Virus record (IMG/VR): IMGVR_UViG_3300042945_001831
Coordinates: 1 to 64,000 of that record
Strand: one strand, 5' to 3'
DNA: 64,000 bases
DNA from: a virus
In this document: positions 1-64,000 of the stretch, piece after piece
Layout: each line of letters begins with the position of its first letter
Position numbering within the stretch: the first letter of the stretch is position 1
Position numbers and translations under genes: made by a program
Notes under the pieces: generated by a model
Seen by the model: only the letters and a program-made list of their open reading frames with translations
Database searches by the model: none
What the model was told of the DNA's origin: nothing

Positions 1-14
1 TTCAACAAAACAAA

Positions 15-146
15 ATGCACGAATCTACTCTTGATCTTTTTTGTCAGCACGATGAAGTCATTGCTGATGAGTATGCAATGGAACTTGAACAAAAAGCAGC
101 AGAATTGCAAATCACTGTTGATTATTATATGGCAGAGTTTATGTGA
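15..146 (+). CDS. small acidic hypothetical protein (43 aa)
   Basis: ATG at 15, TGA at 144-146, MHESTLDLFCQHDEVIADEYAMELEQKAAELQITVDYYMAEFM; ends just before a repeat element; not in the supplied ORF track. Confidence 0.65.
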   Translation: MHESTLDLFCQHDEVIADEYAMELEQKAAELQITVDYYMAEFM

Positions 147-150
147 CCTC

Positions 151-170
151 TGTGCCACTTGTGGAACTGG
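151..170. repeat. early palindromic element, truncated copy
   Basis: TGTGCCAC-TTGTGGAA-CTGG, then diverges; the right half-site is broken where the endonuclease cassette begins. Confidence 0.7.
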
Positions 171-215
171 TGAAACTTACCATAATTATAAATAATATTA
201 TGATATGTTTCACCA
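168..215 (+). promoter_or_regulatory. T4-type late promoter TATAAATA (187-194) in the loop of a 19-bp inverted repeat
   Basis: arms 168-186 and 197-215 match at 17/19 positions; ATG of the endonuclease at 219. Confidence 0.75.
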
Positions 216-218
216 CTT

Positions 219-752
219 ATGTATTATACTTACGCATATTTAAGAGAAGATAAAACTCCATATTATATTGGTAGAGGAAAACATTACAAGGGATACAAAT
301 ACCATAGAATGTCTCAAAAGCATACTTGTGGTATTCCTCCACAGGAAAGAAGAATAGTATTAAAAGATAATCTAACAAAAGAACAAGCAATAAAACACGA
401 AGAATACATGATTGACTTATTTGGATTAGTTTGGGATGAAACTGGAATATTGAGAAATCAGGTTAGGGATAGTTGTGGAGGAAGTCATAAAGGCAGAAAA
501 CTTTCGGAAGAAACAAAACAAAAAATGTCTCTTGCTATGAAAAAAAGATGGGAAAGTGGAGTTTATGATACTGAAGAGTATAAAAATAAAATAGCAGAAA
601 GTAATAGAAAAAATCCAAGAGTTAAACAACATAGAGAAGAAACAAAAGAAAAGCAGAGAAAAGCAAGCACTGGAAGACCACAAAGTGAAGAAACTAAAAG
701 AAAAAGGTCTGAAAGTATAAAAAAATGGTGGAAACAGAAAAAATCAGTATAA
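219..752 (+). CDS. free-standing GIY-YIG-type homing endonuclease with NUMOD3 repeats
   Basis: N-terminal YTYAY...YYIGRG (GIY-YIG variant); C-terminal repeats KGRKLSEETKQKMS, HREETKEKQRKA, QSEETKRKRSES. Confidence 0.8.
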   Translation: MYYTYAYLREDKTPYYIGRGKHYKGYKYHRMSQKHTCGIPPQERRIVLKDNLTKEQAIKHEEYMIDLFGLVWDETGILRNQVRDSCGGSHKGRKLSEETKQKMSLAMKKRWESGVYDTEEYKNKIAESNRKNPRVKQHREETKEKQRKASTGRPQSEETKRKRSESIKKWWKQKKSV

Positions 753-763
753 AATTTCTCCGT

Positions 764-822
764 TGGGACACATATTGAACTGTCCCTATAATTGACCGAG
801 CACTGGGTTTCTGTGCTACAAT
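764..822 (+). promoter_or_regulatory. early palindromic element plus -10 box
   Basis: TGGGACAC-N8-CTGTCCCT (764-787), 29 bp, then TG-C-TACAAT (817-822). Confidence 0.75.
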
Positions 823-845
823 ACTTGTATTGATGAATTGATTTT

Positions 846-2081
846 ATGCAACTTTATCCCTATCAGCAGAGAACTCTTGATGCGATTAAGTCTCAAATTA
901 AAGGCACTTGCTATCTTCCTACTGGTGCGGGTAAAACTGTTGTAATGATGGAAGATGCAAAAACCCGCATTGAAAATTCAAAAAAAGCAATGACATTTGT
1001 TGTTGTTGCTCCAAGAATCCTTCTTGCTCAGCAACTTGCAATTGAGTTTGAAGAATATCTTAATGAGTTTCAAATTTCTATCTTTCATTGTCATAGTTCT
1101 AAACAAACACATCATCAATCCTCTACACGTCCAGAAGACATTGCAGAATACAATGACACTGCAATCGGAAGTGGTAAGCATCAATTTATCTTCACCACTT
1201 ACAATTCAATTCAACGTGTGAATGAATCAGACATTGAAATTGATGTTGTGTATTTTGATGAAGCGCACCATTGTGTGAAACCTGCTAACTTTGTTGGTAT
1301 TGCACACACTTCAGCAGTTGCAGATAATGCTTATTTCTTCACTGCAACTCCGAAGTTCAATAACAGCACTGAGTCAATGAATAATACTGATGTGTATGGT
1401 AGTAATATCATCAGTATTCCGGCACAAGAACTGATTGATGCTGGTAGTATCATTCCTCCCAAAGTTGTGCCTTATGAAGCACAAACGATTCGCACAAAAG
1501 AAAATGCTGCATTTGTAGATGCTGAAAACATTGTAGGTATTCTATCGGAGATTGATGAGAATACTATTCCTAAGGTTCTTGTTGCTGCTCCTAGCACCAA
1601 AGTAATCTGGGCAATGTTCACTGAAAGTGATTTGCTTCAACAACTCAATGAGATGGGTTATACGATTATGCACATCACTTCCAAGCACGGTGCTTATATT
1701 GACAAACAGAAAGTGTCTCGTGAAGTTTTCTTTGAGAAAATGAATGAGTTTGGTGCAGACCCAGACAAGAAGTTCATTGTGTTTCATTACTCTATTCTAT
1801 CTGAGGGTATGAATGTTCACGGTTTGACTCATTGCATTATGCTTCGCAATCTTCCTGTGATTGAAATGGCACAGACTGTTGGTCGTATTATTCGTATGCA
1901 CAAAGATGACAGACAAGCAATCGCAGATGGTAAGATGAAAGCAGGAGAGTTTGCTTTCTATAAGAAACCCTTTGGAACTATCACGATTCCTGTCAATAAT
2001 AACTATGGTGATAAGATTGCAAAGCAACTTCAAAATGTTGTGGATACTATCTTTGTGAAAGGTGAGGTTCTTTCCGCATAA
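846..2081 (+). CDS. superfamily 2 (DEAH, ResIII-like) helicase
   Basis: Q motif LYPYQ, motif I LPTGAGKT, motif II DEAH, motif III TAT, motif VI QTVGRIIR. Confidence 0.9.
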   Translation: MQLYPYQQRTLDAIKSQIKGTCYLPTGAGKTVVMMEDAKTRIENSKKAMTFVVVAPRILLAQQLAIEFEEYLNEFQISIFHCHSSKQTHHQSSTRPEDIAEYNDTAIGSGKHQFIFTTYNSIQRVNESDIEIDVVYFDEAHHCVKPANFVGIAHTSAVADNAYFFTATPKFNNSTESMNNTDVYGSNIISIPAQELIDAGSIIPPKVVPYEAQTIRTKENAAFVDAENIVGILSEIDENTIPKVLVAAPSTKVIWAMFTESDLLQQLNEMGYTIMHITSKHGAYIDKQKVSREVFFEKMNEFGADPDKKFIVFHYSILSEGMNVHGLTHCIMLRNLPVIEMAQTVGRIIRMHKDDRQAIADGKMKAGEFAFYKKPFGTITIPVNNNYGDKIAKQLQNVVDTIFVKGEVLSA

Positions 2082-2108
2082 ATTATGTTATGTGTGACAC
2101 ATAGAATT

Positions 2109-2273
2109 ATGCCTTTTACAAAAAAATTCAAAAATGCAGGAGATACAAAACATATCAGAGTTCCAATTGTTTATGCTGACTTAATTGAAGAACTTATGAT
2201 AGTATTTGACAATAAATTTGATGTTACTAAAGGAAAACACATTTTGAGAGTCTTTATAGATCGATTTTTGTGA
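2109..2273 (+). CDS. small basic protein, possibly ribbon-helix-helix-like DNA binding
   Basis: MPFTKKFKNAGDTKHIRVPIVYADLIEEL: alternating beta-strand pattern followed by an amphipathic helix; start chosen at ATG 2109. Confidence 0.5.
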   Translation: MPFTKKFKNAGDTKHIRVPIVYADLIEELMIVFDNKFDVTKGKHILRVFIDRFL

Positions 2274-2287
2274 GACCAATGATGCCG

Positions 2288-2346
2288 TGTGCCACTTGTA
2301 GCACTGGCACATATAATCGCCAAACAGACCCCAGATGCCCTACAAT
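2288..2346 (+). promoter_or_regulatory. early palindromic element plus -10 box
   Basis: TGTGCCAC-N8-CTGGCACA (2288-2311), 29 bp, TACAAT (2341-2346). Confidence 0.8.
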
Positions 2347-2367
2347 GAACGGAGTTCACTGAGATAA

Positions 2368-2784
2368 ATGTCTTACACTCAATTCGTTGCCACTGCTTCC
2401 CTCACTGTTTATGAAGGATTCAATCTTCAATCCTATCTGGATGCTATCTCCGAACGTAGCGTAAAGGAAGACAACTTTCTGATGGAACATTATGGTGAAG
2501 TGAATGGAAAGATTGACATTGACTTTGAGGATTATGTGCGTCAATCTGATGGAAACATTCTGATTGAATGTGACACTGAAGAAAACAATAATAACAGTGA
2601 AGTTTGGGACTGGTTGATTGACCAATTCATTCCAGTGATGAATTCTCAGTTTGTACAGATTAAATCTGCAACGATTGATAGTCGGAGTGGAGTTGACATT
2701 GGATTCTCACTCTATGATAAGATGGGCAAGGTTGTTGATCTTACTGAAATCATGGAAGTCTATCAGAAGACTGTGACGCCCTGA
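2368..2784 (+). CDS. hypothetical early protein (acidic)
   Basis: 138-aa ORF starting 22 nt after the -10 box. Confidence 0.8.
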   Translation: MSYTQFVATASLTVYEGFNLQSYLDAISERSVKEDNFLMEHYGEVNGKIDIDFEDYVRQSDGNILIECDTEENNNNSEVWDWLIDQFIPVMNSQFVQIKSATIDSRSGVDIGFSLYDKMGKVVDLTEIMEVYQKTVTP

Positions 2785-2829
2785 GAACTGGCACACTAAA
2801 AGAGCACAGACCCCTGAATGTGGTATTAT
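2772..2829 (+). promoter_or_regulatory. early palindromic element plus -10 box
   Basis: TGTGACGC-N8-CTGGCACA (2772-2795), 28 bp, TG-G-TATTAT (2824-2829). Confidence 0.75.
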
Positions 2830-2852
2830 AGTCTTATGGTTGAGGAAGTCCG

Positions 2853-3017
2853 ATGACTTATGTTCCAATTCTTTCCTGGATTCCTTATTTGCAAGTGCCT
2901 GAAAACCGATTGAATCTTGCGTTTAATTGGTATCGAAGGCAGAAAGATCATCCATTGAACTTTCCTTGCTATTCTTACTGGATTCAACAATGTGAAAATG
3001 ATGGGAGTGATTACTGA
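2853..3017 (+). CDS. small hypothetical protein (54 aa)
   Basis: GAGGA RBS, ATG 2853, TGA 3015-3017 overlapping the next ATG; MTYVPILSWIPYLQVPENRLNLAFNWYRRQKDHPLNFPCYSYWIQQCENDGSDY. Confidence 0.65.
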   Translation: MTYVPILSWIPYLQVPENRLNLAFNWYRRQKDHPLNFPCYSYWIQQCENDGSDY

Positions 3018-3202
3018 TGCAAACCTTGCTTGATAATGTTCTGATGATTGAAGAAGTTTTGTCTGAGAAGCAACTGCTTGCTCTGCGTGATATTCTTTAT
3101 CATTACAAAGAGTTTCAGTTGGAACTGTATGAGTATCCCCCAGAGGATACTCTTTTTACTCAAGTGCAACTAGAACTGTTTGACATTTTTGACGTTCGAT
3201 GA
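3017..3202 (+). CDS. hypothetical protein
   Basis: translationally coupled (TGATG / ATGA overlaps). Confidence 0.7.
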   Translation: MQTLLDNVLMIEEVLSEKQLLALRDILYHYKEFQLELYEYPPEDTLFTQVQLELFDIFDVR

Positions 3203-3405
3203 CTTCTATTTCTTTTACATCTGGTGAATTGCTTGACATTATCTCTGCTCTTGAGATTAAATTGTCTCAAGCAGAAGATAAAGGTGACGCACATCTTGCA
3301 ATGTATTATTTCGAGATGCAGAATCAATTTCAACGTATCTTTGATAAATTGCAAGACTTTGTTTCCGAAAATCGTGTTGCTCATCTTGTTCTTGCAGTAA
3401 ACTAA
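3199..3405 (+). CDS. hypothetical protein
   Basis: ATGA overlap with the upstream ORF, TAATG with the downstream ORF. Confidence 0.7.
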   Translation: MTSISFTSGELLDIISALEIKLSQAEDKGDAHLAMYYFEMQNQFQRIFDKLQDFVSENRVAHLVLAVN

Positions 3406-3587
3406 TGAAACCAAAGTTCCGTGCCGTATTGGAAATGGCAATCGAATCAGGTGTAAGGTATGGATACACCCGTGCATTTAAGTACAATCCAGAACCAGAC
3501 ACTAATTCGATTACTGATACTATTGTAACTGAAATCTTTAATTCACTTGACACTTGGTTTGATGACATCAATGACAATGAATCCTGA
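3405..3587 (+). CDS. hypothetical protein
   Basis: coupled ORF, MKPKFRAVLEMAIESGVRYGY. Confidence 0.7.
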   Translation: MKPKFRAVLEMAIESGVRYGYTRAFKYNPEPDTNSITDTIVTEIFNSLDTWFDDINDNES

Positions 3588-3972
3588 AATTAAACAGAAA
3601 TGGGTTGATGCACTGCTTTCTGGTAAATACGACCAGGGCAGTGAGAAACTTCGCAGTGAGCAAGGTTATTGTTGCCTTGGTGTTCTTTGTGATTTGTATG
3701 CACAAGAACAGAATCAAGAATGGGAGTTTCGAGGTGCTTTTGAGGAAGAGAATACTCAACCCACTGACTATTGGTATTTCGACGGTGAGGGTGAGTTTCT
3801 GCCTGAATCTGTGAGAGAATGGGCAGGACTTTCTCTTGCTAATCCTCAAGTTCGAATTGAGGTCACTGAAGAATATGAGGATGATTGGGTCTACAATGAT
3901 GAGATTGCCAATCTGAATGATACAGGTTATACTTTTGAAGAACTTTCTAAACTAATCAAAGAACAATTTTAA
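3577..3972 (+). CDS. hypothetical phage protein (KWVDALLSGKYDQG...YCCLGVLCD)
   Basis: probable start ATG 3577 (MNPEIKQKWV); CCLGVLC motif; ends LNDTGYTFEELSKLI. Confidence 0.8.
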   Translation: MNPEIKQKWVDALLSGKYDQGSEKLRSEQGYCCLGVLCDLYAQEQNQEWEFRGAFEEENTQPTDYWYFDGEGEFLPESVREWAGLSLANPQVRIEVTEEYEDDWVYNDEIANLNDTGYTFEELSKLIKEQF

Positions 3973-4154
3973 TGGAAGAACAAGACACTCTAACTCAAGG
4001 ACGTATTCCTACTCATAAAAGTGTAAATGTCACACTTTTCTTTAATGATGGGATGGATGATGGTGAAGTAAGAGATTTCATTGATCGTATGACTGAGAAG
4101 TATCATCATCCTGATGATATTGTAAAAGATTATGAATACTGGTATGATGAGTGA
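3972..4154 (+). CDS. hypothetical protein (acidic)
   Basis: TAATG coupling; stop codon abuts the next repeat element. Confidence 0.7.
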   Translation: MEEQDTLTQGRIPTHKSVNVTLFFNDGMDDGEVRDFIDRMTEKYHHPDDIVKDYEYWYDE

Positions 4155-4168
4155 GTCTAGTGTAAGAC

Positions 4169-4228
4169 TGTGCCACTTGTTGTAGTGGCACAGTACACTC
4201 CCCAAACTCCTTCCGGGGGTGCTATGAT
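4169..4228 (+). promoter_or_regulatory. early palindromic element plus -10 box
   Basis: perfect TGTGCCAC-N8-GTGGCACA (4169-4192), 30 bp, TG-C-TATGAT (4223-4228). Confidence 0.8.
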
Positions 4229-4251
4229 TACGGAGTAATCAAAAGAGATCA

Positions 4252-4698
4252 ATGATTTCCCTTCCAAACTTGAAAGAAACTGTAGATTACTCTAATCTCA
4301 CCAGTGAGAACTATAAGCAAGTTCTCGATGAAATGGTAGTAGATCAGATTCAAGATTTCATTGATGAAAACTTCTACATTGATGATATTCTTGAGTTCAT
4401 TCAAGAACACGGTGTTGAGTCTTTCTCTGCTCATTATGATGAGTATGTCGATGCAGGTGAAACTTACTCTTACAATGCAGTAGATACTTTCATTGAAGAG
4501 TTTGGTGTTGATGCACTTAGTGGATTTATGGATGCTTATCGTGGACAATGGGAATCGAAAGCAGATTATGCAGAAAACTATGTGACTGATTGTTATTCTG
4601 TTGATTTCCCTGCTTTTATTGAGATTGACTGGGAAAATACCTTTGACAATCTTGATTGTGTTTATGTCAATGGTTTTGTTTTCGATAATAACTTCTGA
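4252..4698 (+). CDS. ArdA-like antirestriction (DNA mimic) protein
   Basis: very acidic; C-terminal DAYRGQWESKADYAENYVTDCY...PAFIEIDWENTFDNL...NGFVF resembles the ArdA C-terminal domain pattern. Confidence 0.6.
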   Translation: MISLPNLKETVDYSNLTSENYKQVLDEMVVDQIQDFIDENFYIDDILEFIQEHGVESFSAHYDEYVDAGETYSYNAVDTFIEEFGVDALSGFMDAYRGQWESKADYAENYVTDCYSVDFPAFIEIDWENTFDNLDCVYVNGFVFDNNF

Positions 4699-4946
4699 TG
4701 AAACTTCAATCTAAAGACGGCAATATGGTGGTAGATTTCTATCCCATTAAAACACCATTTGGTGATGTATCTCAAGAGTGGTTCTTGAAAACTCTTACTT
4801 TTATGGGTAAGAGTCAATCCAAGAAGTTTCTCAATCGAATTGAGATGAATCTTGAGATTCAAGAATATCTCAATCACACAATTCCTTATGAGATTGTAGA
4901 CTTTAACACTACTCCTCAACTTGCCAATCCATTTGCTACTGTATGA
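4698..4946 (+). CDS. hypothetical protein
   Basis: TGATG coupling; 82 aa. Confidence 0.75.
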   Translation: MKLQSKDGNMVVDFYPIKTPFGDVSQEWFLKTLTFMGKSQSKKFLNRIEMNLEIQEYLNHTIPYEIVDFNTTPQLANPFATV

Positions 4947-5155
4947 CAATGCTACTCAAACTGACTGATATTGAATTTGATTTTGAGGATTCTTCTGGAG
5001 AACTTCCTTATGATGAACAAGTTGCAGTTGTTCAATCAGTTCTTGATGATGTTTGGGAAGTTTATGATGAAGATGAACTTGCTGATGTCATTTCTGATGA
5101 CACTGGTTGGTGTGTAAAATCCCTTGATTATGTTGAAATCTCCGAATCTGCCTGA
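4943..5155 (+). CDS. hypothetical highly acidic protein
   Basis: ATGA overlap; D/E-rich 70 aa. Confidence 0.75.
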   Translation: MTMLLKLTDIEFDFEDSSGELPYDEQVAVVQSVLDDVWEVYDEDELADVISDDTGWCVKSLDYVEISESA

Positions 5156-5190
5156 TTCTTACATCTGTCCCACATAGTCCAAGGTTGAGA

Positions 5191-5248
5191 TGTGCCACTT
5201 GTTCTGGTGGCACACTAAAAGAGCACAGACCCCAAAAGGTGCTATATT
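5191..5248 (+). promoter_or_regulatory. early palindromic element plus -10 box
   Basis: perfect TGTGCCAC-N8-GTGGCACA (5191-5214), 28 bp, TG-C-TATATT (5243-5248). Confidence 0.8.
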
Positions 5249-5250
5249 AA

Positions 5251-5337
5251 AGGGGTGGTGAGGGAGGCAATAAGACCACCTCGATAACGTCAACTGACAT
5301 CTTGGCAAGTATGCTGTTATCAAACCTCATCACTTCT
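5251..5337 (+). ncRNA. candidate structured RNA / 5' leader (multibranch)
   Basis: P1 5251-5263/5325-5337 (13 bp including G-U), P2 GAGG/CCTC, P3 GATAAC/GTTATC; begins at the predicted transcription start. Confidence 0.45.
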
Positions 5338-5370
5338 CACAAACGTCCAACTTACTTTATTATTCTTAAA

Positions 5371-5523
5371 ATGACTGTTGATTTCTCTCGTGATGTGATG
5401 CTCGGTATGCTCCGCAAGGGTCAGACTGGAAATGATATTCTGGATATTCTGAATGTGATTGTTCCTGATGAGAGCAACACCGAAGTTCAGAATGAGGAAG
5501 TGACCGAACAAGTTGCTGCCTGA
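5371..5523 (+). CDS. small hypothetical protein (50 aa)
   Basis: ATG 5371, MTVDFSRDVMLGMLRKGQTGNDILDILNVIV. Confidence 0.65.
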   Translation: MTVDFSRDVMLGMLRKGQTGNDILDILNVIVPDESNTEVQNEEVTEQVAA

Positions 5524-5556
5524 GTTTAATTCTAGTTCATTTACTCTTTAATTCCA

Positions 5557-5745
5557 ATGTTTCTTTCCTGCCCTGTTTCTTTTGATCTGATTGATGCCGA
5601 ATGGTATGATGATCTTGATAATGCAAGAGAAGATGCACTTGATTGGAGTGTTGAATTGTCTGGTGAGAATGTGATTGTTTATCAGGCACTTGAGAGTGAA
5701 GATGGTGCTTATGAGTTCAACAAACTCTATGCTATCTCTGCCTGA
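5557..5745 (+). CDS. hypothetical acidic protein
   Basis: 62-aa ORF; stop codon abuts the next element. Confidence 0.7.
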   Translation: MFLSCPVSFDLIDAEWYDDLDNAREDALDWSVELSGENVIVYQALESEDGAYEFNKLYAISA

Positions 5746-5758
5746 GTCCAGTGTTGAG

Positions 5759-5817
5759 AGGGACGGTTTCTGAACTGTCCCTAAAGTCCCCCACTGGGGC
5801 ACTGGATGCCCTATAAT
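5759..5817 (+). promoter_or_regulatory. early palindromic element plus -10 box
   Basis: AGGGACGG-N8-CTGTCCCT (5759-5782), 29 bp, TATAAT (5812-5817). Confidence 0.75.
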
Positions 5818-5845
5818 ACAGGAACACAAGCAAACGAGACCTGTG

Positions 5846-6520
5846 ATGGATCGCCAACAAGTTATCGCAAAGATTCAATCCATTCTGAAACTTCAGAATG
5901 GAACTTCTTTTGAGGGTGAGGCAGATGCTGCTGCAAAGATGATTGATAAACTTTGCAAGCAGTATGGTGTTACGATCACTGAGGCAACTGAAACTCAAGT
6001 TATGGATGAGGAGTTTCTTTCTTTCAAACGAGTGAATGTTGCTCTGACGACTCTTCTCAATGCGATTGCAACATTCTATGATGCAAAAGCATATATGAAG
6101 AATGGTGATTCCAAGTCTCTGCAAATCATCGGTAGTGAAGCACAACAAATCCAAGTGCGACTCTATTATGATTACCTTGTTCAGGTGATGGAGAAAGAGG
6201 CAGAAGTTGCACATAAAGCAGAAAAGATTATGTGCGACATCAAAGGAACTGTCATCTCTCGTAGTTTCAAACTTAATTTCCGCAAGGCATTTGCAGATAA
6301 AGTTGCGGAACGTCTGAAGGAAATGAAACTCGCAGAGAACCGAGTTCACGATGATGCCGATGCAGTGAAGAATAAACTCTCCACGATGCGATTCGGACGT
6401 TCCAAGAAGATGAATGGTGCTAGTGGTGCTGGTGCTTATTCTGGTGCAAACGTAGGTGCTGGTGTTTCTTTGAATCGTCAAGCATCTGGTTCTGTTACCA
6501 AGCAACTCTGTGGTGTGTGA
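5846..6520 (+). CDS. DUF2786-domain protein
   Basis: N-terminal RQQVIAKIQSILKLQNGTSFEGEADAAAKMIDKLCKQYGVT matches the DUF2786 pattern; C-terminal FRKAFADKVAERL and GAGVSLNRQ. Confidence 0.75.
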   Translation: MDRQQVIAKIQSILKLQNGTSFEGEADAAAKMIDKLCKQYGVTITEATETQVMDEEFLSFKRVNVALTTLLNAIATFYDAKAYMKNGDSKSLQIIGSEAQQIQVRLYYDYLVQVMEKEAEVAHKAEKIMCDIKGTVISRSFKLNFRKAFADKVAERLKEMKLAENRVHDDADAVKNKLSTMRFGRSKKMNGASGAGAYSGANVGAGVSLNRQASGSVTKQLCGV

Positions 6521-6569
6521 GTTAAACACTCCTTCTTTCTTTTTTTCCTTTCTTTATTTCTCCAACACA

Positions 6570-6899
6570 ATGAAAATGTACCTGACTGTTCCTGAAATGA
6601 AAGTGATGTGGATTGTTGGTGCTGCCGAACGTCTTGCGACATTGGGTATGCTTTCTTCCGACATTCCAATGAAACTTTCTGCTTATGCAGTCGATTATTT
6701 TATTGAGATTGATAATCACCGCAATATTCTGTTTCCAGATGATTTTGAGATTGAACAAATCTTCAGAATCATTGCAAAAACAGAGAATGAATGTGAAGTA
6801 TCTGATGATGACATGAATCAAATCATCAAATTGATTCTTGAGTATAAGAACAATCGCACTGAGATTGTGAAGTATGCACTGTCGCATCAGACTATCTAA
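6570..6899 (+). CDS. hypothetical protein
   Basis: ATG 6570 after a pyrimidine tract; 109 aa. Confidence 0.7.
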   Translation: MKMYLTVPEMKVMWIVGAAERLATLGMLSSDIPMKLSAYAVDYFIEIDNHRNILFPDDFEIEQIFRIIAKTENECEVSDDDMNQIIKLILEYKNNRTEIVKYALSHQTI

Positions 6900-6913
6900 G
6901 TCCAATGATACGG

Positions 6914-6973
6914 TGTGCCACTTGTAGTGGTGGCACACTACACTCCCCAACGGGGCACTGGATGCCCTATAAT
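6914..6973 (+). promoter_or_regulatory. early palindromic element plus -10 box
   Basis: perfect TGTGCCAC-N8-GTGGCACA (6914-6937), 30 bp, TATAAT (6968-6973). Confidence 0.8.
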
Positions 6974-6996
6974 ACAGAGACACAAAGGAACTCCAA

Positions 6997-7251
6997 ATGT
7001 TTGATCTTCTTCAATTTCAACCGCATCTGAATGGTATTCCTGGTGCGATTGGTGCAAGGTATAAGTTTGAGAATGGTTGGGAGATTTCCGTAGTTGCTGG
7101 TCCACCGAATTGTGGATTGTATGGTAACATCAATGAGAATACCTATGAGGTTGGCATCTTCCGTCCCAATGGTAATCTTACTGAGGACGTTTCTGGATGG
7201 AATACTAAAGAAGAAGTATCTGCGATGATGTGGGTACTATCTCAACTCTAA
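6997..7251 (+). CDS. hypothetical phage protein (KFENGWEISVV...GLYG...TYEVGI)
   Basis: AAGGA RBS; 84 aa. Confidence 0.8.
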   Translation: MFDLLQFQPHLNGIPGAIGARYKFENGWEISVVAGPPNCGLYGNINENTYEVGIFRPNGNLTEDVSGWNTKEEVSAMMWVLSQL

Positions 7252-7265
7252 ATCACGAGAAACAA

Positions 7266-7436
7266 ATGACTCAAACCTGGAATCAATTTCTTACTGTTTC
7301 TGTTGAAAATGGTGAGAATGCAAATGTGATTGAATGGAATAGTTTAGAATCGTATCGGAACACTTCACCTGGAACTGCACTCAAACGTCATAAAGAACTC
7401 TTTCCTAGTTCCAAGGTAAAAGTTATATCATTCTGA
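7266..7436 (+). CDS. small hypothetical protein
   Basis: ATG 7266, MTQTWNQFLTVSVENG. Confidence 0.6.
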   Translation: MTQTWNQFLTVSVENGENANVIEWNSLESYRNTSPGTALKRHKELFPSSKVKVISF

Positions 7437-7485
7437 GTTTCTATACCCATCAGGGATGCTGATAGGTAGAAGAACCGTAGACCCC

Positions 7486-7514
7486 TTGACAAACCCCCAG
7501 ATCCGTGCTATGAT
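7486..7514 (+). promoter_or_regulatory. sigma70-type promoter
   Basis: TTGACA-17-TATGAT with extended TG; preceded by a hairpin at about 7445-7470. Confidence 0.8.
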
Positions 7515-7536
7515 GAACGAAGTTCAGAGTCAAGCA

Positions 7537-7710
7537 ATGACCACCGAGCAACGAATGGAGAGGCAATTCTTTATTCACTTCATTGAACTCATCAATGAAG
7601 TTCAGGGCAAATCTAAACTTCCTTCACAAGTTTATTCTCGCAGAACTTCCACCTGGATTAAACAAACACAGAATCCGAAGCAAAAAACTGACGCACTGTC
7701 ACGAGTTTAA
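7537..7710 (+). CDS. small hypothetical protein
   Basis: ATG 7537, 23 nt after the -10 box; MTTEQRMERQFFIHFIELINEVQG. Confidence 0.65.
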   Translation: MTTEQRMERQFFIHFIELINEVQGKSKLPSQVYSRRTSTWIKQTQNPKQKTDALSRV

Positions 7711-7752
7711 TTCTCTCGGTGCCTGATTTTTATCAATTCATTAACTGATCTA

Positions 7753-7881
7753 ATGACTATCCGTTTCACTTACGACATTAACACTCAACAAAAAGTTTAT
7801 GCCGTATGTAACACCAATGGTGATTGTAAGTATTTGACTACTTCGATTACTGATGCTATTAAACTCTGCCAACAAAACTGA
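7753..7881 (+). CDS. small hypothetical protein (42 aa)
   Basis: ATG 7753 to TGA 7879-7881, MTIRFTYDINTQQKVYAVCNTNGDCKYLTTSITDAIKLCQQN. Confidence 0.5.
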   Translation: MTIRFTYDINTQQKVYAVCNTNGDCKYLTTSITDAIKLCQQN

Positions 7882-7882
7882 A

Positions 7883-8074
7883 ATGATTATCCTACACAAA
7901 GAAGATCACGGTTGTGTTTATAAGTTAGGTGAAGAGTATGAACTATTCTATGCTCCGATCTATACTGATAATACAATCAATTTGAATGAGTTTCATCCAG
8001 TAGATTTAGCAGAGTATGATGATGTGAATGAGATTGAAGATATTCAATCACAACTGATTACATTGAATCAATGA
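7883..8074 (+). CDS. small acidic hypothetical protein
   Basis: ATG 7883, MIILHKEDHGCVYKLGEEYELFYAPI. Confidence 0.65.
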   Translation: MIILHKEDHGCVYKLGEEYELFYAPIYTDNTINLNEFHPVDLAEYDDVNEIEDIQSQLITLNQ

Positions 8075-8311
8075 AGATCAGATGGAAGAGATTAACACTC
8101 AAGCATAAGAGATAATTATCATTTGATATGTAAGAATGTTTTAATTGATAATTAAATTAAATGTATTAAAAAACATAGTTGAGTGTTTTGTTGTGTTATA
8201 ATGATAGTGTTATATAAAGGTTCTTATAACCTGTCTAGACACTTATAAATGCCTCTAGTTCTTGTTCTTATGCTTCTCTAAACCCCTCTAGTTCTTGTTG
8301 TCTAAGCCCGC

Positions 8312-8340
8312 ATTATACCATAAACCCCATAAAAAGTCAA
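8312..8340 (-). promoter_or_regulatory. strong leftward sigma70-type promoter
   Basis: minus strand TTGACT-17-TATAAT with extended TG. Confidence 0.75.
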
Positions 8341-8346
8341 GGGCAC

Positions 8347-8405
8347 ACAGACACTCCTAGGACTGGCACAACACATATTGACAGAATCTCGACAATTCTT
8401 ATAAG
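8347..8405 (+). promoter_or_regulatory. degenerate early palindromic element with possible rightward promoter
   Basis: ACAGACAC-N8-CTGGCACA (8347-8370); TTGACA 8378-8383; TATAAG 8400-8405, 29 bp after the element. Confidence 0.45.
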
Positions 8406-8412
8406 TCTCGTG

Positions 8413-8624
8413 CCTGTGGAAAAATAGTTTTCCACAGGTTTCATTCATTTCCTATAGGGGAAAGTAATGATTTTCACAGAATAGTTTTCCACAGGTTTAT
8501 AATAATTTGTAGTGTTTGCAAGGGTTTATAAGAATTGCCCTGTGGAAAACTATTCAAAACCTGTGGAAAACTTGTGGAAAACTATTCGTTATATTCCACA
8601 GAGTTCGTTATATCCTGTGGAAAA
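8413..8624. repeat. cluster of cyanobacterial-type DnaA boxes (TTTTCCACA)
   Basis: perfect copies at 8415(-), 8428(+), 8485(+), 8541(-), 8562(-), 8573(-), 8616(-); one-mismatch TATTCCACA at 8592; TTATCCACA at 8870-8878. Confidence 0.8.
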
Positions 8625-9018
8625 CAGTTCGTTATTCATAGAACTTCGTCATAAGACTTCGTTATACATAACAGTTCGTCATAACACTTCGTTGTACTCA
8701 TAGTATAAACATATAATTGTCTTATAGTATAATAATATAACAGTATCGTTATTAGACACCTCCCATACAGTTTGCTATTCGGTTCGTCCTGTGCTATACT
8801 ATTCGTTGTATATAGTTCTGTGTACTCACTTGTAGTCTCACTGTCTTATACTTTAGAAGCACTTCGTCTTTATCCACACCCCCCATACAGTTTATTATTT
8901 GAATCTGACAGTGTTGTATAAGCACTTATATCGTGCTCTTCGTTATAAGGACACCCCCCATATAGTTTATTATTTTTATAACACAGTAATGAATATAAAG
9001 TATTCGTCATTGTTCGTT
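8585..9018 (+). repeat. 13 co-oriented TTCGTY repeats (iteron-like)
   Basis: TTCGT starts at 8585, 8604, 8628, 8645, 8658, 8675, 8688, 8783, 8802, 8863, 8939, 9003, 9013. Confidence 0.75.
8755..8975 (+). repeat. three direct repeats ACACCYCCCATAYAGTTT(ATTATTT)
   Basis: copies at 8755-8773, 8875-8900, 8950-8975. Confidence 0.75.
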
Positions 9019-9246
9019 TATTATAATAAAACAGCACTGTTTTGACAGTTATATTTTGTGTTGTTGTATTCTTATACCTAACCGATGCCCCCCCCCCTAA
9101 AGCTAAAAAAGCAAACTACCCTAACCTACAAACCTTTGAAAACGTTCGAGAGATTGAGAATAAAATAAAAAAATTTCCGGAAAAATTTTTATTCAAAAAG
9201 GTTAAAATGCTATATAAAAACAAAAGAGTAAAAATGCGTAAGGGTT

Positions 9247-9399
9247 ATGAAATTTGAATTTGACGATTATGAGAAAGATGTATTATTGGAGACGATTCAA
9301 TATCGTTTAGATGTTGATAAGATGTTAGTAATCAATGATAGTTTAAGAAAAGATGTTGAAGATTTATTTCGAAAGATAGAAGAAGATGAATACTTATAA
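9247..9399 (+). CDS. small hypothetical protein (50 aa)
   Basis: AAGGG RBS, MKFEFDDYEKDVLLETIQYRLDVDKMLVINDSLRKDVEDLFRKIEEDEYL. Confidence 0.6.
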   Translation: MKFEFDDYEKDVLLETIQYRLDVDKMLVINDSLRKDVEDLFRKIEEDEYL

Positions 9400-9556
9400 T
9401 ATTTCAGTTCGGGGTGTGAATATAATCGAGGAAATTCCCCAGAAAGACTTACAGGAAAAACTGAAATTGGTCAGAGGACTTGTATGGACGAGTGGGGGAG
9501 GAAACGAAGATATCACAGTATCTCTAAATAATAACGAAGTACCTTGCAATGAGTAA
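9386..9556 (+). CDS. small hypothetical protein (56 aa)
   Basis: ATG 9386 to TAA 9554-9556, MNTYNISVRGVNIIEEIPQKDLQEKLKLVRGLVWTSGG. Confidence 0.55.
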   Translation: MNTYNISVRGVNIIEEIPQKDLQEKLKLVRGLVWTSGGGNEDITVSLNNNEVPCNE

Positions 9557-9572
9557 ATTGTAATGGTATAAT
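9544..9572 (+). promoter_or_regulatory. sigma70-type promoter
   Basis: TTGCAA-17-TATAAT with extended TG. Confidence 0.7.
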
Positions 9573-9597
9573 ATCAAATGTATAGTGAAAAAAATTT

Positions 9598-10347
9598 ATG
9601 GCTAAAGGATTTACAGTTAAAACAGTAGCACCTAAAGTATCATCTTCTGATGAATTTAATTTAGATGCAGCAAAAGAAATGATTCGTGGAAAGTCTGTGG
9701 TATTTTGTTTGCCAGGACGAGGAGTATCTTATACGTATTTGAAGAACTTTGTTCAGCTATGTTTTGATTTAGTACAGAGCGGAGCAAGTATTCAGATTTC
9801 ACAAGATTATTCAAGTATGGTTAATTTTGCGAGATGTAAGTGTTTAGGAGCAAATGTTCTCAGAGGACCAAAGCAAGTTCCTTGGGATGGGAAACTGAAT
9901 TATGATTATCAACTATGGATTGATAGTGATATTGTATTTGACACTGAAAAATTCTATCGTCTTGTTGCAATGGATAAAGACATTGCAGCAGGTTGGTATT
10001 GTACCGAAGATGGTATGACCACCTCAGTTGCTCATTGGTTGGAAGAAGAAGATTTTAGAAGCAATGGTGGTGTTATGAATCATGAAACAATTGAAACCAT
10101 GAGCAAACGTCGCAAACCGTTTACAGTAGATTACACAGGATTTGGTTGGGTTCTAATCAAGAAGGGTGTATTTGAAAATCTAGAATATCCTTGGTTTGCT
10201 CCGAAGATGCAACAATTTGAGAGTGGTGAAGTGCAGGACATGTGTGGCGAGGATGTCTCATTCTGTTTAGATGCAAAAGAAGCAGGTTATGAGATTTGGT
10301 GTGATCCAAGAATTCGAGTTGGTCATGAAAAGACTAGAATTATCTGA
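9598..10347 (+). CDS. GT-A fold glycosyltransferase-like protein
   Basis: DxD motif WIDSD, GFGWVLIKKGVFE, GEDVSFC, VGHEK. Confidence 0.75.
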   Translation: MAKGFTVKTVAPKVSSSDEFNLDAAKEMIRGKSVVFCLPGRGVSYTYLKNFVQLCFDLVQSGASIQISQDYSSMVNFARCKCLGANVLRGPKQVPWDGKLNYDYQLWIDSDIVFDTEKFYRLVAMDKDIAAGWYCTEDGMTTSVAHWLEEEDFRSNGGVMNHETIETMSKRRKPFTVDYTGFGWVLIKKGVFENLEYPWFAPKMQQFESGEVQDMCGEDVSFCLDAKEAGYEIWCDPRIRVGHEKTRII

Positions 10348-10368
10348 GTCTGGACTCTAAGTTCCTTC

Positions 10369-10398
10369 TTGACGTTTTCAGTCATTATATGATATAAT
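10369..10398 (+). promoter_or_regulatory. sigma70-type promoter
   Basis: TTGACG-18-TATAAT with extended TG. Confidence 0.6.
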
Positions 10399-10435
10399 AA
10401 CCCTATAAGATTTTAACAGTCTTATAGGGTTTTTT
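10399..10435 (+). terminator. intrinsic terminator
   Basis: 12-bp stem AACCCTATAAGA/TCTTATAGGGTT followed by a T run. Confidence 0.75.
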
Positions 10436-10503
10436 GTGATTTATATAAACTACAAAATCCGTGTAAAAATCCGTCTTTTAAACCAAATTGGAGAAAATTT
10501 AAA

Positions 10504-10638
10504 ATGGCAGTATCAAAGAAAGAAATGAAGATTGAGAGTACTCCAAAAAATACTCGACAAGGTGATGGAAAAAATACTAAATATAGTGCAACAAGTCGTA
10601 ATGTTGCCCGTAAGCGTTATAGGGGTCAAGGTAAATAA
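10504..10638 (+). CDS. small basic protein (44 aa)
   Basis: GGAG RBS; MAVSKKEMKIESTPKNTRQGDGKNTKYSATSRNVARKRYRGQGK. Confidence 0.75.
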   Translation: MAVSKKEMKIESTPKNTRQGDGKNTKYSATSRNVARKRYRGQGK

Positions 10639-10687
10639 TATTCAAGTGAGCATGTATTAATTTACATGCTTTTTTAATACAAATACT

Positions 10688-11320
10688 ATGGCATACTTAA
10701 ATCACAATCTTCCAACTTTTACTTGTTACATTCGTAATGAGTTCTTACACAATCACCAAAGCGGTCACGGTGAGGTCACTTTATGTGATGTTCACTCCGT
10801 AGCATCCCTTGAGAAAAGAGTTCCTTTATTTGAGGCATTTCTGGAGAATGGTGTGAACTGGACAAGAAGACCTATTCATGCATTTTGCTGGAAACCAGAT
10901 GCACCTGTACCAAAATTAGAAGAATGCATGTGGTGGGATTGCTTCTCACCTTATATTGATGTTCAAATTCGCTCAAGACTTGCTGGACTAAGAGCAGAAC
11001 TAATCAATTATAAGGGTGAAAAGAAAGAAGGCACCTACATGTTCACTATGGATTGGTCTTGGGAATCAAAATCGACTTTGAATACCAATTTTAGTGAAAC
11101 CCCGGAGCACAAATGCGCTCATTTCTTTAAAATGGATGATGGAAATTTCTATGCATATCCAAATAATAAGATCTTATGGTACGACGATGCCTGGATTCAT
11201 AATAGGATTACACAAAATCCTGGATATCTTATAGATATGAATGAATACTCAGTGGAAAATAAGAGAAAAATCGAAACCTCCGACGATTATATGTACAAAA
11301 TCGGGATAGAAACCCCGTAA
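10688..11320 (+). CDS. hypothetical protein
   Basis: 210-aa ORF, W/C-rich, motifs WWDCFS, PEHKCAH, GNFYAYPNN. Confidence 0.85.
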   Translation: MAYLNHNLPTFTCYIRNEFLHNHQSGHGEVTLCDVHSVASLEKRVPLFEAFLENGVNWTRRPIHAFCWKPDAPVPKLEECMWWDCFSPYIDVQIRSRLAGLRAELINYKGEKKEGTYMFTMDWSWESKSTLNTNFSETPEHKCAHFFKMDDGNFYAYPNNKILWYDDAWIHNRITQNPGYLIDMNEYSVENKRKIETSDDYMYKIGIETP

Positions 11321-11353
11321 AAAGTTCTAATTCACCTTAGAATTAGGAAATGT

Positions 11354-11590
11354 ATGTACAAAAACACAGATAGAGATCAAAATTACATGTATAAAATGTG
11401 GGGAACAACACATTTAGTGACTGATTACACTCCCGAACCGAAAAAAAAGGTTCTCCAAGAGATTATGCACGACTTGGCACCACATCATGACCTTAAGAAA
11501 CAAACTGATCTTCATGAAAAAATAAGAAATGATGAAGATTATGATGATTGGGAATATGGAACTGAACCAAACTACGGAAAAAATTGGTAA
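11354..11590 (+). CDS. hypothetical protein
   Basis: 78-aa ORF with AGGA RBS, upstream of gp25. Confidence 0.7.
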   Translation: MYKNTDRDQNYMYKMWGTTHLVTDYTPEPKKKVLQEIMHDLAPHHDLKKQTDLHEKIRNDEDYDDWEYGTEPNYGKNW

Positions 11591-11627
11591 AAAAGTATTA
11601 TAGATATATTAAAGCATAAAAAGATGA

Positions 11628-12029
11628 ATGGCAGTAACAATTTCTCGTAGTTTTAAGGACATTAGTTTGTCTTTTGCGAGGCATCCAGTTACGAATGATG
11701 TGATTGCACTTAAAAATGAGGATGCAATTAAAAAATCTGTTATAAATTTGGTCAGAACTCGTCTCGGTGAGAGATTTTTTAATGATTTGTTGGGTACATC
11801 TGTAGAAAATTCAATGTTTGAATTGCAAAATTCAGGCATAGGTTCATTTTTACAAGAAGAAATTACATCATTATTGAATAATTTCGAACCTAGAATCAAA
11901 TTAAGAACTGTTTTTGTTGATGAACCAGCAGACACAAATGATTTAAACATTAATGTTTCTTATGATATTGTTGGATTACCATTTCCGACACAAAATATAG
12001 AATTCATCTTACAACCAACAAGAGTATAA
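11628..12029 (+). CDS. gp25: baseplate wedge subunit gp25
   Basis: DISLSF..HPVTND, AIKKSVINLVRTRLGERFF, NFEPRI; directly precedes gp6. Confidence 0.92.
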   Translation: MAVTISRSFKDISLSFARHPVTNDVIALKNEDAIKKSVINLVRTRLGERFFNDLLGTSVENSMFELQNSGIGSFLQEEITSLLNNFEPRIKLRTVFVDEPADTNDLNINVSYDIVGLPFPTQNIEFILQPTRV

Positions 12030-13915
12030 TGTCATTCAATCAGTTTACAAATTTAGATTTCAACGATTTGCGAACTCAGATTAAAGATTATCTGAGAGCA
12101 AATCCTAATTTTACTGATTTTGACTTTGAGGGATCCAATTTTTCAGTTTTAATTGATCTTCTTGCGTATAATAGTTACATTACATCATATAATACTAATA
12201 TGGCTATCAATGAGTCATTCATTGATAGCTCTACATTAAGAGAAAATGTAGTTTCTTTAGCAAGAAATATTGGTTATGTTCCAAGATCTGTTAAATCTTC
12301 AAAAGCAAAGATTAGTTTTAGCGTAGATGTCAGTAACATTAATACAAGATTAGTAAAATTGAATGCTGGTGTAGTTGCTTTGGGGTCAGTTCAGGGAGGA
12401 AATTATATTTTTTCAATTCCAGAAGATATTTCTGTTACTCCAGATAGTAGTGGAGTTGCATCATTTGATAATATTGAGATTTATGAAGGAACATTTTTAA
12501 AAAAGACGTTTAATGTAGACAATTCGCAAGCAAATACAAAATATATCTTACCAAATGCAAATATTGACACCTCAACAGTTAGAGTTTCTGTTACTGGCAC
12601 CACAACAGAAAAATATGAACTCTATAAAAATATTTTTACAGTAGAATCAACCTCAAAAATCTTTTTAATTCAAGAAATTGATGACGAAAAGTATCAAATT
12701 TTGTTTGGGGACAACATTTTTGGCAAAAATCCAGAAAATGGTAGTACAATTAGTGTATCATACATTGTAACGAACGGAATTGATGGCAATGGTGGTGCAA
12801 ATTTCACATTTTCTGGCAATTTATCTTATGTGGAGAACGGAATTGATAAACCAGTCACCTCTGGAATATCTCTTCTTACCACTCTACAACCGTCTGAAAA
12901 CGGAGATGGCATTGAATCTATAGATACGATCAAATATCTTGCTCCAAGGGTCTATGCATCGCAATACAGGGCAGTTACGTCCAATGATTATACAAGTTTA
13001 ATTCCATTTTTATATTCAAATGTAGATTCGGCAAGCGCCTATGGTGGGGAAGAACTTGATCCTCCACAATATGGCAAAGTTTATATTACAATTAAACCAA
13101 AAAATGGTGAGACTCTTTCTGATGTTACAAAAAATTCAATTAAAAATGATTTAAAGAAATATACAGTAGCAGGAATTAAGCAAGAATTTATTGATTTGAA
13201 ATATTTGTATATAGAATATGATTCGACAGTATCATATGACCCAAGTTTTGTACCAAATAAAGAAAATCTTTATACAAAAATTCAATCGACAATAAATTCG
13301 TATTCAAAATCTTCCGATATCAATTCTTTTGGTGGAAGAATTAAATATAGTAAGTTGATTTCATTAATTGATAATGTAGATAAGGGCATAACGTCAAATA
13401 TTACTCTTTTAAAAATGAGAAGGAATCTTTCTCCTGCATATAATATACTTGCTAACTACGAATTATGTTTTGTGAACAAATTTCATGCAGATGTTTATGG
13501 ATTTAATATTCGTTCAACATCGTTTAAAATAAGTGGAGTGGATGGCGATATATATTTAACTGATCTTCCAGATGATTCTACAGGAAAAAAAGGAAAAATT
13601 AGATTTTTTACCTTGATTGATGGATCTCCAAATTTTATCAATAATAATGCAGGAGTAGTAAATTATGAAAAAGGAGAAATTATATTATATCCAGTAACTA
13701 TTACATCTACAAAATCTTCTGTTGGAATTGAAATCGAAGTTGTTCCAGATTCTAATGATATTATTGCAAAAGAGAATCTTTATATTGTCCTAGATACTAC
13801 AAGCAATAGTTCACTAAATCTTATAGAAGATCCAATATCTTCTGGATCTAATAAATCTGGAAACTCTTACGTTCCACCTTCTAGTTTCACAAGTAATAAA
13901 AAGTATACAAGATAA
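12029..13915 (+). CDS. gp6: baseplate wedge subunit gp6
   Basis: LDFNDLRTQIKDYL, DFDFEGSNFSVLIDLLAYN, QYRAVTSNDY, GGEELDPPQYGKV. Confidence 0.95.
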   Translation: MSFNQFTNLDFNDLRTQIKDYLRANPNFTDFDFEGSNFSVLIDLLAYNSYITSYNTNMAINESFIDSSTLRENVVSLARNIGYVPRSVKSSKAKISFSVDVSNINTRLVKLNAGVVALGSVQGGNYIFSIPEDISVTPDSSGVASFDNIEIYEGTFLKKTFNVDNSQANTKYILPNANIDTSTVRVSVTGTTTEKYELYKNIFTVESTSKIFLIQEIDDEKYQILFGDNIFGKNPENGSTISVSYIVTNGIDGNGGANFTFSGNLSYVENGIDKPVTSGISLLTTLQPSENGDGIESIDTIKYLAPRVYASQYRAVTSNDYTSLIPFLYSNVDSASAYGGEELDPPQYGKVYITIKPKNGETLSDVTKNSIKNDLKKYTVAGIKQEFIDLKYLYIEYDSTVSYDPSFVPNKENLYTKIQSTINSYSKSSDINSFGGRIKYSKLISLIDNVDKGITSNITLLKMRRNLSPAYNILANYELCFVNKFHADVYGFNIRSTSFKISGVDGDIYLTDLPDDSTGKKGKIRFFTLIDGSPNFINNNAGVVNYEKGEIILYPVTITSTKSSVGIEIEVVPDSNDIIAKENLYIVLDTTSNSSLNLIEDPISSGSNKSGNSYVPPSSFTSNKKYTR

Positions 13916-13917
13916 AG

Positions 13918-16900
13918 ATGTTAGAAAAAAAAGTTAAAATTTCAAATATTGTTGAAAATCAAATTCCAGAATTTCTAAATGAAGAAAATCCTTTATTTAG
14001 AGAATTTTTAAATCAATATTATATTTCTCAAGAATTTGAATATTCTATTGTAGATCTAGCAGAAAATATTCCTTCATATAAACAAATTGATACTTACAGA
14101 AATGTTGGATTGTCTACAATTTCTATAAATTTAACTTCTGACATATTAGCATTCGATGATACGATTAATGTAAATACAACTATTGGATTTCCTTCAAAAT
14201 ATGGATTATTACAGATTGATAATGAAATTATAACTTATACTGGAATTACAACAAATTCTTTTATTGGTTGTATTCGTGGTTTTAGTGGTATTTCTCAAAT
14301 TGAAACTGAAGGTAATCCACAATTTTTAACCTTCAGTTCAACTGATGCAGAAGAGCATTCATCTGGATCATTAGTTAGTAATTTAAGTTCTATATTTTTA
14401 CAAGAATTTTTTAAAAAATACAAATATCAATTTTTGCCTGGATTTGAAAATAGAACTTTTACTCCTGGTATATCCGTTGAAAATATTTTAACCAGAGCAA
14501 AAGATTTTTATAGTTCAAAAGGAACTGATAGTGCTATTAAAATCTTATTTAAAATTTTATTTGGAAAAAATGTTCAAATTATAAAACCATTTGACAATAC
14601 AATATCTCCATCAGAAGCAGAATGGGTAAGTGTTGATGAAATTATAGTAGAATCTTTAAATGGAAATCCATCCAATCTTAAAGAAACTACCTTATATCAA
14701 AATTCTTTTGATTCTCCTGCCGCAAATGGAACAATATCAAATGTGGAAGATGTTTATTTGGGAAATAGAAAATATTATAAAATTAGTTTTCCAAAATCTA
14801 CCATTAATGGAAATTTTTTAATTAGCACTAAGACCAAAGTAATTGGAAATACACCATCTTCTGATGTTGTTACTGTAGATTCTACTATTGGATTCAAAGA
14901 TGTTGGGAATTTTTATTATTTGGATGAGGCAAGTAATGTGTATATTCAAACTGAATATACATCAAAATCTCATAATCAATTTTTTGGTTGTATTGGGCTT
15001 ACAACCTCATTAAATGAAAATACACCTATTATAGATGATAATTTTGTTTATGGATATGAAAATAACGATATAAACTCAATATGCAAAATGAGGGTTGTTG
15101 GTGCGATTTCAAATCTTTCTACAGGAGTAGAAAATACAAAATATTTTCTTCCTGGAGATCAAATTAAATTAAAATATATTGGCGAGAAAACATCATTAGA
15201 TGATATGAAGTTTTCTACTTGGTTTCATAATAATATTTCATATATAGAAACCCAATCTGTAAATGCAGCAACAAATACAATAATAACAAAATCTCCACAT
15301 TTTCTACACAAAGGAGATAATGTAGATATTATAAACAAATTAACAAATTCAATAACAGTAAATTCTTCTGAAGTTTCTCTTGTATTGAGTTCTACTGAAT
15401 TTCAAATTGCAACAGGATCTTTAAATGATAATACCGAATATTATGTTAAGAAAAATTTAAAATTCGTTTCAAGTAATTTAAATTTAAATAATCTTCTTGC
15501 AGATATTCAAAATTCATTTATCGACAAAGATAAAAATACTTATATTGCATTTTCTGGTTATCCATCATACAGATCATTAGAAACAACCGATAGATCTAAA
15601 ATATTTAATTCAATCTCTGCATCTTCAGGTATAATTAATATTAATTCTCATGGATTTATTACTGGTGATAAAATTTATCTAGAGGCATCTTCGGACATAT
15701 CTGGAATATCATCTGGTTATTATTATGTAAATAGATTGAATGAGAATTCAATTCAATTATCTTTAAGTAGATTAAACATTCATTCAAATAATTTTTTAAA
15801 TTTTAATGGAACTGGAAATAATACAAATACAATCACACCAGCAGATCTTTATGGCAATAATTTAAAAAACCAAGATAACTTTAAAAGAATTTTAAAGAAT
15901 CCAGAAAAAAATACAAAAAATTTACCATTGAATGGTCCAATTGGAATTTCTTTGAATGGTGTAGAATTATATTCTCCGATTTCAAATGATTCTGTATTTT
16001 ATGGACAATTGCAAAAAATCAATGTTTTGGAAAGTGGATCAAATTATGATGTGATAAATCCTGCAACTATTTCAATTTTAGATTCATTAGGTTCTGGAGC
16101 AGAAGCATATTCACAGTTATCTGGAAGTATTGAAGAAATAATTTTAGAAAATCCTGGATTTGATTATATTGATTTACCGATAGTAAAAATTTCAGGTGGC
16201 AATGGGTCTGGTTGTGTTGCTGAAGCAAAAATGACTTCATATCAACATTATGTGTCTTTCTCTGATCTAAAAGTTAATTTAATTTCAAATTCAATTAATT
16301 TAGATGATGATCACAAATTTGCTGATGGCGAAGAAGTAATTTATATTTCTTCTGGTCTTCCAATTGGAATTGGAAGTACAAATGTTGGATTTGCAACATC
16401 TCGTTTAACAAATAATACATTTTATTATATTTCAAAAATTAATGAAACTTCATTTTCTATTGCTGCATCAAAAGAAAATGCTCTAACAAAAACAAATCTT
16501 ATAGATTTTTTATCTTTTGGAAATCAAACACACACCTTTAAGTCTTCTAAATTTAAAAATATTATTGATAGGATTTCAATTCAAAATCCAGGAAGTTCAT
16601 ACTCAAATAAAAAAGTAATAGTTGATTCTGTTGCATATCCACCGTTAGAGAAAAAAGATATATTTAAAATTTTTGTTGGCATAAACACATATGATGATTA
16701 CATTTTTGCAGTAAACCATAATTATAAAAATGGTGACTTATTAACATATTCTGTTGATGGTACTGCAATATCTGGATTATCAACTTCAAATTATTATAAA
16801 GTCACAATAATAGATGAAAATAAATTTAAACTGAGTTATGCTGGAACTGCTTCAAGCATAAGCACTACAGATTACGATAACAAAATTTATACAAATTTAA

Positions 16901-19900
16901 CTAATATTGGAGTAGGTACACATACATTTAATTATCCACCAATAACTGTATCTATTTTTGGAAATACTGGAATTTCATCAACAACAGTTCCATCATATTA
17001 TACTGCAACTGCATATGCTATTGTACGAGGTAAAGTTGAAAATGTATTTTTAAGAAAAGGTGGTGTTGGTTATGGTGTTACAAATATCATAAACTTAATA
17101 AGAAGACCAGAAATAAATCTTCAGACTGGAAAAAATGCTTCAATTCAAGCAATTGTAAATGATAGTGGAGAAATTTCAAACGTTTATATCATAAACAGAG
17201 GATCCGAATATACAACTCCACCAATTTTAGAAATAATTGGTTCTGGAAAATATGCAAAATTAAAAGCAAACATTTCTAATGGTGAACTGACATCAGTTGA
17301 TATTATAAATGGTGGAAAAGGATACGATAAAAATAATACCACAATAAAAGTAACTCCTTGTGGATCTGGTGCATTTTTGAATGCCGAAATTCAAAAATGG
17401 TCAATAAATGCAGTAGAAAGACATAAAAATGTTTTAGAAACAGAACAATTTAAAGGAACTTTACAAATTCCATCCGAAGCAAGATTTAAACAAAAAAAAA
17501 TAGGTTCATATTATGCAACAAAAGAAATTCGTAAAATTTTAAATGACAATTTAGATCAAAATACCTTTGAGGAGTTGGATGAACTTAATTCTCATTCTCC
17601 AATTATTGGTTGGGCATATGATGGCAATCCAATTTATGGACCGTATGGAAATTCAAAGAGTATTGCAGATTCTTCTGGAACTGGTGGATTAAAGAGGATT
17701 GTTTCTGGATACACATTGGATCCAATTAATGATAATTCATTGAGACCATCATATCCATCTGGATATTTTATTGAAGATTACAATTTTGATGATAGTGGGG
17801 ATCTTGATGAATATAACGGAAGATTTATTGTTAATTCTGATTTTCCAAATGGATCATATGCTTATTTTTCAACTTTAGATGTAGATAAAAATCCAGAATT
17901 CCCATATATAACGTTTAAACATCATAATGCAACTGACTTATTCAATTATGATGTATTGAAAACTCAATCAGATTCATATTTAAATACAGGAGAGTATAAG
18001 AGGAATATTACGCCACAAGGAATATCAGAGAAATATAAAAAATATCCTTTCTTTGATGATAATTTTAATTCCAATGTTGATTTACAAGTAATTCTTACAA
18101 AAAAATCTGGAATTTCAACAATTAGTGTTAAAGATGGTGGCACTAATTACAAAGTTGGAGACAAAGTAATATTTTCAAATGATTCAAATATTAATTACAA
18201 TGTAAAAGAAGTTTTAGGAAAAAATATTATATCAATTGCATCTTCAGAAATTATAAATGAAAATCTTGTTTTTTCATTTTTAGATAAAAAAGTTACTGCA
18301 TTCAGCACAGTTCCTCACAATTTTGTAAATGGAGACATTGTTGAAATTTCTGGAATTTCATCAGCACTATACAAAAACATAGAAGGATTAAAAACAATTG
18401 AAGTTTCAGCAGTAGTTTCATCATTGTCTGTTTCCATTGGAGACACAAGCACTACGGGAATTACTACATTTATCTCAATTTCAGATCCAACTTCAAATGG
18501 CAATTTTATCCCTAATAGTATCATACAAATTGATTCTGAGCAATTATTAATTTTAAATCTTGACAATTATAATAACAGATATAGAGTTCAAAGGGCATAT
18601 AATAATACCGTAGGATCAGCACACACAGCAACAAGCATAGTTCGTTTATTACCAAAATCATTTACATTTAATAATAATTCACAAATACAATCAAATATTC
18701 AAACTAATTATTCGTATTATTTTAATCCAAATACTTCTATTGGAATTGGCAACAGTTATACTAATGTTATCGTAGCAACATCTGGAAGTAATAATATTGT
18801 AAAATCTATTCCACCAAAATCAATATATTTACCAGATCACAAATTTAATACTGGAGATTTAATTTCTTACACTTCTATAGGTTCAACAATAATTGCATCA
18901 AAAAATAGTTCTCTTACTCCAACATTTACATTGAATGATTTTCAAAATTTATATTGTGTTAAAATCAGTGATGAATATATTGGAATTTCCACAGAAAAAG
19001 TTGGATTTACTACTTCTTATGTTTATTTTGTTTCATATACGGGTTCAAATCATAAATTTGAATCTATCAAAAATCAAGTAACAGGAAATTGTAAAAAAGT
19101 AAATGTCACAGTAACTGTTGAGGATTCAATTGATTTGATGAAAGGTGATAATATAAATTTAAATATATTACCAAAATCAAATCAATATTTTAATTTTAAA
19201 TTTAATGATGCTATAAAAAAATTAGTCGTCAATCCTGTTTCATTTGCATCGACAGCAGTTGGTGTTGGAACTGCAGATTCTACAATAACAATCAATAACC
19301 ATAACTATAAAACTGGAGATGTAGTAGTATACACTGCAGAAAATCCAATCACACCATTTGTGAATAATGGGATTTACTACGTAATAAAAATATCAAATTC
19401 ATCTTTTAAATTGGCATCAAATTCTTATAATGCCACAAAACTAGATTATGAATATATTGGGATTTCTTCATATGGTTCAGGAACTCACAATTTATCATTA
19501 ATTAATCCAAAGTTAACTTTTTACAAAGGGAACAATGTTTCTATAGCAGTATCAGATACTAGCTTGTCTGGATATGATATTAAATTTTATTATGATAATG
19601 AATTTAAATCAGAATATAATTCAACTTTAATAAGAAAATATGGAGTAATTGGAAATTCAAATCCTTCATCAATAATAAACTTTTTTATTGATGATTCTAT
19701 TGAAAAACAATTCTTTTATAGAATTGAAGGAAAAGATATAAAGTTTACTGATACTTATCCTTCATCAGCAAATACCGATGTTCAAAATTATTCATTAATA
19801 GAAGTAAAACAATCCATATACAATGGATCTCATGTTGTTTCTGGAGTTGGTACAACTTCATTTAATTTTACTTTAGTTGGAACAGCAGAAACAACATTAT

Positions 19901-22900
19901 ACAATCAAACTGGGATTTCAACTGCTTATTATTTTACAAATTCTCAAAATGCAAAAGGAAAAATATTTTCAATAAAAAAAATTGACTCTAAATTAAATTT
20001 AGAAAGAATACCTCAAATTTCCTCTATAAGATCAATTGAAGGATCTGATGGTATTCTTTCAGTTGAATCAAATGATATTGGAAATATAAAAGATATTAAA
20101 GTTATAAATCAAGGTCTTGAATTTTCAAATAATAAAACATTAACACCAAAAGCAGATGTATATACTATTTTAAAATTAAAAGATGTATATAAATTAAAAA
20201 CAATTGGAATTTCTACTGGTGGTAAAAATTATACTTCTCCACCAAATGTAATTGCTATTGGAAACTCATCAATTTTAACTAGAACTTCTATACAAGGAAG
20301 TTCTGTATCAAAAATAGAAATTATTTCAAATGACAGTGGATTATCGAATGACATTAGAATTTTACCAATCAATAATTCAAATGGAGTTGGTATTATTAAT
20401 GCGACATCAAATTTTAAAATTAATACTTTATATCTAAAAGCACCACTTTTAGGATTTGTCGAATTTCCATTTGATATAGGAGATAAAATTTTTGTTGAAA
20501 ACGTTTTAATAACTGATTCATCGGATGGTTATAATTCGAGTGATTATGATTATAAGTATTTTACAGTTACTGAAATCAATACAATTTCTGGTTCGGAATA
20601 TGTTAGATATTCAATTTCTGGTCTTGGTAATACTGGTGGATTATTCGATTCAACAAAAACTTTTGGTAGGGTCATAAAAGTAGATGATTTATGTTCATTT
20701 AATGTAGAATTTGAAAAAATTAATTTTCTAGAAGGCGAAAAGATAACTCAAATTAATAATAATACAACCGCATATGTTTCCAAAAATGGTTGGGATTCAG
20801 AAGCACAAACTTTAAAAGTTATTAATATCGATGGAAAATTTGAGGAAAACAATCAAATAAAAGGGTCTATAGGAAATTATAAATCAAGTATTGACTCTAC
20901 ATATTCATTTGATTTTGATTTAAATGTCAATTCAACTGTCAAAAAAGATAAAGATTGGAATACAGATAAAGGAAAATTAAATTTTGACAATCAAAGAATT
21001 CAAGATAGTGATTATTATCAAAGATTTTCATATTCTATAAAAGGAGAAGTTGAATATGATGTGTGGAAAGAACCAGTTAACAGTTTAACTCATACCTCTG
21101 GATTTAAAAACTTTTCTAATTTAGAAATACTAAATGGAATTGGAAAAACATCTTCTGTGAAATCAACTGATTCGCAAATTGATTTAAATGTTGAAATATC
21201 AAGTTCATCTTCAGTAAATGATAGATTGTACTATGATCTTGCTTCTGAAGATACCAGCAATCAATCTTTGTCAAATATAATTAAATTTGATTCCAAAATT
21301 ATTACAGACTACAATGAATCAAGAACAAATAAAGTTTTAGAAATTGATGATATTAGTTCACAATTTACGGGAATAACAACTACTATTGGTGGTCAAATTG
21401 TTGGTCTGACTTCATTTACTTTGTATAATAATGGAAATACACTATTATACAAACAATTCAATTCTTCTGGAATAATAACATCTTCGTCATTGATAACAAT
21501 TCCTGATCATGAATTTAATACTGGCGAAATATTGAAGTATTCTTCAAATGGAGGAACACCAATTGGAATTGTAACGACAACAATAGTTGGTGTTGGGACA
21601 ACAACTATATTGCCATCTAATGTATATGCTATCAAAATATCCAAAGATACGATTAAACTGGCAGTAGGATCAACTCAAGCATCTTCTGGAATAGCAATAA
21701 CATTTACTTCTTCCGGCATTGGAACACAACACAGTCTTTCAGTTGAATCAAATTTGGCCTCAAGTAGATGTTTAATTACTATTGATAATATAATTCAAAG
21801 TCCATTATCTAAAAAAAATATATCAGTAGGATTGTCTACTCAAGTTGGATTGACCACAACAACAATTTATTTGAATGATATTTCAAAGATTCAAGGAAAA
21901 TCATTATTAAAAATAGAAAATGAAATTATTAAAGTCAATTTAGTTGGTGTCGGATCAACCAATTCTCTCAATGTTATTAGAAGTTATATGGGATCTGTTG
22001 CATCCGCACATACTGTTGGTGCAGCAGTTACTGTACTGTCTGGTGATTATACTATAAATGACGGTAAAATTTATTTTTCTGATGCTCCTTATGGTCCAAC
22101 AGGAATTGGATCATTAACGTCAAAATCATCTTTTTCTGGAAGAGTATTTTATCGTTTAAATTATGGTACAAATTACATAATTGATGATATTTCAGAATCC
22201 TTTGATAGTATTCAAAACAAATTTAATTTAACAACAAACGGAACAACTTTATCTGGAATACAAACCAGTTTTGGAATTGTTTTGGTCAATAATATTTTCC
22301 AAAGACCATTTTACGGGGATGTTGGATCTATTTTGGAGTCAGATTACCAAATTGTTGGTACTGGACAAACAATTAATTTTACTGGATCTGATTATAGAGA
22401 TTTACCAAGAGGTGGAGTAATTAATGAATTTGATATAACAAACGGGAGTGGATATCAATCACCATATAGGGCATCTGCGTATGTAACTGTTTCTGCTGGC
22501 GGAACAATTCAATCAATTGGATTATCAACTGGAGGATCTGGTTATACTGCCACACCTAGAGTTTCTATTGCAGATACACTTGGAGTTGGAATTGGGGCAT
22601 CAATTATTTCATCAATAACAAATGGAATTGTGACTTCATTTACAATAATAAATCCAGGAAGTGGATATACATCTTCCAGCCCACCTACAGTTACTATAGA
22701 TGAACCATATCCATACAAAAATCTATCATTAATTGGTGGTAATGGCAATGGAGCAAAAATGAATGTAGTAGTTGGTACGGGAGGAAGTATAATTTCATTT
22801 GATCTACAGAATCGTGGTTATAGATACAATGTAGGTGATGTGTTAACTCTTTCTGGAATACCATTTAGAACTGGAATTGGAACTTCTGCATTTAAAGTTA

Positions 22901-24159
22901 CAGTAAAGAATAGATATCAAAGTAAATTCTCTGGTTGGACTTTTGGTCAATTATTAGAACTTGATGATTTTAGCAATTTATTCAATGGATTTAGAAAGTC
23001 ATTTTTATTAACAAGAACTATAGTCACTAAAGAATATTATAGTATAAATGCACAAAAAGATTCTGGAATTATTTTGAAAAATAATTTACTTATTTTCTTA
23101 AATGATGTATTACAAAAACCAGAAATAGATTACATTTTTAACGGTGGAACTAGACTTACATTCCAAGAAGCACCAAAATCTGGAAGTAAATTAAAAATTT
23201 ATTTTTATGTTGGGTCAACTGAAGATTATTTAATTATTAATGTAAATCAGTCAATAAAACCAGGAGATAGATTGAGATTACAAAAACAAAATAACGTTCC
23301 ATCTCAAGACGAAAGAATCATTTATGAATTAATTGCATCAGATAGCGTAGAAACACAAACTTATGGTGGCATAGGAATAGTCACATCTTCCACATTCTTG
23401 AGACCAGTAGTTTGGTCAAAACAGTCTTCCGATATTATTATTGATGGAATTAAAATATCAAAACAGAGAGATTATTTAGAACCACAAATATATCCAAGCA
23501 CAAATATTATTGCATCAGTTGCATCGACTGATTCTAAAATTTATGTCAAAAATACGTATCCATTGTTTAATAATTTAGATGATTTGTCACAAACTTTAAA
23601 TGATATTAAAATAGTTGGTTTGGGAACTACTGCAGTGACAGAAAAAATAAAAAAAGTCACATATTCCGGAGATTGTGGAATTATTGTTGGAATTGCCACA
23701 AGTGCTACTGGAATAAGCACATCATCTCCTATGATTATTTTTGATATAATTCCAGATCCAAATATTCCTGGAAATGTAGTTAAACCAGGAATTTCAACAG
23801 GTGATTATTTTGTTATTGAAAATACAATAATTGGATCTGGAGTCACTTCAATAAAGGATAATTCATCTTCGATTGTTTCTGTTGGAAATAGCTTTATTGA
23901 TAATGTTTATTATGCAAGTAATATTACTTCAATTGGATCAAGTTCCCTTCGTGTATATTCAAACGTAAAATCTATTTCTGGAATAAACACATCATTATTA
24001 CCCAAACTTAATTCTTACGGAACCTATACTTGGGGAACAATCAATATATCTAGAAATTCAAATTCTAAATCATTTGAATTTTACAATCAAAATGGAATTG
24101 CTGGAATTGAAACATCAGCACATGTTTCTAGATTATTGCAATTAAGATTAACTTATTAA
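13918..24159 (+). CDS. gp7: large baseplate wedge initiator gp7-like protein (3413 aa)
   Basis: lies between gp6 and gp8; QIPEFL, FYSSKGT, IQDSDYYQRFSYSIK, HTSGFKNF; many repeated beta modules. Confidence 0.85.
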   Translation: MLEKKVKISNIVENQIPEFLNEENPLFREFLNQYYISQEFEYSIVDLAENIPSYKQIDTYRNVGLSTISINLTSDILAFDDTINVNTTIGFPSKYGLLQIDNEIITYTGITTNSFIGCIRGFSGISQIETEGNPQFLTFSSTDAEEHSSGSLVSNLSSIFLQEFFKKYKYQFLPGFENRTFTPGISVENILTRAKDFYSSKGTDSAIKILFKILFGKNVQIIKPFDNTISPSEAEWVSVDEIIVESLNGNPSNLKETTLYQNSFDSPAANGTISNVEDVYLGNRKYYKISFPKSTINGNFLISTKTKVIGNTPSSDVVTVDSTIGFKDVGNFYYLDEASNVYIQTEYTSKSHNQFFGCIGLTTSLNENTPIIDDNFVYGYENNDINSICKMRVVGAISNLSTGVENTKYFLPGDQIKLKYIGEKTSLDDMKFSTWFHNNISYIETQSVNAATNTIITKSPHFLHKGDNVDIINKLTNSITVNSSEVSLVLSSTEFQIATGSLNDNTEYYVKKNLKFVSSNLNLNNLLADIQNSFIDKDKNTYIAFSGYPSYRSLETTDRSKIFNSISASSGIININSHGFITGDKIYLEASSDISGISSGYYYVNRLNENSIQLSLSRLNIHSNNFLNFNGTGNNTNTITPADLYGNNLKNQDNFKRILKNPEKNTKNLPLNGPIGISLNGVELYSPISNDSVFYGQLQKINVLESGSNYDVINPATISILDSLGSGAEAYSQLSGSIEEIILENPGFDYIDLPIVKISGGNGSGCVAEAKMTSYQHYVSFSDLKVNLISNSINLDDDHKFADGEEVIYISSGLPIGIGSTNVGFATSRLTNNTFYYISKINETSFSIAASKENALTKTNLIDFLSFGNQTHTFKSSKFKNIIDRISIQNPGSSYSNKKVIVDSVAYPPLEKKDIFKIFVGINTYDDYIFAVNHNYKNGDLLTYSVDGTAISGLSTSNYYKVTIIDENKFKLSYAGTASSISTTDYDNKIYTNLTNIGVGTHTFNYPPITVSIFGNTGISSTTVPSYYTATAYAIVRGKVENVFLRKGGVGYGVTNIINLIRRPEINLQTGKNASIQAIVNDSGEISNVYIINRGSEYTTPPILEIIGSGKYAKLKANISNGELTSVDIINGGKGYDKNNTTIKVTPCGSGAFLNAEIQKWSINAVERHKNVLETEQFKGTLQIPSEARFKQKKIGSYYATKEIRKILNDNLDQNTFEELDELNSHSPIIGWAYDGNPIYGPYGNSKSIADSSGTGGLKRIVSGYTLDPINDNSLRPSYPSGYFIEDYNFDDSGDLDEYNGRFIVNSDFPNGSYAYFSTLDVDKNPEFPYITFKHHNATDLFNYDVLKTQSDSYLNTGEYKRNITPQGISEKYKKYPFFDDNFNSNVDLQVILTKKSGISTISVKDGGTNYKVGDKVIFSNDSNINYNVKEVLGKNIISIASSEIINENLVFSFLDKKVTAFSTVPHNFVNGDIVEISGISSALYKNIEGLKTIEVSAVVSSLSVSIGDTSTTGITTFISISDPTSNGNFIPNSIIQIDSEQLLILNLDNYNNRYRVQRAYNNTVGSAHTATSIVRLLPKSFTFNNNSQIQSNIQTNYSYYFNPNTSIGIGNSYTNVIVATSGSNNIVKSIPPKSIYLPDHKFNTGDLISYTSIGSTIIASKNSSLTPTFTLNDFQNLYCVKISDEYIGISTEKVGFTTSYVYFVSYTGSNHKFESIKNQVTGNCKKVNVTVTVEDSIDLMKGDNINLNILPKSNQYFNFKFNDAIKKLVVNPVSFASTAVGVGTADSTITINNHNYKTGDVVVYTAENPITPFVNNGIYYVIKISNSSFKLASNSYNATKLDYEYIGISSYGSGTHNLSLINPKLTFYKGNNVSIAVSDTSLSGYDIKFYYDNEFKSEYNSTLIRKYGVIGNSNPSSIINFFIDDSIEKQFFYRIEGKDIKFTDTYPSSANTDVQNYSLIEVKQSIYNGSHVVSGVGTTSFNFTLVGTAETTLYNQTGISTAYYFTNSQNAKGKIFSIKKIDSKLNLERIPQISSIRSIEGSDGILSVESNDIGNIKDIKVINQGLEFSNNKTLTPKADVYTILKLKDVYKLKTIGISTGGKNYTSPPNVIAIGNSSILTRTSIQGSSVSKIEIISNDSGLSNDIRILPINNSNGVGIINATSNFKINTLYLKAPLLGFVEFPFDIGDKIFVENVLITDSSDGYNSSDYDYKYFTVTEINTISGSEYVRYSISGLGNTGGLFDSTKTFGRVIKVDDLCSFNVEFEKINFLEGEKITQINNNTTAYVSKNGWDSEAQTLKVINIDGKFEENNQIKGSIGNYKSSIDSTYSFDFDLNVNSTVKKDKDWNTDKGKLNFDNQRIQDSDYYQRFSYSIKGEVEYDVWKEPVNSLTHTSGFKNFSNLEILNGIGKTSSVKSTDSQIDLNVEISSSSSVNDRLYYDLASEDTSNQSLSNIIKFDSKIITDYNESRTNKVLEIDDISSQFTGITTTIGGQIVGLTSFTLYNNGNTLLYKQFNSSGIITSSSLITIPDHEFNTGEILKYSSNGGTPIGIVTTTIVGVGTTTILPSNVYAIKISKDTIKLAVGSTQASSGIAITFTSSGIGTQHSLSVESNLASSRCLITIDNIIQSPLSKKNISVGLSTQVGLTTTTIYLNDISKIQGKSLLKIENEIIKVNLVGVGSTNSLNVIRSYMGSVASAHTVGAAVTVLSGDYTINDGKIYFSDAPYGPTGIGSLTSKSSFSGRVFYRLNYGTNYIIDDISESFDSIQNKFNLTTNGTTLSGIQTSFGIVLVNNIFQRPFYGDVGSILESDYQIVGTGQTINFTGSDYRDLPRGGVINEFDITNGSGYQSPYRASAYVTVSAGGTIQSIGLSTGGSGYTATPRVSIADTLGVGIGASIISSITNGIVTSFTIINPGSGYTSSSPPTVTIDEPYPYKNLSLIGGNGNGAKMNVVVGTGGSIISFDLQNRGYRYNVGDVLTLSGIPFRTGIGTSAFKVTVKNRYQSKFSGWTFGQLLELDDFSNLFNGFRKSFLLTRTIVTKEYYSINAQKDSGIILKNNLLIFLNDVLQKPEIDYIFNGGTRLTFQEAPKSGSKLKIYFYVGSTEDYLIINVNQSIKPGDRLRLQKQNNVPSQDERIIYELIASDSVETQTYGGIGIVTSSTFLRPVVWSKQSSDIIIDGIKISKQRDYLEPQIYPSTNIIASVASTDSKIYVKNTYPLFNNLDDLSQTLNDIKIVGLGTTAVTEKIKKVTYSGDCGIIVGIATSATGISTSSPMIIFDIIPDPNIPGNVVKPGISTGDYFVIENTIIGSGVTSIKDNSSSIVSVGNSFIDNVYYASNITSIGSSSLRVYSNVKSISGINTSLLPKLNSYGTYTWGTINISRNSNSKSFEFYNQNGIAGIETSAHVSRLLQLRLTY

Positions 24160-24165
24160 TTAAAG

Positions 24166-24173
24166 TATAAATA
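24166..24173 (+). promoter_or_regulatory. late promoter TATAAATA
   Basis: exact gp55 consensus upstream of gp8. Confidence 0.8.
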
Positions 24174-24189
24174 GTCAAAAAGACACAAA

Positions 24190-25752
24190 ATGCCCGCCAT
24201 AATTACTGATCAGTTTAGAATATTAAACACTGAAACTTTTGTTCAAAGTTTTACTGGAATTGGCACTACAACAAATTATTATTATAGTTTTTTGGCTCAT
24301 CCAAATCCCACAAATACAAATATTGAAAATTATGGTACTTCTGATTGGCAAACAGATCCACCAGAACCAAAAGATTCATTGAGAGAAGAAAATTTATACT
24401 TTGATAGTATGTTATTTTTAAAAAGAATAACATCCAATGATGTTGCTAGAATTATTCCTAGAATTAATTGGGAATCTGGCGTAAGATATGATATGTATAA
24501 AAATAATTATAGTATCGACAACCCTTCATCGCAAACTAATGCAAAAACTTTATATGAATCTAGTTTTTATGTCTTAAATTCCGAATATAAAGTATACATT
24601 TGTTTAAATAATGGATCAAATCCAGAATATTTAAATGGACAAAAATCTTTATATGAACCAAATTTTGTAGACACAAATCCACAACAAGCAGGAGATGATG
24701 GATATTTGTGGAAGTATCTTTATACAATTTCACCATCAGATATTTTAAAATTTACAACTGAAAATTATATTCCTGTTCCAAAATTTTGGGGAGATCAAAC
24801 AACAGAATCTATTAAAAATTCTGCAGTGAATGGAAAAATACAAACGGCAATTATAAAAAATAGAGGATCTGGATATACCCTTTCTGGTGGTGGAGGTTCA
24901 ACTGGAACTATTACGGATATTCCAATACTAGGAGATGGCACTGGAGGAACAGTAACAATAACAATTAATAGTGGAGAAATTGATACAATACAAGTTACAA
25001 ATGGTGGTTCAAATTATACCAAAGCATTTATAAACTTTGGTGTTGGGTTAGGAGGAAATCCAGAGATTACAGGAGGTTCTGGAGGTTCTTTTGAAGTAAT
25101 TATTCCTCCAGTTGGTGGTCATGGATTTAATATTTATAAAGAACTTGGAGCATACAGGGCTATGGTCTATTCAAAATATGACTCTGACCCAGATTATGTA
25201 ATTGGAAACAATTTTTCAAGAATTGGAATAATTAAAAATCCAGTTGTTTATGGTAGTCAAATAGAACCAATAAATACTTCCACAGCAACAAATCTTGGTG
25301 CATTAAAATTAAAACCAGTGGGAGCTGGTAATACATCGGATACATCATATCCAATAAATGCATTAATAACACAATCTGTTGGAGTTGGGTCCACTGCAGT
25401 TGGATATGTTGCTTCTTGGAATGGAAATACTGGTATTTTAAAATACTATCAACCAGTTGGTCTCTCAACATTGTCTACATATGGATATAAGTTGAATTCA
25501 TTTGTTGGTTCTGGAACAACAATAAATTGTTCCACCGTCAGTGGATCTCCATTAATTGTAGATACATCATTTGGAGGTGATAATATTCAAGTTGGCGGAA
25601 AAGTGATTCAACTCGGACAAACTTTTTCATCTGGAATTTCAAATCCAGATATAAAAAAATATTATGGTGAAATAATTTATATTGATAACAGAGCTCCAAT
25701 CACGAGATCTGCTTCACAAAAAGAAGAATTAAAAATTGTAGTAGAATTCTAA
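24190..25752 (+). CDS. gp8: baseplate wedge subunit gp8
   Basis: YKVYICLNNG, DDGYLWKYLYTI, GEIIYIDNRAPITRSASQKEELKIVVEF. Confidence 0.92.
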   Translation: MPAIITDQFRILNTETFVQSFTGIGTTTNYYYSFLAHPNPTNTNIENYGTSDWQTDPPEPKDSLREENLYFDSMLFLKRITSNDVARIIPRINWESGVRYDMYKNNYSIDNPSSQTNAKTLYESSFYVLNSEYKVYICLNNGSNPEYLNGQKSLYEPNFVDTNPQQAGDDGYLWKYLYTISPSDILKFTTENYIPVPKFWGDQTTESIKNSAVNGKIQTAIIKNRGSGYTLSGGGGSTGTITDIPILGDGTGGTVTITINSGEIDTIQVTNGGSNYTKAFINFGVGLGGNPEITGGSGGSFEVIIPPVGGHGFNIYKELGAYRAMVYSKYDSDPDYVIGNNFSRIGIIKNPVVYGSQIEPINTSTATNLGALKLKPVGAGNTSDTSYPINALITQSVGVGSTAVGYVASWNGNTGILKYYQPVGLSTLSTYGYKLNSFVGSGTTINCSTVSGSPLIVDTSFGGDNIQVGGKVIQLGQTFSSGISNPDIKKYYGEIIYIDNRAPITRSASQKEELKIVVEF

Positions 25753-25756
25753 AGAA

Positions 25757-28700
25757 ATGGCACAAAACACTAATTTAAATATCTCTCCATATTTTGATGA
25801 TTTTGATGAGAATAAAAACTACAAGAAAGTTTTATTCAAACCTGGATTTCCAATTCAATCCAGAGAATTAAACACTCTACAATCAATTCTTCAAAATCAA
25901 ACTGAAAAATTTGGTCAATATTTTTTTAAAGAGGGATCAGTTGTTATTCCAGGGGCAACTTTTTATGATGATAGATATTTTGCCGTCAGAATAGATCCAT
26001 ATTTTTTAAATATACCAGTAAAAGAATATACAAGTATATTATCGTCCGAAGAAATTGAAATAAAAGGAGAAACTTCTGGTGTAACCGCAACTGTTGTTAA
26101 TAGAATTACAGATACAGAATCCATAGATGGATTTGATACTCTTTATGTAAAATATAAATCCTCGGGAACAGATCCAAATGTAAAAACTTTTATTGATGGT
26201 GAGAATTTAATTACGCTTTCGGATATTAATTATTCTTTAACTAAAATTTCAACAAATAGTTCATTTGCAAAGTGTATAAATTCAAATGCAACTAAAATTG
26301 GATCTTCCGCTTCAATTAATGATGGAGTTTATTTTATAAGAGGATATTTTGTAAAAGTTCAAAAAGAAACAATAATTTTAGATCAATATAGCAATGCTCC
26401 TAGTTATAGGATTGGTTTATTAATTAATGAACAAATTATCTCAGCATCAAGTGAAAATCAAGATCTTTTTGACAATGCTCAAGGATTTCCAAATGAATCA
26501 GCACCTGGAGCTGATAGATTTAAAATCAGTGCAAGTTTACACAAAAAAGAATTAACTGATTTAAATGATCAAAATTTTGTAGAATTAATTCGTGTAAATC
26601 AAGGAATATTGCAAAAATTTGTCAATAAAACAGAATTAAATATTTTCAAAGAAGAATTAGCAAGAAGAACATTTGAAGAGTCTGGAGATTATTACGTTTC
26701 CCCATTTGCTATTGACGTTAGAGAATCTTTAAATGACAGAATCTCCAATAGAGGTGTATATTATGAAAATCAATTAACGCAAAACGGAAATACTCCATCT
26801 GATGATATTTTTGTTTTGCAAGTTTCTCCAGGAAAAGCATATGTTAGAGGATATGATATTGATAAATTATCTACATCATCCATAGATTTAGTAAAACCAA
26901 GAACCACGAAATCAAAACAGAATGTAAGTTTACCAATAAAAATTGGAAATTTAGTCAGAACAAATAACGTGTATGGTTCTCCAAAAATTGGATTTTCAAC
27001 AACATATACAATAAATTTGTTAAATCAAAGATTGGATAGCAATCGCACAATTGGATCAGCGACAACTATTGGCATCGCTAGAGTTTATGATTTCAATCAA
27101 AGATTTGTTTCTGGTATTTCGACCACTGAATACGATTTAAGACTTTTTGATATTCAAACATATACTTCAGTTACAATTGGACTTGGTATCACTGCATCAG
27201 CAGATTCGCACATTAAAGGTCAATATAGTGGTGCAACTGGATTTTTGAAAAATTCAATTGCAAATGAAACATCTTTAACCATATATGATACTAAAGGAAA
27301 TTTTTCAATTAATGAACCAATTATAGTTAATGGAATTAATGTAGGTAGAAATTTAACATCAATAGTAGATTATAACTTTACTGATGTTAAATCAGTATAT
27401 GGAGCAGTTGGAGTATCGACTTTTGCTTCTGATTTGGTTTTGGGACAAAAAGCAAAAGTTTTTACAGAAACAAGTCAATTTACAATTACTCCGGGAACGA
27501 CAGGGATTAGTACAGTAACAAGCCCAAGTGTTTCGGATTTTAGGTCATTAGTAAAAATTGGAGATATTGTACAATATTCTAGACCAGGATTTAGTACAAT
27601 TACATACAATAGAGTATCAAATGTTTCTGCAACTAAGTTAACAGTTGTTGGTGTATCTACAGTCATTGGAGTGTGTGAAGGTAATCTTCCTTCTTCTGGG
27701 TCGGATTTGACTGTTACTGATTTTGATGTTGTAATTCCATCATTAGAGGATGCATCCAATCCTGGATATACAATTGATATACAAAATAGATATGTTTCTT
27801 CAATTAATTTATTAGATTCTACGTATATTGCAAGAAAACAAATTTTAAAAAATATTACAGCATCTACATATACTTTTTATTTGAGTGATCTTGGAGATAA
27901 TAATATTTATTTTGAACCATTCAAAGAAGATAATTATATTTTAACTTGGGAAACAGGACAAAAGGAAGTTTTAACTAGCGCACAAGTATCGTTTAGTTCA
28001 AATTTAAGAGAATTGACTATTTCTGGTCTTTCTAGAACTGGAAACGCAACTTTATCTTGCACAGTAAAGAGAACAACACTTTCATCTAAAGAAAAAACAT
28101 TAGTTAGATGCAATGAATTAATAATTAATAGATCAAAATATAGTGGATCTGGAATTGGATCAACTACTTTTAATGATGGCCTTACTTATAATTCAGTATA
28201 TGGAACTAGAGTACAGGATGATGAAATTTCATTAAATTATCCAGACATTTATAGAATTTTAGGTGTTTTTGAATCAAATGATAGTAATAATCCAACTTTA
28301 CCAGCATTGACAGTCTCATCTCAATCTGACAGTTTTGTAAATAATGTAAAGATAGGAGAACAACTTATTGGAAATTCTTCTGGGGCACTTGCTCGTGTCG
28401 TGTATGTTGATGGATCAAATCAAATAAGGTTTGTATATGAAAATGAAAAAACTTTTGAAATTGAAGAAATAATAACATTTAAAACTTCTTCTATTGTTGC
28501 AACTATTAGTATTTTAATAGTTGGTGATAGAAATATTATTAGAAATTATCAATTTGATGATGGGTATAGATTAGAATATGCAGATTATGGAAGAATTATA
28601 AGAAACTCTGGAATTGCAGAACCAACTAAAAAATTAAGTATTATTTTTGATTATTATCAAAATAATGAATCATCTGGAACAGTTGAATCTGTAAATAGTT

Positions 28701-31700
28701 ATAATTCATTAAATTATTCTAAAGAAATACCATCAGTATTGGGTGTACGAGCATCCGACTATATTGATTTTAGACCAAAAGTTTTACCATATTCTACAAC
28801 TAGTACACTATCGCCATTTTCATTCTCAAGTAGAAATTTTTCAGGATCTTCTTCTGAAACAATTGTTTCTAATGAAACAATTGTTGTAGATTATTCGTAT
28901 TATCTTGGAAGACTGGATAGATTATATCTAACTAAAGATGGATTATTTGAAATAAAAAAAGGAGAACCATCAGAAAATCCAAAACTTCCTATTCCAAATA
29001 ATGAAGGATTTGAAGTTGCAACAATTTCAATGAATCCTTATATGATTAATGCTACTAATGATTGTTCAATAAAAACTATACCTCATAAGAGGTATACGAT
29101 GAATGATATTGGGAATCTTGAGACAAGAATCAAAACATTAGAAGATTATACAACTCTTTCTTTACTTGAAACTGATACAAAAAATCTATCAATAAAAGAT
29201 CCAAACACTGGACTTGATAAATTTAAATCAGGATTTTTTGTAGATACTTTTAGAAATCACGAATCTCATAATTTGACTGGTGATTCTAAATTTGATATTG
29301 ATATAGAAAATGGAGAATGCAGACCAAGATCAACAGAAAGAAATGTCTCTTTAATTTTTGAAACAAAATCGTCTTTAGCAAATCCAACAAATTCTGACTA
29401 TCGTTGGATTGAAGATTTCGAATCTAACAATATTACAAGAAATGGTGTAGGTTTAACTTTAAAATATACTGAAGTTCCATTTATTGTACAAGATCTTGCA
29501 AGTAGAACAGAAAATATAAATCCTTTCCATATAGCATTATATGCTGGAGCAATTGAACTTACTCCAATATCTGATTTCTGGATTGAAGAAGTTATGCTGG
29601 AAACTCCAGATGTAATAAAAATTGATTCCGCTTTTGGTGCTGTTGCAGAATTGCTCGGAGTAGAGGATAGAGAAAACGGTGGAATGTCTGCAAGTTATTG
29701 GAATTCTCACGAAACAACTTGGACTGGAAAAGAATTAATTAAAGAAGAATTAGTTAGTAGTGATGTGATTAGTTCTTCTAGTGTTGTTGATGCACAACGT
29801 AGAAATCAAGTTCCACTTAGAAGAGACGTAACTACTACTACTAATGTACTTTCTAATGATTATTTACAAACAATACAGCAAACAGGAATAAACAAAACTT
29901 TTGGTTTGCAACTAACTGCAGGTGAAGAAAAAATAAGTCTTGGAAATAGAGTTATTGGAGTTGATGTTTTATATAATTGTCGTTCTAGAAACATTGAAGT
30001 AGTTGGAAATAAATTAAAACCAAATACAAGATATTATGTCTTTTTTGAGAATACAGATGTAACAGAATATTGCACTCCAAAACTTTTACCAATTACGATG
30101 AGAAGAGGGACATTTGCAACTTCTGATATTGTAAGAACTTCAATATCATCACAATCAGTTGGAAATCCTCAAATCAAATTTAGAGTTGCACAACTAAATC
30201 ACAAATTTGGTGATTTTAAATCACCAACTGTAACTTACAGTACGGATCCATATACATCATCTCCTTTGGGATCATCATATTCCAGCACTAGCACGATTGT
30301 AAATCTTGATACTGGAGATTTGGCACTTCTTGTGGATCCATCACGTTCTGGATGGGTTAGAAAAGGTTCTGTGATAGCAAATGAATCTGGAACTGCTGAA
30401 GCAGTTGTTAATGAATTGAGTTTAAGGAGCGATGAAAAAGGAACTCTTATTTTCTCGTTGTTTATTCCAGATCCAAAAATTCCAAGCAATCCCAAATTTA
30501 CCACTGGACAGAATACAATTAGAATTACTACAAGTCCAACAAATGCAAACAATTTAGACCCAGGTGAAAGTTCTGCACAAACTACTTACTTTGCTACTGG
30601 TTATGCACAAAATACTCAAGAACAAACACTTTCAATCAAAACTCCAGAAATTGAAAGAAAACAAATTGGTTCCGATCAACCAATTACACAAATAACACAA
30701 AGTCTTGATGAAAACAGAATTGAAACTAGAACAAATGTTTCTGATACTGGTTGGTATGACCCTCTTGCTCAATCTTTCTTAATTGAAAGAGACAAGTATC
30801 AAGATGGAGTATTTGTTACTGGTGGAGAAGTTTACTTTAAAACAAAAGATGAAGTTTCTCCAGTTACAATCCAAATTAGAACTATGAGAGATGGTTCTCC
30901 AACTGGAGTAATCGTTCCATTTGGAGAAACTCAAGTAGATCCAAAAGATATTCCACTTTCCACAGATGGAAGTGCTCCAACTATATTTAAATTTTCAACT
31001 CCGGTATATTTGCAATCTGGATATGAATATGCACTTGTTTTAGTATCATCTACTAGCAAATACTTAACGTTTACATCTAGAGTTGGTGAGGAAGATTTAA
31101 TTCTTGGGTCAATAAGCAATAAGCAACCATATATGGGTTCATTGTTTAAATCACAAAACGGATCAACTTGGGATCCAAGTCAATTTGAAGATTTGAAATT
31201 CAAGCTCTTTAAGGCAAAGTTTGTAACAAACACTCCATCTAGTTTCATATTTTACAATTCTGATCTTCCAAAAGGTAAGATTTTAAAAGAAAATCCAGCA
31301 ACTTCATATTCTAAGAGACAATATGTTTCAATTGCAAATACAACTATTTCATTTGCTCAAGGAAATAGTTTAACACAAACTTCATCTTATGGTAATATTT
31401 TTGATTATGGTGGTCCAGTCGGATTAGGAACAAGTTCTTTAGTTGTATCTTCTTCTGGAATTGGATTAACTAATGGAACTTTTACTGGAATTGGATTTAG
31501 TGCATTGACTGGGTATGGAAGTTCTTGTGTTGCAACAGTCACTGTATCTAATGGTGCTATAAGTAATTTAAATGTAACAAGTGGTGGAAATGGATATAGA
31601 TCTGGTGATTTGATTTTGGTAAATCAATTAGGAAACACTGGAACTGGCGTAAGAGCAACAGTTGGAATTGTTTCTACTACAAACTTGTTGGTTATTGATG

Positions 31701-33046
31701 ATGTAAATGGATCATTCAATACATTAGATTCTTTGACATATTACAATTCAACTGGTTCATCATTTGGACTTGCTGCTCCAACTTCTATCAATGATGATCC
31801 AATCAGAGATGGATATACATTATTGTTTGATCACAAAAATCACGGAATGCATTCAAGTTCAAATAAATTAGAAGTAATTAATTTCAATAGTGATTTGTCA
31901 CCAACAATTCTTTCTTCATCTATTTTGGATACATCAACAACAATAACTGTAAGCAATCCTGGAATATTAACTTCATTTGAAGGATCTGCCATAGGTGTTG
32001 CTAATACTGGATATTTGCTAATTGATAATGAAATAATTTCTTATAATTCTATTTCTGGAAATAATATTACAATTACTGAAAGGGGAATTGATAATAGTTT
32101 AAAAACAACTCATGCTATAAATTCATTGGTATATACTTATCAATTTAACTCTATTTCATTAAGAAAAATCAATAAAACACACAATATTGATTCAAGAGAA
32201 AAAACATTTGATAGTTACTATTTAAAATTATCAGATACATCAAAATCATTTAAAACAACCAAATCTGGCGGTGGAAAAAATCTTGAAGTTTCTCAAAATG
32301 TTCCATTTGAAGTTATTTCTCCAAGAATTAATTCAATAACACCTTCAGGAACAAATATTACAGCAAGAATTAAAACAATTTCAGGAACAAGTATTAGTGG
32401 AAATGAATCATCATTTGCAGATCAAGGATATGAGAATGTTTCTTTAAATAAATTGAATTATCTTAATAGTCCAAGAATTGTGGCATCGAAAGTAAATGAG
32501 TATAATTTACTTTCAAATGAAAAGTCATTTGCACTTGAAATGACTTTATCTACAACTAAAGAAGATGTATCGCCATTTATTGATTTGAATACTGCAAATA
32601 TTATCGCAATTAGCAACTTGGTTGATGATAAAGTTGAAAACTTTGAGACTGATAATAGATGTAAAATTCCAGGAAGTGATCCAAATTCTGGAATATATGA
32701 AACTAAAAAAATATCTTTGGAGTTCCCAGCAAACTCACTTTATGTTCAATTTGATGGACATAAATTTGCTGGAGCAGATATTCGAGTTATGTATAAACTT
32801 TATAGAAATGATAATTCAGATTTTCAACAAATTTATACTCCATTTAATACTGATGGATCACCAGACAAAACAGTAAATTCAAATAACAATTTAAATCAAT
32901 TTAGTGAATATAAATTTACTGCAGAAAATCTACCACAATTTAATGGATTTATGATTAAGGTTATTATGACCTCTAATGATCAATCAAAACCACCTAGAAT
33001 TAAAAACTTTAGGTCAATTGCTCTTCGTTCATATGCAGCAGAATGA
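25757..33046 (+). CDS. large virion structural protein, VrlC-like / DUF4815
   Basis: NISPYFDDFD..KVLFKPGFPIQSRELNTLQS, APGADRF, LARRTFEESGDY, KFKSGFFVD, YDPLAQSF, FEDLKFKL. Confidence 0.85.
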   Translation: MAQNTNLNISPYFDDFDENKNYKKVLFKPGFPIQSRELNTLQSILQNQTEKFGQYFFKEGSVVIPGATFYDDRYFAVRIDPYFLNIPVKEYTSILSSEEIEIKGETSGVTATVVNRITDTESIDGFDTLYVKYKSSGTDPNVKTFIDGENLITLSDINYSLTKISTNSSFAKCINSNATKIGSSASINDGVYFIRGYFVKVQKETIILDQYSNAPSYRIGLLINEQIISASSENQDLFDNAQGFPNESAPGADRFKISASLHKKELTDLNDQNFVELIRVNQGILQKFVNKTELNIFKEELARRTFEESGDYYVSPFAIDVRESLNDRISNRGVYYENQLTQNGNTPSDDIFVLQVSPGKAYVRGYDIDKLSTSSIDLVKPRTTKSKQNVSLPIKIGNLVRTNNVYGSPKIGFSTTYTINLLNQRLDSNRTIGSATTIGIARVYDFNQRFVSGISTTEYDLRLFDIQTYTSVTIGLGITASADSHIKGQYSGATGFLKNSIANETSLTIYDTKGNFSINEPIIVNGINVGRNLTSIVDYNFTDVKSVYGAVGVSTFASDLVLGQKAKVFTETSQFTITPGTTGISTVTSPSVSDFRSLVKIGDIVQYSRPGFSTITYNRVSNVSATKLTVVGVSTVIGVCEGNLPSSGSDLTVTDFDVVIPSLEDASNPGYTIDIQNRYVSSINLLDSTYIARKQILKNITASTYTFYLSDLGDNNIYFEPFKEDNYILTWETGQKEVLTSAQVSFSSNLRELTISGLSRTGNATLSCTVKRTTLSSKEKTLVRCNELIINRSKYSGSGIGSTTFNDGLTYNSVYGTRVQDDEISLNYPDIYRILGVFESNDSNNPTLPALTVSSQSDSFVNNVKIGEQLIGNSSGALARVVYVDGSNQIRFVYENEKTFEIEEIITFKTSSIVATISILIVGDRNIIRNYQFDDGYRLEYADYGRIIRNSGIAEPTKKLSIIFDYYQNNESSGTVESVNSYNSLNYSKEIPSVLGVRASDYIDFRPKVLPYSTTSTLSPFSFSSRNFSGSSSETIVSNETIVVDYSYYLGRLDRLYLTKDGLFEIKKGEPSENPKLPIPNNEGFEVATISMNPYMINATNDCSIKTIPHKRYTMNDIGNLETRIKTLEDYTTLSLLETDTKNLSIKDPNTGLDKFKSGFFVDTFRNHESHNLTGDSKFDIDIENGECRPRSTERNVSLIFETKSSLANPTNSDYRWIEDFESNNITRNGVGLTLKYTEVPFIVQDLASRTENINPFHIALYAGAIELTPISDFWIEEVMLETPDVIKIDSAFGAVAELLGVEDRENGGMSASYWNSHETTWTGKELIKEELVSSDVISSSSVVDAQRRNQVPLRRDVTTTTNVLSNDYLQTIQQTGINKTFGLQLTAGEEKISLGNRVIGVDVLYNCRSRNIEVVGNKLKPNTRYYVFFENTDVTEYCTPKLLPITMRRGTFATSDIVRTSISSQSVGNPQIKFRVAQLNHKFGDFKSPTVTYSTDPYTSSPLGSSYSSTSTIVNLDTGDLALLVDPSRSGWVRKGSVIANESGTAEAVVNELSLRSDEKGTLIFSLFIPDPKIPSNPKFTTGQNTIRITTSPTNANNLDPGESSAQTTYFATGYAQNTQEQTLSIKTPEIERKQIGSDQPITQITQSLDENRIETRTNVSDTGWYDPLAQSFLIERDKYQDGVFVTGGEVYFKTKDEVSPVTIQIRTMRDGSPTGVIVPFGETQVDPKDIPLSTDGSAPTIFKFSTPVYLQSGYEYALVLVSSTSKYLTFTSRVGEEDLILGSISNKQPYMGSLFKSQNGSTWDPSQFEDLKFKLFKAKFVTNTPSSFIFYNSDLPKGKILKENPATSYSKRQYVSIANTTISFAQGNSLTQTSSYGNIFDYGGPVGLGTSSLVVSSSGIGLTNGTFTGIGFSALTGYGSSCVATVTVSNGAISNLNVTSGGNGYRSGDLILVNQLGNTGTGVRATVGIVSTTNLLVIDDVNGSFNTLDSLTYYNSTGSSFGLAAPTSINDDPIRDGYTLLFDHKNHGMHSSSNKLEVINFNSDLSPTILSSSILDTSTTITVSNPGILTSFEGSAIGVANTGYLLIDNEIISYNSISGNNITITERGIDNSLKTTHAINSLVYTYQFNSISLRKINKTHNIDSREKTFDSYYLKLSDTSKSFKTTKSGGGKNLEVSQNVPFEVISPRINSITPSGTNITARIKTISGTSISGNESSFADQGYENVSLNKLNYLNSPRIVASKVNEYNLLSNEKSFALEMTLSTTKEDVSPFIDLNTANIIAISNLVDDKVENFETDNRCKIPGSDPNSGIYETKKISLEFPANSLYVQFDGHKFAGADIRVMYKLYRNDNSDFQQIYTPFNTDGSPDKTVNSNNNLNQFSEYKFTAENLPQFNGFMIKVIMTSNDQSKPPRIKNFRSIALRSYAAE

Positions 33047-33267
33047 ATAATTATTTAATAGTAGAAACTGATAGAAATTTAATTAGAGATTTAGATTCTA
33101 ATGCAATTGTAAATAAAAACAAAAATGAATATGATCAATTTTTAAAAATATCAGAACAAAAATATAAAGAAAAAAAAGAATTTGAAGATTTAAAAAATGA
33201 AGTCAATTTAATAAAAAGTGATTTAAGTGAAATTAAATCACTTTTAACTTTTATTGTGAATAAATGA
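33043..33267 (+). CDS. small coiled-coil hypothetical protein
   Basis: LIRDLDSNAIVN...EVNLIKSDLSEIKSLL; ATGA coupling. Confidence 0.8.
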   Translation: MNNYLIVETDRNLIRDLDSNAIVNKNKNEYDQFLKISEQKYKEKKEFEDLKNEVNLIKSDLSEIKSLLTFIVNK

Positions 33268-33269
33268 CT

Positions 33270-33277
33270 TATAAATA
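33270..33277 (+). promoter_or_regulatory. late promoter TATAAATA
   Basis: exact consensus. Confidence 0.8.
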
Positions 33278-33306
33278 ACTTAGAAAGATTTTAATTTAAT
33301 GTAATA

Positions 33307-33645
33307 ATGTCTGCATATGTTAGTAACATAATTATTGATGCTGGAAGTGACTTTTCTCAAACTTTTTATCTTGAGCAATCTACAAATTCACCATTAAATT
33401 TATCTGGGTATACTGGAGCATCTTTAATAAAAAAGCACCCAGCAGCATTAAAAACTATTGCAGCATTTGTAGTTTCATTTCCAAATAGAATCAATGGAGA
33501 AATTGTATTATCTTTGGGATCGACTATTACTTCCACGTTAAAACCTGGAAGATATTGTTATGATGTATTATTGAATAGTGGTACTAATGTTAAAACCAGA
33601 GTAATTGAAGGAAGTGCTATTGTTACTGCTGGAATTACTACTTAA
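33307..33645 (+). CDS. putative virion structural protein (BppU N-terminal-like)
   Basis: IIIDAGSDFSQTF, LNLSGYT, LKPGRYCYDV, TRVIEG. Confidence 0.75.
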   Translation: MSAYVSNIIIDAGSDFSQTFYLEQSTNSPLNLSGYTGASLIKKHPAALKTIAAFVVSFPNRINGEIVLSLGSTITSTLKPGRYCYDVLLNSGTNVKTRVIEGSAIVTAGITT

Positions 33646-33650
33646 CAAAA

Positions 33651-34670
33651 ATGTCAGATATCAAAGTAAGAGTTGGATCACAAAATGCAATAAAAGTTAT
33701 ATCTACAGTTTCCGGAAAAACTGAAGGACGATTTCCCGGAGATTTAGTAGTAGAAGGAAATACATTTTTGGGAAATGATTCCAATGATGTATTATCTGTT
33801 ATTGGAATTGCAACATTCGTTGGAAATATTACTCAAACAGGAACATTTACAAATTTTGGTGGGGCAATAATTGATGAAATTAGCATTTTTTCAAATGTAA
33901 TTTCAACAAAATCTGGCACTGGAAATGTACTTTATATTGATCCATATCCAGATGGTTTGAGTAATGAAGGAAAAGTTGTAATTAAAGGTGATTTGCAAGT
34001 TGATGGAACTACAACCACAGTTAATTCAAGCATAATAAGCACAAACGAAACTATTTTAAATCTTGGTGATATTACAAGTATTAGAACTGTTATTTCTCCA
34101 GTCTCTTCTGGTGTAAGTACAATTTCATTGGATTCTATCATAGGTATTAATACTGGTGATATTATTTCTGGTTCAAATAGTCTTCCAATTTCATCTACAG
34201 ACAGAACAATTGTTGGATATAATCCAACAACAAAAGTTATTACCATACAGGGATCTACATTTTCAAGTATTTCTACCACAACCCAATTAACTATACAGCA
34301 TTTTTATGACACAAATACAGATAGAGGTATTTCATTCGAATACAATACATCATCTGGTGTCGAAAATTATAAAAAAGGATTTTTTGGATTTAAAGATAAT
34401 AGCGGTTACTTTACTTTTATTCCAGATGCTACATTTACAAATAGTGTAGTAACTGGAACTAAAGGAACATTAGATATTGGTGCAATTTATTTAAATTTTG
34501 CATCTTCTGGTATTAGTACTAGAGGAGTATCTTATTTTGATTCATTTGGAAAATTAGTAAGTACAAATTCGCCAGAAATTGGATATGCAAGAACATCTAA
34601 TTATATTCTAACCACAAATGATTCAAATGTTCCTGTTTGGACTAATATATTAGATGGAGGATCTTTTTGA
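33651..34670 (+). CDS. putative fibre / virion structural protein
   Basis: GDLQVDGTTTTVNS, DRGISFEY, GFFG, C-terminal LDGGSF. Confidence 0.7.
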   Translation: MSDIKVRVGSQNAIKVISTVSGKTEGRFPGDLVVEGNTFLGNDSNDVLSVIGIATFVGNITQTGTFTNFGGAIIDEISIFSNVISTKSGTGNVLYIDPYPDGLSNEGKVVIKGDLQVDGTTTTVNSSIISTNETILNLGDITSIRTVISPVSSGVSTISLDSIIGINTGDIISGSNSLPISSTDRTIVGYNPTTKVITIQGSTFSSISTTTQLTIQHFYDTNTDRGISFEYNTSSGVENYKKGFFGFKDNSGYFTFIPDATFTNSVVTGTKGTLDIGAIYLNFASSGISTRGVSYFDSFGKLVSTNSPEIGYARTSNYILTTNDSNVPVWTNILDGGSF

Positions 34671-34671
34671 T

Positions 34672-34899
34672 ATGGATAGTCAAGTTGATGTCAATATTTT
34701 AATTAATGTGTACAATCAAAAAATATCTTCATTGATAAATCAAAATATTTTATTAGAAGCAAAAATTAAATCAAATTTAAAAGACTACGAAGAAGAAAAA
34801 AACACTCTTCTTATAAAAAATCTTGAACTGCAAAAAAAATATGATGAATTGAATAAATCAAAGCAAAAAAATCAAAATGATCAAGATAAATACGAATAG
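34672..34899 (+). CDS. small coiled-coil hypothetical protein
   Basis: GGAGG RBS, MDSQVDVNILINVYNQKISSLINQNILLEAK. Confidence 0.75.
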   Translation: MDSQVDVNILINVYNQKISSLINQNILLEAKIKSNLKDYEEEKNTLLIKNLELQKKYDELNKSKQKNQNDQDKYE

Positions 34900-34913
34900 G
34901 CGGAAATTTAAAA

Positions 34914-35729
34914 ATGTCTCAACCATCATCTCGTCAAGGTTTAATCGATTACTGCTTGAGAAAGCTTGGTTATCCAGTTTTAGAAATTAATGTTGATGAT
35001 GATCAAATAGATGATTTAGTTGATGATGCCATTCAATACTACAATGAGAGGCATTATGATGGAATTGAAAGGGTTTATTTAAAACACAAATTAGATAAAG
35101 ATCAAGTAAATACATTAAGAACCGGGGTTACAACTTCAACTGCATCATCAAATGTTGGAGTAACTACAGTATCATACACAGAAACAAATAATTTTTTACA
35201 ACTTCCAGATTATGTTATTGGAGTCAACAACGTATTTAAAGTTGATTCTAGTACTATTTCTAGTGGATTATTCAATATTAAGTATCAAATATTTTTAAAT
35301 GATTTATATTATTATGGAGCATTAGATCTTTTAAATTATTCAATGACAAAAACTTATTTGGAAGATTTGAGTAGACTTCTAACACCAGATGTTCAAATAA
35401 GATTTAATAAAAAAAATCATAGGTTATATATGGATATTGATTGGGCACAAATGAGTGATACAAATTATTTAATATTTGATTGCTACAGAATGATAAATCC
35501 ATCAGACACGCCAAAAGTATATAATGATTTTTGGTTAAAAAAATATTTGACATCTTTAATTAAAAGACAATGGGGTCAAAATATGATTAAATTCCAAGGA
35601 GTTATGCTTCCTGGTGGTGTTCAACTAAATGGTAGACAAATTTATGATGATGCAGTTGCAGAAATAGATGAAATTGAGAAGCAACTTAAGTACGAATACG
35701 AATTGCCCCCAATGGATATGATCGGATAA
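34914..35729 (+). CDS. gp13: neck protein gp13
   Basis: LIDYCLRKLGYPVLEINVDDDQI, IKRQWGQNMIKF, LPGGVQLNG. Confidence 0.95.
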   Translation: MSQPSSRQGLIDYCLRKLGYPVLEINVDDDQIDDLVDDAIQYYNERHYDGIERVYLKHKLDKDQVNTLRTGVTTSTASSNVGVTTVSYTETNNFLQLPDYVIGVNNVFKVDSSTISSGLFNIKYQIFLNDLYYYGALDLLNYSMTKTYLEDLSRLLTPDVQIRFNKKNHRLYMDIDWAQMSDTNYLIFDCYRMINPSDTPKVYNDFWLKKYLTSLIKRQWGQNMIKFQGVMLPGGVQLNGRQIYDDAVAEIDEIEKQLKYEYELPPMDMIG

Positions 35730-35733
35730 TATT

Positions 35734-37131
35734 ATGTCACCACTTAATCCATTTTTTTTACAAGGTTCTGCAAGTGAACAAAGACTGGTTCAAGATTTAA
35801 TTAATGAACAATTGAGAATGTATGGGCAAGATGTAGTATATCTTCCTAGAAAAATTATTAATAAAAAAACTGTCATTAAAGAAGTAGTTGCATCAAAATT
35901 TGATGATTCTTTTAGAATTGAAGCATATTTGATGAATTATCAAGGATTTGGCGGTCAAGGAGATATATTATCAAAATTCGGAGTTCAAACTACAGATCAA
36001 CTTACTTTAATAATATCAAAAGAAAGATATGAAGATTTCATATCTCCATTTTTAACTGGAGATGAACAAATAGAATTAACAACAAGACCAGAAGAAGGAG
36101 ATTTGATATATTTACCATTAGATAATACAATTTTTGAAATTAAATATGTAGAAGGAAAAGCACCATTCTATCAGTTGAATAATTTGTATGTTTATGAATT
36201 GAGATGTGAAGTATTTGACTATGCATCTGACGATATTATTGATACTTCTATATCTGAAGTTGATGAATCCGTAGAAAATTTTGGATATATAACAACAATC
36301 AATATGGTTGGTGCTTCTGCAACTTCAGCATCAGCATCTGTAAGTTTATCCAATATTACTGGAAAATCAGTTTCGAGTATAGATCTAATTAATGATGGAA
36401 CTGGATATTTGTCCACCCCTATTGTTTCAATTTCAACTTCACCAAATGGTATTTCAGCAACAGCAGTTGCAATTATGACGTATCGTTCTGGACAAACTGG
36501 AAATTCTATTGATAAGATTTTAATAATCAACCCAGGATATGGATATACAATTGAACCAACAGTAACAATAAAATCAAATTCTGGTTCTGGAGCAATTGCA
36601 AGTGCAATTATTTCTAGTGGTTCACTTTCAAGTATTAGCATAATTAATACTGGATTTGAATATTCATCAGCACCAATAGTTTCAATTTCTACTGCTCCTC
36701 ATGGTGGAACAAATGCCTCTGCAGTATCAACTATAAATTCAGATGGAGAAGTTACTTCCATAAGATACATCAATGCTGGTGCTGGATATACAATAGCACC
36801 AAATATCACATTCACATCACCTTCTGATAGTTCATTTGGAAATTATAAATTTAATGAAAATGTGAGGGGAGTTTCCACAGGAACAACTGCTTATGTATCT
36901 AAATGGGATTCTGTCAATAGAAAACTTGAAGTTAAAGTTACTAATGGAACATTTGCAGTTGGAGAAACTATTGTTGGTCTGGGAACAACTAATGGTTATA
37001 GTGCAAGTTATAAAGTTTTATCAATAGAAAGAGATGATTTGTATGATACATATGCAGAAAATATTCCTATAGAAAATGAAGCGGATAATATTCTCGATTT
37101 CAGCGAAAGAAACCCCTTTGGAGATTATTAA
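35734..37131 (+). CDS. gp14: neck protein gp14 (with inserted repeat modules)
   Basis: EQRLVQDLINEQLRMYGQDVVYLPR, RPEEGDLIY, DFSERNPFG. Confidence 0.92.
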   Translation: MSPLNPFFLQGSASEQRLVQDLINEQLRMYGQDVVYLPRKIINKKTVIKEVVASKFDDSFRIEAYLMNYQGFGGQGDILSKFGVQTTDQLTLIISKERYEDFISPFLTGDEQIELTTRPEEGDLIYLPLDNTIFEIKYVEGKAPFYQLNNLYVYELRCEVFDYASDDIIDTSISEVDESVENFGYITTINMVGASATSASASVSLSNITGKSVSSIDLINDGTGYLSTPIVSISTSPNGISATAVAIMTYRSGQTGNSIDKILIINPGYGYTIEPTVTIKSNSGSGAIASAIISSGSLSSISIINTGFEYSSAPIVSISTAPHGGTNASAVSTINSDGEVTSIRYINAGAGYTIAPNITFTSPSDSSFGNYKFNENVRGVSTGTTAYVSKWDSVNRKLEVKVTNGTFAVGETIVGLGTTNGYSASYKVLSIERDDLYDTYAENIPIENEADNILDFSERNPFGDY

Positions 37132-37161
37132 ATCTAAATAATTAATAAAACTTTTAATATT

Positions 37162-38211
37162 ATGTTTGGACAATACTACTATCACGAAATAATTAGAAAG
37201 ACTATCATTGCTTTTGGTACTCTTTTTAATACTATTGACATCAAGCATAAAACACAAAGTAATGAAGACTATAGTATTATTAGAGTTCCAATTGCTTATG
37301 GTCCAACAGAAAAGTTTCTTGCTAGATTAGAACAAAAACCAGATTTAAGAAAAAGAGTATCAATAACACTTCCGAGAATGTCATTTGAAATGACCAGCAT
37401 TCGTTATGATAATAGTAGAAAAATTTCTACTATGCAAACATTTAAAGTATTAAATCAAGATAATAAAACTATAAAAAAAATGTTTATGCCTGTTCCATAT
37501 AATATAGGCATACAACTTTCTATCATGACTCAATATAATGATGATGCTCTGCAAATCGTAGAACAAATTTTACCTTATTTTCAACCATCATTTAATCTTT
37601 CTGTAGATTTAGTATCTTCTATTGCAGAAAAAAGAGATATTCCAATGATTTTGGAAGATGTATCATTCAAAGATAATTATGACAGTGGATATGAAGAAAA
37701 AAGAACTATAATTTATACATTAGACTTTACAGCAAAAACTTATCTATTTGGTCCAATTCCAAATTCCGATGAAGGATTTATTAAAAAAGTACAAGTTGAT
37801 TATTATAGCAACACAAATACTAAAAATGCTTCCAGACAACTTAGATACGTCGCGGAACCAAGAGCAACAAAAGATTATGATGAAGATAATACTACAACAT
37901 TAGCAGAAAATATTGATAATCAAATTACAAAATTTAATGTTGGAGACACCACAAATCTGTCTATTGATGATTATATTCAAATTGATACTGAATCAATGTT
38001 AATTAAATCAATTGACGGAAATACATTGACTGTAGTGAGAGGAAAAGACAACACACTTATTGAATCTCACATTAATGGAAGTTATATTAATTTAATCAAT
38101 TCTTTAGATAATGATTTAATAGAACAAACTGATGATTTTGGATTTAGTGAATATCGTTATGATTATAACGATGGAAAAGTGTACAGTCCAACTAAAGGTA
38201 CTGATGTATGA
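37162..38211 (+). CDS. gp15: tail sheath stabilizer / terminator gp15
   Basis: FGTLFN, VPIAYGP.EKFLARL, LPRMSFE, QIVEQILPYFQP. Confidence 0.95.
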   Translation: MFGQYYYHEIIRKTIIAFGTLFNTIDIKHKTQSNEDYSIIRVPIAYGPTEKFLARLEQKPDLRKRVSITLPRMSFEMTSIRYDNSRKISTMQTFKVLNQDNKTIKKMFMPVPYNIGIQLSIMTQYNDDALQIVEQILPYFQPSFNLSVDLVSSIAEKRDIPMILEDVSFKDNYDSGYEEKRTIIYTLDFTAKTYLFGPIPNSDEGFIKKVQVDYYSNTNTKNASRQLRYVAEPRATKDYDEDNTTTLAENIDNQITKFNVGDTTNLSIDDYIQIDTESMLIKSIDGNTLTVVRGKDNTLIESHINGSYINLINSLDNDLIEQTDDFGFSEYRYDYNDGKVYSPTKGTDV

Positions 38212-38639
38212 ATAATAAATTTGATGATATAAATGAAGCATTGGAGATAGAAGCAACTCCAATAGAAAAAAAACTTGTAAAAAGATCTTCATCAAAATTA
38301 TCTAGACCAATAGATATCAATGATTTGGATGCAGATTATGAGTATACAAGAGGGCATTATTATGCGTTATTGGAAAAGGGACAAGAAGCCATTGATAGTA
38401 TATTAGAACTAGCACAAAATTCAGAAAAAGCAAGAGATTTTGAAGTCGCACTTCAAGGAATTAAAAACATTGCCGATGTTGCTGATAAACTTATGGATCT
38501 ACAACAAAAAAATAAAAAAATAAGAGAAGAAGAAACAAAACGACCATCTACAGTAAATAATTCTGTATTCATTGGTTCAACAGCAGATCTTCATAAATTA
38601 ATTAAAAATGGGTTCAACTCTGAAGATAAAACTAAATAA
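38208..38639 (+). CDS. gp16: terminase small subunit gp16
   Basis: DYEYTRG, GQEAIDSIL, ARDFEV, NNSVFIGSTADL. Confidence 0.9.
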   Translation: MNNKFDDINEALEIEATPIEKKLVKRSSSKLSRPIDINDLDADYEYTRGHYYALLEKGQEAIDSILELAQNSEKARDFEVALQGIKNIADVADKLMDLQQKNKKIREEETKRPSTVNNSVFIGSTADLHKLIKNGFNSEDKTK

Positions 38640-38659
38640 TAAAAGGTAGAGAAAAAACA

Positions 38660-40129
38660 ATGAGCACTAACTCTTTTAAAAATTGGAGATTCATTACAGA
38701 TATGATGATTTGCAATTCTATCATATCGGAAGATTATGAATTTTCAATGGCAAGAAGTGAGTTGAAAACTGCAAAAAGTGCAATTGATAGATTATTGAAA
38801 AAATTGAACGGTGAAGGAAATTTAGAAGCTTGGATACAATCAAAAATCACAAAAGCTGCTGATTATATTGATACTGTTGCTGACCATATGGATAGTGGAG
38901 AGTCAGAAACAGAAGTTAATGAGCAATTAAAACCACACAAAACGGTAGAGCAGATTGCAAGGAAACATCGTATGGATGTCTCGGATATTCAGAAGCAACT
39001 TGATATGGGTGCTCCAATTGAACACGAGCACACAAAAGATAAAACTTTAGCAATTGATATTGCTCTTCAACATCTTGATGAAATTCCAGATTATTATACT
39101 CGTTTAAAAAAAATGGAAGCATCTGCAAAAAAAGAACATAAAAAGTTCAAAGATGTTAAAGAGACCGTAACAATTGAAGATGCGAAAGGAAATACATTTT
39201 TAGAAATTATTGATTTAATTAAACCAGAAAAAATGAAAGGTGTTAGTGAAGAAACTGCATCTGGAGATGAATCTCTCCACGATTGGTTTGCAAAATCAAG
39301 TGGAACAAATCCAAAAACGGGAAAAAAAGTAAAAGGATGGCCTCAAATTGGTGGAAAGTTTGCTGGTGCTCCTTGTGCCCGTCAACCAGGACAAACTACT
39401 AAACCAAAATGTGGTTCATCAAAAATGGCTGCAAATATGTCCGATGATGAAGAAGATGCCGCAGCAAGAAGAAAAAGAAAGGAAGATCCAAATCCAAATA
39501 GAACAGGACAAGCAAGAAATGTTAAGACCGAAGAATTTGTAAACGAGGATGCTTGTAAAGAAAAAGTAAAATCTCGTTATAAAATTTGGCCTAGTGCTTA
39601 TGCTTCTGGAGCAGTTGTAAAATGTCGTAAAGTTGGTGCTGCAAATTGGGGAACAAAATCTGAAAGTACTGATTCACTTGGGGGTGATTGGCATACTCCA
39701 ATTCGTGAAAGAGCAGATAGATATTGTCCAAAATGTGAAAAACTCGAAAGAAGAACAGAATGTAAGTATGGTACAAAATATTGGGATATGTTCTCCTTAC
39801 CAGCAGAGATAATTAGTTCAAAAAAAGATTATAATATAACAATGCCGTATCCTGCAAATGAATCAGCAACAATTGAAGATATAGATGAAAACTATCTACG
39901 AATACAAACTCGCGGAACAACTTATAGTATACTACTAAATTGGAGAGGGAAATATATTACATCACAGATGTTTTTTCCGCAATTTACAAGACCAACGAAA
40001 AAACAAGTTACGGATGAAGTGAGAAAAATTTATCCAAATGCAATTGTCTTGTCATTTAATCCATCCACAAAAGACCCAACAAAACCATTATTATTTACTG
40101 GAGATGCAAATGGACCCAAACAGTATTGA
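38660..40129 (+). CDS. modular late protein, possibly an internal head protein
   Basis: CTAAATA late-promoter variant at 38632-38638; mosaic of short modules (EAWIQSKITKAADY; IEHEHT..IALQHLDEIPDYYTRL; YKIWPSAYASGAVVKCRK). Confidence 0.75.
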   Translation: MSTNSFKNWRFITDMMICNSIISEDYEFSMARSELKTAKSAIDRLLKKLNGEGNLEAWIQSKITKAADYIDTVADHMDSGESETEVNEQLKPHKTVEQIARKHRMDVSDIQKQLDMGAPIEHEHTKDKTLAIDIALQHLDEIPDYYTRLKKMEASAKKEHKKFKDVKETVTIEDAKGNTFLEIIDLIKPEKMKGVSEETASGDESLHDWFAKSSGTNPKTGKKVKGWPQIGGKFAGAPCARQPGQTTKPKCGSSKMAANMSDDEEDAAARRKRKEDPNPNRTGQARNVKTEEFVNEDACKEKVKSRYKIWPSAYASGAVVKCRKVGAANWGTKSESTDSLGGDWHTPIRERADRYCPKCEKLERRTECKYGTKYWDMFSLPAEIISSKKDYNITMPYPANESATIEDIDENYLRIQTRGTTYSILLNWRGKYITSQMFFPQFTRPTKKQVTDEVRKIYPNAIVLSFNPSTKDPTKPLLFTGDANGPKQY

Positions 40130-40301
40130 ACTTCACAATTTAAGTAAAATATTTGAATATGAAAAAATTTCAAGAACAATAGATAATTGTGATGATATAA
40201 AGTTTTTAAAAAATCTTTCTAAATCTTTTATTAAACTTTACTTTAAACAACAAGAAACATTAACCGCAATAGAAGCAAATATAAAAATAAATGATGGTTG
40301 A
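40110..40301 (+). CDS. small helical protein, possibly NblA-like
   Basis: GGAG RBS; MDPNSIELHNLSKIFEYEKISRTIDNCDDIKFLKNLSKSFIKLYFKQQE; helix-loop-helix pattern and size similar to NblA. Confidence 0.5.
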   Translation: MDPNSIELHNLSKIFEYEKISRTIDNCDDIKFLKNLSKSFIKLYFKQQETLTAIEANIKINDG

Positions 40302-41943
40302 AAAACATTATAAAGGAAATCCCAATTTAAAAGCTGAAAACGTTCAAATTGAATTTACTAAAGAAAATATTGAAGAGTATATAAGATGTAAAGAAAATCC
40401 AATATATTTTGCAAAAAAATATGTAAAGATTGTTTCATTGGATCATGGATTAGTTCCGTTTGATATGTATGATTTCCAAGAGGAACTGATTAAAAATTTT
40501 CATTATAATAGATTTAACATCGCAAAACTCCCCAGACAAACTGGAAAATCGACGACTGTTGTATCATATCTTCTTCACTATGCTCTTTTTAACGATAATA
40601 TAAGAATTGCAATTCTGGCAAATAAAGCAGAAACTGCTAGAGAACTTTTAGGTAGGTTGCAATTATCTTATGAAAATTTACCAGATTGGTTGCAGCAAGG
40701 TGTAGGTTCTTGGAACAAAGGTTCTTTGGAACTTGAAAATGGATCTAAAATTGTAGCAGCATCCACATCATCATCTGCTGTTCGAGGAAATTCTTTTAAT
40801 ATCATTTTCTTGGATGAATTTGCATTTATTCCAAATCATATTGCAGAACAGTTTTTCTCTTCTGTATATCCTACTATTTCTTCGGGACAAAGCACAAAAG
40901 TTATTATCATTTCAACTCCCAACGGGATGAACATGTTTTATAAACTTTGGCATGATGCGGAGAGAGGAAAGAATGGTTATATTCCACTAGAAGTTCATTG
41001 GTCTGCGGTGCCTGGAAGAGACGCAGAGTGGAAACGACAAACGATTGCGAATACTTCCGAAAGACAGTTTACGCAAGAGTTTGAGTGCGAATTTCTTGGG
41101 TCTGTTGATACTTTAATTGCTCCATCAAAACTTAGATCAATGGTCTACGAAGATCCATTGAAAAAAAATAAAGGACTTGATGTATATTATGAACCAATTG
41201 AAGAAAATAGTTATTTGATGACGGTTGATGTTTCTAGAGGAATGAGTAATGATTATTCTGCATTTGTAGTTTTTGATATAACCACATTTCCATATAAAGT
41301 TGTTGCAAAATATAGAAATAATGAAATAAAACCCATGCTTTTTCCAAACATTATACAAGATGTCGCAAAAGCATATAATAAATGTTTTGTTTTAGTTGAA
41401 GTCAATGATATTGGAGAACAAGTATCAACAATACTTCATTTTGATTTGGAATATGATAATATTTTAATGTGTTCAATGAGGGGCAGAGCAGGACAATTAG
41501 TTGGGCAAGGATTTTCTGGAAAAAAATCTCAACTTGGAGTGAAAATGTCCAAAACTGTAAAAAAAGTTGGATGTTCAAATTTAAAGACAATCATAGAAGA
41601 TGATAAATTAATAATCAGTGATTATGATATTATTAGCGAATTGACCACTTTTATTCAAAAAAATCAATCATTTGAAGCAGAGGAAGGTTGCAATGATGAT
41701 TTAGCCATGTGCTTAGTAATTTTTGCTTGGTTGGTTGTTCAAGATTATTTTAGAGAAATGACGGATAATGATGTCCGCAAAAGAATATATGAAGAGCAAA
41801 AAGATCAAATTGAAGCGGACATGTCTCCATTTGGATTTATTATAGATGGACTCAATGAAGAAACTTCATTTGTCGATGTTGATGGTGATAGGTGGCACAT
41901 TGATGAATATGGAGATAGATCATATATGTGGGAATATAATTAA
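40291..41943 (+). CDS. gp17: terminase large subunit gp17
   Basis: Walker A PRQTGKST, Walker B IFLDEFAF, STPNG, nuclease VDVSRG and CNDDLAM. Confidence 0.97.
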   Translation: MMVEKHYKGNPNLKAENVQIEFTKENIEEYIRCKENPIYFAKKYVKIVSLDHGLVPFDMYDFQEELIKNFHYNRFNIAKLPRQTGKSTTVVSYLLHYALFNDNIRIAILANKAETARELLGRLQLSYENLPDWLQQGVGSWNKGSLELENGSKIVAASTSSSAVRGNSFNIIFLDEFAFIPNHIAEQFFSSVYPTISSGQSTKVIIISTPNGMNMFYKLWHDAERGKNGYIPLEVHWSAVPGRDAEWKRQTIANTSERQFTQEFECEFLGSVDTLIAPSKLRSMVYEDPLKKNKGLDVYYEPIEENSYLMTVDVSRGMSNDYSAFVVFDITTFPYKVVAKYRNNEIKPMLFPNIIQDVAKAYNKCFVLVEVNDIGEQVSTILHFDLEYDNILMCSMRGRAGQLVGQGFSGKKSQLGVKMSKTVKKVGCSNLKTIIEDDKLIISDYDIISELTTFIQKNQSFEAEEGCNDDLAMCLVIFAWLVVQDYFREMTDNDVRKRIYEEQKDQIEADMSPFGFIIDGLNEETSFVDVDGDRWHIDEYGDRSYMWEYN

Positions 41944-41955
41944 AAATTAGTATTT

Positions 41956-41963
41956 TATAAATA
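41956..41963 (+). promoter_or_regulatory. late promoter TATAAATA
   Basis: exact consensus upstream of gp18. Confidence 0.8.
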
Positions 41964-42001
41964 TTTCTAGACAAAAATGAAACTTCTTCAGAGGGAAAAA
42001 C

Positions 42002-44371
42002 ATGTCGCTAAACTTAGTATCTCCGGGCGTCAAAACGAGAGAAGTTGACTTAACAATTGGGAGAATTGATGCAATCAATGATCAAGTCGGCGCTATAGCA
42101 GGACCATTTGAGAAAGGACCAGTAAATGTTCCTATCTTAATTGAAACTGAAAACGATCTTCTTAAAACATTCGGTAAGCCTCTTTCGACTGATGCTCAAT
42201 ATGAGTACTGGTTAGGTGCGTCATCATATCTTTCTTATGGTGGCATTCTTAGAGTTATTAGAACAGATGGAGACAATTTAAATAATTCAAATGCTGGTGT
42301 TTCCGTAGCATCAACTACGCTTAAAATTTCCACATATGAAGATTACATCAATAACCAACAAACTGCAACATCTTGGTACTATGCTGCCAAGAATCCAGGA
42401 AAGTGGGCAAATAATTTAAAAGTTTGCACGATTGATGCTTTTGCTGACCAAACTATTTCAGGCATATCAACTACTGGTGTATCTGTTGGAATGGGAATCA
42501 CCCAGTCAATTGATGGTAGAGTGATTGCTGGTGCAGGATCAACTTCTTCTGCTACTGGTTATTTGAGAGGAATTATCACTGGTGTAGGTGCAAGTGAACT
42601 GTATGTAAAAGTATCTGAAACAGTTTCTGGAACAACAGTTTCGCAAATTGCTTATACTGAAGGAAGTACATATGCATTCCAAACTCCAACAACATCTACT
42701 GTATCAACAACAGTTGGAGTTGCAACAACTTCTGGTTTTTTGAGTGAATCGTTTGATGTTTCAATTACTGGAATCGTAACAACTGGAATTCTACTAGGTG
42801 ATATTGTTTCTGGAACAAGTGTAGCAGCAGGAACAACGGTTGTTTCTATTGGAGCAAGTACAATTTTTGTTGACAAAACAATCACAGCAGGTATTGGAAC
42901 AACAACGTTTACTTTTACAAGAGGTTCTACGTCATCAACTGTTTCAAATGCAATTCAAGTAATTACCACGGCAGGTGTAACAACTAGCTCAATTACTTCT
43001 GCTACATTGTCAGATTGGTATAACCAACAAACTTTAGGTCTTACTAATACTATAGTTTATTGGAAATCTATTGCAGAAAAACCAAAAACTTCACAGTATT
43101 GTGTAGAAAGAAATGGTCGTAATGACGAATTCCACCTTGCAGTTGTAGATGATACTGGTTTAGTAACTGGTATTGCTGGAAATGTTTTAGAAAAATATAC
43201 TTACTTATCAAAAGCACTTGATGGTAAGATTTCACCAACAGAACCAGTATACTATAAAGATTCCATTGCAAATAAATCTTCATATATTTTTGCTGGATAT
43301 GCACCAACTGGAACTGCTACTGGATTTGCATTAACTACTGGACTTACCGCTACTGGAACTGGAAATTGGGGAGCAAATGCACAAGGAACTACATTTAGTG
43401 CTGCTGGAAATGTAACTTACAATTTGACTGGTGGTGTTGACTATTCTGCAAATGGTGGAATGAATGCGACACTTTCAAATATTATTTCATCTTATAATAT
43501 TCTTACCAATCCAGCGGAATATTCAGTCAATTTCTTAATTTCTGGACCTTCTGGTGGTGCTACAATTTATGATTCACAATCAAAAGCAAATGCTTTAATT
43601 TCTATTGCAGAACAAAGAAAAGATTGCATTGCAGTTATTTCTCCACACAGAGATGGGGTTGTAAATGTTACCAACTCAGATACACAAACACAAAACGTTA
43701 TTAATTTCTTTGATTCAATAACTTCATCTTCGTATGCAGTTTTTGATTCTGGATATAAGTATATGTTTGATAGATTTAATAACACCTTTAGATACGTTGC
43801 TTGCAACGCAGACATTGCTGGATTGATGGCTAGAACATCAATCAATCAATATCCTTGGTTCTCCCCTGCTGGTTCGTCCAGAGGTGGGATCAATGGTGCT
43901 GTAAAACTTGCTTACAATCCCTCACAAGCACAAAGAGATTTACTTTATCCAAAGAGAATTAATCCAATTATTTTCTCTCCTGGTGCTGGAATCATCTTAT
44001 TTGGTGATAAGACTGCACTCTCTTATGCTTCTGCTTTTGATAGAATCAACGTTCGTCGTTTGTTTTTGACAATTGAAGGAACAATTGAAAGGGCAGCAAG
44101 ATCACAACTTTTTGAATTCAATGACGTAATCACAAGATCAAACTTTATTAACATTGTTGAACCATATCTCCGCGATGTCAAATCAAAGAGAGGAATTACT
44201 GATTTTGTCGTTATCTGTGATGAGACAAATAATACTCCCGATGTGATTGATGGAAATCAATTCAGGGCTGATATTTTTGTAAAACCTGCAAGATCAATCA
44301 ACTTCATTGGACTTACTTTCGTTGCTACTCGCACTGGAGTAAGTTTTGAAGAAGTCATTGGAAACGTTTAA
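42002..44371 (+). CDS. gp18: tail sheath protein gp18
   Basis: LVSPGVKTREVDLT, PWFSPAGSSRG, FDRINVRRLF, KPARSINFI. Confidence 0.97.
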   Translation: MSLNLVSPGVKTREVDLTIGRIDAINDQVGAIAGPFEKGPVNVPILIETENDLLKTFGKPLSTDAQYEYWLGASSYLSYGGILRVIRTDGDNLNNSNAGVSVASTTLKISTYEDYINNQQTATSWYYAAKNPGKWANNLKVCTIDAFADQTISGISTTGVSVGMGITQSIDGRVIAGAGSTSSATGYLRGIITGVGASELYVKVSETVSGTTVSQIAYTEGSTYAFQTPTTSTVSTTVGVATTSGFLSESFDVSITGIVTTGILLGDIVSGTSVAAGTTVVSIGASTIFVDKTITAGIGTTTFTFTRGSTSSTVSNAIQVITTAGVTTSSITSATLSDWYNQQTLGLTNTIVYWKSIAEKPKTSQYCVERNGRNDEFHLAVVDDTGLVTGIAGNVLEKYTYLSKALDGKISPTEPVYYKDSIANKSSYIFAGYAPTGTATGFALTTGLTATGTGNWGANAQGTTFSAAGNVTYNLTGGVDYSANGGMNATLSNIISSYNILTNPAEYSVNFLISGPSGGATIYDSQSKANALISIAEQRKDCIAVISPHRDGVVNVTNSDTQTQNVINFFDSITSSSYAVFDSGYKYMFDRFNNTFRYVACNADIAGLMARTSINQYPWFSPAGSSRGGINGAVKLAYNPSQAQRDLLYPKRINPIIFSPGAGIILFGDKTALSYASAFDRINVRRLFLTIEGTIERAARSQLFEFNDVITRSNFINIVEPYLRDVKSKRGITDFVVICDETNNTPDVIDGNQFRADIFVKPARSINFIGLTFVATRTGVSFEEVIGNV

Positions 44372-44391
44372 TCAACTAGAGGTAAAAAACA

Positions 44392-45021
44392 ATGGCGAAC
44401 AATCCAAATACAAAAGATAGAACCCTTGATCAATTCAAGGGAAGAATGCTTCAAGGTGGGGCGAGACCTAATTTATTTGAATGTGAATTATTTTTTCCAA
44501 CAGAAGCAATTCCAACTGGTTCTACTCCAGATACATTATCCGATGCTACTAGATTTTTAATTAAAGCAGCAGCTCTTCCAGCATCAACTCTTGGTATTAT
44601 TGATGTTCCTTTTAGAGGAAGAAATCTTAAAATTGCTGGAGATAGAACATTTGATCCTTGGACAATCACTGTTATTAATGAGGTTAATTTCGATATCAGA
44701 ACTGCATTTGAAAGATGGATGAACTTAATTAACAAGCACGAAGATAATGCTGGATTGATCAATCCATTTGATTACCAACAAGATGCTTACGTCAAACAAC
44801 TTGGAAGAGCAGGACTTAATGGAAATGTTCCAACCTCTGACACTCAACTTCCGGTATTGAAGCAATATAAGTTTTATGGGGTATTCCCAACTTCAGTAAG
44901 TGATATTGCAGTTTCTTATGATTCTTCAGATACAATTGAAGAATTTACTGTAGATCTCCAAGTTCAATGGTGGGATGCTCTTGATGAAGATGGCAATACT
45001 CAACTTGGAACAGGTTCATAA
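44392..45021 (+). CDS. gp19: tail tube protein gp19
   Basis: GGARPNLFE, FRGRNLKIAGDRTFDPWTITV, IEEFTV. Confidence 0.95.
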   Translation: MANNPNTKDRTLDQFKGRMLQGGARPNLFECELFFPTEAIPTGSTPDTLSDATRFLIKAAALPASTLGIIDVPFRGRNLKIAGDRTFDPWTITVINEVNFDIRTAFERWMNLINKHEDNAGLINPFDYQQDAYVKQLGRAGLNGNVPTSDTQLPVLKQYKFYGVFPTSVSDIAVSYDSSDTIEEFTVDLQVQWWDALDEDGNTQLGTGS

Positions 45022-45046
45022 ATACTAAAAAGTATTTAAATTTTTG

Positions 45047-46723
45047 ATGGCTAAATTATTTGGTTTTAAAATACAGAATACTGGAGATGATAAGTACAAA
45101 AAACTTATTTCTCCAGTTGCTCCTAACGACGAAGATAAGTCAGATTTCTATATATCTAGTGGTTTTTATGGACAATATGTAGATATTGAAGGAGTATATA
45201 AAAACGAACAAGACTTGGTAAGAAGATATCGTGAGATGTCTCTTCATCCAGAGTGTGATAGTGCTATTGAAGATGTAGTAAACGAAGCAATTGTATCTGA
45301 TGCAAATGATTCTCCAGTAGAAATTGATTTATCAAATCTTCCAGCATCAGATAAATTAAAAAAAATTATTCGAGAAGAATTTAAATATATTAAAGAAATA
45401 TTGGATTTTGATAAAAAGTGTCATGAAATTTTTAGAAATTGGTATGTAGATGGAAGGATCTTCTATCATAAAGTAATTGATATGAAAGATCCAAGTTCTG
45501 GAATTAAAGAAGTAAGATTTATCGATCCATTAAAAATTAGGTTTATTCGCAAAGCAGAACAAATATCAAATAATAACCAATCTTCAATGTTTGTAAACAA
45601 AGAAGGTTTAGAACAATATCAAGCTCCAAAGATTGAAGAATATTATTTGTATGATCCAAATAGCCCAACTTCAAGTGGTGGAACAATTTCTTATAGAAAT
45701 GAATCAAAAAGTGTAAAAATTGCAAAAGACTCAATTACATATGTAACTTCTGGATTGGTGGACAGAAATAAACAAACAATCCTTTCATATTTACATAAAG
45801 CAATTAAGGCACTCAATCAACTTCGAATGATCGAGGATAGTTTAGTTATCTATAGACTTTCTCGTGCTCCAGAACGTCGTATATTTTATATTGATGTTGG
45901 TAATCTTCCCAAGATTAAAGCAGAGCAATATTTACGAGATGTAATGAATCGTTATAGAAATAAACTTGTTTATAATGCCGATACTGGAGAAATTCGTGAT
46001 GATCGTAAGCATATGGCAATGTTGGAAGATTTTTGGTTGCCTCGTAGAGAAGGTGGTCGTGGAACTGAAATCACTACACTTCCTGGTGGACAAAATCTTG
46101 GAGAACTTGCTGACATTGAATATTTTCAAAAGAAATTATACAAATCATTAAATGTTCCATCAAGTAGAATTGATGTTGGTGGTGGTGGTTTTAATTTAGG
46201 AAGATCATCAGAAATTTTAAGAGATGAATTAAAATTCACAAAATTTGTAGGAAGACTTAGAAAAAGATTTTCTGGAGTTTTTAATGATATGCTGAAAACT
46301 CAGCTCATTTTAAAAAATATTGTTACTCCAGAAGACTGGCAAATTTTAAATGATCATATTCAATATGATTATGTTTATGATAATCATTTTTCAAATCTTA
46401 AAGATAATGAACTTTTAAATGATCAGTTAGGTGTTGTTGCGGCAATGGAACCATATATTGGAAGATATTTTTCTGCAGAATACGTCAGAACTAAAGTATT
46501 AAAACAATCTGATACAGAAATGTTGGAAATTGATAAGCAAATCAAAAAAGAGATTGAAGATGGTATTATTCCAGACCCCAATCAACCAATAGATCCAACA
46601 ACTGGAATGCCTATGCAAGATATGAATGGATCTATGGATTTGGGGCAACCAATGATGGAGCCGGGATTAGAAAATCAAGCAAAAGCAACGCAAGTTCAAA
46701 TGCCAAAAGGTGGAGAGATATAA
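45047..46723 (+). CDS. gp20: portal protein gp20
   Basis: YRLSRAPERRIFYIDVGNLPK, EDFWLPRREGGRGTEITTLPGG; CATAAATA late promoter at 45017-45024. Confidence 0.97.
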   Translation: MAKLFGFKIQNTGDDKYKKLISPVAPNDEDKSDFYISSGFYGQYVDIEGVYKNEQDLVRRYREMSLHPECDSAIEDVVNEAIVSDANDSPVEIDLSNLPASDKLKKIIREEFKYIKEILDFDKKCHEIFRNWYVDGRIFYHKVIDMKDPSSGIKEVRFIDPLKIRFIRKAEQISNNNQSSMFVNKEGLEQYQAPKIEEYYLYDPNSPTSSGGTISYRNESKSVKIAKDSITYVTSGLVDRNKQTILSYLHKAIKALNQLRMIEDSLVIYRLSRAPERRIFYIDVGNLPKIKAEQYLRDVMNRYRNKLVYNADTGEIRDDRKHMAMLEDFWLPRREGGRGTEITTLPGGQNLGELADIEYFQKKLYKSLNVPSSRIDVGGGGFNLGRSSEILRDELKFTKFVGRLRKRFSGVFNDMLKTQLILKNIVTPEDWQILNDHIQYDYVYDNHFSNLKDNELLNDQLGVVAAMEPYIGRYFSAEYVRTKVLKQSDTEMLEIDKQIKKEIEDGIIPDPNQPIDPTTGMPMQDMNGSMDLGQPMMEPGLENQAKATQVQMPKGGEI

Positions 46724-46726
46724 ATA
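46719..46726 (+). promoter_or_regulatory. late promoter TATAAATA
   Basis: exact consensus overlapping the gp20 stop. Confidence 0.75.
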
Positions 46727-46754
46727 GTTTTTAGTTATTATATATCAAAACAGT

Positions 46755-46979
46755 ATGGATGATTTACTAGATATGATTGTTTCTGATGAGTCTCCTTCAC
46801 AAATTTCAGACAAAATCAAAGAAATTCTTTTTACAAAAAGTGCAGAAAGAGTTGAGGCAATGAGACCTCAAGTTTCTTCTAGTCTTTTTGGTGAACAAGA
46901 TGCAGAAACATATGAAGATGATGATGAAGAAGATGAGGATTATGAAGATGATGAAGATTACACCGAGGATGAAGAATAA
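46755..46979 (+). CDS. small acidic protein, positional analogue of T4 prohead core gp67
   Basis: between gp20 and gp21; long D/E tail. Confidence 0.7.
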   Translation: MDDLLDMIVSDESPSQISDKIKEILFTKSAERVEAMRPQVSSSLFGEQDAETYEDDDEEDEDYEDDEDYTEDEE

Positions 46980-47527
46980 TGACAGTACATAAAGCCGTTG
47001 GTCTTGGAAATTCTATTGCAATTACTTCTGGATCTGCAACAACTTCATCTGCACTATCTGTTCAAACAAAAGCATTAAGAGTTGTCGCAACTGCTCCAGC
47101 TTTTATTGCAATTGGAACAAATCCAACAGCATCAACAACGGATTATTATGTTCCAAGTGGAGGAACTGCAGTTCTTGCATTAAGTCCAGCATCACAAAGA
47201 GTTATTGGAATTACAACAGGAACTGTAACTACAATCACTTTTCCCGAAGGAACTGGATCACCATTTGAAGTTGGAGATTTTGTTTCTTTATCTTCTGTTG
47301 GGCAATCATATTATAACTTTACACACCAACCTGTAACAGCAGTTGATTCTTCAACTGGATATAGTGGTTATTATTCTACTAGAGTCAGTATTGGAACAAA
47401 TACTTCAGGAATTGTAACTGCATTTTCTACTGATGCAAATTTAAGAAAATCTGTGAGAATATCAGCATATGGAGCAGGAGCAGGAGCTTTATATTATCAA
47501 CAAGTTCAAATTTCTGGAGACGCATAA
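46979..47527 (+). CDS. hypothetical virion-associated protein
   Basis: 182-aa S/T/G-rich ORF coupled to its neighbours. Confidence 0.75.
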   Translation: MTVHKAVGLGNSIAITSGSATTSSALSVQTKALRVVATAPAFIAIGTNPTASTTDYYVPSGGTAVLALSPASQRVIGITTGTVTTITFPEGTGSPFEVGDFVSLSSVGQSYYNFTHQPVTAVDSSTGYSGYYSTRVSIGTNTSGIVTAFSTDANLRKSVRISAYGAGAGALYYQQVQISGDA

Positions 47528-47529
47528 AA

Positions 47530-48180
47530 ATGAAACTCATCACAGAAGAAGTACAAAAAGTTGAATTTATTGTTGAAGGAAAGGGTTCTGAAAAAAAAAT
47601 GTTTATTGAAGGTATTTTCCTTCAAGGTGATCTAGAAAATAGAAATAAAAGACGTTACCCAACCCAGATTCTTGCTCGTGAAGTAAAAAGATATAATGAA
47701 GCATTTGTAGAAAAAGGTCGTGCTCTTGGAGAGTTGGGACATCCAGATGGTCCTACAGTAAATCTAGATAGAGTTTCTCACAAAATTGTTTCTCTAACTC
47801 AAGAAGGAAATAACTTTAGAGGAAAAGCACAACTTTTAGAAACACCAATGGGAAAGATTGCAAAATCTTTAATTGGCGAAGGAGTTATGTTGGGTGTTTC
47901 TTCTCGTGGTATTGGTTCATTAACTCCAACAAATGAAGGATACTCAGTAGTTGGAGAAGATTTTATGCTTGCTACTGCTGCTGATATTGTTGCTGATCCT
48001 TCTGCTCCAGATGCTTTTGTAAACGGTATTATGGAAGGAAAAGAATGGATTTGGGAAGGAACTGTTTTGAGAGAAAAAAATGTAAGTAATATTCAAAGAA
48101 GAATAAATACATTAGTTGATCAGAAGAGATTGGATGAACAAAAACTCAATCTGTTCAATGAATTTCTATCAAATTTATAA
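47530..48180 (+). CDS. gp21: prohead protease gp21
   Basis: ALGELGHP, LDRVSH, GVSSRGIGS, DIVADPSAPDAFV. Confidence 0.97.
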   Translation: MKLITEEVQKVEFIVEGKGSEKKMFIEGIFLQGDLENRNKRRYPTQILAREVKRYNEAFVEKGRALGELGHPDGPTVNLDRVSHKIVSLTQEGNNFRGKAQLLETPMGKIAKSLIGEGVMLGVSSRGIGSLTPTNEGYSVVGEDFMLATAADIVADPSAPDAFVNGIMEGKEWIWEGTVLREKNVSNIQRRINTLVDQKRLDEQKLNLFNEFLSNL

Positions 48181-48182
48181 TT

Positions 48183-48190
48183 TATAAATA
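48183..48190 (+). promoter_or_regulatory. late promoter TATAAATA
   Basis: exact consensus upstream of gp22. Confidence 0.8.
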
Positions 48191-48227
48191 AATATAGATT
48201 TAACACAGGTTTAATCGGAGAGTTCAA

Positions 48228-49397
48228 ATGTCCCGTGGTAACAATTTACAAGAAATGGAAACAGGCACTTCACAATCTCGTACTGCTGTAAATGCTAATG
48301 CAAAAGCAGGCGATCCAATGCAGAAATTAGATGCAGGAGCTGTTGCTGGTCAAACCGGCAGTTGGGAAGATCTTGGTGGTCCCACCCCAGAGAATTACAA
48401 ATCAACTGATGATTCAGCAAAATTAAAAACTCCTGGAGCAACTCTTAAGCAAGTTAAGGACGTTATCAACAAAGGCGCAAAACCTGCTGAAGCAATGAAG
48501 GGAATGAAAGAAGAGGAAGAACTCGAAGATGAAGATCTTCTTTCAGAAGAAGAAGAGAAAGAAGATAGCGAAGAGGATGACGATGAAGATAAGAAAGAGA
48601 AAAAATCCAAAAAGTCAAAAGACGAAGAAGATGATGACGAAGAAGAAGATGATACTCCTATGAAAGAAGCATATGACATCGAAGAAGATGTCAATGCTCT
48701 TCTAGGTGGAGAAGATCTTTCTGAAGAATTCAAAGAAAAGGCAAAAATTATATTTGAGTCTGCAATCAATTCAAAGATCGTCGAAATTCAAGAATCACTA
48801 GAAGCACATTATGAAGCTCAATTAATTGAGCAAGTTGAAGATATGAAAGTTCAACTTGCCGAAAGAGTTGATGCATATCTCGAATATGTATCCGATGAAT
48901 GGATGCAGGAAAATGAACTTTCAGTAGAAAGGGGACTCCAGGCAGAAATGACTGAATCTTTCCTTTCTGGTCTGAAAGGACTTTTTGAAGAACATTATGT
49001 AACAATCCCTGAAGATAGATATGATGTACTTGAGAGTATGGTAGACAAACTTGATGAAATGGAGACAAAACTCAATGAGCAAATTTCAAAGAACGTTGCT
49101 CTTAATCAAAAACTAGCAGAATCAGTTGCTGATGTAATTTTCAGTGATATTTCTGAGGGACTTGCAGTTTCACAGAAAGATAAACTTGCTTCTCTAGCAG
49201 AAAGTGTTGAGTTTGAAAGTGAAGAAGACTATCGTGAGAAACTAGTAACATTGAGGGAAGCATATTTTCCCAAGAATACTGGCACTCAAAGAGATCATTC
49301 AGAAACATTAACTGAAGAAGGTTCAACTTATAATCAACCAGTTTCTGGTTTGATGGAATCATATCTTCAGACTCTGAATAGAGTTTCAAAAAAGTGA
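48228..49397 (+). CDS. gp22: prohead core scaffold gp22
   Basis: LSEEFKEKAKIIFESAI, VDAYLEYVSDEW, FLSGLKGLFEEHYV. Confidence 0.95.
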   Translation: MSRGNNLQEMETGTSQSRTAVNANAKAGDPMQKLDAGAVAGQTGSWEDLGGPTPENYKSTDDSAKLKTPGATLKQVKDVINKGAKPAEAMKGMKEEEELEDEDLLSEEEEKEDSEEDDDEDKKEKKSKKSKDEEDDDEEEDDTPMKEAYDIEEDVNALLGGEDLSEEFKEKAKIIFESAINSKIVEIQESLEAHYEAQLIEQVEDMKVQLAERVDAYLEYVSDEWMQENELSVERGLQAEMTESFLSGLKGLFEEHYVTIPEDRYDVLESMVDKLDEMETKLNEQISKNVALNQKLAESVADVIFSDISEGLAVSQKDKLASLAESVEFESEEDYREKLVTLREAYFPKNTGTQRDHSETLTEEGSTYNQPVSGLMESYLQTLNRVSKK

Positions 49398-49446
49398 TTT
49401 TTAAATCATAAATCAAACTAACAAATTTCCAAAAGAGGCAAAACAA

Positions 49447-50847
49447 ATGCAAATGTTCAATGCAGAACAATTGCAGGAAAAGTGGGCACCACTTCTAAAC
49501 TATGAGGGTCTTGATAAAATCAAAGACTCACATCGTAGAATGGTAACTGCAGTCCTGCTAGAAAACCAAGAAAAATTCTTAAGAGAGGAGCGTGATTTCC
49601 TCTATGAAGGACCAACCAACTCAGCTGGAACTGGTGGTTTCTCAAACACTGGAACTGGTGCAGTTGCTACTGGTCCAGTTGCTGGTTTTGATCCAGTTCT
49701 TATTTCATTGATCAGACGTTCAATGCCTAACCTGGTCGCTTATGACCTCGCAGGTGTTCAGCCAATGAATGGTCCTACCGGACTTATCTTCGCAATGCGT
49801 TCACGCTACGGAACAAATAGAACAACTGGAGCTGAAGCATTCTTCAATGAAGCAGATACTTCATTCTCTGGAGAAAACGCAGCACAAAACCTCACAGGTT
49901 CCTTCACTGATGTCGCTGCTGGTTTTGGTACTACTTCGAACCCAGCAGGAACAAATCCAGGTCTTCTTAACCCAGTTGGAACTGCAGTAACCGCTAGCTA
50001 CGCTACCGGACAAGCAATGAATACTGGCGATGCTGAATCACTCGGTGAAGCTGGTAACATATTCAACGAAATGGCTTTCTCAATCGAGAAAGTTACCGTT
50101 ACTGCAAAATCACGCGCACTGAAAGCTGAGTATTCACTAGAACTCGCTCAAGACCTCAAGGCAATTCACGGTCTAAATGCAGAAGCAGAACTTGCTAACA
50201 TTCTCTCAACTGAAATCCTCGCTGAAATCAACAGAGAAGTTATTCGTACAATCTATAAGGTTGCAGAGCAAGGTGCTGCCGTTAATACTGCTACCTCTGG
50301 TATTTTTGACCTTGACGTTGACTCCAATGGTCGTTGGTCAGTTGAGAAGTTCAAAGGACTTCTATTCCAAATTGAGCGCGATGCTAACGCAATCGCACAA
50401 AGAACTCGTAGAGGAAAGGGTAATATGATCCTCTGCTCGGCAGACGTTGCTTCGGCACTCACCATGGCAGGTGTTCTTGATTACACCCCAGCACTTAATG
50501 CTAACCTCAACGTTGATGACACTGGTAATACCTTTGCTGGTGTTCTTCAGGGCAAGTATCGTGTATATATTGACCCATATTCGGCAAACGTATCTGCTAA
50601 CCAATACTACGTTGTTGGTTATAAGGGATCTTCACCTTATGATGCAGGTCTCTTCTATTGCCCATATGTACCTCTCCAAATGGTACGTGCCGTTGGTCAG
50701 GACACCTTCCAGCCAAAAATTGGATTCAAGACTCGTTATGGTCTTGTTGCTAATCCATTCGCTGAAGGAACTACTCAAGGTTCTGGTCGTCTTCTTGCTA
50801 ACGCAAACCGTTACTACAGAAGAGTCCGCGTTGACAATTTAATGTGA
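49447..50847 (+). CDS. gp23: major capsid protein gp23
   Basis: GVQPMNGPTGLIFAMR, AKSRALKAEYSLELAQDLKAIHGL, FQPKIGFKTRYG. Confidence 0.98.
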   Translation: MQMFNAEQLQEKWAPLLNYEGLDKIKDSHRRMVTAVLLENQEKFLREERDFLYEGPTNSAGTGGFSNTGTGAVATGPVAGFDPVLISLIRRSMPNLVAYDLAGVQPMNGPTGLIFAMRSRYGTNRTTGAEAFFNEADTSFSGENAAQNLTGSFTDVAAGFGTTSNPAGTNPGLLNPVGTAVTASYATGQAMNTGDAESLGEAGNIFNEMAFSIEKVTVTAKSRALKAEYSLELAQDLKAIHGLNAEAELANILSTEILAEINREVIRTIYKVAEQGAAVNTATSGIFDLDVDSNGRWSVEKFKGLLFQIERDANAIAQRTRRGKGNMILCSADVASALTMAGVLDYTPALNANLNVDDTGNTFAGVLQGKYRVYIDPYSANVSANQYYVVGYKGSSPYDAGLFYCPYVPLQMVRAVGQDTFQPKIGFKTRYGLVANPFAEGTTQGSGRLLANANRYYRRVRVDNLM

Positions 50848-50869
50848 GCCATTGGTTCACACATTACTG

Positions 50870-50896
50870 GAGGGTCCTTCGGGACCCTCTTTTTTT
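50870..50896 (+). terminator. intrinsic terminator with UUCG tetraloop
   Basis: GAGGGTCC-TTCG-GGACCCTC followed by T7. Confidence 0.92.
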
Positions 50897-50918
50897 ATGC
50901 AAATAAATACAAATAAAA

Positions 50919-51467
50919 ATGTCACAGACACCGTTCTCAAAACAATTATCAAATAGAAATTACTTATCTCCAGCTGGGTTTAAATTTTCTATTACAAAGA
51001 TTCCAAAAGCAGATTTTTTTTCTAATTCTGCAAATATTCCTGGAATCAATCTTGGAGTTGCAATGCAACCAACTTACCTAAAGGATATTCCTGTTCCTGG
51101 TGATAAAATAACTTATGATGATTTGTCTTTTAGTTTTTTTGTAGATGAAAATTTAGAAAATTATCTTGAAGTCCATAAATGGATAAGAGGGCTTGGATAT
51201 CCAGAAAGTATTCAAGAATTTTCTACATTAAAAGAAAATGATCAATATTTTCCCACCAATTCAGCAAAAAATCCATATAACGAATATTCTGATGCTTCTT
51301 TGTCTATCTACAACAGCAATTTCAATATAATTGCACAAATACATTTTAAAGATGTATTTCCTGTGAGTTTATCTCCTGTGGATTTTGATGCAAAATCAGG
51401 TGATATCAATTATGTTGAAGCAGAGGTCACTTTTAAGTATTCTATATATGATATAGTTGTTTTATGA
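50919..51467 (+). CDS. gp3: tail completion / tube terminator gp3
   Basis: NYLSPAGFKF, ANIPGINLG, VDENLENYLE, FPVSLS. Confidence 0.9.
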   Translation: MSQTPFSKQLSNRNYLSPAGFKFSITKIPKADFFSNSANIPGINLGVAMQPTYLKDIPVPGDKITYDDLSFSFFVDENLENYLEVHKWIRGLGYPESIQEFSTLKENDQYFPTNSAKNPYNEYSDASLSIYNSNFNIIAQIHFKDVFPVSLSPVDFDAKSGDINYVEAEVTFKYSIYDIVVL

Positions 51468-51470
51468 TTT

Positions 51471-51899
51471 ATGAACATTGATGAGATTCAATTATTATGG
51501 GAAGAAGATTCAAAAATAGATCAAGACAATCTCCACACGGAGTCATTAAAAATACCTTCACTTCACGCAAAATATTATAAAATTTACAATAATACGTTAA
51601 CTCTCAAAAAATCTCAAGAAAACAAGTATAAAATTTTAAAAAAAGAAAAATGGCAATATTACACTGGAAAATCCGATCCTGATGTTTATATTAAAAATCC
51701 ATTTGATCATAAAGTTTTAAAGCAAGATATAGACAAATATCTTGATGCTGATGAAGAATTAATTATTTGTTTAACAAAAATTGAATATTATCAAATGATG
51801 ATCAATTATTTGGAAAGTATTTTAAAAACAATATTAAACAGAACATATCAATTAAAAAATGCCATTGAATGGTCAAAATTTGTTGCAGGATATAGTTAA
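51471..51899 (+). CDS. uvsY: recombination mediator UvsY
   Basis: ESLKIPSLHAKY, YYTGK, RTYQLKNAIEW; between gp3 and uvsW. Confidence 0.9.
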   Translation: MNIDEIQLLWEEDSKIDQDNLHTESLKIPSLHAKYYKIYNNTLTLKKSQENKYKILKKEKWQYYTGKSDPDVYIKNPFDHKVLKQDIDKYLDADEELIICLTKIEYYQMMINYLESILKTILNRTYQLKNAIEWSKFVAGYS

Positions 51900-51902
51900 A
51901 AT

Positions 51903-53369
51903 ATGGCCGACATTATTATTAAAAAGAAGAACGAAATTTTCCTCACATTAAAAGCAGAACCACATATATTTCAAGAATTGTCAGATCATTTTACTTTTGA
52001 AATTCCTGGTGCAAAGTTTATGCCGCAATATCGCAGCAAACATTGGGATGGTAAAATAAGATTATTTTCTACACATAATGGTGAAATTTATGTTGGTCTT
52101 TTAGATAAAATCATTTCTTGGGCAAAAAATCATGAATACTCAATTGAGTTTGAAAATAATAAATTTTATGGAACTCCATTTGAAGAAAATGAGATGATCT
52201 CATATGAAGGAGTTTCTGATTATATGAATAAAATTTCAAAACATAAACCAAGAGATTATCAAATTGATGCTGTTTGTGATGCATTGAAATATAATCGCAA
52301 ACTTTTAATATCCCCAACTGCTTCAGGAAAATCTTTAATGATTTATTCTGTTGTTAGGTATTATATTGAATCAAATAAAAAAATTTTACTTATTGTTCCA
52401 ACAACTTCTCTCGTGGAACAAATGTATAAAGATTTTGAAGATTATGGATGGAATGCAAAAGAATATTGTCATAAAATTTATTCAGGTAAAGAAAAAACAA
52501 CCGATCTTCCTGTAGTGATTACAACTTGGCAATCAATATACAAATTGGATAGAAAATTTTTTAAAAATTTTGAAGTTGTAATCGGAGATGAAGCACATCA
52601 ATTTAAATCAAAGTCATTAATCAGCATTATGACTAAGTTGGATAATGCAAAGTACAGATTTGGATTTACTGGAACTTTAGATGGATCACAGACTCATAAA
52701 TGGGTTTTGGAAGGTCTATTTGGTCCTAGTTATAAAGTAACTCAAACAAAGGATTTAATAGATAAAGGACATTTATCAAAATTACAAATTCGTGTTCTTT
52801 TGTTAAAACATAATGAACAGCAATTTAATGATTATGAAGAAGAAATTCAATATATTATCAATCATCAAAAAAGAAATAATTTTATTAAAAATCTTGTAAA
52901 TGATTTAAAAGGAAATACATTGGTTCTTTTTAATCGTGTTGAATCTCATGGAACTCCTCTTTATGAATTAATAAATAAATCAGTAGATAAGAATCGTAGA
53001 GTATTTTACGTTCATGGTGGAATAAGCACAGAAGAAAGAGAAAAAGTAAGAGAAATTACAGAAAAAGAAAGTAATGCAATTATTGTTGCTTCTTATGGAA
53101 CATTCTCAACTGGAATCAATATTAAAAATTTGCACAATGTAGTCTTTTCTTCTCCAAGCAAATCTAGAATAAGAAATCTACAATCTATAGGCAGAGTTTT
53201 AAGGAAAGGAGATAGCAAAACAAAAGCTATTCTTTATGATATTGCCGATGATATGACTTACAAATCAAGAAAAAATTATACATTAAATCATTTAATTGAA
53301 AGAATAAAAATTTATAATGAAGAAAAATTTAACTATGAAATTATACAAGTTAATTTTAAAGAAAAATGA
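51903..53369 (+). CDS. uvsW: RNA-DNA/DNA helicase UvsW
   Basis: PRDYQ, SPTASGKS, GDEAH, GFTGT, LQSIGRVLR. Confidence 0.96.
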   Translation: MADIIIKKKNEIFLTLKAEPHIFQELSDHFTFEIPGAKFMPQYRSKHWDGKIRLFSTHNGEIYVGLLDKIISWAKNHEYSIEFENNKFYGTPFEENEMISYEGVSDYMNKISKHKPRDYQIDAVCDALKYNRKLLISPTASGKSLMIYSVVRYYIESNKKILLIVPTTSLVEQMYKDFEDYGWNAKEYCHKIYSGKEKTTDLPVVITTWQSIYKLDRKFFKNFEVVIGDEAHQFKSKSLISIMTKLDNAKYRFGFTGTLDGSQTHKWVLEGLFGPSYKVTQTKDLIDKGHLSKLQIRVLLLKHNEQQFNDYEEEIQYIINHQKRNNFIKNLVNDLKGNTLVLFNRVESHGTPLYELINKSVDKNRRVFYVHGGISTEEREKVREITEKESNAIIVASYGTFSTGINIKNLHNVVFSSPSKSRIRNLQSIGRVLRKGDSKTKAILYDIADDMTYKSRKNYTLNHLIERIKIYNEEKFNYEIIQVNFKEK

Positions 53370-53755
53370 ACGAAGACTTTTACGCAGCTATAAAATTAAT
53401 ATCTGGTGAAGAAATATTTTCTAAAGTATGTTCTTGTGAAGAAAAAGATAAAACTATTTTAATTCTTGATACTCCAGTAGTTATTGAAACAATTAATATT
53501 CGTCAATTGGGAGTTAATGCAGTTCGTGTTAATCCTTGGTTAAAATATGCAAATGATTCAATTTTAGTCATTAATATGGACAGAATAATTACAATTACTG
53601 AAATAAATGATGAATCAATAATTAAAGTATATAATAAATTTTTGAGAGATAAAGATAAAAAATCTTCTATGAGTAATATTAGTCCTAATATGGGATTTTT
53701 ATCATCTATTGCTGAAGCAAGAGTATCTTTGGAGAAGTTATATAAAAATAATTAA
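53366..53755 (+). CDS. hypothetical protein between uvsW and gp55
   Basis: IKLISGEEIFSKV; ATGA coupling. Confidence 0.8.
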   Translation: MNEDFYAAIKLISGEEIFSKVCSCEEKDKTILILDTPVVIETINIRQLGVNAVRVNPWLKYANDSILVINMDRIITITEINDESIIKVYNKFLRDKDKKSSMSNISPNMGFLSSIAEARVSLEKLYKNN

Positions 53756-53787
53756 AGCTATAATTGATCTTCAACCCTAACAGAGTG

Positions 53788-53816
53788 ATTATAGGCATAT
53801 TCAAACTGTTTGTCAA
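53788..53816 (-). promoter_or_regulatory. perfect consensus sigma70 promoter, antisense orientation
   Basis: minus strand TTGACA-17-TATAAT. Confidence 0.75.
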
Positions 53817-53864
53817 CTATTTACTTGATGTGCTATAATAAACCAAAACTAGTAAGACTTATAA

Positions 53865-54332
53865 ATGAAAGAAAAGAAAAAAAATCCCAATTATGTTAAT
53901 AATAAAGATTTTCATGATGCATTGATTACTCATAAGAGAAAAATGGATGAGTCAAAAGCTAATGGACTTCCACCGCCAAGAATTTCCAATTATCTTGGAG
54001 ATTGCTTTTTGAAAATTGCTACTCATTTATCATATCGTCCTAATTTTGTAAATTATATGTTTCGTGATGATATGATTTCTGATGGTGTGGAAAATTGTGT
54101 TCAATATATTAATAATTTTGATGTTAATCGTTCAAATCCGTTTGCTTACTTTACTCAAATTGTTTGGTATGCTTTTTTGAGGCGTATTTCTAGAGAAAAG
54201 AGACAAATGGAAATTAAAGATAAAATTATTGAACGCAGTGGATTTGAAGAGGTATTTACTGCTGATGAAGGATACAATAGATCAAATTACAATACAATTA
54301 AAGACAATATTCAAATTAAATTAAATCAATGA
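53865..54332 (+). CDS. gp55: late sigma factor gp55
   Basis: YVNNKDF, RPNFVNY, DMISDGVENC, NPFAYFTQI; TG-C-TATAAT extended -10 just upstream. Confidence 0.96.
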   Translation: MKEKKKNPNYVNNKDFHDALITHKRKMDESKANGLPPPRISNYLGDCFLKIATHLSYRPNFVNYMFRDDMISDGVENCVQYINNFDVNRSNPFAYFTQIVWYAFLRRISREKRQMEIKDKIIERSGFEEVFTADEGYNRSNYNTIKDNIQIKLNQ

Positions 54333-55372
54333 AGATTGGATTGATTACTGATACTCATTATAATTTTAAAAAAGCAAATAAATCTTTTCATGATTATTTT
54401 GCAAAATTTTACAATGACATATTTTTTCCTACTTTAGAAAAACATAAAATTCAAACTGTCATTCATTTGGGCGATGCTTTTGATAGTCGCAAAGGTGTTG
54501 ATTATTGGGCTCTTGATTGGGCGAAAAAAAATGTTTATGATAGATTTCAAGATTTAGGAATTACTGTTTATAATATTGTAGGAAATCACGATGCTTATTA
54601 TAAAAACAGTAATGAAATTAATTCTATAGATACACTTCTTCAACAATATTATAATGTAGTTAAAGTTTCCAGACCAACAGAATATATTATTGAAGGAATG
54701 AAAACAGTTCTTCTTCCTTGGATATGCGCCGATAACGAAAAAGAAACTTTTGATCTTCTTGAAAAAACAGAAGCAAAAGTTATTTTTGGTCATCTTGAAT
54801 TAAATGGATTTACAGTTTATCCAGGACAATATCAACAGGATGGATTGGATAAAAAAGTATTTCAAAAGTTTGATAGAGTTTATTCGGGCCATTATCATAC
54901 TCGTAGTGATGATGGTAAAATTTTTTATATTGGAAATCCATATCAAATGTTTTGGAATGATGTAAATGATGTAAGAGGATTTCATATTTTTGATACTAAT
55001 GAATATGAATTGGAAAAATTTGATAATCCGTATAATATTTTTGAAAAAATATATTATGATGAGACGGATTATAAAAAATTTAATACTTCATATTTGACAA
55101 ATAAAATGGTTAAGATAATTGTTAGAAAAAAAGAAGATCATTTGATGTTTGATAAGTTTGTAGACAGTATACTTAAAGTAAATCCATTGGAACTTAAGAT
55201 ATCTGAAAATATTGATGTTTTTGATGATGATGTAGATTGTTCTGATATTACCACGGAAGATACATTGAGTATTTTGGATAAATATGTTCAAGAAGCAGAC
55301 TTTGATTTAAATAAAGATATGATAAAAAAACTTCTACGAGATGTATACAAAGAAGCATTAGAAATAGAATAA
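54329..55372 (+). CDS. gp47: recombination nuclease gp47 (Mre11/SbcD-like)
   Basis: ITDTH, HLGDAFD, VGNHD, GHLE, SGHYH. Confidence 0.95.
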   Translation: MKIGLITDTHYNFKKANKSFHDYFAKFYNDIFFPTLEKHKIQTVIHLGDAFDSRKGVDYWALDWAKKNVYDRFQDLGITVYNIVGNHDAYYKNSNEINSIDTLLQQYYNVVKVSRPTEYIIEGMKTVLLPWICADNEKETFDLLEKTEAKVIFGHLELNGFTVYPGQYQQDGLDKKVFQKFDRVYSGHYHTRSDDGKIFYIGNPYQMFWNDVNDVRGFHIFDTNEYELEKFDNPYNIFEKIYYDETDYKKFNTSYLTNKMVKIIVRKKEDHLMFDKFVDSILKVNPLELKISENIDVFDDDVDCSDITTEDTLSILDKYVQEADFDLNKDMIKKLLRDVYKEALEIE

Positions 55373-55659
55373 TGTTTATACTTACTATCAAAGAAAAGGA
55401 AAATGAAGGAGCATATGCAGTAATTGATGATGATGGCGAAAAGGCATTGTATTTTTTTGAAGAAGAAGATGATGCCGAAAGATATGCTGGTCTTTTGGAA
55501 GCAGAAGATTATCCAAAAATGGCTGTAATTGAAGTTGAAGATGAACCAGCAATAAAAACTTGTGAGATGTATGGATATCATTATGTTATAATTACCCCAA
55601 ATGAACTTGTAATACCTCCGCGAGAAAATGATTTTATTCAAGCAAATAACTTATCGTAA
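55372..55659 (+). CDS. hypothetical protein
   Basis: EGAYAV, FEEEDDAERYA; between gp47 and gp46. Confidence 0.8.
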   Translation: MFILTIKEKENEGAYAVIDDDGEKALYFFEEEDDAERYAGLLEAEDYPKMAVIEVEDEPAIKTCEMYGYHYVIITPNELVIPPRENDFIQANNLS

Positions 55660-57346
55660 TTTTTTATCATCAGGAAACCAACCAACTCAAATTAAATTTA
55701 CAGAACATCCAACTACATTAATTGTTGGTGCAAATGGATCCGGAAAAAGCACAATGTTAGATGCTTTGTGTTTTAGTTTGTTTAATAAAGCATTTCGTAA
55801 AATTACAAAAGGGCAATTAGTCAATTCAACTAACGAAAAAGAATGTTTGGTTGAAATTGAATTTAGTATTGGAACAAAAGAGTATAAAATTGTAAGGGGA
55901 ATTAAACCAAATATTTTTGAAATTTGGATTGATGGTGTTTTGCAAAATAAAGCTGCAGCATCTACAGATCAACAAAAACAATTAGAAGATAATATTTTAA
56001 AATTAAATTATAAGTCATTTACTCAAATTGTAATTTTGGGTAGTGCTTCTTTTGTGCCATTTATGCAACTATCTACGGCAAATCGTAGAGAAGTCGTAGA
56101 AGATTTGTTGGATATTAAAATTTTTTCTGCGATGAATGCGGTAATTAAAGACAGAATTAAAAATACAAATGATAAAATCAAAGAACTTTCTTTAAAGCAA
56201 TCCATGACCGAAGAAAAGGTTGAGATGCAAAAAGATTTTATTGAAAGTATTGAGAAAAGTGGTAAAGAAAATATAGAAAAGAAAGAGGATAAAATTACTT
56301 CCATCATCACCTATATTAACCAATTGGCAGCAGAAAACGAACAAAAAGTATTAGTGGTGTCAGATAATCTTCAACCTCAATTGGAAGACCTTTTAGATGC
56401 ATCTAAAAAATTAAAAAAACTTTCCAATTTAAAAGGAAAGATTTCCGAAAAAGTATCAAACATTACAGAACAGCATAAGTTTTTTAATAATAATTCGGTA
56501 TGCCCTACCTGTACTCAAACTATTGAAGAGGAATTTAGATTAAATAAAGTAAATGAATCTGAAACCAAAGCAAAAGAACTTCAGCAAGGTTATAATGAAT
56601 TAAAAGATGCAATTCAACAAGAAGAAAAAAGAGAACGTGAATTTAATGCCATTTCAAAAAAAATCAATTCTTTAAATAATGAAATTTCCAACAATAATGT
56701 TAAAATTTCCCAACTTAATAAACAGACAAGAGACTTGGAACAAGAAATTCAAGACATTGCCAATAAAATTAAAAATAGAAATGTTGAAAGAGAAGCATTA
56801 ATTGAACTGGAGAATTCTTTAAATTTGATTCAAATTGAAAAAGCAAATGAAAAAGAAAATATAACTTATTATGATTTTGCTAATTTTTTAATGAAAGACG
56901 GTGGGATTAAAAGTAAAATTATAAAACAATATTTGCCATTGATGAATAAGCAGATTAATAAGTATCTGCAAATGATGGACTTTTATATTAATTTTACTCT
57001 TGATGAAGAGTTTAATGAAAAAATTAAATCTCCTATTCACGAAGATTTTACATATGAAAGTTTTAGTGAAGGTGAAAAAATGAGAATTAATCTTGCAATT
57101 TTGTTTACTTGGAGAGAAATTGCAAGAATGAAAAATTCAGTTAATACTAATCTTCTTATTTTGGACGAAGTGTTTGATAGTTCTTTAGATTTTATGGGAA
57201 CAGATTATTTTACAAAAATTATTAAATATGTGATAAAAGATACTAATATATTTGTAATTTCTCATAAGACAGACGAATTGATTGATAAATTTGATAGGAT
57301 CATTAAGTTTGATAAAATTAAAGGATTTAGCAAAATGGTTGACTAA
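55628..57346 (+). CDS. gp46: recombination ATPase gp46 (Rad50/SbcC-like)
   Basis: GANGSGKST, zinc hook CPTC, FSEGEK signature, LILDEVFD. Confidence 0.96.
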   Translation: MILFKQITYRNFLSSGNQPTQIKFTEHPTTLIVGANGSGKSTMLDALCFSLFNKAFRKITKGQLVNSTNEKECLVEIEFSIGTKEYKIVRGIKPNIFEIWIDGVLQNKAAASTDQQKQLEDNILKLNYKSFTQIVILGSASFVPFMQLSTANRREVVEDLLDIKIFSAMNAVIKDRIKNTNDKIKELSLKQSMTEEKVEMQKDFIESIEKSGKENIEKKEDKITSIITYINQLAAENEQKVLVVSDNLQPQLEDLLDASKKLKKLSNLKGKISEKVSNITEQHKFFNNNSVCPTCTQTIEEEFRLNKVNESETKAKELQQGYNELKDAIQQEEKREREFNAISKKINSLNNEISNNNVKISQLNKQTRDLEQEIQDIANKIKNRNVEREALIELENSLNLIQIEKANEKENITYYDFANFLMKDGGIKSKIIKQYLPLMNKQINKYLQMMDFYINFTLDEEFNEKIKSPIHEDFTYESFSEGEKMRINLAILFTWREIARMKNSVNTNLLILDEVFDSSLDFMGTDYFTKIIKYVIKDTNIFVISHKTDELIDKFDRIIKFDKIKGFSKMVD

Positions 57347-57367
57347 TCTTTGGTTCTTTGGTATGAT
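57339..57367 (+). promoter_or_regulatory. sigma70-type promoter
   Basis: TTGACT-17-TATGAT with extended TG. Confidence 0.7.
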
Positions 57368-57391
57368 TGATAAAGATAAATATACCTTTTT

Positions 57392-57718
57392 ATGACTTAT
57401 TCTGAATTTGATATTATTATGCCCGAAAACACAAATGTTAATGGTTTCTGGAAATATAATGAAGACAAAATTCTGAAACAACTTGAAGAGTATATTGCTA
57501 GTACTTATAAACAGCATTATGTGGACAGGACTGGTAATGGAACTGAACAAACCCTTGATAAGATTAAACATAATCGTCGTGAAGGATTTTGTGCCGGAAA
57601 TATAACCAAGTATACTGATCGCTATGATACTAAAGGAACACCTCGTGCCGACTTGTTTAAAGTATTGCACTATACTATTCTTTTGATTAATCATCTCAAT
57701 CTCGTTGAAAACAAGTGA
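57392..57718 (+). CDS. DUF3310 / SaV-like protein
   Basis: TYKQHY, GFCAGNITKYTDRYDTKG, DLFKVLHY. Confidence 0.7.
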   Translation: MTYSEFDIIMPENTNVNGFWKYNEDKILKQLEEYIASTYKQHYVDRTGNGTEQTLDKIKHNRREGFCAGNITKYTDRYDTKGTPRADLFKVLHYTILLINHLNLVENK

Positions 57719-57735
57719 AACTCAAATCTCAAATT

Positions 57736-58401
57736 ATGAAACTATCTGAATCTACTATTACTATTCTAAAAAACTTTGCTTCAATTAATCAGTCCATTCT
57801 GGTAAAAGAAGGTTCTAAACTTCGCACGATTTCGGTAATGAAAAATATTCTTGCCGAAGCAGAAATTAAAGAAAAGTTCACAAAAGATTTTGCGATTTAT
57901 GACCTTAATCAATTTCTAAATGGATTGGGACTACACCAGGATCCTGACCTTGATTTTGAAAATGACTCGCACGTTATTATTCGTGAAGGAAAACGTCGTG
58001 TAAAGTATTTCTTTGCTGATCCAGAAGTAATTGTTTCACCACCAGAAAAAGATATTGTCCTTCCTTCTCAAGATGTTTGTTTTCAACTAGAACATTCTCA
58101 ATTGGATAATTTGAAAAAAGCAGCAGCAGTTTATCAACTTCCAGATCTTTCTGCTATTGGTGAAGCAGGCGTAATTCGTTTGGTTGTTCGTGATAAGAAG
58201 AATGATACTTCTAACGAATACTCAATCGTTGTGGGTGAGACCGATAAAGAATTCGCTTTTAACTTCAAGGTTGAGAACATCAAGATCATTCCTGGATCTT
58301 ATGATGTGGTTGTGTCAGAAAAACTTCTGTCTAAATTCACAAATGAACGTTATAATTTGACTTATTATATTGCTCTTGAGCCAGATTCAACATTTAATTA
58401 A
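57736..58401 (+). CDS. gp45: sliding clamp gp45
   Basis: MKLSESTITILKNFASINQSI, FAIYDLNQFL, YYIALE. Confidence 0.95.
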   Translation: MKLSESTITILKNFASINQSILVKEGSKLRTISVMKNILAEAEIKEKFTKDFAIYDLNQFLNGLGLHQDPDLDFENDSHVIIREGKRRVKYFFADPEVIVSPPEKDIVLPSQDVCFQLEHSQLDNLKKAAAVYQLPDLSAIGEAGVIRLVVRDKKNDTSNEYSIVVGETDKEFAFNFKVENIKIIPGSYDVVVSEKLLSKFTNERYNLTYYIALEPDSTFN

Positions 58402-58444
58402 TTATCTTCGTATGCCGTCAAGAAAACCTGAATGGATTTAAGTG

Positions 58445-58663
58445 ATGGATAATAGTCATCCTGTTTGTAATTTATGTGGAGGTAAAGGATGTGAAAAGTG
58501 TCATAGTGGTTGGGAGTGTACTGGAGAAACCTGTAACAAATGTGCTATGGGTTGGGAATTGGGATTAGATAAATCAACCATTTCTCAAAAGAGTTCTGGA
58601 ATAACTCTTAGAACTGTGAATAATTTTGAAAAGACCGTTTGTGAATTAAATTATGACAAGTGA
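58445..58663 (+). CDS. small Cys-rich (zinc-finger-like) hypothetical protein
   Basis: CNLCGGKGCEKC...CTGETCNKC. Confidence 0.55.
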   Translation: MDNSHPVCNLCGGKGCEKCHSGWECTGETCNKCAMGWELGLDKSTISQKSSGITLRTVNNFEKTVCELNYDK

Positions 58664-59597
58664 ATTTCTTTTTGTGGAAAAGTACCGTCCTCAAGTGATT
58701 GAGGATTGTATTCTTCCTGATGATACTAAAAAAACATTCAAGGAGTTTGTAGAGAAGGGTGAGATCCCAAATCTCCTTCTTTCTGGACCTCCTGGTATTG
58801 GTAAAACTACAATCGCAAAAGCATTGTGTAATGAGTTGGGAGCAGATTATTATGTCATCAACGGATCTGACGAAGGACGTTTCCTGGATACTGTACGGAA
58901 CCAAGCGAAGAACTTCGCTTCGACCGTCTCACTTACGGGATCTTCTAAACACAAAGTCATCATCATCGATGAAGCAGATAACACGGGCAACGACGTTCAA
59001 CTCCTACTACGGGCAAATATTGAGACATTTTATAATAACTGCAGATTCATCTTCACCTGTAACTACAAGAACAAGATCATCGAACCCCTGCACTCCCGAT
59101 GTGCCGTCATCGACTTCACAATCAAAGGGAAACAAAAGGCACAACTTGCAGGAGCATTCTTCAAAAGAGTTCTTCAAATCCTTGATCAAGAAAGGATTGA
59201 ATATGATGAAAAGGTTGTTGTAGAACTTGTAACCAAACATTTTCCAGATTTTCGTCGTGTTCTCAACGAATGTCAAAGGTATTCTACTGGTGGGAAAATT
59301 GACACTGGAATTCTTGCATCCTTTTCTGATATTGCCGTAAATGATCTTATTCCTCACCTCAAAAATAAAAACTTTCCTGAAGTTAGAAAGTGGGTGGTCT
59401 CCAACTTGGACAACGATTCTGGTATCGTTCTTCGCAGGGTGTATGATGCCTGTTATGGTTGCCTTTCATCCCAATCTATCCCTGCTGCCGTTCTTATTAT
59501 TGCTAAGTATCAGTATCAGAATGCCTTTTGTGCAGACCAGGAGATTAATCTCCTAGCGGCATTGACTGAAATTATGTGTGAGTGTCAGTTCCAATGA
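58653..59597 (+). CDS. gp44: clamp loader large subunit gp44
   Basis: EKYRP, GPPGIGKTT, IIDEAD, LHSRC, FPDFRR. Confidence 0.96.
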   Translation: MTSEFLFVEKYRPQVIEDCILPDDTKKTFKEFVEKGEIPNLLLSGPPGIGKTTIAKALCNELGADYYVINGSDEGRFLDTVRNQAKNFASTVSLTGSSKHKVIIIDEADNTGNDVQLLLRANIETFYNNCRFIFTCNYKNKIIEPLHSRCAVIDFTIKGKQKAQLAGAFFKRVLQILDQERIEYDEKVVVELVTKHFPDFRRVLNECQRYSTGGKIDTGILASFSDIAVNDLIPHLKNKNFPEVRKWVVSNLDNDSGIVLRRVYDACYGCLSSQSIPAAVLIIAKYQYQNAFCADQEINLLAALTEIMCECQFQ

Positions 59598-59803
59598 ATC
59601 TATATAAAATCTCATATAAGAATCTAAAAGAAGAATCTATTAAAACAACTCCAGAAAATGTAAAGGAGGCAAATGAAGCACTTTTTTATTCTAAAATGAA
59701 TCTTCCACAGGCAGCAAAGCACTGTGGTATGACGCAGAAAGAAATGAAACTTACTTTTTTTGAATACCTTAAATATAATAAACCTGATTATGAAATCTCT
59801 TAA
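59594..59803 (+). CDS. small hypothetical protein, HTH-like
   Basis: ATGA overlap; MNLPQAAKHCGMTQKEMKLTF. Confidence 0.7.
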   Translation: MNLYKISYKNLKEESIKTTPENVKEANEALFYSKMNLPQAAKHCGMTQKEMKLTFFEYLKYNKPDYEIS

Positions 59804-60668
59804 GACCCCTTGCCGCTACCCCGGTGGTAAGAGTAGAGCGGTCACTAAAATGGACCAATACTTCCCAGATCTTCGCAACTATGATGAATTTCGTGAACCA
59901 TTTCTTGGTGGAGGATCAGTTGCAATTCACATTACAAAGAAATATCCATACCTTAAGATTTGGGTGAACGATCTGTATTCTCCACTTGTAAACTTCTGGC
60001 AGCAACTCCAGATGTTTGGGGATGATTTGAAGAATGAACTTAGTGGACTGAAGTTAGCATATTGTACACCAGAATTAGCAAGAGAATTATTTACAAAGTC
60101 AAAGGTACAAATCAATGATGAGTCTGAAACGAACCTTAATCGTGCTGTCGCTTTCTATATTGTTAACAAATGTTCTTTTAGTGGTCTTACCGAAAGTTCT
60201 TCTTTTTCTCCACAAGCATCAAATAGCAATTTTTCATTGATGGGTATTGAGAAACTCCCAGAGTATTCAAAGTTAATTGCTAATTGGCGTATAACTAATT
60301 ACTCCTATGATTATCTAATGGATGGAAACAAGAGTGCTTTTATGTATCTCGACCCTCCTTATGATATTAAGGATAATCTCTATGGGAATAAAGGATCAAT
60401 GCACAAAGGATTTGATCACGATAAGTTTGCTGCTGATTGCAATTCCAACAATATGGATATGTTGGTAAGTTATAATACTGATCAACTTGTCAAAGATCGT
60501 TTCTTAGGTGGAAAATGGAATGCTGCTGAGTTTGATTTGACTTATACAATGCGTTCTGTTGGTGAATATATGAGAGAGCAAAAACAACGTAAAGAACTGC
60601 TACTTTTTAATTATGGAATTGAAGGACTGGTTAAACTCGATCAATCAGACGAAGAACAACCTAATTGA
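59790..60668 (+). CDS. dam: DNA adenine methyltransferase (Dam/D12 class)
   Basis: RYPGGKS, EPFLGGGS, catalytic LDPPY. Confidence 0.9.
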   Translation: MKSLKTPCRYPGGKSRAVTKMDQYFPDLRNYDEFREPFLGGGSVAIHITKKYPYLKIWVNDLYSPLVNFWQQLQMFGDDLKNELSGLKLAYCTPELARELFTKSKVQINDESETNLNRAVAFYIVNKCSFSGLTESSSFSPQASNSNFSLMGIEKLPEYSKLIANWRITNYSYDYLMDGNKSAFMYLDPPYDIKDNLYGNKGSMHKGFDHDKFAADCNSNNMDMLVSYNTDQLVKDRFLGGKWNAAEFDLTYTMRSVGEYMREQKQRKELLLFNYGIEGLVKLDQSDEEQPN

Positions 60669-60993
60669 TGAAGATCCTTCACTTGAGAAGGAATATGCAC
60701 CATACATTATTAATCGTTGCCTCTCTGGGCATATTGATTGTATTATGTTTGCAAATGAAATGAATAAGTATAACTTTTTGCCAAAAAAATTACAATATGA
60801 TTTTTTTATAAATATCATTAGGAACAAGAAGAGATTTTCTCCTTGGATCAAAAAAGAAACAATTAAAGATCTTGATTATGTTAAAAATTACTATGGATAT
60901 AGTAATGAAAAAGCACAGCAAGCTTTAAAGATTCTATCTAAAGAACAAATCGACTTCATTAAATCTAAATTTGAAACTGGAGGAAAAAAATGA
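60613..60993 (+). CDS. gp62: clamp loader small subunit gp62
   Basis: YAPYIINRCLS, ANEMN, YYGYSNEKA. Confidence 0.92.
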   Translation: MELKDWLNSINQTKNNLIDEDPSLEKEYAPYIINRCLSGHIDCIMFANEMNKYNFLPKKLQYDFFINIIRNKKRFSPWIKKETIKDLDYVKNYYGYSNEKAQQALKILSKEQIDFIKSKFETGGKK

Positions 60994-61427
60994 TTGCTGA
61001 ACCTGAAGTAAAATGGTCTTCTGACCAAATGATTGAAGTATCTTTGAATGAGCCTGATGATTTTCTTAAGGTTCGTGAAACTTTAACTCGTATTGGAGTT
61101 GCTTCACGAAAAGAAAAAAAGATTTATCAGTCTTGTCATATTCTGCATAAACAGGGAAAGTATTTTATTGTTCATTTTAAAGAATTATTTGCACTTGATG
61201 GCAAACACGCAAATCTTACTTTAAATGACGTACAACGTAGAAATCGTATTGTACAGTTACTTTCTGATTGGGGACTAATAACTGTTATTTTTCCAGAAAA
61301 AGTTACTGATATTGCACCACTTAATCAGATTAAAGTTTTATCTTATAAAGATAAAGATGAATGGGAACTTGAAACCAAATATAATATTGGTAAGAAAAAA
61401 GTTAAATCGGAAGAGGAAACCGAATAA
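60990..61427 (+). CDS. regA: translational repressor RegA
   Basis: DDFLKVRETLTRIG, QSCHILHKQGKYFIVHFKELF. Confidence 0.96.
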   Translation: MIAEPEVKWSSDQMIEVSLNEPDDFLKVRETLTRIGVASRKEKKIYQSCHILHKQGKYFIVHFKELFALDGKHANLTLNDVQRRNRIVQLLSDWGLITVIFPEKVTDIAPLNQIKVLSYKDKDEWELETKYNIGKKKVKSEEETE

Positions 61428-61430
61428 AAA

Positions 61431-61458
61431 AAGACGGGTTTCCTACCCGTCTTTTTTT
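61431..61458 (+). terminator. intrinsic terminator (probably bidirectional)
   Basis: AAGACGGGT/ACCCGTCTT stem flanked by A and T runs. Confidence 0.85.
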
Positions 61459-61533
61459 ATGATTTCTTATAATTATATACGGATGCTGAAAAGGTCCACA
61501 AAACACAAACTCGCTTTTAAAGGAGCTACCATA

Positions 61534-61974
61534 ATGACTAATCTTGCAACATCGCGGTTTACTGCGTCTGATCTTCCTGCCTTGATGGACAGAATTACAC
61601 GCAATAGCATTGGAATGGACGAATATTTTGATCGTCTATTGAATCTTCATGAAACTTCAACTAATTATCCACCTTATAATCTAATTCAAATTAATACCGT
61701 TGAATCTCATCTGGAACTCGCACTAGCAGGATTCAAGAAAGAAGAGGTTAATGTTTTTACAGAATATGGAAAACTTTTTGTCGAAGGGCAAAAAGCAGAT
61801 GCTGAATCAGATAGGACGTTTATTCACAAGGGAGTAGCTAGTAGAAGTTTTAAACGAGTATGGACTTTATCAGATGACACAGAAGTACGTGAAGTTACAT
61901 TTGAAGACGGACTTTTACGAATCGTACTTGGAAAAATAGTACCAGAGCATCATACTCGTAAAGATTATCTCTAA
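61534..61974 (+). CDS. hsp20: small heat-shock protein Hsp20
   Basis: AAGGAG RBS; NYPPYNL, LALAGF, HKGVASRSF, FEDGLLRI. Confidence 0.93.
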   Translation: MTNLATSRFTASDLPALMDRITRNSIGMDEYFDRLLNLHETSTNYPPYNLIQINTVESHLELALAGFKKEEVNVFTEYGKLFVEGQKADAESDRTFIHKGVASRSFKRVWTLSDDTEVREVTFEDGLLRIVLGKIVPEHHTRKDYL

Positions 61975-62005
61975 ATAGAACTGAATATCGTCGTCGCTAT
62001 GCCAC

Positions 62006-62057
62006 GGGAGGTAACTGGCAAAATCCAGTTGACACCTCCCATTTTTATTGCTAAAAT
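62006..62057 (+). promoter_or_regulatory. terminator-like hairpin overlapping a sigma70 promoter
   Basis: GGGAGGT-AACTGG...CCAGTT-GAC-ACCTCCC stem plus T run; TTGACA (62029-62034)-17-TAAAAT (62052-62057). Confidence 0.7.
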
Positions 62058-62077
62058 TTTAAAAAAGGACATAAAAA

Positions 62078-62452
62078 ATGACTGTAAAGCTTGCATTATT
62101 GAAATCTGGTGAAGAAGTTATTTCTGATATTAAAGAATTTAGAGATCCTGATGATAATTTAGTTTCTTATCTTTTTAAAAGGCCACATTACGTTAAACTA
62201 TCTTCTTCTCAAGTATTAGTTGAGGGAGTAGAGCAAACAAAATATAATGCATCATTTTATAAATGGATGGCACTATCAAAGGATAATGATATTGTTGTTA
62301 ATTATGATTGGGTAGTTTGTATTGTTGAACCAATTGATGAAATTAAAAAATCTTATGAGGAGAAAATGAATGGAGCAGGAAATAGTGGAAACGGAATCGG
62401 AGATTCTGACACAAGTAATAGTCTTACTGAATCGGTCAATTTTGATCAGTAA
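62078..62452 (+). CDS. hypothetical protein
   Basis: MTVKLALLKSGEEVISDIKE, DWVVCIVEP; AAGGA RBS. Confidence 0.8.
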   Translation: MTVKLALLKSGEEVISDIKEFRDPDDNLVSYLFKRPHYVKLSSSQVLVEGVEQTKYNASFYKWMALSKDNDIVVNYDWVVCIVEPIDEIKKSYEEKMNGAGNSGNGIGDSDTSNSLTESVNFDQ

Positions 62453-62666
62453 GATTCAGGAAGTATTGGCTGATATTGGTCAACCAGACTGTAGACTTAT
62501 TTCTCCATATGAAATTGTAACCAGTGAATCTGGGGAAAAAACTCTAGTGAAGTGGTTAAACAATATTACAAATGATGTTGAAATTATGATTAGTTCAGAT
62601 AAAATTTTGACTCTCGTTGAGCCAAATGGAAAATTACTTGATGATTATCTAGAAGTTACAAAATGA
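62370..62666 (+). CDS. hypothetical protein upstream of gp43
   Basis: ADIGQPDCRLISPY, ISSDKILTLVEP; GAGGAG RBS; ATGA overlap with gp43. Confidence 0.75.
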   Translation: MEQEIVETESEILTQVIVLLNRSILISKIQEVLADIGQPDCRLISPYEIVTSESGEKTLVKWLNNITNDVEIMISSDKILTLVEPNGKLLDDYLEVTK

Positions 62667-64000
62667 GATTTTATACCAACGTCTATGAAAAATTTAATAA
62701 AATGTTGGTTCGTGGTTATGAGGACGGTAGGTATTTCCAATTAGAAGAAGAGTTTCAACCAACTCTTTATGTGACTTCTAAAAAACAAAGTAAATACAAA
62801 ACTCTTGATGGATTAAGTGTTGAACCAATTCAACCTGGAAAGATTTCTGATTGTAAGGAATTTTTAAAAAAATATGAAAATGTAGAAGGATTTACTGTTT
62901 ATGGTAATGATAATTACAAAGCACAATATATTTCTGAAACTTATCCAGAAGATGAAATTAAGTTTGATATTAAAAAAATTCGTCTCGTAACAATCGACAT
63001 TGAGGTTGCATCAGAGAATGGATTTCCAAATGTATTTGATTGTGCAGAAGAACTTCTAGCAATCACATTACAAAATTATTCAACAAAGAATATCATTTGT
63101 TTTGCTTCTCGTCCTTATGTTAATACTCGCAAAGATGTAGTATATGTCGAATGTAGAGATGAAATTGATTTAATTCAGCACTTTCTTGCATTTTGGGAAA
63201 GAGAAACTCCTGATGTGATTACAGGTTGGAACTGTGAGTTGTATGATATTCCTTATATTGCCGGAAGAATTGATAGAATTCTTGGCGAAAAAGAAGCACG
63301 TCGTCTTTCTCCTTGGGGAAATATTCACAAACGAGAACTTGTAATTAAGGGAAGGGATCAAATCTTTTATGAGGTTTCTGGAATATCGATTATTGATTAC
63401 CTTGACCTTTATAAGAAATTTACTTATAAAGCACAGGAATCTTATCGTCTAGACCATATTGCGAATGTGGAACTAGGTCAAAAAAAATTAGACCACTCTG
63501 AGTTTGAGACCTTTAAGGATTTTTATACAAAAGATTGGCAAAAATTTATTGATTATAATATTCGAGACGTAGAACTTGTAGATCAATTAGAAGACAAGAT
63601 GAAACTTATCGAACTATGTTTTACGATGGCTTATGACGCAAAAATAAATTTTAATGATGTGTTCTTTCAGGTAAGAACTTGGGATGCAATCATTTATAAC
63701 TATTTAAAAAAAAGAAACATTGTCATTCCTCCTAAAGATCGTTCGGAAAAGAGTGATAAATTTGCGGGGGCATATGTTAAGGAACCAAAACCTGGAAAGT
63801 ATGATTATGTAGTAAGTTTCGATTTGAATTCACTTTATCCGCATTTAATTATGCAATATAATATCTCACCAGAAACTTTGATTGATGCAAGACACCCAAG
63901 TGCAACAGTAGATAAAATTTTGAATAAAGAATTGGATCTTTCTGATTATAAAGACTATGCAGTATGCCCGAATGGTGCGATGTATCGTAAAGACGTTCGT
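62663..64000 (+). CDS. gp43: family B DNA polymerase gp43 (5' part; runs off the window)
   Basis: ATG 62663 MRFYTNV; ExoI DIEV, ExoII TGWNCELYDIPY, ExoIII YNIRDV, motif A SFDLNSLYPHLI. Confidence 0.96.
   Translation, partial: MRFYTNVYEKFNKMLVRGYEDGRYFQLEEEFQPTLYVTSKKQSKYKTLDGLSVEPIQPGKISDCKEFLKKYENVEGFTVYGNDNYKAQYISETYPEDEIKFDIKKIRLVTIDIEVASENGFPNVFDCAEELLAITLQNYSTKNIICFASRPYVNTRKDVVYVECRDEIDLIQHFLAFWERETPDVITGWNCELYDIPYIAGRIDRILGEKEARRLSPWGNIHKRELVIKGRDQIFYEVSGISIIDYLDLYKKFTYKAQESYRLDHIANVELGQKKLDHSEFETFKDFYTKDWQKFIDYNIRDVELVDQLEDKMKLIELCFTMAYDAKINFNDVFFQVRTWDAIIYNYLKKRNIVIPPKDRSEKSDKFAGAYVKEPKPGKYDYVVSFDLNSLYPHLIMQYNISPETLIDARHPSATVDKILNKELDLSDYKDYAVCPNGAMYRKDVR

Follow-up and report, generated by a model that had tools for sequence, protein, structure and literature searches.

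A DnaA-box cluster in the control region of a T4-like cyanophage

T4 is the textbook phage that ignores the host initiator, and to our knowledge the replication start site and mode of T4-like cyanophages are unmapped. The locus studied here raises the question of why a phage of this kind would carry a dense cluster of the 9-mer TTTTCCACA. A preliminary description of this DNA had named the word as the DnaA box of cyanobacterial oriC, and the binding assays in Cyanothece and Anabaena cited in excerpts of PMC4674748, where it is called 'species-specific', bear this out. The window, that is, the whole stretch of 64,000 nucleotides analysed, has a GC content of 31.8% and belongs to a viral contig of 81,457 bp.

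The phage was assigned to the T4-like cyanomyoviruses, as had been proposed from the letters. Protein families of gp25, gp6, gp15, gp17, gp18, gp20, UvsW, gp45, gp44, RegA and gp43 were found, and the major capsid protein showed 78–80% identity to gp23 of S-SSM7 and P-SSM2, with the capsid matches to Synechococcus phage and Prochlorococcus phage equally close. The array lies between the early genes and the baseplate module of this lytic phage, in a 1.17-kb gap (8075–9246) without credible ORFs. Two ORFs across the array (63 aa and 41 aa) were rejected as coding, as 10-, 11- and 21-nt indels in relatives break both. By family matches, the adjoining ORFs encode an ArdA-like protein and members of DUF2786/DUF7168, of families of unknown function, of a family labelled glycosyltransferase and of a family labelled ferredoxin.

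An exact search revealed nine copies of TTTTCCACA in the window, compared with a mean of 2.12 and a largest count of 6 in 100 dinucleotide-preserving shuffles. The full contig contained the same nine copies, and the reversed-pattern control gave 0. Seven copies fell within 210 bp (8415–8624), where about 0.007 were expected (Poisson tail near 1e-19), and the other two were isolated, at 54086 and 58673. The preliminary description had read the locus accurately in these respects: the seven perfect boxes in about 210 bp, the variants TATTCCACA at 8592 and TTATCCACA at 8870, the inverted pair at 8413–8438 (a perfect palindrome, CCTGTGGAAAA-ATAG-TTTTCCACAGG), the spacings of 126, 21, 11 and 43 bp between the minus-strand boxes and the presence of only isolated copies elsewhere were all recovered. 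Altogether the array comprised seven perfect boxes, two one-mismatch boxes and one decayed box, ordered as a divergent pair at the head followed by three rightward boxes facing three leftward boxes (Table 1). Its composition was like that of the phage (GC 0.328 vs 0.318). The cluster corresponds both to the host-consensus DnaA boxes that mark an oriC (7 perfect and 2 one-mismatch) and to the non-origin, high-affinity boxes that mark datA.

Two predicted promoters stand to the left of the boxes, and both were conserved in the window-type subgroup of the alignment described below. The leftward one has no ORF downstream. The rightward one was read by eye from the sequence, as the promoter scan demands T at the last −10 position and so missed TATAAG. 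The early-promoter palindrome of the phage, TGTGCCAC-N8-GTGGCACA, occurred in nine copies at a fixed distance before −10 boxes. A further promoter-like sequence, TTGCTA-17-(TG)TATACT at 8772–8800, was located in the family D1 repeat, and the one-mismatch box TTATCCACA was located just ahead of the second copy of this repeat. Eight of the ten plus-strand matches to TTCGTYAT in the window fell in 8585–9003, and these repeats occurred together with the boxes in the window-type lineage only. Near the right edge of the region lies CCCTAACCTACAA; S-SSM7, P-SSM2 and uncultured relatives, whether they carry boxes or lack them, have it in the corresponding position, and P-SSM7 has a copy too.

Table 1. 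Coordinates of sequence features in and around the DnaA-box array (window positions).
Feature	Position	Strand	Details
AT-rich tract, candidate unwinding element	8112–8171	.	Least stable 60-mer of the window, percentile 100 of 64 kb (nearest-neighbour stability)
Two 21-nt direct repeats TAAAYSCCTCTAGTTCTTGTT	8246–8299	+	Family D8, 90% identity, 33-bp spacing
Leftward sigma-70-type promoter, TTGACT-17-(TG)TATAAT (predicted)	8312–8340	−	11/12 consensus positions match
Degenerate copy of the phage early-promoter palindrome, TGTGCCAC-N8-GTGGCACA class	8347–8370	+	
Rightward early-class promoter, TTGACA-16-TATAAG (predicted)	8378–8405	+	Expected start ~8411–8414, at first box
Divergent (back-to-back) DnaA-box pair, perfect 11-4-11 palindrome	8413–8438	.	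Perfect boxes at 8415 (−) and 8428 (+); inverted-repeat and box searches
Imperfect palindrome TTTCCTATAGGGGAAAG	8448–8464	.	Nearly invariant, 22-sequence alignment
Decayed DnaA box TTTTCACA, one C lost	8471–8478	+	Most relatives have TTTTCCACA at the same column
Perfect DnaA box	8485–8493	+	100% identity to window in 21 relatives (box inside selecting 17-mer)
47-bp spacer between convergent box sets	8494–8540	.	Nearly invariant; contains direct repeat D9
Three perfect DnaA boxes (8541, 8562, 8573)	8541–8581	−	21- and 11-bp phase
Co-oriented TTCGTYAT repeats ('iterons')	8585–9010	+	Dense 8585–8700, sparser to 9010
One-mismatch box TATTCCACA	8592–8600	+	
Perfect DnaA box	8616–8624	−	
Second AT-rich tract, right of array	8695–8754	.	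Percentile 99.8 (stability profile)
C-rich promoter-like 45-nt repeat, three copies (8756, 8876, 8951)	8756–8995	+	Family D1
AACTACCCTAACCTACAAA, right edge of variable control region	9114–9132	+	Conserved well beyond array-bearing lineage

Conservation of the array and of its back-to-back pair

Alignable arrays were found at the same place, between the same phage genes, in many uncultured relatives on independent contigs from different samples, which contradicts a chimeric join with a host origin and identifies the array as genuine phage DNA. Three or more boxes were present in 8 of the 51 protein-selected relatives with at least 1.5 kb of upstream DNA, a sample biased to close kin because the 51 come from the best 80 of at least 600 matches. 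P-SSM2 and S-SSM7 had no boxes at the corresponding place, two near-complete relatives retained just the pair, and the number of boxes per pair-bearing locus ranged from 2 to 12. A lack of conservation, which would have counted against the preliminary description, thus does not apply to the lineage; the array is nonetheless optional and so cannot serve as the sole essential origin for the whole family.

When all 9-mers were ranked by clustering in 633 kb of sequence from relatives selected through a neighbouring protein, TTTTCCACA came first, with 8 clustering loci compared with 7, 6, 6 and 4 for shifted words. We then compared columns in an alignment of 22 sequences picked by an exact 17-mer covering boxes 8485 and 8541 (L016 and L043 were left out for their different arrangement, and L034 was merged with the identical L028). 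The box columns exceeded the remainder of the array region in conservation by a moderate margin (0.887 vs 0.763; Mann-Whitney p = 0.002), the 100% conservation of boxes 8485 and 8541 being circular because the selecting 17-mer covers both. The 47-bp spacer and the second palindrome were as invariant as the boxes, so other factors must also act there. Single boxes changed orientation between close relatives yet remained perfect, which fits a site read by a monomer rather than an RNA or a dimer operator.

Small clusters also occurred in cultured phages (P-SSM7, four of six boxes within 660 bp, at 45.9–46.7 kb; S-CREM1, five of six within 650 bp, at 87.7–88.5 kb), and the flanks of the 9-mer in cultured phages and other lineages were unrelated to those in the window. 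A blastn search of 8075–9250 against the cultured-phage collection gave no match at E 1e-5, and 8405–8720 at E 1 gave short box-level matches only. At blastn sensitivity, therefore, no cultured phage of this collection, from which very near records may be absent, carries the cassette.

The pair TGTGGAAAA-N3-5-TTTTCCACA was detected in 111 viral contigs and in none of 401 sampled cyanobacterial genomes. A gene survey that took in 107 of the 111 loci, many of them truncated, found gp25, gp6 or the neighbouring gene in 75 loci and no gene constantly adjoining the pair (73-aa upstream ORF, 20/107; DUF2786 protein, 9/107). Across 150 flanks, −10-like hexamers were enriched about twofold within 15 nt before the pair (61 vs 25–34 per 15-nt bin). 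Among 63 distinct pairs oriented by structural genes, the loop read ATAG in 22, CTAT in 16, AAAG in 8 and CTTT in 10, with almost no intermediates, indicating inversion of the whole loop through an intrastrand fold or a template switch. As RNA, 8414–8640 folded far better than shuffles (z = −9.7). A structured RNA was rejected: the only Rfam matches were two to MIR396, both below threshold and due to the inverted boxes, and the consensus fold of 12 relatives had a covariation term of 0.1, with 2 of 42 pairs altered on both sides. Because of this low covariation and the orientation flips, the fold was read as a by-product of inverted sites.

Comparison with known origins

The preliminary description had called the array host-oriC-like. 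The boxes agree with this: the same 9-mer lies beside dnaN in cyanobacterial oriC (excerpts of PMC4674748), and the number of phage boxes is similar or higher. The dnaN-side origin of a 2.2-Mb cyanobacterial genome shares the extended flanks CCTGTGGAAAA / TTTTCCACAGG and the 10–11-bp tandem spacing, and 24 nt at 8560–8583 are identical to the tandem boxes of that origin. Among 120 bacterial box clusters the most frequent spacings were 21, 12, 11 and 22 bp, with which the same-orientation spacings of the phage (21, 11 and 43 bp) agree. The remaining features differ, however. The phage array has no homology to the dnaN-side origin outside the boxes, its layout is convergent (+++ then ---) whereas that of the 2.2-Mb genome is divergent, and it is headed by the back-to-back pair. 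No DnaA-trio was found on either strand of 8075–9250 (no run of at least three TA(G/A), no (TAG)x2), whereas a TAGTAGTAGTAG run, absent beside the phage boxes, abuts the boxes in a 1.7-Mb host-type genome ('host-type' being a label from size, composition and membership of a class sample around a MAG titled Cyanobacteria). The lack of outside homology and of a DnaA-trio, together with a pair found in viruses and in 0/401 cyanobacterial genomes, rules out a captured host origin and indicates that the array was built by the phage.

According to excerpts of PMC4412123, T4 oriF (uvsY) and oriG (gene 34) consist of a promoter and a downstream, easily unwound element, with no ORF required. In this phage the array stands between the two stretches of the window with the lowest computed stability (percentiles 100 and 99.8). 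The leftward promoter (8340–8312) faces the least stable tract, which lies about 135–190 nt downstream of its expected start, and the rightward promoter is directed at the array, followed by the repeats and the second AT-rich tract, so that a predicted promoter and a candidate unwinding element without an ORF are present by consensus and stability computation. The T4 promoters are MotA-dependent middle promoters without host-initiator sites, whereas both predicted phage promoters carry sigma-70 −35 and −10 boxes and a DnaA array is interposed; no MotA-dependent middle promoter was recognised in either. We know of no MotA in cyanomyoviruses. A general link of arrays to the least stable DNA was not supported: in a set of 40 distinct arrays (each of 4 or more boxes, in a locus of 6 kb or longer and with 1 kb or more on either side), the locus-wide minimum of 60-mer stability fell within 400 bp of the array in 4, compared with 3.5 expected by length, and the median local stability percentile was 98.8.

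In lambda, DnaA boxes lie downstream of pO and DnaA stimulates the activation of ori-lambda, which proceeds by transcription and not by DnaA-driven melting (excerpts of PMC3985674). The phage locus resembles lambda pR/pO, with its boxes next to the replication start, in that host-DnaA boxes directly follow a predicted promoter (last base of TATAAG at 8405, first base of the pair at 8413). The boxes of lambda are weak and only two in number, and lambda encodes an initiator, O, whereas the cyanophage has 7–10 consensus boxes, a T4-type replisome and no recognisable initiator gene near the array.

Host DnaA boxes are also found in iteron replicons such as P1 oriR, F, RK2 and pSC101. The phage likewise combines direct repeats (the short co-oriented TTCGTYAT), DnaA boxes and AT-rich DNA. 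Its repeats are 8 nt long with irregular spacings of 13–23 bp, whereas iterons are ~20 bp and in helical phase, and it is the genome of a lytic phage. Family matches recognised no Rep-type initiator gene among the neighbouring ORFs, the small ones of which are unassigned.

The probable reader and the possible roles of the array

To identify the protein that reads the boxes, we searched for PF08299, the DnaA-type DNA-binding domain, this family alone being covered. The phage's own contig (43% complete) gave no match, nor did 5 viral records that carry the pair or the array, 2 of which are at least 90% complete, and a phage-encoded DnaA was rejected on this ground. The domain was encoded in all 5 candidate host-type genomes. 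We know of no protein besides DnaA that reads the 9-mer. From these two points, no other known reader and no DnaA-type DNA-binding domain in the phages searched, we infer that the virus very probably docks the host initiator DnaA at the array.

The reading that we favour, and to which we give about an even chance, is that 8413–8624 is a phage-built docking array for host DnaA in an early control region, coupling early transcription and/or the start of replication to the host initiator. Host DnaA would bind the boxes, and bound DnaA would gate or stimulate early transcription through and away from the array. The early programme and the replication start of the phage would then be tied to the amount or state of host DnaA, and titration of DnaA by the replicated array would be a side effect. 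The preliminary description had offered a DnaA-opened origin or a datA-like sink, and each of these roles is possible; as the array begins at a predicted early promoter, a third role is added here, control of transcription by DnaA in the manner of lambda pR/pO. T4-type phages come with a helicase, a loader and a primase of their own, so that it is not obvious why they would need DnaA.

A tentative, rather improbable extension is that replication itself starts in a transcription-activated, host-DnaA-dependent manner: the promoter would fire into the pair, the displaced strand would form a hairpin with a DnaA box as its stem, and DnaA on this stem and on the phased boxes downstream would open the AT-rich DNA alongside or load a helicase. 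If so, phage DNA synthesis would begin only in hosts with abundant, active initiator, and the hairpin would have left its trace in the inversions of the 4-nt loop seen among close relatives.

We consider it unlikely that the array acts mainly as a DnaA sponge, a datA-like sink that soaks up host DnaA as it replicates and blocks host initiation or DnaA-dependent transcription. Seven perfect boxes in 210 bp ranked at the top of 120 sampled bacterial clusters (7 reached by 4/120), and the optional, dose-like spread of 2 to 12 boxes would suit an accessory takeover device. Two AT-rich genomes of 1.6–1.7 Mb in the cyanobacterial sample held only 17 and 19 perfect boxes per chromosome, equal to the reversed-word control, and the boxes in the dnaN-side gap of both were all one-mismatch ones. 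Against so few and such imperfect host sites, a few dozen copies of the phage would be in excess and would win the competition for DnaA, although these counts come from host-type genomes, which may not represent the host of this phage. However, a single incoming genome would titrate little at the time when host shut-off would matter, and a sink could work from any position, whereas the array has retained its place, its start at a predicted promoter and a specific pair, spacer and order. Cyanomyoviruses also degrade host DNA.

It is doubtful that the longer repeat AACCTGTGGAAAACTATTC is recognised by a protein other than DnaA, whether from the phage or a regulator of the host, with the likeness to DnaA boxes arising by coincidence or mimicry. 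Part of the flanking sequence is conserved (G at −1, A at −2 and G at both +10 and +11), and the 47-bp spacer, TTTCCTATAGGGGAAAG and the TTCGTYAT repeats, invariant in the same region, clearly need other binders. When only TCCACA was fixed, however, positions 1–3 carried 1.65–1.74 bits and position 10 (G) 1.1 bits; the information peak sits exactly on the 9-mer. The same flanks are present at host-origin boxes and in the E. coli R1-type oligo CCCTGTGGATAACAAGG (excerpts of PMC4674748), whereas in other lineages the sequence around the boxes is unrelated. Copies were found in tandem, in inverted arrangement and singly, which suits a monomeric reader, and the 107 pair-bearing loci, many of them truncated, share no constantly adjacent gene that might encode another one.

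Equally doubtful is a hairpin 'A-site', in which the displaced or single strand would fold the 11-4-11 palindrome and DnaA bound to the stem would load a helicase. The ABC primosome is a precedent for helicase loading at a DnaA-box hairpin (excerpts of PMC6127211), and the phage palindrome could similarly present a duplex DnaA box on single-stranded DNA. The predicted hairpin, with a DnaA box in its perfect 11-bp stem and a 4-nt loop, is a structural possibility at the predicted transcript start; the pair is phage-specific, and both loop orientations occur at similar frequency. On the other hand, template-switch inversion is possible in any perfect palindrome and needs no hairpin function, covariation was nearly absent, and two DnaA filaments growing outward could just as well nucleate on duplex DNA at a back-to-back pair. 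The A site, moreover, is a one-box element of a plasmid or M13-derived single strand, and the helicase that it loads is host DnaB, whereas the phage hairpin is hypothetical and T4-type phages have a helicase of their own to load.

Very unlikely is a DARS-like function, in which the array would recharge DnaA of the host from ADP to ATP and keep the host replication or transcription programme active to the benefit of the phage. Like datA and DARS1/DARS2 of E. coli, which inactivate or recharge DnaA, the array is a dense box cluster that is not part of a chromosomal origin and has oppositely oriented neighbours, the latter being a hallmark of DARS cores (excerpts of PMC6868365). The DARS1 core, however, is convergent with a 5-bp spacer (TTATCCACT-ATTCC-TGTGGATAA), and box III, co-oriented with box II, follows 3 bp on (NC_000913.3; excerpts of PMC6868365). 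The close pair of the phage is divergent with a 4-bp spacer, so that bound proteins would face away from each other, and its only convergent boxes are 47 bp apart; the DARS layout was rejected accordingly.

An artefact, whether a chimeric assembly with a host origin or a chance low-complexity repeat, is hardly credible: the 24-nt exact identity to a host origin and the ending of some related contigs near the array would fit it, but the arrays align between the same phage genes in independent contigs from different samples, 75 of the 107 pair-bearing loci contain gp25, gp6 or the neighbouring gene, similarity to the host origin stops at the boxes and the GC content is phage-like.

T4-like cyanophages are among the most abundant viruses of the ocean, and replication in their hosts follows a strict daily timetable; a link to DnaA, the natural read-out of host cell-cycle or diel state, would thus be relevant to how infection depends on light and the diel cycle. 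Conserved consensus host DnaA boxes at a predicted early promoter offer a cheap experimental handle on the location of the cyanophage origin. They also make two further questions testable, namely whether phage replication is gated by the cell-cycle or diel state of the host and whether the phage manipulates host initiation through DnaA titration. A literature search at the level of abstracts found no published description of a DnaA-box array in T4-like cyanophages, in agreement with the preliminary description.

A gut microvirus likewise has this extended box, in twelve perfect copies arranged in tandem at 11 bp. Given this occurrence, phage-borne DnaA-box arrays may be a wider, unrecognised device.

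DnaA-box array in a gene-free control region

The source virus is a T4-like cyanomyovirus whose 81,457-bp IMG/VR contig (43% complete by CheckV) contributes its first 64 kb as the window. Pfam searches matched gp25, gp6, neck protein, gp15, terminase, sheath, portal and scaffold, as well as UvsW, a gp46/47-type nuclease, gp45, gp44, RegA and gp43, and UvsX, a gp41-type helicase and NrdA lie on the contig remainder beyond the window. The major capsid protein shares 78-80% identity with gp23 of S-SSM7 and P-SSM2. Between the end of a 73-aa ORF (8074) and small ORFs starting at ~9247 lies a 1.17-kb gap without a credible gene. The preliminary description had reported here seven perfect copies of TTTTCCACA, with TATTCCACA at 8592 and TTATCCACA at 8870, and every detail was confirmed: seven exact boxes fall within 8415-8624, the other two are near-boxes, and the window holds 9 copies compared with 2.12 expected from shuffles. 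The contig-wide count, which that description had suggested, is likewise 9. Alignment with relatives identified 8471-8478 as a decayed box, one base short.

Features of the control region (window coordinates)
Feature	Position	Remark
AT-rich tract	8112-8171	least stable 60-mer of whole window
Two direct repeats, 21 nt each	between tract 8112-8171 and leftward promoter	
Leftward promoter, near-consensus, TTGACT-17-TGnTATAAT	8340-8312	predicted, consensus match
Degenerate early-promoter palindrome copy, TGTGCCAC-N8-GTGGCACA class	8347-8370	
Rightward promoter, TTGACA-16-TATAAG	8378-8405	predicted, consensus match
Back-to-back box pair, perfect palindrome CCTGTGGAAAA-ATAG-TTTTCCACAGG	8413-8438	at rightward promoter's expected start
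Second palindrome	8448-8464	conserved; after the pair
Two more rightward boxes	8471, 8485	8471 decayed
47-bp spacer	between boxes 8485 and 8541	almost invariant
Three leftward boxes	8541, 8562, 8573	21- and 11-bp phase
Rightward box	8592	one mismatch
Final leftward box	8616	array's right end
Co-oriented TTCGTYAT repeats	8585-9003	8 of the window's 10 plus-strand matches; interleaved with array's right part and beyond
Second AT-rich tract	8695-8754	stability percentile 99.8
Three C-rich, promoter-like repeats	right of second AT-rich tract	
AACTACCCTAACCTACAAA element	9114-9132	kept far outside array-bearing lineage

The 24-bp palindrome of the TGTGCCAC-N8-GTGGCACA class occurs in nine copies (151, 764, 2288, 2772, 4169, 5191, 5759, 6914 and 8347), at a fixed distance (~28 nt) ahead of the -10 boxes of early-gene cassettes, and is a candidate activator or operator site of early promoters. 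Several cyanomyovirus lineages conserve the AACTACCCTAACCTACAAA element, with a preceding C-run or hairpin, at ~450-550 bp upstream of phrog_1574; carriers, with DnaA boxes present or absent, include P-SSM2 (L129), S-SSM7 (L128), P-SSM7 (L049) and the fetched stretches L057 and L059. The P-SSM7 copy stands at another place, adjoining the box cluster of that phage, and the element had no Rfam match. Elsewhere, the early genes include an ArdA-like anti-restriction protein (4252-4698; PHROG E 9e-23, under the Pfam cut-off), a Dam-type N6-adenine methyltransferase (59760-60668) lies between gp44 and RegA, and the C-terminal end of the NrdA-type ribonucleotide reductase ORF (contig 79678-81375; 15678-17375 of fetched stretch L130) matches an intein-splicing domain.

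Recurrence and conservation among phages

Conservation in related phages, raised in the preliminary description, was borne out in part. Among 39 viral contigs recruited by an exact 17-mer from the array, ~24 carried 4-8 boxes within 350 bp and aligned with the window across the whole region. We also assembled a motif-blind sample (633 kb) from the best 80 of at least 600 viral loci coding the downstream 249-aa protein, in which only 8 of the 51 loci having at least 1.5 kb upstream showed at least 3 boxes within 350 bp; P-SSM2 and S-SSM7 had no array at the equivalent place. Six of these eight arrays were roughly as far from the gene as in the window (~960-1,500 bp), and those of L063 and L068 lay ~2.0 and ~3.7 kb upstream. 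The array is thus optional among relatives. In a 171-kb relative a single cluster held 8 of its 11 boxes, and two near-complete relatives retained the palindromic pair alone. Other clustered words occupied the equivalent gap of box-less relatives (e.g. L057 5030-5200); GTATAAAGAAT-type words formed clusters in at most 5 of the 80 loci chosen by protein, as did TCTCGACGAG-type words, which suggests that the control region carries lineage-specific alternative repeat sets.

When all canonical 9-mers in the 633 kb were ranked by clustering, TTTTCCACA came first and words shifted by 1-3 bases ranked lower. When sites were collected by TCCACA alone, the three preceding T's carried 1.65-1.74 bits and the following G 1.1 bits. 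Smaller clusters with unrelated flanks occurred in other lineages and in the cultured phages P-SSM7 and S-CREM1, and individual boxes flipped orientation among close relatives yet remained perfect. In the closely related set, conservation was higher in box columns than in the rest (0.887 vs 0.763, P = 0.002), with two boxes inside the selecting 17-mer and therefore not independent. Because this difference is moderate and the 47-bp spacer and second palindrome were as invariant as the boxes, it is the recurrence of the 9-mer across contexts, rather than the alignment, that argues most strongly for selection on it.

The back-to-back pair was found in 111 viral contigs and in 0 of 401 cyanobacterial-class genomes. 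Of the 107 loci examined, 75 had gp25, gp6 or the neighbouring gene and 80 had at least 3 boxes within 400 bp. Its 4-nt loop (8424-8427) occurred in both orientations, even between near-identical relatives. Among 63 distinct pairs oriented by structural genes, ATAG (22) and CTAT (16), like AAAG (8) and CTTT (10), were about equally frequent with one intermediate, which excludes stepwise mutation as the source and points to whole-loop inversion via an intrastrand fold or template switch.

Comparison with bacterial origins and candidate functions

TTTTCCACA is the DnaA box of cyanobacteria, accounting for 7 of 11 repeats in S. elongatus and backed by binding assays in Anabaena and Cyanothece (PMC4674748). 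It is not confined to them: direct pairs also occurred in genomes whose titles name Acidobacteriota, Clostridia, Saccharibacteria, Bacteroidota, Verrucomicrobiota or other groups. For the host side we sampled the class to which a MAG titled Cyanobacteria belongs, taking 401 genomes. A 2.2-Mb member carried 6 perfect and 5 one-mismatch boxes ~450 bp upstream of dnaN, with flanks as in the phage (CCTGTGGAAAA, TTTTCCACAGG), a run of five spaced 10-11 bp and a 24-nt identity to window 8560-8583; outside the boxes, no similarity to this origin was found. A 1.7-Mb AT-rich member had only one-mismatch boxes upstream of dnaN, adjoining a TAGTAGTAGTAG run. Genome-wide, perfect boxes (19 in the 1.7-Mb and 17 in a 1.6-Mb member) did not exceed the reversed-word control. 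Each of these two host-type genomes (L259 1550-1620, L260 1510-1590) has a single close pair of perfect boxes, convergent and 44 bp apart. With a one-mismatch third box, the pair lies in an intergenic region that is conserved between the two and does not adjoin dnaN; it is possibly a non-origin DnaA site of the host.

In 120 bacterial loci having two close boxes, boxes of the same orientation were most often spaced 21, 12, 11 or 22 bp. Seven perfect boxes within 350 bp were reached by only 4 of these loci, which puts the phage array among the densest in bacteria. These spacings and counts show that the phage boxes follow the grammar of real DnaA arrays. The layout is the phage's own, headed by the back-to-back pair that the 401 genomes lack and with a convergent core where the host origin is divergent, and no DnaA-trio run was present at the array. 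The host-oriC-like array proposed in the preliminary description therefore stands as to its host-type boxes and their grammar, but not as to layout. In sum, these host-type DnaA boxes form an array built by the phage and restricted to its lineage, placed at a predicted early promoter within a control region that has no credible gene. An artefactual array is excluded for practical purposes. No published description of DnaA boxes in cyanophages was found in a search of main texts that covered few subscription journals.

We give about an even chance to the reading that host DnaA docks at the array and would thereby tie early transcription to the host initiator, and by way of that transcription also the start of replication nearby. 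In lambda, footprinting has located DnaA boxes downstream of pO, and transcriptional activation of ori-lambda is stimulated by DnaA (PMC3985674); the phage pair similarly lies at a promoter's predicted start, and -10-like hexamers were ~2-fold enriched in the 15 nt before the pair in 150 distinct flanks, a modest signal. T4 oriF and oriG combine a promoter with a downstream unwinding element (PMC4412123), an arrangement that the leftward promoter and the tract at 8112-8171 match on paper, although the phage promoters are sigma-70-like. The locus-wide least stable 60-mer was near the array in 4 of 40 distinct arrays compared with 3.5 expected, so this link belongs to the sub-lineage and not to arrays generally. 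The region resembles an iteron replicon in its repeats, boxes and AT-rich DNA, but no Rep gene was found among the neighbouring ORFs.

That the array serves as a DnaA sponge is unlikely. A hairpin-type helicase-loading site at the pair is improbable; in the A site of the ABC primosome the hairpin stem holds a DnaA box (PMC6127211), and the phage palindrome could likewise show a duplex box on single-stranded DNA. As RNA, the array folded strongly, with no covariation and no Rfam family. Binding by another protein is unlikely to a similar degree; the boxes are found alone as well as in tandem, convergent or divergent arrangements, a variety that fits recognition of an asymmetric site by a monomer, and a DnaA-type DNA-binding domain was present in 5 of 5 candidate host-type genomes and coded in none of the phages searched. 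A DARS-like role is very improbable, since the phage pair is divergent with a 4-bp spacer whereas in E. coli DARS1 (bioD-uvrB gap) the paired boxes converge across 5 bp (DARS core layout, PMC6868365).

A 5.2-kb gut microvirus (Microvirus mar31, MZ089777.1; L358) carried 12 perfect TTTTCCACA boxes (1917-2074) in the non-coding gap between its capsid and pilot genes, 11 of them forming an exact 11-bp tandem of CCTGTGGAAAA, the extended unit common to the window array. Further microvirus records gave box-level matches, and phage-borne DnaA-box arrays may extend into the ssDNA phages.
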